From the NCBI GenBank assembly GCA_016207445.1, contig JACQPS010000220.1, positions 1 to 34,698 of the forward strand: DNA of 34,698 nt, written 5' to 3'. Below, in pieces: positions 1 to 34,698 of the stretch. The stretch comes from Gemmatimonadota bacterium (lineage in GTDB: Bacteria; Gemmatimonadota; Gemmatimonadetes; Longimicrobiales; RSA9). The position numbers were made by a program, and so were the translations under genes. The notes under the pieces are model-generated. The model was not told the DNA's origin. It saw nothing but the letters and a program-made list of their open reading frames with translations, and searched no databases. Each line of letters opens with the position of its first letter. Positions within the stretch are counted from its first letter, which is position 1.

Positions 1-37
1 CTGGCCTAGGGCGCGGCCAACGTGGTGCGCGAAAGGA

Positions 38-71
38 GAACCGCGGCGCCGCGCGAGCGGCGCCGCGGTTC
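38..71 (-). terminator. Probable intrinsic terminator after the NarX-like sensor gene
   Basis: Perfect 15-bp inverted repeat GAACCGCGGCGCCGC-GCGA-GCGGCGCCGCGGTTC, followed on the minus strand by TCCTTTC. A second small hairpin lies at 102-119. Confidence 0.6.
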
Positions 72-135
72 GTTCCTGCCGACGCGGCGGGGAACCCGAA
101 TGCCACCCGGGCGGGTGGCGGCATCGCACCTGCGG

Positions 136-951
136 TTAGTGGGTAAGTCGATGCTCCGTGGACCCCCCGCCGCGGATGGACCTCTGCGCAGCCGCGAGAC
201 GGCCGCGCAACACATCGAGGGAATCGGCCAGCTGGCCCAGCTCGTTGCGGACCGGTAGCCGGATGGGGGAATCCAGCTTGCCGGCGGTCAGCCCCTCCAC
301 GGCCTCTTCCAGCGAGCGCAGCGGCCGGAAAAGCTGGAGCAGGATCAGCCAGTAGCCGAGCACGAGCACGACGACGCCGGCGGCGAGGAATCCCAGTTGC
401 GCGAGCTTGAGTCGTGCGACCCGGCCCTCCGCAGCCGACTCGTATATCCGGACCGCTTCATCCACCTTGTTCAAAATCGTCGCGGACAGGGTCTCGAGAT
501 CCTCGAGCCCCTGTGTGAACGCAGGGGTGCCTGCTGCCTGCTCCAGCACTGCGTGTGCGCTGCGGTGCAGCGGCTCCCAGTAGTCTCGAACCTCTTCCAG
601 GGCCGCACGGAAATGGCGGTCGGTCGCCGGTGGGAGCTCGACCACATCGCCGCCGTAGGGCACGGACCCACCCTCGATGAGTGCGCGCAGGTCCAGGGCG
701 AACTCGTGCGCCGTGTCGTGCATGCGCTCCAGGTACTGCGGCTCCTGCCCGTGCGCGAGCCCGAGCGCCGCCTCCTTGGCCATTTTCTGGCTGAGCATGC
801 GCTCGCGTCCCGCGAGATTGAGCACGCGCGCGTCGTGCTCCTGCGTGCGCGAGTTCCAGACGCTGGTGGTTACCGATAGCGCACCCACCAGCACCACGTC
901 GACCAGCACGAGGCCGATCGTGAAGCGCAGCGTCAGCCGGGGGACCGCCAC
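136..951 (-). CDS. Membrane sensor with PilJ/NarX-type periplasmic domain and HAMP, no output domain
   Basis: Two TM segments flank a domain with the P-box-like motif NLAGRERMLSQKMAK. A HAMP motif follows (PLRSL...NELGQLADSL), then a stop. Confidence 0.75.
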   Translation of the reverse strand: MAVPRLTLRFTIGLVLVDVVLVGALSVTTSVWNSRTQEHDARVLNLAGRERMLSQKMAKEAALGLAHGQEPQYLERMHDTAHEFALDLRALIEGGSVPYGGDVVELPPATDRHFRAALEEVRDYWEPLHRSAHAVLEQAAGTPAFTQGLEDLETLSATILNKVDEAVRIYESAAEGRVARLKLAQLGFLAAGVVVLVLGYWLILLQLFRPLRSLEEAVEGLTAGKLDSPIRLPVRNELGQLADSLDVLRGRLAAAQRSIRGGGSTEHRLTH

Positions 952-955
952 TGCG

Positions 956-1609
956 TTACCAGGCCAGCAAGGACACGAGCAGGATCAACAGGATCAGCAG
1001 GGCGATGCCACCCAGCTCCAGCAACGAGATCGCGATGGTCTCAGCCGCCTTTACGTCCATGAACCCCGCCGCCGCGCCCGTGCCCTTCACCAGAAGCACG
1101 CTCCACGTCAGGATCGTGGCCAGCTCGAGCCCGCGGATCCCCCAGACGACGAGCCCCGGCGCCTGCGGCCGGTCCGCGGAGAAGAGGGCCGACCCGTAGA
1201 AGGCGAGCTCCGTGGGAATCACGATGGCGAGCAGCGGCAGGAACAGCCACGTGGAGTAGCCGAACACGGCGTACATGCGCTCGGTGTCGCCCTCACCGCC
1301 CAGTGCGTCCGCGCTCCAGGAGAGCAGCCCCCCGGCGAAGTAGAGCGCCAGGAAGCCCAGCACCCCGCCCAGCAGCAGCACACCGACCGTGGCGGGCGCG
1401 AAACCGACCCGATCGCCGAGCGCCAGCCACTTGGCGCCGATATACGCGACGAAGATCCCCGAGAGCGCCGAGAAGAAGAGCTCCGGCGCAGCCTCCCGCT
1501 CCGCGCGGCGGAACAACACGGGGAACAGCGCCTTCGGGTGCGGGACCAGCTCCAGGAGATCGACGACGAGTGGCGGCGAGCTCGCAGTAAAACGGCTGTC
1601 GGAGGACAT
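956..1609 (-). CDS. Yip1-like multi-pass membrane protein
   Basis: ATG at 1609 has an AGGAGG RBS (shorter than the ORF-track start). About five hydrophobic segments and a Yip1-like pattern (HPKALF; ALGGEG...VFGYS). Confidence 0.6.
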   Translation of the reverse strand: MSSDSRFTASSPPLVVDLLELVPHPKALFPVLFRRAEREAAPELFFSALSGIFVAYIGAKWLALGDRVGFAPATVGVLLLGGVLGFLALYFAGGLLSWSADALGGEGDTERMYAVFGYSTWLFLPLLAIVIPTELAFYGSALFSADRPQAPGLVVWGIRGLELATILTWSVLLVKGTGAAAGFMDVKAAETIAISLLELGGIALLILLILLVSLLAW

Positions 1610-1812
1610 CGTCGCACCTCCTGTCGGACACGGAAGCCTCGCTGAAACAGTAGCCCGGGGCAAAGCGCGAATCTGTCGGGCAGCGGTGGAATCCGGGTAG
1701 GGGAATGCCCGACCGGAGTGTTGCGCCGCGCCCGCTCGGCCTCTTTGCCGAAAGAACCCGCACACGCCGGGGCTACGCCCGGTTGTCGGGCCGGAGGGCC
1801 ACGTGCACGTGG

Positions 1813-1828
1813 AGCAAGGGAGAGGCCC
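1813..1828 (-). promoter_or_regulatory. Candidate sigma54 -24/-12 promoter
   Basis: Minus strand GG-CCTCTCCCTT-GCT has exact GG-N10-GC spacing with TTGCT at -12. It lies ~80-170 bp downstream of three candidate activator sites. Confidence 0.35.
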
Positions 1829-1903
1829 GATGGCGGGGGTGCACGGAAATGCGGGACCGACGGGCGACAGCGAAAAAGGCGCGTGGTTGCGCGATGTTTC
1901 CAG

Positions 1904-2000
1904 TGGGGCAAAAGCGCCAGCCGTGGGGGGTCGGGCGACCCGGCTGCCGCTGGCGCAAAAACGCCCACCCCGGCCGGCCGGAGCCGGTCAAAATGTCCTA
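1904..2000. promoter_or_regulatory. Three candidate enhancer-binding-protein sites (UAS)
   Basis: TGGGGCAAAAGCGCCA (1904-1919), TGGCGCAAAAACGCCCA (1951-1967) and CCGGTCAAAATGTCCTA (1984-2000) are imperfect dyads with A-rich cores in GC-rich intergenic DNA. Confidence 0.4.
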
Positions 2001-2034
2001 CCGGGGCCTATTAGAGTCGGCCGGTGATCGGAGC

Positions 2035-2724
2035 TCAGGAGCCGAATACGAAGTCGAGCGACGCGATCTGCCCGTCCTGGATCACGATCTCCCGCCGCAA
2101 CTCGCCGAGCTGGGCGTGCCAGGAGTGCAGCACGTAGCGCCCGGGGGGGACGTCTCTGATCTCGAACACGCCGTCGGGCGCGGTCAGGGCGTAATACGGG
2201 TGGTCGAAGACCCAGATGGCGGCGCGCATCCACTCGTGCGCGTCGCACTCGACTTCGATCAGACCCGGTCTTGCCAGGGCACGACGGTTCTTCACCTCTA
2301 CGCCGCGGCCGGGAAGGCCGAAATTACCCACCGTGCGCCGCGTGTGGTACAGATGCACGTTGTGCATGAGGGGGTCGAGGTTGCGCAGCGTGAGGACCGC
2401 TCCGGCCTCGGCCACCTGAACGGGCGGATCGAAGTCGCACCGAACGTTGGCGAGGGTTACAGCGCTCGAGCGGGTAGCCACCGGGATCGGTCCTTCCAGG
2501 AACACCACGCTGTTGGCGACCCGGCTATTGCGTACGAGCAGGTGGCGCGATGGCACCGTTGCGCCACATACGTCCGCGTCGGTCGTGACCTTGAGCTGCT
2601 CGGGCGTCGGCGCCGGGCCGCGGTAACTGACCGTACCCTTGACCGCGCCGCGCTGCCCGGCCGCGGACGTGGCGGTCGACAGAAGCACGAGCAAGCCAAG
2701 CGCAAGCTTGGTGGGCGTTGTCAT
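2035..2724 (-). CDS. Exported cupredoxin-like / carboxypeptidase-regulatory-like domain protein
   Basis: Signal peptide; HNVH plus CDAHEWM (C-x2-H-x2-M, amicyanin-type loop); C-terminal DGVFEIRDVPPGRYVLHSWH beta-sandwich motif. Confidence 0.7.
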   Translation of the reverse strand: MTTPTKLALGLLVLLSTATSAAGQRGAVKGTVSYRGPAPTPEQLKVTTDADVCGATVPSRHLLVRNSRVANSVVFLEGPIPVATRSSAVTLANVRCDFDPPVQVAEAGAVLTLRNLDPLMHNVHLYHTRRTVGNFGLPGRGVEVKNRRALARPGLIEVECDAHEWMRAAIWVFDHPYYALTAPDGVFEIRDVPPGRYVLHSWHAQLGELRREIVIQDGQIASLDFVFGS

Positions 2725-2738
2725 TCTAGCCTCAGGGA

Positions 2739-3815
2739 TCAGAAGTACGCGTGCATTTCCAGGCTGACGCGGTCCACGTCCGTGCGGGCCTGCGGGATGT
2801 CCTGGAGCAACGTGTAGAACGCGGAGAGCTGGAGGAAAGCCACCGGGAACGCTTCCACGCCGAAGCGCGCGCGAACGCGGGCGTTCTCCGCGATTTCGGT
2901 GTCGGGGTCGAGGAAGCCGTAGGTGAGTTTCACGTTGAGCCCGCGGCGGAGCAGGACGTCGCCTTCCACGTACGCGGCGAGGCGCTCGACGCGCCCGCTG
3001 GCGGCGCCGTCGTCTCGCACGAGGTCGGCCTCGCCGAGCAGCGTGATCCGCCCCGTGCTCACGCCCGCGTATCCGCCCAGCACGGTCCGGCGACTGCCGC
3101 CGCCCTCGTTGCGCGACGCCGAGGCACCCAGCCGGAGGCGACGAAGGGCGAGCGCCACGCTGCCGGTGATTTGCTTCGCATCGTCGGCCTCCGCCGCGCC
3201 CTGGCTGCCATTGGACAGGGCCACCACGATCGTGAGTGACCCTGGCTCGATTCCCAGCTCGAGCCCCTGGTCGGGCGTATCGTAGGTAAAGCCGGTCTGC
3301 TCGCGTATGAACTCGCGGTCATCGGGCAAGCGTAGCCCGTACGGGAGCAGGAACTTTCCGGCTTTTACGTAGCCGTTCGCCGGCAGCCCTTCCAGCAGCA
3401 CGAAGGCTTCGCGGGCCGATGCGCCCGCGGGGCCGAGCGTCTCGTCGAAGTAGACGGTCAGGCGATCGGCCACGGGGCGGAGCTCGAGTTGCACGTTGGA
3501 CTCGTCGATCTCCACGGCGGCCCGTGGTGTGCTCCGTCCGATCGTGCCGAATGCCGCGACCCGAAGGTTGCCGCCGACCGCGGCAAAATCGTTGAGCGAG
3601 CGACCGCGGAACCCCGTCGGACGTAATGGGAGTCGCGTCTGCCCGTAAATATTCCCGAAGGCGTTGCGCCCGCCGCCGCCCGTGCGGTTCGTGTGGCATT
3701 GGGAGCATTGAAGCCCGGTTCGCACGGCCAGGTACGGCTCGGCCGCGGCCGCCGTTGGAATCCATTCGAGGAGGAGGGCGGCGGCGGAGAGAGTGCAGGG
3801 AATGCGCAGCCACAT
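2739..3815 (-). CDS. Monoheme cytochrome c-outer-membrane beta-barrel (porin) fusion
   Basis: ATG 3815 with GGAGG RBS. The signal peptide is followed by EPYLAVRTGLQCSQCH, then amphipathic beta-strand pattern and C-terminal Phe (EMHAYF). Confidence 0.7.
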   Translation of the reverse strand: MWLRIPCTLSAAALLLEWIPTAAAAEPYLAVRTGLQCSQCHTNRTGGGGRNAFGNIYGQTRLPLRPTGFRGRSLNDFAAVGGNLRVAAFGTIGRSTPRAAVEIDESNVQLELRPVADRLTVYFDETLGPAGASAREAFVLLEGLPANGYVKAGKFLLPYGLRLPDDREFIREQTGFTYDTPDQGLELGIEPGSLTIVVALSNGSQGAAEADDAKQITGSVALALRRLRLGASASRNEGGGSRRTVLGGYAGVSTGRITLLGEADLVRDDGAASGRVERLAAYVEGDVLLRRGLNVKLTYGFLDPDTEIAENARVRARFGVEAFPVAFLQLSAFYTLLQDIPQARTDVDRVSLEMHAYF

Positions 3816-3829
3816 CGTCGTCCTCCGTT

Positions 3830-4264
3830 TCAATCAGGAGCGCCGGCCGCGATCCACTGCCGAATCGCGTTCAGCTCCTCCGCCGTGAGCGGCGCCAGTC
3901 CGAGCGGCATACGGCCGCCGGTGATCCCGGCACGACCCTCCAGCTTCCAGATGAGGTAGCTGGAGTCCGGCTGGCTGGGTCGGACGCGCAGCATTGCGGG
4001 TTGCTCCACGCTCGCGACGCCCACGAGGTTTGCGCGTGCCACGCCCGCGTCCAGCGCGAGGCCGAGCGGGGCCGATGCGCCCGTATGACACGCGGCGGCG
4101 CAGATCGGCGAGAAGATCCGTTCCTGGATCGAGGACAGTGTGGGCGCGAGTGGACCGGCCGGCGTCCGGACGGGCCGGCCGAACTCGTCGAGCCCGGTGC
4201 CGTCGCCGACGCAGCCGCCGACCAAGGCGAACGCGAGCAGTGGCCAGCGATGTTCCACCCTCAT
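3830..4264 (-). CDS. Lipoprotein monoheme cytochrome c (Planctomycete cytochrome c-like), CX3CH motif
   Basis: ATG 4264 overlaps the upstream stop (ATGA). Lipobox LVGGC; IFSPICAAACH; PDSSYLIWKL; RMP; IRQWIAAGA. Confidence 0.7.
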   Translation of the reverse strand: MRVEHRWPLLAFALVGGCVGDGTGLDEFGRPVRTPAGPLAPTLSSIQERIFSPICAAACHTGASAPLGLALDAGVARANLVGVASVEQPAMLRVRPSQPDSSYLIWKLEGRAGITGGRMPLGLAPLTAEELNAIRQWIAAGAPD

Positions 4265-5274
4265 GGCTTCCCCGCCGCAGTGCGCGCCGCGCCGACTGCA
4301 GCCTCCGCATCCTCCCGCAACAGGCGGTACGGTAGCGAAGGGCGTCGCTCGAGGGATTGGATGTAGTAGACGAGCGCCCACAACCGCCGTTCGACGAGCG
4401 CGTCCAACGCGGCTGGCGACATGGCGGCCAGCTCGGCGGCGTTGGGTTCCCGCGTCAAGTAGGTCGCGGCGCCATCGAACTCTGCCGGCGGGAGCCGGCG
4501 CCGCAGCCCCGCCACATCGGCGTTCGCTCCCCCGGCGTACGCCAGCACGCTCGGCTCCAGCGCCGGCATCGGTGTACCGCTCAGCCCGGTGCGCAGTGTG
4601 CGGTAGAGTGCCTCGGGCGAGCCGCCGTTCTTGTAGGCACCCCGCGTGAAGTCGTAAGGGCGGATGGGGTCCCCGTAGTCGTCCGAGAGTCGCCGCGCCG
4701 AAGGTCCGTTTCCGCGCCCGCGCTCCCCATGGCACTGGGCACAGCCCAGCACCGCATAGACCCAGGGCCCTTCCGAAATCAGCTCCCGCGACCGGCCTGG
4801 AGGAGAGGGAAGGGGTACCGGAGGGTCGGGGGCTTCGGTCCGAAACGTCGGCGCGAAGCTCTTGATATAGCGGACGAGCGCCCAACACTCGGCCTCGGTC
4901 AGCCGAGTGCCCCATGCGGGCATCCAGGTTCCGGCAACGCCCTGTGAGATCGTGCGGAACAGGTCCTGGTCGCTCGGCAGCGATCCCGACGGCGTCGTCC
5001 GGAACTTGAAAACACCGGCCGTGAAGTCGCGTGGTCGAGGCAGGCCGAGGCCCCGTGCGGCGGGCCCGCGGCCGTCGCCCCGCGCGCCGTGGCACGCGGC
5101 GCAGGCATCCGCGTACAGCCGCGCCGCGTCCACGGCCGAGACCAGGTCAGGCACAGCGCTGGGGGGCGCTTGGGCGGAGCAGACGGGAACCGGCCCTCCC
5201 AGCGCGAGCAGGACGAGCACGCCCACGTGCCCGGGTAGCTGGGCCGGTCGTGCTCGCCCGCGATGCTCAGCCAC
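4261..5274 (-). CDS. Diheme c-type cytochrome
   Basis: Two CXXCH motifs (CAACH, CAQCH), each followed by P-x-DFT and G-x-x-MP distal-Met motifs; N-terminal export signal. Confidence 0.8.
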   Translation of the reverse strand: MAEHRGRARPAQLPGHVGVLVLLALGGPVPVCSAQAPPSAVPDLVSAVDAARLYADACAACHGARGDGRGPAARGLGLPRPRDFTAGVFKFRTTPSGSLPSDQDLFRTISQGVAGTWMPAWGTRLTEAECWALVRYIKSFAPTFRTEAPDPPVPLPSPPGRSRELISEGPWVYAVLGCAQCHGERGRGNGPSARRLSDDYGDPIRPYDFTRGAYKNGGSPEALYRTLRTGLSGTPMPALEPSVLAYAGGANADVAGLRRRLPPAEFDGAATYLTREPNAAELAAMSPAALDALVERRLWALVYYIQSLERRPSLPYRLLREDAEAAVGAARTAAGKP

Positions 5275-5280
5275 GGGCGC

Positions 5281-6243
5281 TCACCCCGCGCTGACGGCGA
5301 TGCTGCCGATCATCCCCTTCTCGGCATGCTGAGGAAGGGTGCAGCGCGTCTCGTACGTGCCGGTCTTCGTGGGTACAACGAACAGGTAGGTGGCCCCCCC
5401 TACCATGAGCTCCACCGCCTTCAGGTACGGCGCCTTGATCTCCGCCTGCGTGTCTTCCGCCTTCCGCCACACCGTGGTCTTGAAGAACTCGGCCGCCGTC
5501 CAGTAGTGCTTCTCCACGTTGCCAGCGGCGCTCTCCAGCCGGATGCGGTAGCCGGTACCCTGCAGCAACGTGAGGTCCTTCGGCACGAAGGTGAAGGTGG
5601 GCGTTTCCTGCACGCTAATGGTCAGGTCCACCCGCGTCTGCCAGACCGTGTGCGAGCTCGACCGCCGGCCATCGCTCAGCAGCGTCGCGTCGAAGTCCGT
5701 CGCGATCTCCAGGTCCAGCTTGTTGTCCTCGCCTCCCGTGATCACGAACTGCGCGGTCATGCCCGCTTCCTTGTGCCCCGGAATCGTGCACACGATGTCG
5801 TACGTTCCCGGCAGGACCGGCACGAAGTACAGGTCCAGCGCGCCCCCGACCATCAGCTCCACTTCGCTGAAGTACGGCGCCTTGTACTCGGCCTGTGACG
5901 TCTCGATCTTCCGCGTCGCGATCGCCTGGTAGAAGTTGCCCAGGCCCGTCGGCGAGACATAGTGCTTCAGCACGTTCGGCGATCCGTTCAGGATGCGCAG
6001 CACGTACGGCTTCCCGGCCTCGAACGTCAGCCGGTTCGGCGAGAACGACAGGGCCCCCGTGGGCGACTCCACCATCGTCAGGGTCACCACGGTCTTCTGG
6101 TCCCAGTTTACCGACGCCAGCCAGTCGGTAACGGTGACCGGTCCCGCGAGCTCCGGCTCGGTGCCGTTGTCGTCGCACGCTCCGGCCACGGCCCCGAACA
6201 GGACGAGCCACAATCCTGTTCCCTTCCAGCGCCTTGCCGACAT
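5281..6243 (-). CDS. Lipoprotein with two tandem cupredoxin (type-1 Cu) domains
   Basis: GGGAGG RBS; lipobox VAGAC; internal duplication with KHY...CTIPGHKEAGM and KHY...CTLPQHAEKGM (C-x4-H-x4-M). Confidence 0.8.
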   Translation of the reverse strand: MSARRWKGTGLWLVLFGAVAGACDDNGTEPELAGPVTVTDWLASVNWDQKTVVTLTMVESPTGALSFSPNRLTFEAGKPYVLRILNGSPNVLKHYVSPTGLGNFYQAIATRKIETSQAEYKAPYFSEVELMVGGALDLYFVPVLPGTYDIVCTIPGHKEAGMTAQFVITGGEDNKLDLEIATDFDATLLSDGRRSSSHTVWQTRVDLTISVQETPTFTFVPKDLTLLQGTGYRIRLESAAGNVEKHYWTAAEFFKTTVWRKAEDTQAEIKAPYLKAVELMVGGATYLFVVPTKTGTYETRCTLPQHAEKGMIGSIAVSAG

Positions 6244-6461
6244 GTTCGCCTCCCGTTGACGGCCAGCTCCGGCCCGCGTTTACCTGGCGACGTCACCCGG
6301 GCCCGCCCCCCGGGCCCGGCATCATGCGTCGAGTGCCTTGTCTCCAGGGCAGGAAGCGCACCGGAGACACTCGGCCTGGCACTTCGCGCCACAACAGCAT
6401 GTCTGGTAACGAGTTAAAGCGAAGAGCCGGCCGCGCCGTTGCGCTGCCGTCGGCCCGGCAG

Positions 6462-6501
6462 TGCGACGTGGCTTGTCACAGGTGCGTCAGCGCGTGACGC
6501 C
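6462..6501. promoter_or_regulatory. Tandem 19-bp dyads upstream of the di-cupredoxin operon
   Basis: TGCGAC-N7-GTCACA (6462-6480) and TGCGTC-N7-GACGCC (6483-6501) are offset by 21 bp. An AT-rich TAACGAGTTAAAG lies at 6407-6419. Confidence 0.4.
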
Positions 6502-6539
6502 AGTCGCCAGCGGCGATGCGCAGCTCGTGGAGTGGTGAT

Positions 6540-7970
6540 TCAGAACGCCACGTCCAGGCGGATCCAGAGGGAATGCGGTCGGCGGGAGTCGCGCTGCGGT
6601 GGGGGCGCGTCGGAGGCGTACAGATCGCCCTCGACCACGGCACGTACGTTCTGGCGCACGAGCAGCACCAGGCCTGGAAGCACGCGTGTCTGATCGGCGT
6701 CGGTCACGGTGAAATCGCTTTCCGCGGACGCGTCGGTAGTGAAGTAATCGAGCTTGAGTGAGCCGATGAGCCACGGTAGAAAGAGCACCTCGGCCTTGCC
6801 GAAGAGGCTCGACCAGCTCAGGGCGCCCGGTGAATCGGGTCCCCAGGGGTTCTCGTTGCGGGCTGCCATCCACCCGAAGCCGAGGTCCAGGGGACCGTAG
6901 AGCGTCCGCGCGTTGACGCCGAAGGCGCGGTGTCGGTCCTGGCTGCCTCGGGCCACGGGCTCGGCCCCGGCGTAGCCGAAATGCTCGAGGATGATGCTGC
7001 GATCCATGAGCTGGCCGCGACCGCCGGTAACGGGCCGGCCACCGGGCGGATAGGTCCCGTCCAGCCGGAGCCCGCCGAGCTTGTAACGCAGCTTGTAGTA
7101 GATGTCCTTGTGATTGTTGTTGTCGGCTGTCTGCGCGCCGGCGCCCTGGGCGAGGCCGACCGCGTAGAAGAGGCGACCCGCCGCGGCCAGGCCATTCAGC
7201 TCCAGCGCGGGCTGGCTCTGCCGTAACTGGAATTCATTGGCCGAGCGCGCGCCGCGCCCTGCTCCGCCGAGCTCCAGGTCGGACGCCCGGAACTGCTGCC
7301 ACAGGAAATTCTCCCGGGCGGCCCGATCGATCTGACGGTCCGCGAACGTGAAGAGATAGAGGTTCTGGAGGCCGACCCACAGGTTGAGCGCACGCGGAGG
7401 CAAGATGGGCAGGAAGTCCTGAAACTCGAGCTTGGCCTGGACGAGCTGGGTGCCGCGCTCCCGGCTCCATTCGAGCTCCAGGAACGCGGCCACACCCTCG
7501 CCGAGCGTGGTGCCGGCCAGGAGATAGATCTCGTGGGGGAAGCGGTAGCTCCAGCTCCGGCCCCCCGCCGCGCCGCGGCTTACCTGCACGTCGTTCTGAA
7601 TGCGTAGTGCCAGTGGCACGGCCGCAGGGAGCTCGCCCGGCCAGATCGCGCGCGGCCACAGGTCCTTCCAGGGGTCCTCGCCGAGCGGCACGGGCTCGTC
7701 GCGGCGCAGCAAGGCATCGTTTTCCGGAAAGCGGTAGCCATTCAGGCGGAACGCCTCGCCGAGCACGTTCAGCTTCGGCGCGGCCGTGTGGCAGGTCGAG
7801 CACGTGGTGCGGTACTTCCGCGAGAACGCCGGGATCGGGGCTTCCGGTGCAGGTCGTAGCGCGTGAGGTGTGGTGGCCGCCGTCGTCGCGGAACAGGCCA
7901 GGATGCTTGCCGCGATCAGAAGCCGGCTGTGCGCCCGGGTGTGGCGCCGTGGACGGGAGCGCCCGCTCAT
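6540..7970 (-). CDS. Cyc2-like monoheme cytochrome-porin fusion
   Basis: ATG 7970 overlaps the upstream stop. IPAFSRKYRTTCSTCHTAAPKLNVLGEAFRLNGY matches the Cyc2 N-terminal signature (PxFARx...CXXCH...PxL...G..F...GY). A beta-barrel-like remainder ends IRLDVAF. Confidence 0.75.
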   Translation of the reverse strand: MSGRSRPRRHTRAHSRLLIAASILACSATTAATTPHALRPAPEAPIPAFSRKYRTTCSTCHTAAPKLNVLGEAFRLNGYRFPENDALLRRDEPVPLGEDPWKDLWPRAIWPGELPAAVPLALRIQNDVQVSRGAAGGRSWSYRFPHEIYLLAGTTLGEGVAAFLELEWSRERGTQLVQAKLEFQDFLPILPPRALNLWVGLQNLYLFTFADRQIDRAARENFLWQQFRASDLELGGAGRGARSANEFQLRQSQPALELNGLAAAGRLFYAVGLAQGAGAQTADNNNHKDIYYKLRYKLGGLRLDGTYPPGGRPVTGGRGQLMDRSIILEHFGYAGAEPVARGSQDRHRAFGVNARTLYGPLDLGFGWMAARNENPWGPDSPGALSWSSLFGKAEVLFLPWLIGSLKLDYFTTDASAESDFTVTDADQTRVLPGLVLLVRQNVRAVVEGDLYASDAPPPQRDSRRPHSLWIRLDVAF

Positions 7971-8605
7971 GACCGGGTCGACTTCGCGTGCCGCCGGTCC
8001 GACGCGGCTTCGAGCTCGACTTCCAGGCGGATGCTGGTGCCGTCGCGCACGAGCAGCGGCCGCTCGTACGGCCGGGTGCGCGGGTGCCAGACGTGTAGCG
8101 CGTAGCGCCCGGCCGGCAGCTGCAACCGGAACCGCCCATCGCGATCCACCACGCTGTGGTAAGGCGTTGGAATAACCAGCACGTAAGCCACCATCTCGGG
8201 GTGGACGTGGCAAAGGATAACGTGGGCACCCGGCTCGGCGAAGGTGTGTTCCCGCCGCTCTCCGCGCGGATACGTGCCCAGATCGAAGCCGCTGCCGGGG
8301 CCTGCCGGCCCGAACACGTTGTGCAGGATTGGATCGCTGTTCCGGAATTGGACACGGCTGCCAGGCAGAACCGGGAGAACACGCGGGACGAAGCGGAGGT
8401 TCACCTGGTCGATCAGATGCGACGTCGGTGGGGGGCGGAGCGCCTCGGCTGCGCCAGTGGGTTCGGCCGGGACCAGGAAGACGACGGCCCCCGTCAGGCG
8501 CACGTTCAACGCGCTGAGCGTGCCCTCGAGCTGCGCCTGCGCGGCAACCCAGCCGGGGAGTGCGAGCAGCCACGCGGCCGATAGAACGACGATGCGCGCT
8601 CGCAT
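7967..8605 (-). CDS. Exported cupredoxin-like / carboxypeptidase-regulatory-like domain protein
   Basis: Signal peptide; RFVPRVL, FRNSDPILHNVF and CHVHPEM (C-x2-H-x2-M). Same architecture as 2035-2724. Confidence 0.7.
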   Translation of the reverse strand: MRARIVVLSAAWLLALPGWVAAQAQLEGTLSALNVRLTGAVVFLVPAEPTGAAEALRPPPTSHLIDQVNLRFVPRVLPVLPGSRVQFRNSDPILHNVFGPAGPGSGFDLGTYPRGERREHTFAEPGAHVILCHVHPEMVAYVLVIPTPYHSVVDRDGRFRLQLPAGRYALHVWHPRTRPYERPLLVRDGTSIRLEVELEAASDRRHAKSTRS

Positions 8606-10002
8606 TATGCCGAGTCGGCGCGTGGCGGCTCGCGCAGCTGGGCGAGCCAGCGGTGAAGTGTGCGTCGGCTCAGACCGGCCGCGCGGGCCGCACGCGTGAC
8701 GTTGCCCCCGTGCTCTTCGAGCAACCGCGTGAGGTACGACGCGTGGAATGCCCGGAGTGCCGCCCCCCGCGCCGCTTCGTACTCTAGGCTCGTCGCCGCC
8801 GCGGGAGCGGATCCGGGCGCGGCCGAGAGCGGGAACCGCAACGTCTCCGGAAGATCGGAGCGCGTGATCCGGCCATCTTCGTCCAGCACGACCAGGCGCT
8901 GGGCCAGGTTCTTCAGCTCCCGAATGTTGCCTGGCCAGGCGTAGCGTTCGAGCAGCTCCCAGACGTCCGGCGACACCTCGGGAACCTCCTTCCCGTGGAG
9001 CTGACCGAACTGGCGCAGAAACGTCTGCAACAGCAACGGGATGTCGCCCCGCCGCTCGCGCAGCGGCGGTACCCGCAGCGGCACGACATTGAGGCGATAG
9101 TAAAGGTCCTGTCGGAAATCTCCCGTCGCCACAGCAGCTTCTAGCTCGATGTTGGTGGCCGCGACCAGCCGGATATCGAGGTCGATCAGCTGAGTGGCGC
9201 CCAGCCGCCGGACCTGCCGCTGCTCGAGCGCCCGAAGCAGCTTCGACTGGAGCGCTGGGGGCAGCTCCGTGAACTCATCGAGGAACACGGTGCCCCCATT
9301 CGCTTCCACCAGGAGACCCTCCTTGCGCGCGACCGCTCCAGTGAAGGCGCCCCGCTCGTAGCCGAACAGTTCACTCTCGAGAAGGCCCTCGGGGAGCGCT
9401 GCGCAGTCCACCGCTATGAACGCGCGGCCCTTGCGCGCGCTATTCGCATGCACGCAGCGTGCGATCAGCTCCTTGCCCGTGCCGCTTTCGCCCGAAATCA
9501 AGACATTCGCGTCCGTGGGCGCCACCTTCCGGACGCGGTCCATGAGCCGGACCATCATAGGGCTCGTCGAGCCGATCACCCCGTCGAAGCTGAGCGTTTG
9601 GCCTACCTGCTCCCGCAGAGCCCGATTCTCGACCCGCAGCCCGCGGTAGCGAACGGCGCGCTCGACGGCCACGGCCAGCTGCTCGCCCGCGAACGGTTTG
9701 GCCAGGTAATCAAAAGCCCCTTCGCGCATCGCCTGCACCGCGGAAGCGAGGCTCGCGTATGCCGTGATGACGACAACGGGCAAGTCCGGGTCGTCGGCCA
9801 GCGCCACGGCCAGCAGGGTCATACCGTCGACATCAGGGAGGCGGAGATCGAGAAGCAGGACGTCGGGGCGCGAATCCGCCAGCACCGCGCGGAGCTGCTT
9901 CGCTTCGGCAAGGCCGACGCAGACATGCCCCTCGCGCTCGAGCAGCCTCCGGCAATTCTCGAGCATCGCGGGCTCGTCGTCTACAATCAGGATATGCGCC
10001 AT
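8605..10002 (-). CDS. Sigma54-dependent response regulator (NtrC/ZraR family: REC-AAA+-Fis HTH)
   Basis: Starts MAHILIVDDE (GGAGG RBS). GESGTGKE, GAFTGA, GTVFLDE, WPGNIRELKN and C-terminal GNVTRAARAAGLSRRTL. Confidence 0.92.
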   Translation of the reverse strand: MAHILIVDDEPAMLENCRRLLEREGHVCVGLAEAKQLRAVLADSRPDVLLLDLRLPDVDGMTLLAVALADDPDLPVVVITAYASLASAVQAMREGAFDYLAKPFAGEQLAVAVERAVRYRGLRVENRALREQVGQTLSFDGVIGSTSPMMVRLMDRVRKVAPTDANVLISGESGTGKELIARCVHANSARKGRAFIAVDCAALPEGLLESELFGYERGAFTGAVARKEGLLVEANGGTVFLDEFTELPPALQSKLLRALEQRQVRRLGATQLIDLDIRLVAATNIELEAAVATGDFRQDLYYRLNVVPLRVPPLRERRGDIPLLLQTFLRQFGQLHGKEVPEVSPDVWELLERYAWPGNIRELKNLAQRLVVLDEDGRITRSDLPETLRFPLSAAPGSAPAAATSLEYEAARGAALRAFHASYLTRLLEEHGGNVTRAARAAGLSRRTLHRWLAQLREPPRADSA

Positions 10003-12278
10003 GCCGCCTCGAAGGAGGTCGCGGGGAATTCCACGGTGAACCGACTGCCGGTCGGGCCGCTGTCCACCCGAATTTGCCCGTGGTACCGCTCCACGATGCT
10101 GCGGCAGACGGCCAGACCCAGGCCGGTCCCGCCCCTCGGCCCCTTGGTCGTGAAGAACGGTTCGAAGATCCTCCCTCGCAGCTCGAGCGGAATTCCCGAA
10201 CCGCGGTCCTGGACCTCGAGCTCCACCGCCTGGGCACCGCGTGCGGCGCAGACGCGGAGAGCCACCGTCGCCCCCGTAGGGCTGGCATCCGCGGCGTTGA
10301 GCAGGAGGTTCATGCAAACGGTTTCGAGGGCGTTCGCGCTGCCGTGCATGGTCGGGACCGCGCCATCGGTGAACACCTCGAGCGCCAGACCCCGGGCGGC
10401 GAATGTCCGCTCGAGGAGGGCAGAGACTTTCCTGGCGACCTCGGCGAGGTCGATGGGCCCCGCCTCGTCGGGAGTCTCGTCGGCGAAGCGCAGCAGGTCC
10501 TCTGTCAGCGACCGAAGCCGGGCGATGTGGTCCCGCAGGACGGCCAGGTCGGCGTCTAGGATGCACTCGCCGCACCGCTCCCGGGCATCGCGCTCCATGC
10601 ACTCGACCCGGTTGGTCAGGATGGCCAGCGGGTTGTTCAACTCATGGGCGAGGCCCGCGGCCATGACGCTCGTCGCCGCAAGGCGCTCCGATCGGCGCAG
10701 CTGCTCCTCCAGCCTGGCGTGGAGCGTGTTGTCGCGCACGATCAGCGACGAGCCCAGCAGCTGCCCGTCATCACTTCGAATGACGGTCTGCGTCAGGCTC
10801 ACGGCGATCTGCCGGCCATCCTTTCGCCGCCGTGTCGTCTGGTAGTTCGCCACGGCGCCCTTTCGCGCGAGCTCGCGCGTGAGCCACGCCTGCTCCCGCG
10901 TCATTTCGCCCGTGGTCGACTGGAGAAGCTCGGCCGCTTCACGTCCGAGTACCTCCGCGGCCGAGTACCCGAACAGGTCCTCGGCGCCCCGGTTCCACAC
11001 GCGAACACGACCATTGACATCCAGCCCCACGATCGCATCCGCTGAATGCGCGAGCAGGTCGGCCAGCTCAGCGTGCTTCTCGCGCAGCGCGCGCGTCCGC
11101 TCCTGCACGAGGTCTTCCAGCCGTTTCCGGTAGGCCGTGAGCGCTTCGGCCATCGCCGAGAAATCGGTCGCCAGGTCTTCCAGCTCGTCGTTCGTGGCCA
11201 CGTGAAGTGGTTCGGCGGCGCCTTCGCGCTCGAGGCGTCGCGCGGCCTGCTGGATCTGGTAGATGGGGCGAGTGAACTGCCGCGCGGCCAGCACCGCCAA
11301 TCCCAGCACCAGCACGAGCAAGCTGACGCCCACGACCGCCACCCAGCGGAGGTATCTGTTCACCGGGGCCTGAACGACGCGTAGGGGCAACGCTCGGTAC
11401 AGCGTCATCGGCCCGATGGCCGGATTGTCCAGCGCGAGCCGGGCGTAGCTCACGATCCGGCCATCCTCGAGGGACAGCGTTCCGCTACCGGCGAGCACGG
11501 CCGCGGCGGCCTCGGCCGGAAGATCTCGGCGCAGGTTCGCCTCGGCCCGCATCGCGAGCAAGCTCGACCAGTCCCGCTTGCGCGTCGAGTGGTAGAGGTA
11601 ACGCCCAGCGGAATCCACCAGCCCCGTTGCGCTGGGCATGTGTGGTGAGGCGACCTCCAGACCCGCGAAGAGGGCCGATGCGCGCGCCTCGCCGACCACG
11701 GCGCCGCGCAACGATTCCGCCTCCCACACCGGAATCAGAATCGCGATCGCCGGGAGGCGGGCTGCGGGATCGAGCTGCGTGTCTGCCCGAAGCTCCACCG
11801 GGATGATCAGCCGTCGCCCCGGCTTCGTCGAGCGGGCGCGCCAGAGGTAGTATGCCCCTTCCGCTTCGCTGGGCTCGGCGAGGGTGTCGGCGGACGAGGC
11901 GCGGCCCCGGAAGAGCACGTTCCCGGTGGCATCGACGAGTTTGACCTGGTAGAGGTGCCGCTTCTGACCGAGGAGCCCCGAGACGAATCCGCGGGTCTCC
12001 GACCAGCGCGACTCGCCGGGTGAATCGAGCAATGGCGCCAGCAGCGCCGCCAGGTAGGCTACGTCCTGCTCGGTCTGTTCCAGCGCGCGCTCGGTCTGCG
12101 TGCGGGCCAGCTCCAGATCATGCACCAGCGTCGCCTCCGCAGTTGCGCGCAGGTGCCCCACCGTGGCTCGCGTGACAATGGCGCCGGCAATGGCGAGAGG
12201 GCCGAGCGCCAGCAACGCGAACGCGATCGCCAGCTTGGTGGCGATCGTGAGGCGGGGAAACAGCTTATTGAGGTTCAC
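9987..12278 (-). CDS. Sensor histidine kinase (periplasmic Cache-like, HAMP, PAS, HisKA, HATPase)
   Basis: Two TMs; HAMP (NDELEDLA); PAS (WNRGAEDLFGYSAAEVLG); H-box AHELNNPL; NLLLNA, DRGSGI, FFTTK, GTGLGL. Overlaps the regulator start. Confidence 0.92.
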   Translation of the reverse strand: MNLNKLFPRLTIATKLAIAFALLALGPLAIAGAIVTRATVGHLRATAEATLVHDLELARTQTERALEQTEQDVAYLAALLAPLLDSPGESRWSETRGFVSGLLGQKRHLYQVKLVDATGNVLFRGRASSADTLAEPSEAEGAYYLWRARSTKPGRRLIIPVELRADTQLDPAARLPAIAILIPVWEAESLRGAVVGEARASALFAGLEVASPHMPSATGLVDSAGRYLYHSTRKRDWSSLLAMRAEANLRRDLPAEAAAAVLAGSGTLSLEDGRIVSYARLALDNPAIGPMTLYRALPLRVVQAPVNRYLRWVAVVGVSLLVLVLGLAVLAARQFTRPIYQIQQAARRLEREGAAEPLHVATNDELEDLATDFSAMAEALTAYRKRLEDLVQERTRALREKHAELADLLAHSADAIVGLDVNGRVRVWNRGAEDLFGYSAAEVLGREAAELLQSTTGEMTREQAWLTRELARKGAVANYQTTRRRKDGRQIAVSLTQTVIRSDDGQLLGSSLIVRDNTLHARLEEQLRRSERLAATSVMAAGLAHELNNPLAILTNRVECMERDARERCGECILDADLAVLRDHIARLRSLTEDLLRFADETPDEAGPIDLAEVARKVSALLERTFAARGLALEVFTDGAVPTMHGSANALETVCMNLLLNAADASPTGATVALRVCAARGAQAVELEVQDRGSGIPLELRGRIFEPFFTTKGPRGGTGLGLAVCRSIVERYHGQIRVDSGPTGSRFTVEFPATSFEAAWRIS

Positions 12279-12367
12279 GGCCCCACCGAGTCAAGGACGA
12301 GGCAATGCGACCGGCCCTCGAGGGGCCGCGAGGCCCGACCGAGGGCTTTCCACTGTCGCCCGGCCAG

Positions 12368-12892
12368 CTACGTGCGCGGGACGATCGCTTCGAGTTCCTC
12401 CAGCCGATCCTGGCGGCGAACCTCTTCGCGCAGGCGCGGGTGCACGAACCAGAGATATCCCCCCATGCCCACGGCCGCCAGGAGGTTCGCGCCGCCGACC
12501 GCCCACCAGGGGAATGCGCTGGCGATGGGCGTGGCCAGGGCGAGCAGCATGCCGTACGTCAGCAAGACGAAGGCGAGCGCCAGGAAGAAGACCGCGTAAA
12601 AGAGCTGAGGGTGGTGCTCGATCTCGAATACGAGCGCGGCCGCGACGGTGCCGAGCAGCAGGAACGCGATCAGATGCACGCCGTTGTAGGCCAGGATGGG
12701 ACCGGGCTCGATCACCACCTGCGTCGGATCCGCGAGGCCGTAGAAGAGCGCCTCGCCGAGCAGCGCCGGCGTGTAAAAGGGGGAATGGCCCGCGATCACG
12801 TTGACCGCGGCAAAGAAAAGGGCGACGCCGGCGTACCCGATGGCGCCGGCGATGAGCCCCTCCACGAAGATGCGTTCGCGTTCCGGCTTCAT
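12368..12892 (-). CDS. Hypothetical 4-TM membrane protein
   Basis: GGAGGGG RBS; four hydrophobic segments; lies in the tonB-kinase gene run. Confidence 0.65.
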   Translation of the reverse strand: MKPERERIFVEGLIAGAIGYAGVALFFAAVNVIAGHSPFYTPALLGEALFYGLADPTQVVIEPGPILAYNGVHLIAFLLLGTVAAALVFEIEHHPQLFYAVFFLALAFVLLTYGMLLALATPIASAFPWWAVGGANLLAAVGMGGYLWFVHPRLREEVRRQDRLEELEAIVPRT

Positions 12893-12928
12893 GCTCCCCT
12901 CCGGTGCAGGTGGCCGAGTCTGTGCCGC

Positions 12929-13720
12929 TCAGAGAGGCTTGAACGTGACGGGAAGCGCGACCCACACGGGGACGCGGCGATCGCGGTTCTGGGCCGGGCT
13001 GAAGCGCATGATCTCGGCGACGCCGAGCGCGGCCCGATCCAGCGCTTCGAAACCGCTGCTCGTGTGGACTCGCGCGTTCTTCACTCGGCCCGTCTCGTCG
13101 ATGAAGAACCAGACCACGACCTGCCCGCCGATGCCCGCATCACGCAGTACCGGCGGATAGGATCTCTGCAGCGCGGCCTGCGTTTCCTTCCGGTTGAGCA
13201 GCTCGGGCGCGACCGTATAAGGCGTGAAGACCGGTGCCGCCGAGAGGTCCTCGCCCGGGACGGGCGGCGGCGGCAGGTTCTCGATGGGGTTTTCCTCGAA
13301 TGTCGTCGGCGCGATGGTGATGTCTTCCTCGATTGCGGCCTCCGCCACGATGGGGGTGGCCGGCCGCGCGACGTGCTCGGGCGGCGGCGGGATCTCGATC
13401 TCGGGCGGCAGCTCCACCGTCTCCAGCTCGGAGGCCGCGAACGAGATGTCGGCTGCCCGCATCTCCGGCCAGTAGCGGAACAGCAGGAAGTGCAGCAGGG
13501 CGGCGATCGCGATCGAGATCCAGAAGAAGCTCTCCGCGCGCTGCTTGAACCGGTCGTGCGCGGTCACCGGCTGCGCGGCACGCACCGCGATCGGGGGAGT
13601 CGACGTCGTCGTCGCCGCGATCCCGGCAAGCGCAGGCGCCGCCGCCGTCTCGGTATACGGAGGCGCTGCTGCGCCCTGCGGCGGGGCGTCCTTCTGGGCT
13701 CTGGCAGCAGTCGCAGGCAT
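12929..13720 (-). CDS. tonB: Energy transducer TonB family protein
   Basis: TM with His (AALLH), Pro/Glu-rich linker, and a TonB-C domain YPPVLRDAGIGGQVVVWFFIDETG...SSGFEALDRAA...FSPA. Start uncertain (13720 or 13792). Confidence 0.8.
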   Translation of the reverse strand: MPATAARAQKDAPPQGAAAPPYTETAAAPALAGIAATTTSTPPIAVRAAQPVTAHDRFKQRAESFFWISIAIAALLHFLLFRYWPEMRAADISFAASELETVELPPEIEIPPPPEHVARPATPIVAEAAIEEDITIAPTTFEENPIENLPPPPVPGEDLSAAPVFTPYTVAPELLNRKETQAALQRSYPPVLRDAGIGGQVVVWFFIDETGRVKNARVHTSSGFEALDRAALGVAEIMRFSPAQNRDRRVPVWVALPVTFKPL

Positions 13721-13801
13721 GTCGGCTACCGGACCGGCCTTGCCAATCCGCCCGCGAGCGCCGGGCGGCCCAAGGAGGGGGCCGCCCGGCACTGGCCGTG
13801 A

Positions 13802-15151
13802 TTACGATACGCCATACGTGTCCTTCAGCGCCTGAATGGAGGCATTCAGCAACGCCTCCAGCAGGAACGGATTGTGAACCCCGCGCGAGCCATCTTCGGC
13901 CAGCAAGCTGGCGTTGAATTTGGCGCCCTCGCCCACGGTGATCTTGCCGTCATTCGTCTTGAACTCGGTGGCGGGCACCTTCGCCACCAAACGGTTCACC
14001 TCGGCCGTGAGCGCCTGCATGCGGGATTCCAGGGTCAGCGTGGCCGACCGCGCAGCAGCCTCCGAGCCGTGGCAACCGCCGACGGCGCAGGAGCGGAAGC
14101 TGCGCTGGCTCACCTCGCAGTCGCCCGGCGTCGGTTTCCCCTCGGCATCGAGGCAGGGGATCGCCTTGAAGAGGTGTCCCGTGGCCTGAAAGGCGAAATT
14201 GCCCGTCGCCTGGTCCGTCACCGTGAAGCCGTCGACGTGGCAGCCCGCGCACAGCTTGGCGTTCCGCTCGCTGCCGTGAGTCGCGATTAGCCTGGTGGTA
14301 TCGAAGACGAAGTTGGGCGGCCGCCAGCCGGCGTCGCCCAGCAGCATGGGGCCCTGCGGCGAGTGGGCGCCGCGCGGGGTGGTCGGATCCGGCTCGGAGC
14401 GCTTGTGATGGCAACGGATGCAAAGGTTCTGCTCCGGGTCCGGCGCATCGATGGCGAAGCGGAGCTGCCCCGCGTTGGCCGAGCCGTGCGGGTCGTGGCA
14501 AACCGAGCAGGTGATGCCGTACAGCTTGCCGTCGGACTTCTCCAGGTACTCGGCCGTCTCGCCGAAGGCCTGGAGGGCCGTCTTGCCTTCGTGGCAGCTC
14601 AGGCAGGCTGCGGAGGTGGCGTGCTCGTTGAACCTCGCGTGCGCTGACTGGGACCACTCCTCCACGAAGCGGTGCGTGTCCTGGTGGCACTCGCCGCACC
14701 CGGTCGCGGTGTCCACGGCGAAGCCCGCCAGCGGCTGCGTCGCGTCCGGGTTCTGCACGTGCGTCAGCCCCGCGCCGTGGCAGCTCTCGCACTGCACATC
14801 GTGGTAGCGGGTGTCGCCGGTCGCCGTGTAGGCGACGGACGTCGTCGCCGCGTTCCCCCGCTGACTCACCGTGTGGCAGTCGTTGCACAACGGCTGGGCG
14901 CTGCCGCTGGCCTGGAGATCAGCCCAAGCCTGAGCGTGCGCCGATTCCTGCCACCAGCTCTGCTGCCCGACGTGGCAGTTGCCGCACACCGCCAGTTTTT
15001 CCTCCTGCTTGCTGTAGCCCAGGAAGCCTGCCGCCGCATCGGGCGGATCCTCGTATGCGGGGAAGTCCCGGTAGATGATGTCCTCATCGACGCAGCCAAC
15101 CAGGACCCCAGCCGCCACGAGCAGGCCCAGGGCCCGAATCTCTCGACGCAT
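13802..15151 (-). CDS. Multiheme cytochrome c lipoprotein (8 CXXCH + 1 CX4CH)
   Basis: GAGGAGG RBS; lipobox LVGC; CGNCH, CNDCH, CESCH, CGECH, CLSCH, CSVCH, CIRCH, CAGCH and CAVGGCH; helical C-terminus with DGSRGVHNP. Confidence 0.88.
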   Translation of the reverse strand: MRREIRALGLLVAAGVLVGCVDEDIIYRDFPAYEDPPDAAAGFLGYSKQEEKLAVCGNCHVGQQSWWQESAHAQAWADLQASGSAQPLCNDCHTVSQRGNAATTSVAYTATGDTRYHDVQCESCHGAGLTHVQNPDATQPLAGFAVDTATGCGECHQDTHRFVEEWSQSAHARFNEHATSAACLSCHEGKTALQAFGETAEYLEKSDGKLYGITCSVCHDPHGSANAGQLRFAIDAPDPEQNLCIRCHHKRSEPDPTTPRGAHSPQGPMLLGDAGWRPPNFVFDTTRLIATHGSERNAKLCAGCHVDGFTVTDQATGNFAFQATGHLFKAIPCLDAEGKPTPGDCEVSQRSFRSCAVGGCHGSEAAARSATLTLESRMQALTAEVNRLVAKVPATEFKTNDGKITVGEGAKFNASLLAEDGSRGVHNPFLLEALLNASIQALKDTYGVS

Positions 15152-15416
15152 CTCCACCCTCCTCAGTGGACGCGCCCGCGCTCTCGCATCGACTCCACAC
15201 GCCGCAACGGCGCTGGCCACTCGCTCGCGTTCGGGTTCTTACCGACTGCCGGGCGACGCGCCCGGCTGCCGCCCATTAAGAAGGTGAAGGAGGGGGCTAC
15301 TTTCGGGCCGGGGCGCCCGCGCAGTGCCGCGGGGGCCGCAATGCTCGCAACGCTCAACGGGGCAATGAGTTAGCTCGTGTGGACGCGCGCACGGGCGCGG
15401 GGACCTTCCCGCCGCC

Positions 15417-15433
15417 TGGGGCAACGTGTCCCA
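15417..15433. promoter_or_regulatory. Dyad TGGGGCA-ACG-TGTCCCA upstream of the multiheme cytochrome gene
   Basis: Near-perfect 7-3-7 inverted repeat resembling the 1904-2000 sites; CAATGAGTTA at 15363-15372. Confidence 0.35.
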
Positions 15434-15499
15434 GGCGTGTGGCGCTTGTGTGCCGGAGCGCGCGCTCCGCGCCGGCCGGTCCGCCCTCGAGAGCGGCCT

Positions 15500-15994
15500 T
15501 CAGCCGCCGCGTGCCAGGCGGGCGGCCGCGATGGCGATGACCAGGCCCAGGAGCGCGCTCATGCGCGCGAGCCAGGCAGCACGGCCGCGGAGGCGGAGCG
15601 CCTCTGGACTGTCCGGCACGGCCCGACCGGCGGCGGGCCCCCAGCGGAAGTCGTGCAACGCCTGAATCACGAGCATGCCGCCGACCGCGCCGAGCTTCCA
15701 GGCAAGGGCCCGACCATAGGGCGTGGCCCAGAAGGCGGCGCTGCCCAACACTTCCGTGCTCAGCAGTCCGCGGAAATGGAGGTTGGCCGTGCCGGTCGCG
15801 AGCAGCACGGCGAGCGCGATCCAGCCGACCAGCCGGAACCGTTCCCCCAGCCGCTTGAACAGCTCGGCGCGGAGCGCAGGGGGTTCGACCCTGCGGAGCA
15901 CGGGCGCGCCCACGAGGGCCAGGAAGAAGAGGCCGCCCAGCCACAGCAGCGCGGCCAGCAGATGGAGCGTCACATTCGCATGATAGAGCGACAT
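15500..15994 (-). CDS. CopD/DUF4149-like membrane protein
   Basis: TLHLLAALLWLGGLFF and TPYGRALAWKL motifs; four TM segments; second His in ALHDF. Confidence 0.7.
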   Translation of the reverse strand: MSLYHANVTLHLLAALLWLGGLFFLALVGAPVLRRVEPPALRAELFKRLGERFRLVGWIALAVLLATGTANLHFRGLLSTEVLGSAAFWATPYGRALAWKLGAVGGMLVIQALHDFRWGPAAGRAVPDSPEALRLRGRAAWLARMSALLGLVIAIAAARLARGG

Positions 15995-16110
15995 GGTTTT
16001 CGGTCCGCGGTTCAGGATTCGACTGGCCCACCCATCGCACGCGCCGCGATCCGCCCCGCGCCGCTATGGCGCGGCCCGGCGCGCGCGTCCAGCCTTCGGC
16101 CGGAACGACC

Positions 16111-17887
<1,777 letters not shown>

Positions 17888-17952
17888 CGGGCCGACAGGT
17901 AGATAGTTGCGTGCACTTCAACTGACTTCGAGCACGCGGCCGCACAGGGGGA

Positions 17953-17981
17953 TTGACGCTCCCCGAGGGGCGCGTTAGCGT
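17953..17981 (+). promoter_or_regulatory. Sigma70-type internal promoter
   Basis: TTGACG-N17-TAGCGT between gap and the small Zn-ribbon gene. Confidence 0.5.
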
Positions 17982-18087
17982 CCATCCGGTGCCCCCCGCA
18001 GCTCGCATGCGCGGGGCGGACGGCCGGGTCGGCGCGAGGAAGGGCCGGCGGCTGCGCAGGTCGCTCATCCCGAACGGGAGGAGTGCC

Positions 18088-18288
18088 ATGGCCGACTACA
18101 GAGAAACGCAGTACGGCACGTACCGCTGTCCCGTGTGCGGCCACCGGGATGGAGCAGAGGTGAGGGGGGACGAGCCGCACGCGCTGGTGGTCTGCAGCTA
18201 CTGTGAGACGCCGCTCGAGGTCTGGGCGCGTGGCCCGGATTCCGTGCGCTTTTCGGTGCAGGTCGCGGAAGGGTCGGCGGCGAGGTAA
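18088..18288 (+). CDS. Small zinc-ribbon protein (66 aa)
   Basis: GGAGGAG RBS; CPVC...CSYC; stop overlaps the next ATG (TAATG). Confidence 0.65.
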   Translation: MADYRETQYGTYRCPVCGHRDGAEVRGDEPHALVVCSYCETPLEVWARGPDSVRFSVQVAEGSAAR

Positions 18289-19295
18289 TGGGTGCGGTGG
18301 CGGAGCCCGCGGCAGGGCGCGGCGGCCACGGTGCGGGTCGGCACCGTGGCCGTTTTGCATCATTGACTACAGAAGGCGACGCCGCGGCGGCCGCGCCGCC
18401 CGGCGGCACCACTTCGCCGGTCGCGGCCGCGATGCGGCGGCTGCTCGCGCTCGGTGGAGTGGAGGCGAAGAGCCGCTTTGCGTATGTCGCCGGGGCCAGG
18501 CTGCACTACCTGGAAGCGGGCGCCGGCGAGCCGCTGGTGCTGCTTCAGGGTGCGAGCGGCGGCGCAGCGAACTGGTACCGCGTCCTCGGGCCGCTCGCCG
18601 CGCACTTCCGCGTCCTGGCGCTGGACCTTCCCGGCTTCGGGCTCTCGGACCCGCTCAACGTGGAGGCGCCTCTCGGCGCGGGCGGCGCCGAGGTCGTGAG
18701 CGCCTGGTTGGGCGCGGCCGCCATCGAGCGCTGCGCCCTGGTCGGCACGTCGCTGGGCGGCCTGCTCGCCCTGCGCCTCGCGCAACGCGAGCCCGGGCGG
18801 GTGCGCCGGCTCGTGCTCCTCGACGCCGTGGGCCTGGGGCGAGAGCTCCCCTTGCTGGTGCGGTGCGCCGGGCTCCCCGGCCTCGGGCGGCTGCTGCTGC
18901 GGCCGACCCGCTCTGGAACCGCCTGGCTCTTCCGCAGGCTGCTCACCAGTGATCGTTCGCGCCTCGACGCCGCGCACCAGGCGGCGCTCATCGACTACCT
19001 CTGGAGCTCGGCGCGCGCGGGCGACGCCCGGGGCATGGCGCGCGCGGTCCGGCGCTTCGCCGACCCGGGCGGGCAGCGTGAGGTGCTCACGGACGCCGAG
19101 CTGGAAGCGCTGCGCGTTCCGGTGCTCGTCGTCTGGGGCGAGCGCGACCGCTTCGTCCCCCTCGCGCACGCGCTGCGCGCCGCGGCGCGCATCCCCGGAG
19201 CGGAGCTGCGGATCCTGGCTGGCGTCGGGCACTCGCCCAACTGGGAAGCGCCGGAGGCGTTCTTGGCCGCCGCATTGGCGTTTACTCGCTCATGA
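18288..19295 (+). CDS. Alpha/beta fold hydrolase
   Basis: DLPGFGLS, nucleophile GTSLGG, VWGERD, GHSPNWE. The true start may be 18432. Confidence 0.85.
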   Translation: MGAVAEPAAGRGGHGAGRHRGRFASLTTEGDAAAAAPPGGTTSPVAAAMRRLLALGGVEAKSRFAYVAGARLHYLEAGAGEPLVLLQGASGGAANWYRVLGPLAAHFRVLALDLPGFGLSDPLNVEAPLGAGGAEVVSAWLGAAAIERCALVGTSLGGLLALRLAQREPGRVRRLVLLDAVGLGRELPLLVRCAGLPGLGRLLLRPTRSGTAWLFRRLLTSDRSRLDAAHQAALIDYLWSSARAGDARGMARAVRRFADPGGQREVLTDAELEALRVPVLVVWGERDRFVPLAHALRAAARIPGAELRILAGVGHSPNWEAPEAFLAAALAFTRS

Positions 19296-20515
19296 ACAAA
19301 CGGACGCTGCGCGATCTTCCAGACTCCGCCCTGCGCGGCCAGCGCGTGCTCGTGCGCGTAGACTACAACGTGCCGCTCGAGGGCGGCCGGGTCACGGACG
19401 ACACCCGCATCCGCGCCACGCTGCCCACCCTGCGCTACCTGCTCGAGCGCGACGCCCGCGTCATCCTGGTCTCGCACCTGGGCCGCCCCAAGGGCAAGTG
19501 GGATGCGGCCTACTCGCTGCGCCCGGTCGCGCAGCGGCTGCGCGAGCTGGTCGAGGCGCCGGTGAGCTTCGTGGCCGACGTCGTCGGCGCGGAAGCGCAT
19601 GCCACAGCCGACAGGCTGAAGCCCGGAGAGATCTTGCTGCTGGAAAACGTGCGCTTTCTGCCGGAGGAGGAGACCAACGATGCGGCGCTGGGCGAGGCGC
19701 TCGCCGCGCTGGGCGATGTTTACGTGAACGACGCCTTCGGCGCCGCGCACCGGGCGCACGCGTCCACGGCGGGCGTGGCGGAGGTCATGCGGGAAGAGGG
19801 TCGGCCCGCGGTGGCCGGCCTGTTGCTCGAGGCGGAGCTTCGCTTCCTGGGCGGCGCGCTGCAATCCCCGGAGCGGCCGTTTCTGGCGATCCTGGGCGGC
19901 GCCAAGATCTCGGGCAAGATCGATGTGATCGAGAACCTGCTGCCGCGCGTGGACCGGCTGCTCATCGGCGGGGCCATGGCCAACACCTTCCTTCGGGCCC
20001 TCGGCCTCGAAACGGGCCTGTCGCTGGTGGAGGAGGACCGGCTCGCGGTCGCGCGCGAGCTGCTCGAGCGGGCCGGCCCGCGGCTCGTGCTCCCCGTGGA
20101 CTGCGTGGTCGCCGCCGAGGCGAAGGCCGGCGCCGCCACGCGCGTGGTCGACCGGGATGCCGTGCCCAGCGACGCGCGCATCCTCGACGTTGGCCCGAAG
20201 AGCGTGGGGATGTTTCGGGAGCTGCTGAGCGGCGCCCGCACGGTTCTGTGGAACGGCCCCGTGGGAATGTTCGAGGTGCGCGAGTTCGCAGCCGGCACCG
20301 AAGCGGTCGCGCGTGCGCTCGCCGAGGCGGCGGCAGCGGGCGCGACCACTATTGTCGGCGGAGGAGACACGGCCGCGGCGGTCGAAGCCGCCGGCGTCGC
20401 CGACCGGATGACGCACGTGTCGACCGGCGGCGGCGCCTCGCTCGAGCTCCTGGAGGGGCGCGTGCTGCCGGGCGTGGCCGCCCTGGATGACCGCGCCGGG
20501 ACGGGGGCGACATGA
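19292..20515 (+). CDS. pgk: Phosphoglycerate kinase
   Basis: RVDYNVP, SHLGRP, NDAFGAAHRAHAS, GGAKISGK, STGGGASLELLEG. Confidence 0.98.
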   Translation: MNKRTLRDLPDSALRGQRVLVRVDYNVPLEGGRVTDDTRIRATLPTLRYLLERDARVILVSHLGRPKGKWDAAYSLRPVAQRLRELVEAPVSFVADVVGAEAHATADRLKPGEILLLENVRFLPEEETNDAALGEALAALGDVYVNDAFGAAHRAHASTAGVAEVMREEGRPAVAGLLLEAELRFLGGALQSPERPFLAILGGAKISGKIDVIENLLPRVDRLLIGGAMANTFLRALGLETGLSLVEEDRLAVARELLERAGPRLVLPVDCVVAAEAKAGAATRVVDRDAVPSDARILDVGPKSVGMFRELLSGARTVLWNGPVGMFEVREFAAGTEAVARALAEAAAAGATTIVGGGDTAAAVEAAGVADRMTHVSTGGGASLELLEGRVLPGVAALDDRAGTGAT

Positions 20516-21291
20516 CGCCGCTGCGCCGGCCGGTGATCGCCGGAAACTGGAAGATGAACAAAGGGCCGGCGGCCACCCGCGAGTTCTTCCGACAGTTCAA
20601 GCCGCGCTGCCCGGCACGGACCGACCGCACGCTCGCGTTCTTCCCGCCCGCCGTGTCGCTCATGGCCGCGGCCGAGATGGCACGCGACCGGCCGGACCTC
20701 TTGCTGGGCGTGCAGAACATCTACTGGAAGCCGGAGGGCGCCTTCACCGGCGAGCTGAGCGGCGCCATGGCGCGCGAGGCCGGCGCCCGCTTCACGCTCG
20801 TCGGCCACTCCGAGCGCCGCCACGTCTTCGGGGAATCGGACGATGACGTGCGCCGCAAGGTCGCCGCCGCCTTCGAGGCCGACCTGGTTCCGGTGCTCTG
20901 TCTCGGCGAAAAGCTGGAGGAGCGCAAGGCGGGGCAGGTGGAGGCGGTAATCCTGAGACAGCTCGATGCGGCCGTTTCGGGGCTCCCCGAAGCGCACATC
21001 GCGGGGCTGCTCATCGCGTACGAGCCCGTCTGGGCCATCGGCACGGGCGTCAATGCCACGCCCGCGGACGCTGCGGCCGCTCACGCCGTGCTCCGCCGCC
21101 GCCTCGCGGAGCACGCGGGGGAGGACGCCGCCCGGAGCATCCCCATCCTCTACGGCGGCTCGGTCAAGCCGGAGAACGCGACCGAGCTGCTGGCTGCGGC
21201 TGACGTGGACGGCCTGTTGGTCGGCGGCGCGAGCCTGGACCCTGGGGGATTTGCACGGATCGCGCTGAGCGAGGTGCGCGCATCCGGTTGA
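20512..21291 (+). CDS. tpiA: Triosephosphate isomerase
   Basis: AGNWKMN, GHSERR, AYEPVWAIGTG, YGGSV, LVGGASL. Confidence 0.98.
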   Translation: MTPLRRPVIAGNWKMNKGPAATREFFRQFKPRCPARTDRTLAFFPPAVSLMAAAEMARDRPDLLLGVQNIYWKPEGAFTGELSGAMAREAGARFTLVGHSERRHVFGESDDDVRRKVAAAFEADLVPVLCLGEKLEERKAGQVEAVILRQLDAAVSGLPEAHIAGLLIAYEPVWAIGTGVNATPADAAAAHAVLRRRLAEHAGEDAARSIPILYGGSVKPENATELLAAADVDGLLVGGASLDPGGFARIALSEVRASG

Positions 21292-21359
21292 CAGGATGCC
21301 GTCTTTCTACGACGTTTCTTACTTCGCGCGCGGCCCACTTTTCCGGAGAGTGTGCATTC

Positions 21360-21752
21360 GTGTTTACGTTGTTCTTGAGCCTGCTCATTCTGGATGGCTT
21401 GCTGCTCATGGTCATCGTGCTGCTCCAGTCGGGGAAGGGCGGCGGCCTAGCCGCCATGGGTGGGGGCGCCGGCACGGAGGCCTTCATCGGCGGGCGGCAG
21501 GCGGCCACGCTGCTCACCAAGGCGACCTGGGTGACGGGCGGTCTCTTCCTGGGTATCGCCCTCATGCTGGCGGTGCTGTCTTCGCGAGAGCAGCGCCCCG
21601 AGTCCATCCTGCGCGAGGAGTTCCAGCAGACGGCGCCGGCCGCGCCGCAGCCGATACTGCCGGGCGTGCAGCCCGCGGAGCCGCAGGAGGGTGGTCAGAC
21701 CGGCGAGCAGCCGTCCCCGCCGCCGACGCAGCCGGCTCCGTCCCAGCCCTGA
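21360..21752 (+). CDS. secG: Preprotein translocase subunit SecG
   Basis: VLLQSGKGGGLA...LTKAT between two TMs; canonical position after tpiA; GTG start 21360. Confidence 0.92.
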   Translation: MFTLFLSLLILDGLLLMVIVLLQSGKGGGLAAMGGGAGTEAFIGGRQAATLLTKATWVTGGLFLGIALMLAVLSSREQRPESILREEFQQTAPAAPQPILPGVQPAEPQEGGQTGEQPSPPPTQPAPSQP

Positions 21753-21880
21753 TTCACCGCAGAGCACGCCGAGAACGCGGAGCACAAATGTCAGGGGTCA
21801 GGGGGCCGCACGCGGCCCCCTGACCCCTGACGCATCTGTGTCCTCGGCGTTCTTCAGCGGTCTCCGCGGTGAATCAGGGC
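21746..21880. repeat. 135-bp compound inverted repeat (REP-like arms around a perfect inner hairpin); likely bidirectional terminator
   Basis: Outer arms GCCCTGATTCACCGC / GCGGTGAATCAGGGC; inner TCAGGGGTCAGGGGGCCGC-AC-GCGGCCCCCTGACCCCTGA. Confidence 0.8.
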
Positions 21881-22086
21881 CGGATCACCTGCCGCCCGTT
21901 CGGGTAGCCGCGCGTGACGTCGTACTGCACCTCGTAGGGCCCAAGGTGCTGCCCGTTGGCATCGTGCGGCGTGAGAGAGCGCGGCGCGGCCGCAGCGCGG
22001 AGCGCGGCCGCATGTGCGCCCGAGTCGTGGCGCGACCGGTCGCGGGGCGTGCGGCGCCGTCGGATCATACTGCGGCGGTCCTGCAT
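21874..22086 (-). CDS. Possible small hypothetical protein (70 aa)
   Basis: ATG 22086 is preceded by AGGGGGA and the ORF occupies an otherwise empty gap. No recognisable motif. Confidence 0.3.
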   Translation of the reverse strand: MQDRRSMIRRRRTPRDRSRHDSGAHAAALRAAAAPRSLTPHDANGQHLGPYEVQYDVTRGYPNGRQVIRP

Positions 22087-22204
22087 GCTGCGTCCCCCTA
22101 AGACAAAAAGGCGGCGCCGGCCGCAGGGGCGGGCGCCTTCGCTACCTCCCGCAAACCCGGTTGCGGCAGGACGGTACGGGATGCGTGCAAGAGGCGCGCC
22201 GCGC

Positions 22205-22233
22205 TTGACGCTCTCCGCACGAGCCCGCATTTT
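22205..22233 (+). promoter_or_regulatory. Sigma70-type promoter of the 2-oxoacid dehydrogenase operon
   Basis: TTGACG-N17-CATTTT. Confidence 0.45.
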
Positions 22234-22313
22234 TGCCCGGCTGTGGGACGCAAGTGCTTTCACGACCGGCGTGAGCACGGCCCCGGGCGGTGCCTCTTTC
22301 TCAGCAGAACGGT

Positions 22314-23384
22314 ATGATCAACGACAGCGCGGTCGCGGCGGGCGTGTCGGCGGGCGGCCTCGGGCGCGCGCAGCTCCACGAGCTCTACCACTATCTCCAG
22401 CTCACGCGTCAGGTCGAGCAGGCCCTCACCAACCTGTACCGGCAGAACAAGGTGATCGGCGGGCTCTACCGCTCGCTCGGGCAGGAGGCGACCGCGGTCG
22501 GGGCGGTTTATGCGCTGCGACGCCGCACCGACGGCACCGGCGACGTTCTCGCCCCCGCCATCCGCAACCTGGGCTCGCTGCTGCTGATGGGTGCCCCGCC
22601 CGCGGAGGTCTTGCGGCAGTACATGGCGAAAGGGAACTCGCCCACGGCCGGCCGGGAGCAGAACGTCCACATCACCGACTACCAGCGCGGCTACCTCGCC
22701 CCTATCTCGCACCTCGGCACCATGATCGAGATCCTGGCCGGCGTGGCGCTCTCGTTCAGGATGCGGGGCGAGCGCCGCGTCGCACTCGGCTTCAGCGGCG
22801 ACGGCGCCACCTCCACTGGCGCCTTCCACGAAGGCTTCAACTTCGCCGCGGTGCAGCGCGCGCCGCTCGTCGTTATCATCGAGAACAACCGCTACGCCTA
22901 CTCGACGCCGATCGAGCGCCAGACCGCGTGCGAGTCGTTCATCGAGAAGGCGGGCGGGTACGGCGTCTGGAGCGAGTGTTGCGACGGCAACGATGTCCTC
23001 GCCGTCTTCGGGATGACCCGGCGCGCGGTCGAGCGCGCGCGCGCCGGCGAGGGTGCCGCGCTGCTGGAAGTCATCACCTATCGCCGCAAAGGACATGCGG
23101 AGCACGATCCCCAGCACTACGTCCCGGCCGAGGAGCTGAAGCACTGGCAGGAGCGGGATCCCGTCGATGCCTTCGAGCGGCGGCTACTGGCCGAGGGGTG
23201 GGCCACACCCGACGAGCTGGAAACGATCCGCGCCCGTGTGGCCGAGCAGGTCGAACGCGCGCGCGACCAGGCGGAGAGTTCGCCCATGCCCGAACCCGAG
23301 GGCGCGCTCTACCCCGTCTACGGGGACGCCGAGATCGCACGGCCCTGGACCCGGCTCTCGCTGCCCGACCCGCATCTCGCGTGA
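22314..23384 (+). CDS. 2-oxoacid (pyruvate/branched-chain) dehydrogenase E1 alpha
   Basis: GQEA, TPP motif GDGATSTGAFHEG...ENNRYA, YRRKGHAEHD. Confidence 0.9.
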   Translation: MINDSAVAAGVSAGGLGRAQLHELYHYLQLTRQVEQALTNLYRQNKVIGGLYRSLGQEATAVGAVYALRRRTDGTGDVLAPAIRNLGSLLLMGAPPAEVLRQYMAKGNSPTAGREQNVHITDYQRGYLAPISHLGTMIEILAGVALSFRMRGERRVALGFSGDGATSTGAFHEGFNFAAVQRAPLVVIIENNRYAYSTPIERQTACESFIEKAGGYGVWSECCDGNDVLAVFGMTRRAVERARAGEGAALLEVITYRRKGHAEHDPQHYVPAEELKHWQERDPVDAFERRLLAEGWATPDELETIRARVAEQVERARDQAESSPMPEPEGALYPVYGDAEIARPWTRLSLPDPHLA

Positions 23385-23389
23385 GAACG

Positions 23390-24442
23390 ATGGCGACGGT
23401 GAAGGAACAGACGGTCCGCCCGCGCGAGAAGCCGGAGCACGTGCGGCACACGGAGCTCGGCAAGCCGGTCACGCTGCTCGAGGCGATTCGTGAGGCGCTC
23501 TGGGAGGAGATGGAACGCGATCCCACCGTCTTTCTGCTGGGCGAGGACATCGGCAGCTACGGCGGCGCCTTCAAGGTGACCGAAGGCTTCCTCGACTATT
23601 TCGGCGCAGACCGTGTCATGGACACGCCGATCAGCGAGGCCGGCTTCACCGGCGCGGCCGCCGGCGCGGCCCACATGGGCATGCGCCCCATCGTGGAGAT
23701 GCAGTTCATGGACTTCGTCTCCTGCGCGTACGAGCCGCTCACCAATTACGTCGCGACCTCGCGCTGGCGCGGCAGCGGGCCGGTGCCCCTGGTGGTACGC
23801 GGCCCGGTCGGCGGCGGCGTGCGAGGTGGGCCGTTCCACTCGCAGAACCCGGAGATGGCCTTCTTCCACACGCCCGGGCTCAAGATCGTGTACCCCGCGA
23901 CGGCGCACGACGCGAAGGGGCTGCTCAAGGCCGCGATTCGCGACGACGACCCCGTCCTCTACTTCGAGCACAAGAAGCTGTACCGCTTGCCGGCGCTGCG
24001 CGAGACGCTGCCGAACGAAGATTTCGTGGTGCCCTTGGGTCAGGCACGCGTGCACCGCGAGGGCAAAGACATCACCGTCGTGGCCTACGGCATGATGGTG
24101 CACGAGAGCCAGCGCGCGGCGGAGCAGCTCGAGCAGGAAGATGGCCTCCAGATCGAGATCCTGGACCTGCGCACGCTGCTCCCGCTCGACGACGATGCGA
24201 TCGTGCAGAGCGTGAGGAAGACGAACCGGCTGCTGGTGGTGCACGAGGACACGCGCACCGGCGGGATCGCGGGCGAGATCGCGCTGCGCGTGAGCGAGCG
24301 CGCCTTCGAGTGGCTGGACGCACCCATCTTGCGCGTTACCGCGATCGACACGCCCGTGCCCTACTCGCCGCCGCTGGAGGACTACTTCCTGCCGCAGGTG
24401 AGCGACATTGTGACGGCCTGCAGGTACTTGGCGAAATACTGA
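23390..24442 (+). CDS. 2-oxoacid dehydrogenase E1 beta
   Basis: GEDIG, DTPISE, EMQFMDF, GPFHSQ, DLRTLLPLD. True start MATVKEQ at 23390. Confidence 0.92.
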   Translation: MATVKEQTVRPREKPEHVRHTELGKPVTLLEAIREALWEEMERDPTVFLLGEDIGSYGGAFKVTEGFLDYFGADRVMDTPISEAGFTGAAAGAAHMGMRPIVEMQFMDFVSCAYEPLTNYVATSRWRGSGPVPLVVRGPVGGGVRGGPFHSQNPEMAFFHTPGLKIVYPATAHDAKGLLKAAIRDDDPVLYFEHKKLYRLPALRETLPNEDFVVPLGQARVHREGKDITVVAYGMMVHESQRAAEQLEQEDGLQIEILDLRTLLPLDDDAIVQSVRKTNRLLVVHEDTRTGGIAGEIALRVSERAFEWLDAPILRVTAIDTPVPYSPPLEDYFLPQVSDIVTACRYLAKY

Positions 24443-24467
24443 CGGGCGCTGGCCCGGGCGCGGCAGT

Positions 24468-24494
24468 CCGAGCCCGAGCCCGAGCCCGAGCCCG
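24468..24494. repeat. Short tandem repeat (CCGAGC)x4+
   Basis: Four exact hexamer copies plus a partial copy between E1 beta and E2, just upstream of the E2 RBS. Confidence 0.7.
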
Positions 24495-24503
24495 GAGCTA
24501 CCC

Positions 24504-25964
24504 ATGGCCCGCATCGACGTCCCCATGCCCCAGATGGGCGAGTCCATCGCCGAAGGCACCGTCTCGAAGTGGCTGAAGCAGGTGGGCGACGCCGTCGCCC
24601 GCGATGAGCCGCTGCTCGAGATCTCGACCGACAAGGTGGACGCGGAGATCCCCGCGCCGGCCGCGGGCACGCTGGCCGAGATCGTGGTGGGCGAGGGGAA
24701 GACGGTCGAGGTCGGCACTGTGCTCGCTTACATCGAGACCGAGAAGGGCGCGGCCGCGAAGCCGGAGGCGAAAGCGCCCGCACCCCCGACTGCGGAGGCG
24801 CCGAAGCCCGAGGCTCCGAAAGGGGAGCCGAAGGTCGCCCCGCCGCCGGCTGCTGCGGCACAGCCGCCAGCGCCGGCCAGGCCGGTCCGGGAAGCAGCTC
24901 CCGTCGAGGCGGCGCGCCCCGCTGCGCGCCCGGCCGTCGTGGCGGCGCGCGCGGAGCCGGAGCCTCGAGGAGACGGCCGCACGGAAACCGCGGAGGAACG
25001 GCTGCGCCGCCGCTCGACGCCGCTGGTGCGCCGGATCGCCGCCGAGCACGGCGTCGACCTGACCGAGATCGAGGGCACCGGCTACGCGGGGCGTGTGACC
25101 AAGCAGGACATCCTGTCCTACCTGGAGCAGCGCGCGCGTGCGCCCGTCGTGCCGGCCCGCGCCGCGGCGCCCGCCGCCGCGCCCGTCGAGGGCGTGATCC
25201 TGGCGGATCACTTCTGGGAGATCTTCCACGGACAGGTTCGCCACCCGGAGTTCCCGGCGCGGCCGGCCGATCGGCTCGAGCCCATGGACCGCATCCGCCG
25301 GCTGACGGCGGACCACATGGTGCGCGCGAAGCGCGTGGCGCCGCACGTCCATTCCTTCATCGAGGTGGACTTCACGCAGATCGACCGCATTCGCCAGAAG
25401 AACCGCTCGAAGTGGGAGCAGCAGGGCGTGAAGGTGAGCTACACCGCCTTCGTAGCCTGGGCCGCCGCGCAGACGCTGCTCGAGTTCCCGCGCGTGAACG
25501 CGACCATCTCGGGCGAGAGTGTTCTCTTCCGCGGCGAGATCAACGTGGGCATCGCCGTGGACCTCGACCCCGGACTCATCGTGCCGGTCGTGCGCAACGC
25601 GGACGAGCTGAACGTGGTCGGGATTGCCAAACGCATCAACGACCTGGCGCAGCGCGCGCGCGAACGCAAGCTCAAGCCGGAAGAGATCCAGGGGGCGACG
25701 TTCTCCATCACGAACCCCGGCGTGCTCGGTACCCTCGTCGGCATGCCCATTATTCCGGAGGGCACGGCTGCCATTCTGGGCACGGGCGCCATCGAGAAGA
25801 AGCCGGTCGTGATGGAGCTGGACGGGACCGATGTCATCGCCATCCGCAAGCGGGCCCTCTTCTCGCTCGGCTACGACCATCGGCTGGTCGACGGCGCCGA
25901 CGCGGCCCGCTTTCTCGCGCGCCTCAAGCACGTGCTGGAGGGCTTCCCCGAGGATGGCATCTAG
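24504..25964 (+). CDS. Dihydrolipoamide acyltransferase (E2)
   Basis: Lipoyl domain EISTDKV, E3-binding TPLVRRIA...GTGYAGRVTKQD, catalytic YDHRLVDG. Confidence 0.93.
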   Translation: MARIDVPMPQMGESIAEGTVSKWLKQVGDAVARDEPLLEISTDKVDAEIPAPAAGTLAEIVVGEGKTVEVGTVLAYIETEKGAAAKPEAKAPAPPTAEAPKPEAPKGEPKVAPPPAAAAQPPAPARPVREAAPVEAARPAARPAVVAARAEPEPRGDGRTETAEERLRRRSTPLVRRIAAEHGVDLTEIEGTGYAGRVTKQDILSYLEQRARAPVVPARAAAPAAAPVEGVILADHFWEIFHGQVRHPEFPARPADRLEPMDRIRRLTADHMVRAKRVAPHVHSFIEVDFTQIDRIRQKNRSKWEQQGVKVSYTAFVAWAAAQTLLEFPRVNATISGESVLFRGEINVGIAVDLDPGLIVPVVRNADELNVVGIAKRINDLAQRARERKLKPEEIQGATFSITNPGVLGTLVGMPIIPEGTAAILGTGAIEKKPVVMELDGTDVIAIRKRALFSLGYDHRLVDGADAARFLARLKHVLEGFPEDGI

Positions 25965-26649
25965 GCAGTCCGATTCCACCAGAAGGGACGCGGGTCCCGC
26001 GCGGCTCCTGGAAGTACAACGACTGGGCCTCGTCCCTTATGGCGTGGCGCTCCAGCTCCAGGCCCGCCTGGTCGAGCAGCGCCGGGCCGGTCTCGTCCCC
26101 GACCAGTTGCTCCTGCTCGAGCACCCGCACGTCATCACGCTCGGCAGCTCGGCCCGGCAAGAGCACGTGCTGGTGGACGAGACGGAACGCCGGCTGCTGG
26201 GCATCGAGCTGCACGAGGCCGGGCGCGGCGGCGACGTCACCTACCACGGTCCTGGGCAGCTCGTCGGCTACCCGATCCTCGACCTCAAGCCCGACCGCTG
26301 CGACCTGCACCGCTACATGCGCGACCTCGAGGAGGTACTGCTACGCGCGCTCGCCGCCTTCGCCATCCGCGCCCGGCGTCGCGCAGGCTTCACCGGCGTC
26401 TGGGTCGACCACCAGAAGATCGCCGCGATCGGCGTGCGCGTCTCGAGCGGCTGGATCACCTCGCACGGCTTCGCGCTCAACGTGGCTCCACGCCTGGAGT
26501 ATTTCGGCGCCATCGTGCCGTGCGGCATCACCGACCACGGCGTCACGTCGATGGCACGCGTGCTCGGTGGACCCGTGTCGCTCGCCGAGGTCGCCGATGC
26601 ACTGGCGGAGTCCATGCTGCAAGTTTTTGATTACGGCTCGATTGCGTGA
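25954..26649 (+). CDS. lipB: Lipoyl(octanoyl) transferase
   Basis: LEHPHVITLG, RGGDVTYHGPGQLVGYPI, KIAAIG, HGFALNV, IVPCGI. Confidence 0.95.
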   Translation: MASRQSDSTRRDAGPARLLEVQRLGLVPYGVALQLQARLVEQRRAGLVPDQLLLLEHPHVITLGSSARQEHVLVDETERRLLGIELHEAGRGGDVTYHGPGQLVGYPILDLKPDRCDLHRYMRDLEEVLLRALAAFAIRARRRAGFTGVWVDHQKIAAIGVRVSSGWITSHGFALNVAPRLEYFGAIVPCGITDHGVTSMARVLGGPVSLAEVADALAESMLQVFDYGSIA

Positions 26650-26666
26650 TGGTTCGCGAATGCGTC

Positions 26667-26717
26667 CCGAAGACGGTCGAAAGAAGGCCGAAGACGGTCG
26701 AACGAAGGCCGAAAGAC
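26667..26717 (+). repeat. 21-bp direct repeat x2 plus partial
   Basis: CCGAAGACGGTCGAAAGAAGG / CCGAAGACGGTCGAACGAAGG / CCGAAAGAC, abutting a -35 box. Confidence 0.75.
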
Positions 26718-26746
26718 TTGCTGGCATTTTTCGACGCGATTACTTT
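26718..26746 (+). promoter_or_regulatory. Sigma70-type promoter of the candidate ncRNA
   Basis: TTGCTG-N17-TACTTT, nearly identical to the moaD promoter (TTGCTC-N17-TACTTT). Predicted +1 falls at the first base of hairpin 1. Confidence 0.6.
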
Positions 26747-26752
26747 CGTCCC

Positions 26753-27062
26753 GGATGCTTGAGCAAGCGGTCGAAACTCGAGCGTCCGGCCGACCGGCAA
26801 AGGGGACGCCCGCCGGGAGGCAGCTCGCAGGGTGTTCGGCCCGTGTGAGCCGGTTGCGGGGGTCGCTGGCCGCAACCGAAAGCCCCGAGAAAGCGCGAGA
26901 GCGCGAGAGAGCTCCGGGGCACCTGAGTCGTCGACCGCACGACGAGGGCAAGGGATTCGATCCGGTCACCGCACGTGGTGACGCCGAAACGACGGAACGA
27001 GTCCCGCCAGCGGGGAAAGCCCCTGAGGACGCAAGCGTGCGGCCCTCAGGGGCTTTCTTTTT
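26753..27062 (+). ncRNA. Candidate structured non-coding RNA (~310 nt), family not recognised
   Basis: Own promoter and terminator; contiguous hairpins with G-U pairs; two loop-mediated long-range complementarities; no convincing ORF. Confidence 0.6.
27015..27062 (+). terminator. Intrinsic terminator (possibly also used by convergent rnhA)
   Basis: 14-bp stem GAAAGCCCCTGAGG / CCTCAGGGGCTTTC followed by TTTTT. Confidence 0.8.
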
Positions 27063-27119
27063 CTTGTACTCTGCTGGCTGTGGGGCTGGCCGAACCGGCG
27101 CGCCGCGAGCGCGCCCGCC

Positions 27120-27713
27120 TCAGGGCAGCGGCGCCGTCGCCTGGAAGTCCTGCGCGGGCGGGGGCGCGAACTCGTAGAAATCCACGTACCGTTCCTGCTC
27201 CCGCTGCTTCTCCAGCCATTTCTCGAACCCCGAGTCCCTGAGGCCGTCCGAGCGGCTCTGCTTCTTGGCGGCGCGCACCGCCAGCCAGTTCGCGTACTCG
27301 TTCTGCGGGTGCCCCGCGTGCCCCCGGATCCAGCGCCAGTCCACCTGGTGGCGCCGCGTCGTTGCCACCAGCTCCTGCCACAGCTCCGTGTTCTCGACCG
27401 GGCCGCCCTTCCGCTTCCACCCCCGGCGGATCCACGCCGGCACCCACTCGCGCATCCCCTTGATCAGGTACTCGGAATCGGAGGTGAAGATGACGCGGCA
27501 CGGCGTCTTGAGCAGGCGCAGGCCTTCGCTCGCGCTCTGGAGCGCCATGCGGTTGTTGGTGGTGGCCGGCTCGCAGACACAGTAGTCGCGGCGCAGCCAG
27601 CGGCCGTCCTTCCAGTGCTCGATGAGTCCCGCCGCGCCGCCCGGCGAGTCGCGGTCGGTGAACTGCACGCCCAGGCACGATTCGTCGGCGTAGATCCAGA
27701 CGAGAGGGTTCAT
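27120..27713 (-). CDS. rnhA: Ribonuclease HI (atypical active site)
   Basis: IYADES, PGG, TTNNRM, TSDSEY, WIRRGWK, VENTELWQEL, WIRGHAGHPQNE. Confidence 0.88.
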   Translation of the reverse strand: MNPLVWIYADESCLGVQFTDRDSPGGAAGLIEHWKDGRWLRRDYCVCEPATTNNRMALQSASEGLRLLKTPCRVIFTSDSEYLIKGMREWVPAWIRRGWKRKGGPVENTELWQELVATTRRHQVDWRWIRGHAGHPQNEYANWLAVRAAKKQSRSDGLRDSGFEKWLEKQREQERYVDFYEFAPPPAQDFQATAPLP

Positions 27714-27823
27714 GTCGGGCAAAGGTCGACGCGTGGGTCCAGAAGCGCAAGCCGCGATCTTGCAGCGTCTGTGCAGCCAACGTAAATTGGCATCGGACTT
27801 TCGACTACAGAATCGGAGGCAGG

Positions 27824-28939
27824 TTGGCCGAAGCCGGCTACGTTCTCCTGGAAGACGGTCGGCAGCTCGGGGGCGAGTGCATGGGCGCGCCCGGGCTGGC
27901 GCTGGGCGAAGTCGTCTTCAACACCTCAATGACCGGCTACCAGGAGGTCCTGACCGATCCGTCCTACGCGGGACAGATCGTGACCATGACCTACCCGCTC
28001 ATCGGCAACTACGGCGTGAACGATCGGGACCAGGAGTCTGCCAAGCCGCAGGTCGCCGGGCTACTGGTCCGGGAGCTGGCGCGGCGCCACAGCAACTGGC
28101 GGGCGCAGGAGTCGCTGGAGGCCTACCTCACGCGCCACGGCGTCGTTGGACTGACGGGACTCGACACGCGCACGCTCACGCGCCACATCCGCTCCGCGGG
28201 TGCGATGCGGGCGGCGATCGCACCGGCCGAGCTGGCGCGCGACCAGGTCCTTGCGAGGATCCTCGACCACCCGCGCATGGAGGGCCTGGACCTCACGGGC
28301 CAGGTCACGACGCCGGAAGTCTACGAGGTCGCCGCGGTCGGCCCCGAGCGCTTCCAAGTCCTGGCTTACGACTTCGGCGTGAAGCACCACTCGCTCGAGC
28401 TGCTCGCCGCCCGCGGCTGCCGGGTCACGACGCTGCCGGCGCGCACGCCGGCGCGGGCGGTTCTGGAACAGGAGCCGGACGGATTGTTCCTGTCCAACGG
28501 CCCGGGCGACCCGGAGGCGGTCGAGCACGCGCTCGAGACGATCCGGCTGGCGGCGGGGCAGGGGATTCCGGTCTTCGGCATCTGCCTGGGGCACCAGCTC
28601 GTGGCCCGCGCCTTCGGCGGCGGCACCTTCAAGCTGCTGTACGGGCACCGGGGCGGGAACCACCCGGTCCGGCGACTCGAGGACGGCGCGGTGGAGATCA
28701 CGTCACAGAACCACGGCTTTGCCGTGCGCGCGGGGGCGGGCACTTCCGTCGAGGGAGCGCCCAGCCTCGAGGTCACGCACCTGAACCTGAACGACGGCAC
28801 CATCGAGGGGCTCGCCCACCGCGAGCTGCCCGTCTTCAGCGTCCAGTATCACCCGGAGGCCGCACCCGGGCCTCACGATTCACGTTACCTCTTCGACCGT
28901 TTCGTGAGCGCGCTGAAAAAGGCCGGCGGAGAGTCTTGA
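27824..28939 (+). CDS. carA: Carbamoyl-phosphate synthase small subunit
   Basis: GEVVFNTSMTGYQEVLTDPSY, LSNGPGDP, GICLGHQ, QYHPEAAPGPHD. Confidence 0.97.
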   Translation: MAEAGYVLLEDGRQLGGECMGAPGLALGEVVFNTSMTGYQEVLTDPSYAGQIVTMTYPLIGNYGVNDRDQESAKPQVAGLLVRELARRHSNWRAQESLEAYLTRHGVVGLTGLDTRTLTRHIRSAGAMRAAIAPAELARDQVLARILDHPRMEGLDLTGQVTTPEVYEVAAVGPERFQVLAYDFGVKHHSLELLAARGCRVTTLPARTPARAVLEQEPDGLFLSNGPGDPEAVEHALETIRLAAGQGIPVFGICLGHQLVARAFGGGTFKLLYGHRGGNHPVRRLEDGAVEITSQNHGFAVRAGAGTSVEGAPSLEVTHLNLNDGTIEGLAHRELPVFSVQYHPEAAPGPHDSRYLFDRFVSALKKAGGES

Positions 28940-28964
28940 CTTACCAGAACGCGCGGCGTAAGCT
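28936..28964 (+). promoter_or_regulatory. Sigma70-type promoter of sppA-HU
   Basis: TTGACT-N17-TAAGCT. Confidence 0.55.
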
Positions 28965-29013
28965 ATACCCCCGTCACTTATCGAGATAGACCGATACACG
29001 GCGGTGACTTCGC

Positions 29014-29916
29014 GTGTCCCGGCGTACCCTCCTCGTTGCGCTCGCGGTAGGCGCGGCTGCACTTATGACGTTGGCGGGCCTGATCTTGGCCGTCATCGTC
29101 TCCCTCGGCGATACCGACCGGTTCGCTTTCGGGGGTCGCGTCGCACTGCTCAAGGTCGAGGGTCTGATCGCGGACGACGAAGAGTTCCTGGAGCAGCTCC
29201 GGCGCTTCCGCCGCGATGCCTCCGTCAAAGGGTTCGTCCTCGCGATCAATTCGCCGGGTGGCGTCGTCGGGCCGTCTCAGAGCCTGTACCGGGAGGTCAG
29301 AAAGCTGCGCGAGGAGGACGACCGCCCGATCATCGCCTCGATCGGCGCCGTCGGTGCCTCGGGCGGTTACTATGTGGCGCTGGCCGCCGACTCGATCTTC
29401 GCGCTGCCGGGCTCGATCACCGGTTCCATCGGCGTGATCATGGAGTTCCCGGACGTGAGCGGTCTGCTCGGCAAAGTAGGGGTTGAGGTCGCGGTGGTTA
29501 AGAGCGCGGAGCACAAGGACATAGGCTCTCCGTTCCGCCACCTCTCGCCGGAGGACCGGCAGATCATCGGCGCGCTGGTCGAAGACGTCTACCAGCAGTT
29601 CGTCGAGGTGGTGGTGCAGGAGCGCCGCCTCCCACCCGCCGAGGTGCAGTCGATCGCTGACGGGCGGATCCTGTCGGGGCGGCAGGCGTTGCAGCACGGA
29701 CTGGTGGACCGCATCGGGAACGTGCAGGACGCCGTGGCGGCGGTGGGGCGGATGACCGGGCTGGGTGAAGACCCGCGCGTGGTGCGCCCGAAGGAAGAGG
29801 AGTTCACGCTGTTGGATCTGCTGCTGGGCCGCGGCGCGGCGGCGGTGCTGTCCCGGGTCGCGCAGCCGCTGGAGGAACACGCGGGCCCTCGGTTGAAGTT
29901 CGTCGTTCCTCACTGA
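29014..29916 (+). CDS. sppA: Signal peptide peptidase SppA (S49)
   Basis: INSPGG, ASGGYYVA, TGSIGV, ADGRILSGRQA...GLVD. Confidence 0.93.
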   Translation: MSRRTLLVALAVGAAALMTLAGLILAVIVSLGDTDRFAFGGRVALLKVEGLIADDEEFLEQLRRFRRDASVKGFVLAINSPGGVVGPSQSLYREVRKLREEDDRPIIASIGAVGASGGYYVALAADSIFALPGSITGSIGVIMEFPDVSGLLGKVGVEVAVVKSAEHKDIGSPFRHLSPEDRQIIGALVEDVYQQFVEVVVQERRLPPAEVQSIADGRILSGRQALQHGLVDRIGNVQDAVAAVGRMTGLGEDPRVVRPKEEEFTLLDLLLGRGAAAVLSRVAQPLEEHAGPRLKFVVPH

Positions 29917-29975
29917 GATCGCGGGAGCGCAGCTCCCAACAAACCAAACCCAGAGTTGCACTGGATGGAGGCGTC

Positions 29976-30275
29976 ATGACCAAAGCCGACCTCGTCGAGC
30001 AAGTGGCCAGCGCGATCGGCCCGGGGATCACGAAGAAGGACTGCGCTCTCGTAGTCGACGGACTTCTCAACGCGGTCAAGAACGCGCTTTCGGATCACCA
30101 CAACATCGAGATCCGCGGCTTCGGCACGTTCAAGGTGCGCAGGCGCAAGTCGCGCATGGCCCGGAATCCTCGCACCGGGGACGCGGTGGAAGTCCCCGCG
30201 CGCGCGGTTCCGATCTTCAAGCCATCCAAGGACCTGCGCGTCCAGGTCTCGGATCGCAAGAAGGTCAGGGTCTGA
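29976..30275 (+). CDS. HU/IHF family DNA-binding protein (IHF-beta-like)
   Basis: MTKADL, IEIRGFGTF, ARNPRTG, PIFKPSK; GGAGG RBS. Confidence 0.93.
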   Translation: MTKADLVEQVASAIGPGITKKDCALVVDGLLNAVKNALSDHHNIEIRGFGTFKVRRRKSRMARNPRTGDAVEVPARAVPIFKPSKDLRVQVSDRKKVRV

Positions 30276-30297
30276 GCCTCCGTCACAATCCGGGCAG

Positions 30298-30341
30298 GCG
30301 CCCCACCCCGATCCGTCGGGGCTCGGGGCGCTTTGCGTTTT
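30298..30341 (+). terminator. Intrinsic terminator
   Basis: GCGCCCC-A-CCCCGA-TCCG-TCGGGG-CTC-GGGGCGC followed by TTTGCGTTTT. Confidence 0.75.
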
Positions 30342-30448
30342 CTTAAACGTTGGTTCTACAGGAAATGGAGTGGGTCGATGTGGCTTCTGAGGACCGAGCC
30401 GAGGGTTCACTGCGGGCGCAGGCGCGGGCGCGGGCGTGGGCATGAGCC

Positions 30449-30477
30449 TTAACGTTTGTTCCGCCCGCAGCGTCTGA
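30449..30477 (+). promoter_or_regulatory. Candidate autoregulatory ECF promoter
   Basis: TTAAC-N17-CGTCTGA matches the common ECF AAC/CGT pattern, immediately upstream of the ECF gene. Confidence 0.5.
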
Positions 30478-30481
30478 GTCG

Positions 30482-31054
30482 GTGGTGAGCGGATTGGCTA
30501 TTCCTGGGGCGGGCCGCCCGATGCCCGAGGAGGACGCAGAGGTTCTGGCCCGCGCCCGCGCCGGTGACCCCGCCGCACTCGAGGTTCTGGTCGCGCGTCA
30601 CCTGAGCGACGTCTACGACGTGGCAGCGCGAGTGCTGGGCGACCGCGATCTGGCGCGGGACGCGGCGCAAGACGCCTTCGTCAACGCGCTGGGCGCACTG
30701 GACCGCTTCCGCGGCGACGCGAGCTTCCGGACCTGGCTGTTGCGGATCGCCGTGAACGCGGCCCGCTCGCTCGCCCGCCGCGAGGCGCGCCGGCGCGAGG
30801 TCTCGTTGCTTGCGGTGGATGGGCTGCCGGACGGCGGCCCGGACCCGGCAGCGCAGACGTCGCTGCGAGCCGAAGCGGGTCGGGTCGAGGCAGTGCTGGC
30901 TCGACTGCCGGAAAAGCAGCGCCTTGCAGTCACGCTGCGGGTGTACCAGGGATTGAGCTTTCGGGATGTCGGTGAGGCGATCGGGTGCTCGGAAGGCGCG
31001 GCACGCGTGAACTACCACCACGGGATCAAGCGGCTGAGGGAGCTGCTCCGATGA
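30482..31054 (+). CDS. ECF RNA polymerase sigma factor
   Basis: Region 2 (DAAQDAF, FRTWLLRIAVN) and region 4 (LPEKQRLAVTLR...LSFRDVG). Start may be 30482, 30485 or 30521. Confidence 0.9.
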   Translation: MVSGLAIPGAGRPMPEEDAEVLARARAGDPAALEVLVARHLSDVYDVAARVLGDRDLARDAAQDAFVNALGALDRFRGDASFRTWLLRIAVNAARSLARREARRREVSLLAVDGLPDGGPDPAAQTSLRAEAGRVEAVLARLPEKQRLAVTLRVYQGLSFRDVGEAIGCSEGAARVNYHHGIKRLRELLR

Positions 31055-31515
31055 AGCGACCCTGCGACGAAATTCGTGACGTCCTGCCCACTGTCGTGTC
31101 GGGCCGGGCCGAACCCGCTACCGAGCAGGCGGTGCAGGCGCACCTGGCAGGCTGTGAGGCGTGCCGAGCCGAGGCCGAGCTGATCGCGCTGCTGCGCCGA
31201 CACCCTGTCGCGGTCCCCAACGGGCTCGAAGAGCAGGTGCTGCTCGCGGCCGCGGGGCCGCGCCAGCGGCGCGCTAGCCGCGGGTTCCTGCCGCAGCTCG
31301 TGGCGGTCGCGGCGGCCGTCGTGCTGACCGTGCTCGGCATTCGCCTCGTGCGCGTGGCGGAGCCCGAACCCTCGCCCGTGGCCGGGTTCATGGACACGCC
31401 CTTCCAGGCCTTCGGGCCGTGGGCGGGTTCCGGCGCCTTCACCCCCGGCAGTGTCGTTCTGGAGGAGTTGACGGAGGAGCAACTCGAGTTGCTTCTGGCG
31501 GAGATGGAATCATGA
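31051..31515 (+). CDS. Zinc-binding anti-sigma factor (zf-HC2)
   Basis: ATGA overlap with the sigma gene; HLAGCEAC (HxxxCxxC); single TM. Confidence 0.85.
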   Translation: MKRPCDEIRDVLPTVVSGRAEPATEQAVQAHLAGCEACRAEAELIALLRRHPVAVPNGLEEQVLLAAAGPRQRRASRGFLPQLVAVAAAVVLTVLGIRLVRVAEPEPSPVAGFMDTPFQAFGPWAGSGAFTPGSVVLEELTEEQLELLLAEMES

Positions 31516-32042
31516 CGCGCAGCGCACCGGTGTTCTTGCTTGCCCTCGGTTTTCTGCTGCCGGCCCCCGTGCGGGCGCAGGATCCGGAGGCCCGACGCGC
31601 GCAGCTCGAGGCGGAGGTCTTCGAGCGTTTCCTGAATCGCACCGCCGAAGAGCTGCAGCTCGACGAGTCCGGCCGGGCGCGGCTGGAGAAGACGCTGCGC
31701 CAGGCGGGGCAGCGGCGCCGCGAGCTGGGCGGCCAGTGGCGCGACCTGCGCCAGCACCTGATCGAAGCCGTGCGCGACTCCTCTACCAGCGAGGCCGAGT
31801 TTGCCCGGCTACTCAACGAGCTGACCGCGCTGCGCGCGCGCGACTACGAGCTGTGGCGCGACGAGCAGAAAGCGCTCGCCGACGTGCTGAATCCGCGCCA
31901 GCGCGCACAGTTCGCCGTGCTGTTCCTGCGCTTCAACGAGCGACTTCAGGAGATGCGGTTTCGCCGCGCCGGGCCGGGAGACCGGCCTGTGGCGCCGTTC
32001 CGCCGCCCGGACGGCCTTCAGCGGCCGCCGCGGCGCCCGTGA
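31512..32042 (+). CDS. Periplasmic Spy/CpxP-like helical protein
   Basis: Signal peptide (VRA-Q), EELQLD and VLNPRQRAQF motifs; typical third gene of ECF operons. Confidence 0.7.
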   Translation: MTRSAPVFLLALGFLLPAPVRAQDPEARRAQLEAEVFERFLNRTAEELQLDESGRARLEKTLRQAGQRRRELGGQWRDLRQHLIEAVRDSSTSEAEFARLLNELTALRARDYELWRDEQKALADVLNPRQRAQFAVLFLRFNERLQEMRFRRAGPGDRPVAPFRRPDGLQRPPRRP

Positions 32043-32082
32043 CGAGAGGACCATTCGCAGCGAGGGCATGGCCAGACGAATC

Positions 32083-32167
32083 TCACGCGGAGGCGCGGAG
32101 CTGAACGGCGAGAACACTCTTTGAATTTGTTCTCGATTTCCTCCGCGTTCTCCGCGTCTCTGTGTGA
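32083..32167. repeat. REP-like inverted repeat
   Basis: TCACGCGGAGGCGCGGAG ... CTCCGCGTCTCTGTGTGA with an inner CGAGAACA/TGTTCTCG stem; related to the arms at 21746-21880. Confidence 0.65.
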
Positions 32168-32205
32168 ATAGAAGTGCCAGAGCCAACGCACGGCCCGCCA
32201 GCAGC

Positions 32206-32234
32206 TTGCTCCTCCCGAGTTCCGCTCCTACTTT
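32206..32234 (+). promoter_or_regulatory. Sigma70-type promoter, probably leaderless moaD transcript
   Basis: TTGCTC-N17-TACTTT; the ATG follows 7 nt later and there is no RBS. Confidence 0.55.
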
Positions 32235-32241
32235 GCGCCAC

Positions 32242-32487
32242 ATGCGGATCCGCCTTCTCCTCTTCGCGCTCTACCGTGACCTGGCCGGTGCGGGCGAGCT
32301 CGAACTCGAGCTGCCCGCGGGCGCGACCGCGGCCACGCTGGTCGACGCGGTTCGGCGCCGTGGCGGCGGGCTCGGCCGGCTGCCGGAGACGCCCGTCGTC
32401 GCCGTGAATCAGGAGTACGCGCCGCTCGAGACGCCGCTGCGGGAAGGCGACGAGGTCGCGCTGCTGCCGCCGGTCGCCGGAGGCTGA
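32242..32487 (+). CDS. moaD: Molybdopterin synthase sulfur carrier subunit
   Basis: LFA...VAVNQEY...GDEVALLPPVAGG C-terminal di-Gly. Confidence 0.93.
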   Translation: MRIRLLLFALYRDLAGAGELELELPAGATAATLVDAVRRRGGGLGRLPETPVVAVNQEYAPLETPLREGDEVALLPPVAGG

Positions 32488-32513
32488 TCACGCGGAGCCG
32501 CGGAGGCACGGAG
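32488..32513 (+). repeat. Single REP-like arm between moaD and moaE
   Basis: TCACGCGGAGCCGCGGAGGCACGGAG, a near copy of 32083-32100. Confidence 0.55.
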
Positions 32514-32518
32514 AACCC

Positions 32519-32962
32519 ATGCACGTCTCGCTCACGCAGTCGCCCATCGACCCCTCCGCCGTGCTGGAGCTCGTGGGCAGTCCGGCCGATGGCGCGGTGC
32601 TGCTCTTCCTGGGCACCGTGCGCGAGCAGAACCAGGGGCAACCCGTGTCGGGGCTGCGCTACGAAGCCTACGAGAAGATGGCCGAGGACGTGCTGCGCGC
32701 GATCGTCGAGGAGGCCGCCGGAAAGCTGGGCACGCGGCGCATCGCGGTGGTGCACCGCACGGGAGAGCTCGCCATTGGCGACGTCAGCGTCGCCATCGCC
32801 GTCTCCAGCCCGCACCGCGCCGAGGCGTTCGACGCCTGCCGCTACCTCATCGAGGAGCTGAAGGTGCGCCTTCCCATCTGGAAGCACGAGCAGTACGTGG
32901 ACGGGGAGGCGAGATGGCTGGAAGGGAAGGCGCCACCCATGCCGCAATCCGCAGGTCCGTAG
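32519..32962 (+). CDS. moaE: Molybdopterin synthase catalytic subunit
   Basis: GAVLLFLGTVR, LRYEAY, HRTGEL, SSPHR, LPIWKHE. Confidence 0.95.
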   Translation: MHVSLTQSPIDPSAVLELVGSPADGAVLLFLGTVREQNQGQPVSGLRYEAYEKMAEDVLRAIVEEAAGKLGTRRIAVVHRTGELAIGDVSVAIAVSSPHRAEAFDACRYLIEELKVRLPIWKHEQYVDGEARWLEGKAPPMPQSAGP

Positions 32963-33007
32963 CCCCGATCCTCCTCACGCCGCCCCCTCACCGCAGACCC
33001 CTCGCCC

Positions 33008-33055
33008 TTGCCCCCGCGGATCGCCCGCCGTAACATTCGCACGTGCGTGCGAATG
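33008..33055 (+). promoter_or_regulatory. Promoter with overlapping ArsR/SmtB-type operator
   Basis: TTGCCC-N17-TAACAT; a perfect 10-2-10 dyad CATTCGCACG-TG-CGTGCGAATG (33034-33055) overlaps -10/+1. Confidence 0.7.
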
Positions 33056-33060
33056 AAACC

Positions 33061-33450
33061 GTGAGCGCGCGACCCGGGCTGGAGGTCTGCACCGCCCCCT
33101 GCTTCAACCAGGAGCTGGTGAGGCGGCTGCGCGCGCACCTGCCGGCGGAAGACGAGCTGGAGCGGGCGCGGGCAGTGTTCGCGGGTCTGGCCGATCCCTG
33201 GCGTCTGAGGATCGTGCGGGCGCTGGCGATGGCCGAGGAGCTGTGTGTGTGCGATGTGGCGCACGTGCTGGGTACGACCGTGTCCACGGCCTCGCATCAC
33301 CTGCGGCGGCTTCGGCGGCTGGGTCTGCTGCGCTACCGGAGTGACGGGAAGATGGTCTACTACTCGCTGCGCGACGGTCTGGCCGCGGAGCTCGTGCGGC
33401 AGGTCCTGGCCCTGGAGGGGAGGCGCGGGCATGCCCGGAGGGGAGCGTAG
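33061..33450 (+). CDS. ArsR/SmtB family metalloregulator (CadC-like)
   Basis: N-terminal CTAPC, FAGLADPWRLRI, ELCVCD, ASHHLRRL, DGKMVYYSL. Start 33043 or 33061. Confidence 0.88.
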   Translation: MSARPGLEVCTAPCFNQELVRRLRAHLPAEDELERARAVFAGLADPWRLRIVRALAMAEELCVCDVAHVLGTTVSTASHHLRRLRRLGLLRYRSDGKMVYYSLRDGLAAELVRQVLALEGRRGHARRGA

Positions 33451-33757
33451 GCTGCCTGCTCTCGCGTGCAGCCTCCACGGCCCGGCGGACGTGGCTCTTC
33501 GGCGCAGCTTGATTCGCGAGCTACGCCACGCTGCGGACCGAGTCGAGGAACTCGGGGACGGTTACGCGCTGCGGCTCTCGGGCGATGTCGCGTCGTGCCG
33601 GAAGGCCATGGAATTCATCCTATTCGAGCGGGGCTGCTGTCCGTTTCTGCGCTTCGAGCTGGAGTTCGAGCCCGGCGGTCCACTCTGGTTGCGGATCCGA
33701 GGCCCCGAGGGCGCGAAGGAGTTCATCGCGGCGGAAGCGAGGGCGGCCGAGCAGTGA
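33431..33757 (+). CDS. Conserved hypothetical Cys-motif protein (ACSL...ERxCCPF)
   Basis: GGAGG RBS; vicinal CC motif; overlaps both neighbours. Confidence 0.7.
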   Translation: MPGGERRLPALACSLHGPADVALRRSLIRELRHAADRVEELGDGYALRLSGDVASCRKAMEFILFERGCCPFLRFELEFEPGGPLWLRIRGPEGAKEFIAAEARAAEQ

Positions 33758-34698
33758 GCGCCACGGGTTGGCTCCTCGAGGTCGTCAGCGGCGCGCGCGA
33801 GTTCGTCCATCTGCTGCTCGAGGTGGCCCCGTTCTTCTTGCTGGGGGCGCTCGCGGGCGCGGCCGTGCAGGTATTCGTACCCGAGCAGCGGGCGGCGCGT
33901 CTGCTCGGAGGCAGCAACCCCCGCGCTCTCTTCACCGCCGTGGCCGCGGGCGCGATGCTGCCCGGCTGCTCGTGTGCGACCATCCCGATGGCTGCCGGAT
34001 TGAGCAGCGCCGGCAGTCCGCGGCTGGGCACGGTCGCGGCGTTCATCTTGGTGTCGCCGCTCCTGAGCCCCGTCACGGTGGTGCTGACCTGGGGGATGAT
34101 CGGCTGGGAGATGACGGTCGCCCGGACGGCGGCCGCGTTGACCGGAAGCGTCGTGCTCGGCGTCGTCATCAACCGGTACGAGCGCTGGTTCCGGGTTGGG
34201 CTGTCTCGGCGCGTGAGCTCCGCGCCAGTCGCGGCGGGGCGAAACGGTCGCGACGTGTGCCGGCCGGAGCATGACTGCGCGTGCTCCGAGCCGAGGCCTC
34301 GCTTCTGGCCTGCATTGCGCTCCCTGCTGCGCCAGATCACGCCGTATTTCCTGCTCGGTCTCTTCATTGCCGCCGCGCTGTCGGCCATGCTCCCGGCGAA
34401 TGCGCTCCCGCAGGTGCTGGGCGGATCGGCGGGTGCGGCCGCCTACGCATTGGCCGCCCTGGTCGGCATTCCGTTGTATGTATGCGAGGGCGAGGAGGTG
34501 CCGATCACGTTCGCGCTGCTCGGCCGAGGCCTCGGGCCGGGCCCCTCGCTTACTTTCCTCCTGGGATCGGTAGGCACGTGCATCCCCACGATGCTCATGG
34601 CGCGCGACATCCTGGGCCAGCGCGCGACCGTATTCTATCTCGCCTACTGGTCCGTGTTCGCCATCGGGTCGGGTGTGCTGTTGCAGCTCCTGCTCGGC
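33754..34698 (+). CDS. ArsP/DUF318-type permease (runs off the window end)
   Basis: Own translation from GTG 33754 (GTGA overlap): APFFLLG...LPGCSCATIP...AFILVSPLLSP...GIPLYVCEGEEVPI. No stop before 34698, so it is absent from the ORF track. Confidence 0.85.
   Translation, partial: MSATGWLLEVVSGAREFVHLLLEVAPFFLLGALAGAAVQVFVPEQRAARLLGGSNPRALFTAVAAGAMLPGCSCATIPMAAGLSSAGSPRLGTVAAFILVSPLLSPVTVVLTWGMIGWEMTVARTAAALTGSVVLGVVINRYERWFRVGLSRRVSSAPVAAGRNGRDVCRPEHDCACSEPRPRFWPALRSLLRQITPYFLLGLFIAAALSAMLPANALPQVLGGSAGAAAYALAALVGIPLYVCEGEEVPITFALLGRGLGPGPSLTFLLGSVGTCIPTMLMARDILGQRATVFYLAYWSVFAIGSGVLLQLLLG

What the first reader, a model, noticed from the sequence alone, without database searches (positions are those of the whole stretch)
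26718..27062. Stand-alone ~310-nt structured RNA with two candidate pseudoknots between lipB and rnhA
Seen: promoter TTGCTG-N17-TACTTT places +1 at 26753, where an 11-bp stem begins (GGATGCTTGAG/CTCGAGCGTCC, two G-U pairs). Further helices follow at 26794-26816, 26823-26850, 26851-26878, 26882-26920 (GAGA tetraloop), 26927-26943 and a branched domain at 26952-27005, then a terminator. Loop 1 GCGGTCG (26767-26773) is exactly complementary to loop CGACCGC (26932-26938), a possible kissing loop. TCGCTGG in the 26860-26869 loop pairs with CCAGCGG (27007-27013). The next gene is convergent, so it is not a riboswitch leader, and RNase P, tmRNA, SRP and 6S signatures are absent. Inference: an independent ncRNA with tertiary structure, possibly an undescribed class.
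Basis: partly seen in the sequence, partly recalled or inferred. Interest (0 to 1): 0.85.

Follow-up and report, generated by a model that had tools for sequence, protein, structure and literature searches.

The report
New knotted noncoding RNA of Gemmatimonadota
Between lipB and rnhA lies a gene for a roughly 310-base noncoding RNA, held in a compact fold by four long-range base-paired contacts, that matches no catalogued RNA family, occurs only in part of the phylum Gemmatimonadota, and has no known function.

Summary
Window 26753-27062 (+) folds far better than shuffles (z -4.95). It has a sigma-70-type promoter and an intrinsic terminator.

It matches no Rfam 15 family, and neither do 12 homologous loci. 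A covariance model built from 17 relatives finds it in 61 of 73 genomes of the same family, at 1-5 copies each (3 in this genome). Further out it is found in parts of the order and in one other family of the class. Every named record that the model confirmed is titled Gemmatimonadota, Gemmatimonadales or Longimicrobiales.

On 108 distinct sequences, 68 of 74 modelled pairs show compensatory changes. I found two more: P3 loop with a conserved bulge, and P9 loop with the terminator loop.

In the two conserved gene contexts the next gene is convergent, so the RNA is not a 5' leader. RNase P, SRP and tmRNA lie elsewhere in the five genomes checked.

Best reading: a stand-alone, trans-acting structured RNA of an undescribed class. 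Its function is unknown, and I think a protein- or ligand-binding scaffold most likely. No transcript data could be obtained.

The parts
26668..26713 (+). Five in-phase CGAA repeats, starting at 26668, 26678, 26689, 26699 and 26710 (10-11 bp apart), that abut the -35 hexamer. They may be an UP-element-like region or an activator binding site.
   Evidence: Read directly. The motif CGAA-N6-7-CGAA-N2-5-TTG is present upstream of 34 of 69 type-A homologues, against 0.02 expected from shuffles. It occurs only 4 times in the whole genome, and 2 of those are copies of this RNA. The function is inferred.
26718..26746 (+). Sigma-70-type promoter: -35 TTGCTG (26718-26723), 17-nt spacer, -10 TACTTT (26741-26746). 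Predicted start near 26753.
   Evidence: Sequence. TTGnnn-N16-18-TAnnnT occurs in 40 of 69 type-A homologues, against 1.04 expected, with the -10 ending 4-6 nt before the model match. Spacer sequences are not conserved. tmRNA, SRP and tRNA genes of the same genome carry similar promoters. It was not called by the simple scan, and no transcript data exist.
26753..27062 (+). The whole predicted RNA, about 310 nt.
   Evidence: Fold z-score -4.95. Model R1 scores it 223.6 bits, E 5e-58. G-U pairs are common; for example, pair 206/502 is U-G in 48 of 106 cells, which fits the + strand only.
26753..26787 (+). P1 hairpin (26753-26763 with 26777-26787). Its loop carries the 5' strand of PK1, GCGGUC, at 26767-26772.
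   Evidence: All 7 modelled P1 pairs show compensatory changes, 87.7% paired (helix 2).
26789..26821 (+). P2 hairpin with a conserved GGGACGCC apex.
   Evidence: helices 4-6; all 7 pairs compensatory, 84-88% paired.
26823..26850 (+). P3 hairpin. Its loop UUCGG at 26835-26839 is the 5' strand of PK3.
   Evidence: helices 7-8; PK3.
26851..26878 (+). P4 hairpin. Its loop UCGCUGG at 26863-26869 is the 5' strand of PK2.
   Evidence: P4 is 95.4% paired and all 7 pairs are compensatory (helix 9). PK2 is 98.2% paired.
26882..26919 (+). P5 hairpin. The inner part (about 26891-26911, a GCGCGAGAGCGC hairpin) is an insertion specific to this copy.
   Evidence: gap in the 16 other sequences; helix 11.
26922..26948 (+). 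P6: CCU (26922-26924) pairs with GGG (26946-26948) and closes a GAG bulge and the hairpin 26928-26945. The loop GACCGC at 26933-26938 is the 3' strand of PK1.
   Evidence: (helices 12-13). PK1 is 89.2% paired with 4 of 6 pairs compensatory.
26952..27005 (+). P7-P8-P9 extended hairpin. The P9 loop GCACGU at 26971-26976 is the 5' strand of PK4. The conserved bulge GCCGAAACGA lies at 26983-26992, and its CCGAA at 26984-26988 is the 3' strand of PK3.
   Evidence: (helices 14-18; P9 is 97.1% paired with 5 of 5 pairs compensatory).
27007..27013 (+). CCAGCGG, the 3' strand of PK2.
   Evidence: Five of 7 pairs are compensatory, e.g. GUCGUCGG/CCGACG, CACUGG/CCAGUG, UUGCUGG/CCAGCA, UCGUUGG/CCAACGA.
27015..27062 (+). 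P10, the intrinsic terminator (stem 27015-27057, T-run from 27058). The apical sequence GCGUGC at 27035-27040 is the 3' strand of PK4.
   Evidence: Terminator scan. Stem covariation (helices 19-20). PK4 is 91.6% paired with 6 of 6 pairs compensatory.
25831..26649 (+). Upstream gene lipB (octanoyl/lipoyl transferase). It is context only and not part of the RNA.
   Evidence: Pfam PF21948, E 5e-45. It is syntenic with the RNA in 13 loci.
27120..27722 (-). Convergent downstream gene rnhA (RNase H). It is context only.
   Evidence: Pfam PF00075, E 2e-28. It lies on the opposite strand downstream of the RNA in 12 loci.

Best explanation
Window 26753-27062 (+) is a stand-alone gene for a highly structured noncoding RNA of about 310 nt. 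It belongs to a family that is not in Rfam 15 and was not found in the literature searched.

The gene is transcribed from its own sigma-70-type promoter, which is flanked by helically phased CGAA repeats, and ends at an intrinsic terminator. The RNA folds into ten helices, P1 to P10. Four long-range Watson-Crick contacts tie these together:
- PK1: L1-L6 kissing loop.
- PK2: L4 with the joiner before the terminator.
- PK3: L3 with a conserved bulge between P8 and P9.
- PK4: L9 with the apical loop of the terminator hairpin.

The terminator hairpin is therefore part of the folded body.

The family is confined to part of the phylum Gemmatimonadota, mainly the order of this genome. It is usually single-copy, but it has been amplified to 2-5 old paralogues in this genome's family.

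Inferred, not shown: the RNA acts in trans, not as a cis-regulatory leader. Most likely it is a compact scaffold that binds a protein or a small ligand, in the way orphan RNAs such as the raiA motif RNA are thought to work. It is dispensable in some species.
For: Fold and strand
- z -4.95. Frequent G-U pairs fit only the + strand.

Family
- 3 copies in the own genome.
- R1 matches in 61 of 73 genomes of the family and 51 of 101 of the order: f1 28/33, f2 20/34, f3 2/33.
- 23 of 121 of the class and 11 of 101 of the phylum sample, where the only family outside the order is f8 at 7/24.
- 0 of 39 in family f5 under laxer filters.

Named records
- 51 of the 80 listed pattern hits in genome contigs are confirmed by R1. 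All 51 are titled Gemmatimonad* or Longimicrob*.
- The other 29 are not confirmed; best E 0.12.
- 0 of 80 listed viral hits are confirmed.

Structure
- 89.5% of cells paired, against 73.1% in shuffles. 68 of 74 pairs have compensatory changes, and 0 of 500 shuffles reach any measure.
- PK1, PK2 and PK3 together: 94.9% paired, 13 of 18 pairs compensatory, slid controls 24-53%.
- PK4: 91.6% paired, 6 of 6 pairs compensatory.
- None of the pseudoknots was part of the model, so the alignment was not fitted to them.

Co-loss
- Copies that lack P1 also lack the GACCGC loop. This holds for the G008 copies and for the g28-type copies, which carry a GAGA loop instead. In the own-genome C189 copy, both the P1 loop and the P6 loop have lost the motifs.

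Independence
- The promoter pattern occurs in 40 of 69 type-A copies, against about 1 expected.
- g28-type copies have their own A-tract promoter downstream of rpmA.

Not a leader
- In both conserved contexts the next gene is convergent. One is lipB, then the RNA, then convergent rnhA (12-13 loci). The other is RNase E/G, L21, L27, then the RNA, then a convergent chorismate mutase (22-23 loci).
- All three own-genome copies also face a convergent gene.

Not coding
- The distance between the PK2 strands is 0, 1 or 2 mod 3 in 20, 45 and 37 rows.
- The overlapping ORF has no Pfam family.

Not a known RNA
-. RNase P, SRP and tmRNA lie elsewhere in 5 of 5 genomes.
Against: - No transcript evidence: no RNA run was listed for this stretch, so the start, end and expression are all inferred.
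- The simple promoter scan did not call the promoter. Only 40 of 69 type-A copies fit the strict pattern, and the own-genome copy on C189 starts about 40 nt after an upstream ORF with no recognisable promoter. Some copies may therefore be 3'-UTR-borne.
- In one genus of family f8 (g75: G156 and G268), a same-strand gene starts at or inside the 3' end of the RNA. A cis role there is not excluded.
- Gene context gives no clue to function, and no partner protein was identified.
- Nested helices were counted on an alignment fitted to the model, which leans towards that structure.
- PK3 and PK4 were spotted by eye in the same sequences on which they were then counted.
- The sequences are related, so shuffle counts overstate significance.
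- Absence from print rests on five full-text searches only. Subscription journals and supplementary files could not be seen.
Confidence: 0.72

Rival explanations
1. It is a cis-acting sensor of the riboswitch type. The fold would bind a ligand and decide whether P10 terminates, so controlling read-through into downstream DNA, for instance antisense transcription into the convergent gene.
For: The 3' strand of PK2 lies 1 nt before the terminator stem, and the terminator loop itself takes part in PK4. Folding and termination are therefore physically coupled. Conserved unpaired nucleotides (GAG bulge, UAAGGGA, GCCGAAACGA) resemble a binding pocket. In genus g75 a same-strand gene follows directly.
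Against: The next gene is convergent in both conserved contexts, and the convergent genes differ: RNase H in one, chorismate mutase in the other. Paralogues sit in unrelated contexts and in head-to-tail clusters. No alternative antiterminator pairing was conserved among the sequences I inspected by eye (no call tested this). No Rfam riboswitch matches.
Confidence: 0.08
2. It is the functional counterpart of 6S RNA (or of Ms1), a regulator that binds RNA polymerase, in lineages where a canonical 6S RNA has been lost.
For: RF00013 finds no 6S in 5 of 5 genomes that carry this RNA. In the class sample, 17 of 121 genomes have a 6S match (f4 13/27, f9 3/3, f3 1/3) and 23 of 121 have this RNA, with no genome in both sets. 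The promoter is of the stable-RNA type, and paralogues exist, as they do for 6S-1 and 6S-2.
Against: The fold is a string of hairpins tied by four tertiary helices, not a rod with a central bubble. Families f5 (0/22) and f7 (0/28) have no 6S match, and this RNA was found in 0/22 and 1/28 of them, so a missing 6S match may only reflect the weak sensitivity of the Rfam model (it rings in 4-5 of 14 control genomes). There is no shared synteny with the 6S loci of f4. The exclusivity follows family lines and is not independent evidence. The single f3 6S match is in an unpublished genome (G026) and scores below the cut-off.
Confidence: 0.05
3. It is a ribozyme. The conserved core formed by the four tertiary helices would be a catalytic site.
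For: Its size and its density of long-range contacts are in the range of RNase P RNA or group I introns. Several unpaired nucleotides are nearly invariant.
Against: No similarity to any ribozyme family in Rfam. There is no conserved flanking substrate, host gene or exon context. The RNA is dispensable in sister species. Nothing in the data addresses chemistry.
Confidence: 0.08
4. It is a domesticated or orphaned guide or scaffold RNA of a mobile element (omega RNA of IscB or TnpB, IS110 bridge RNA, or retron RNA).
For: Several copies per genome, some at contig ends. The RNA is pseudoknotted and about 300 nt long.
Against: No transposase, nuclease or reverse-transcriptase gene recurs next to it among 118 instances. 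Paralogues within one genome are only about 75% identical, so they are old. The main copy is syntenic across families. The 5' end is a stable hairpin and the 3' end a terminator, leaving no variable guide segment. HEARO and the other Rfam models do not match. None of the 80 listed viral contigs was confirmed.
Confidence: 0.03
5. It is a protein-coding region (ORF 26755-27177, 140 aa) or a chance GC-rich fold.
For: A stop-free frame spans the element here and in 102 of 108 homologues. Such frames are expected at about 68% G+C.
Against: Indels shift the frame freely (mod-3 classes 20/45/37). There is no Pfam family. Substitutions follow base-pairing rules, including between distant loops.
Confidence: 0.01

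Closest known systems
raiA motif RNA (Rfam raiA; Bacillota and Actinomycetota)
   Same: It is a stand-alone bacterial ncRNA with its own promoter and terminator. It has several stems plus two pseudoknots that form a compact core, subtypes that differ in peripheral stems, trans action, and an unknown biochemical function (passages of PMC12968392 read; PMC10861870 and PMC11706538 seen only in the search listing).
   Different: raiA is closed by a P1 stem formed from its 5' and 3' ends. Here P1 is a local hairpin, and the ends are a 5' hairpin and a terminator. raiA is about 200 nt, against 310 nt here. The phyla differ. This RNA has four long-range helices, not two. No raiA match appeared in the Rfam scans. 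raiA sits at a single locus per genome, whereas this RNA has up to 5 copies.
Large orphan bacterial RNAs (OLE, ROOL, GOLLD, HEARO)
   Same: They are lineage-restricted, highly structured, found by comparative genomics, and their function was unknown at discovery. Some of them use loop-loop contacts (abstract of PMC12286853, seen in the listing).
   Different: As I recall (no call), those RNAs are 300-800 nt or longer and often lie near phage or mobile genes. They are unrelated in sequence (no Rfam match). Whether this RNA forms oligomers is unknown.
6S RNA (RF00013)
   Same: It is an abundant-type stable-RNA gene with its own strong promoter and sometimes has paralogues. No canonical 6S was detected in genomes that carry this RNA.
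   Different: 6S is a rod with a central bubble of about 185 nt (recalled). The structure here is a multi-hairpin fold with pseudoknots. There is no model match and no shared synteny.
Riboswitch aptamers with loop-loop or pseudoknot tertiary contacts (cobalamin, lysine, SAM-I)
   Same: They use kissing loops and loop-joiner pseudoknots to close a compact fold directly before a terminator.
   Different: Those sit in 5' leaders of same-strand genes. Here the next gene is convergent. No Rfam riboswitch model matches. The comparison of architectures is from recall.

Membership tests
Any Rfam 15 family (4227 models) | Match to the family covariance model at or near its gathering score | tested here: not met
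   There were 0 matches at gathering thresholds in the 34.7-kb window. At E<=10 on 26550-27200, only the terminator hairpin resembles ctRNA_pGA1 (22 bits against a cut-off of 45), plus two E~10 noise hits. In 12 homologous loci at E<=5, no match overlaps the element.
raiA motif RNA | Closing P1 stem formed by the 5' and 3' ends around a core of P3-P4 with PK1 and PK2 | tested here: not met
   No pairing of the two ends exists. P1 is a local hairpin at 26753-27787's start, i.e. 26753-26787, supported by 7 of 7 compensatory pairs, and the 3' end is the terminator hairpin. The feature list comes from passages of PMC12968392.
raiA motif RNA | Similarity to the Rfam raiA model | tested here: not met
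   It was not among the matches at E<=10 or E<=5.
6S RNA | Match to RF00013; a long irregular helix with a central bubble | tested here: not met
   RF00013 gave 0 of 5 genomes, and nothing at this locus. The covariation-supported structure is ten helices plus four tertiary helices. The description of the 6S shape is recalled.
RNase P RNA, SRP RNA, tmRNA | Being the genome's copy of that housekeeping RNA | tested here: not met
   RF00010, RF00169 and RF00023 each match another place in 5 of 5 genomes, including the own genome (C126, C104, C289).
Riboswitch or other cis-regulatory 5' leader | A regulated gene directly downstream on the same strand, recurring across homologues | tested here: not met
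   The downstream neighbour is on the opposite strand in the two recurrent contexts (RNase H in 12 loci, chorismate mutase in 22 loci) and for all three own-genome copies. The exception is genus g75.
Independent sRNA/ncRNA gene | Own promoter and own terminator | tested here: inconclusive
   The promoter pattern is enriched 40-fold over shuffles, at a fixed distance. The terminator was found by scan. There are no transcript data.
Mobile-element guide RNAs (omega RNA, bridge RNA, retron msr-msd) | Adjacent IscB/TnpB/IS110/reverse-transcriptase gene and a variable guide segment | tested here: not met
   No such neighbour appears among the recurrent clusters around 118 instances. Only five type-B neighbour clusters (one representative each) and the window's four neighbours were named with Pfam. 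Both ends are conserved hairpins.

The most novel reading that the evidence does not exclude
The RNA is a new class of biochemically active RNA. One possibility is a ribozyme. The other is an RNA that assembles with itself: because covariation cannot tell pairing within one molecule from pairing between two, the 6-bp L1-L6 and L9-L10 kissing contacts could form between molecules and build a homo-oligomer, as recently seen for ROOL, GOLLD and OLE. In both cases it would be a lineage-specific cellular machine of Gemmatimonadota, with paralogues that allow mixed assemblies.
Probability: 0.15. Interest if true: 0.9.

Novelty: categorically new. Interest (0 to 1): 0.8.

Why it matters
New bacterial RNA classes of this size and structural complexity are rare. 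Past examples (RNase P, tmRNA, riboswitches, OLE, raiA, ROOL, GOLLD) each opened up new biochemistry.

This RNA has ten helices and four covariation-supported long-range helices in about 310 nt. That is an unusually constrained fold, and it should suit cryo-EM and serve as a benchmark for RNA structure prediction.

It comes from Gemmatimonadota, a widespread soil and water phylum with very few cultured members and, in the literature I could search, no described lineage-specific ncRNA.

The family also offers a natural experiment in RNA architecture. One subtype replaces the P1-P2 domain and the kissing loop with a different 5' domain and a GNRA-type loop.

As a family it is new. The general kind, an orphan structured ncRNA, is known, and no function has been shown yet.

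Tried and rejected
- Rfam at gathering and at permissive thresholds, on the window and on 12 homologous loci: nothing.
- RNAalifold proposed that GCGG of the P1 loop pairs with CCGC just before the PK2 strand. I rejected this because loops that changed to ACGG keep CCGC there, while the P6 loop changes to CCGU.
- The MFE pairings CCUG/CAGC and GGC/GCC were dropped in favour of CCU/GGG and PK2.
- Divergent housekeeping RNA: rejected.
- 6S replacement: the family-level exclusivity is noted, but there is no shared synteny and the shape is wrong. It is kept as a minor rival.
- Regulon search with the promoter motif in the own genome: 4 sites, of which 2 are the RNA itself. An exact GAAAGACTTG search gave 1 site.
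- Phage origin: 0 of 80 listed viral pattern hits were confirmed.
- Other phyla: 29 of 80 listed genome-contig hits were not confirmed. 38 further loci of that scan were never listed with titles. Some of them entered alignment A5 through nhmmer hits.
- Expression: no RNA holder was listed.
- A reversed-loop control for PK4 was uninformative, because the loops are near-palindromic (64 of 100 still reach 5 pairs).
- Stop-free frames are uninformative at this G+C content.
- My first context clustering was contaminated by wrong-frame ORFs. I redid it with a codon-position G+C filter.
- Locus of the sister species G025, which lacks the RNA: it is rearranged, with another gene facing rnhA. This was not informative.
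- Literature: five full-text searches found no description of such an RNA in Gemmatimonadota. Subscription journals and supplementary files were not seen and could hold one.
- Tools not used, for lack of a candidate protein partner: structure prediction, complex prediction, fold search, the protein homology searches and the protein atlas.

Unpublished genomes:
- G015, G018, G076 and G014 are among the genomes counted.
- G015 contributes one row to A1, A2 and model R1.
- L044 (G076), L050 (G018, two rows) and L197 (identical in score to the G015 copy) are rows of A5 and A6.
- G026 is the only f3 genome with a 6S match.
- No conclusion depends on these rows alone, apart from the 'f3 1/3' 6S count.
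Full report
**What is in the sequence**

- The promoter is TTGCTG-N17-TACTTT at 26718-26746.
- An 11-bp stem starts at 26753.
- A series of hairpins follows, then a long G+C-rich terminator hairpin at 27015-57 with a T-run.

The + strand folds to -171.4 kcal/mol against -140.4 +/- 6.3 for dinucleotide shuffles (z -4.95). The - strand also folds well (z -4.11). However, the promoter, the terminator and the many G-U pairs kept among homologues all fit the + strand only. No Rfam 15 family matches.

**A conserved family with several copies**

BLAST against the own assembly found two more copies, about 75% identical, on contigs C172 and C189. It also found matches in 16 of 41 relatives.

I aligned 17 full-length copies (A1 and A2) and projected the window's fold onto the alignment. 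I kept the pairs that at least 70% of sequences support and built covariance model R1, with 292 positions and 61 pairs.

R1 finds the RNA as follows:
- 3 copies in the own genome.
- 61 of 73 genomes of the same family, at 1-5 copies each, several in head-to-tail clusters 100-1600 nt apart.
- 51 of 101 genomes of the order: f1 28/33, f2 20/34, f3 2/33.
- 23 of 121 genomes of the class: outside the order, f8 3/8 and f7 1/28, with f4 0/27, f5 0/22 and f9 0/3.
- 11 of 101 genomes of a phylum sample, where the only family outside the order is f8 at 7/24.
- 0 of 39 genomes of family f5 under the laxer filters.

In near-complete single-contig genomes of family f2 there is one copy, or none. It is not found, even at E<=1, in the complete genome G025, whose genus-mates carry it. 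The RNA is therefore widespread in its clade but dispensable.

**Taxon**

An exact-pattern scan of one genome per species (GGTCGCTGG, a gap, CGCCAGCG, a gap, GCCCCC) returned 118 stretches, of which 80 were listed.
- R1 confirmed 51 of the 80 listed loci. All 51 are titled Gemmatimonadota, Gemmatimonadetes, Gemmatimonadales, Gemmatimonadaceae, Longimicrobiales or Longimicrobium.
- The other 29 include Streptomyces, Sphingomonas and Bordetella, plus two records labelled as Gemmatimonad. None was confirmed; best E 0.12.
- A shorter pattern in viral contigs gave 120 stretches, and 0 of the 80 listed were confirmed.

**Secondary structure**

I aligned 110 matches (108 distinct) to R1 (A5). On this alignment 89.5% of cells form standard pairs, against 73.1% after shuffling partners and 40-46% with partners slid by 1-3 columns. 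Compensatory changes occur in 68 of 74 pairs, and 0 of 500 shuffles reach any of the five measures.

One caveat applies: this alignment is fitted to the model, and the sequences are related.

**Four long-range helices**

The model contains none of these helices, so the alignment cannot have been fitted to them.

PK1 is the L1-L6 kissing loop, GCGGUC at 26767-72 with GACCGC at 26933-38.
- It is 89.2% paired, with 4 of 6 pairs compensatory.
- Variants include GCGGUU/AACCGC, ACGGUC/GACCGU, ACGGUU/AACCGU, GCGGCC/GGCCGC and ACGGGA/UCCCGU.
- Copies without P1 have also lost the GACCGC loop.

PK2 is UCGCUGG at 26863-69 with CCAGCGG at 27007-13.
- It is 98.2% paired, with 5 of 7 pairs compensatory.
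- One copy (L201) carries a double exchange, GUCGUCGG/CCGACG.

PK3 is new. The P3 loop UUCGG at 26835-39 pairs with CCGAA at 26984-88, inside the conserved 10-nt bulge GCCGAAACGA.
- It is 94.5% paired, with 4 of 5 pairs compensatory.
- Variants include CUUGA/UCAAG, UUUGG/CCAAA and UUCGA/UCGAA.

PK4 is also new. The P9 loop GCACGU at 26971-76 pairs with GCGUGC at 27035-40, at the apex of the terminator hairpin.
- On a separate MAFFT alignment of the 3' parts (A6, 100 sequences) it is 91.6% paired, with 6 of 6 pairs compensatory.
- Variants include GUGUGU/ACACGC, GCACAU/GUGUGC, GCAAGU/AUUUGC and UCACG/CGUGA.
- Each distinct L9 loop pairs with its own terminator loop over 5 or more Watson-Crick pairs in 20 of 30 cases, against 160 of 870 for foreign loops.

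I found PK3 and PK4 by eye in the same data on which they were counted, so they deserve an independent test. The alternative pairing suggested by RNAalifold for the P1 loop is not supported.

**Transcription unit**
- Among 69 type-A copies with full upstream sequence, 40 have TTGnnn-N16-18-TAnnnT, against 1.04 expected. The -10 ends 4-6 nt before the model match.
- 34 of the 69 have two or more CGAA units 10-11 bp apart abutting the -35, against 0.02 expected.
- The window has five such units in helical phase, at 26668-26713.
- That motif occurs only 4 times in the own genome, and 2 of those sites are copies of this RNA.
- tmRNA, SRP and tRNA genes of this genome have similar TTGAC-N17-TAnnnT promoters.
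- No RNA sequencing run was listed, so expression is inferred.

**Context**

With a codon-position G+C filter for ORFs, two recurrent neighbourhoods emerge around 118 distinct instances.
- E2 acyltransferase, LipB, the RNA, then convergent RNase H, then CarA. This occurs in 12-14 loci of this family and of genus g26. The window's four genes are named by Pfam.
- RNase E/G, L21, L27, the RNA, then a convergent chorismate mutase and a sodium:solute symporter. This occurs in 13-33 loci of genus g28. One representative of each cluster is named by Pfam.

All three own-genome copies face a convergent gene. Contexts in family f8 vary. In genus g75 a same-strand gene begins at the RNA's 3' end. No transposase, nuclease or RT gene recurs. 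This argues for trans action and against a 5' leader or a mobile-element RNA.

**A second architecture**

The g28-type matches looked short, at about 232 nt. In fact their upstream 155 nt or so is conserved and is preceded by its own promoter, an A-tract followed by TTGCGC-N17-TTAACGT, downstream of rpmA. These RNAs are therefore about 390 nt long. They carry a different 5' domain in place of P1-P2, and a GAGA (GNRA-type) loop on P6 in place of the kissing loop. Such exchanges of tertiary-contact type are known from other large RNAs (recalled).

**What it is not**
- RNase P, SRP and tmRNA are found elsewhere in 5 of 5 genomes.
- It is not coding. The distance between the PK2 strands falls in all three mod-3 classes (20, 45 and 37 rows), and the overlapping ORF has no Pfam family.
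- Canonical 6S is not detected in the 5 carriers tested. In the class sample, the 17 genomes with a 6S match and the 23 with this RNA do not overlap. But the split follows family lines. Families f5 and f7 have no 6S match either, and this RNA was found in 0/22 and 1/28 of them. The 6S loci share no synteny with this RNA, and the structure is unlike 6S. I keep this reading as a 5% rival.

**Comparison with known RNAs**

The nearest analogue in kind is the raiA motif RNA. It is also a stand-alone, pseudoknotted, trans-acting RNA of unknown biochemical function, with subtypes (passages of PMC12968392). It differs in several ways: a closing P1 formed by both ends, a length of about 200 nt, other phyla and a single locus. 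Its model does not match here.

Five full-text searches found nothing on such an RNA in Gemmatimonadota. Supplements and subscription journals were not visible to me.

**Verdict**

This is a real, conserved, strongly constrained RNA of a family not yet catalogued.

The mechanism is inferred. I think a trans-acting compact scaffold that binds a protein or a ligand is most likely. Lesser possibilities are ribozyme activity, self-assembly, ligand-controlled termination and a 6S-like role.

Noticed in passing
window 26668-26713: There is a 21-bp tandem duplication (CGAAGACGGTCGAAAGAAGGC, then CGAAGACGGTCGAACGAAGGC, then a partial unit). It places five CGAA units 10-11 bp apart, directly upstream of the -35. 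Other family members have two or more such units.
   Followed up: partly
G000:C172:10720-11012 (+) and G000:C189:411-690 (-): Two paralogues of the RNA lie in the same genome. The C172 copy is divergent from a response-regulator receiver gene. The C189 copy has lost both kissing-loop motifs, lacks the usual promoter, and starts about 40 nt after an ORF that follows an efflux-pump-like gene. The gene names come from my reading of the translations and were not Pfam-tested.
   Followed up: partly
L096, L134, L140, L075 and other g28-type loci (e.g. L096:5776-6340, - strand): A variant of about 390 nt has a different, conserved 5' domain of about 155 nt, its own A-tract promoter downstream of rpmA, and a GAGA loop on P6. 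The structure of that 5' domain was not worked out.
   Followed up: partly
3' tails of family-f1 copies (A2 columns 336-347): The sequence just after the terminator stem is conserved as CUUCGUACAUCC in most f1 copies in place of a plain U-run. The window copy has a U-run. This is unexplained. It may mean that the RNA ends further downstream, or that the tail has a role.
   Followed up: no
class-level genome sample: The Rfam 6S model matches only families f4, f9 and one f3 genome. It does not match f1, f2, f5, f7 or f8. The 6S RNA of most Gemmatimonadota is therefore undetected or absent.
   Followed up: partly
window 10336 (- strand) and G000:C286:1727 (-): These are the only two other places in the genome with the CGAA-N6-7-CGAA-N3-5-TTG promoter-like motif. 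What lies downstream was not examined.
   Followed up: no
L198 (G156:C2) and L217 (G268:C102): In genus g75 of family f8, a gene whose product starts with an acyl-carrier-like segment begins at or inside the 3' end of the RNA, on the same strand. This is the one context where a cis role is conceivable. The product name comes from my reading and was not Pfam-tested.
   Followed up: no
window 26891-26911: A copy-specific insertion in P5 consists of short GCGCGAGAG repeats that form an extra GAGA-capped hairpin.
   Followed up: no
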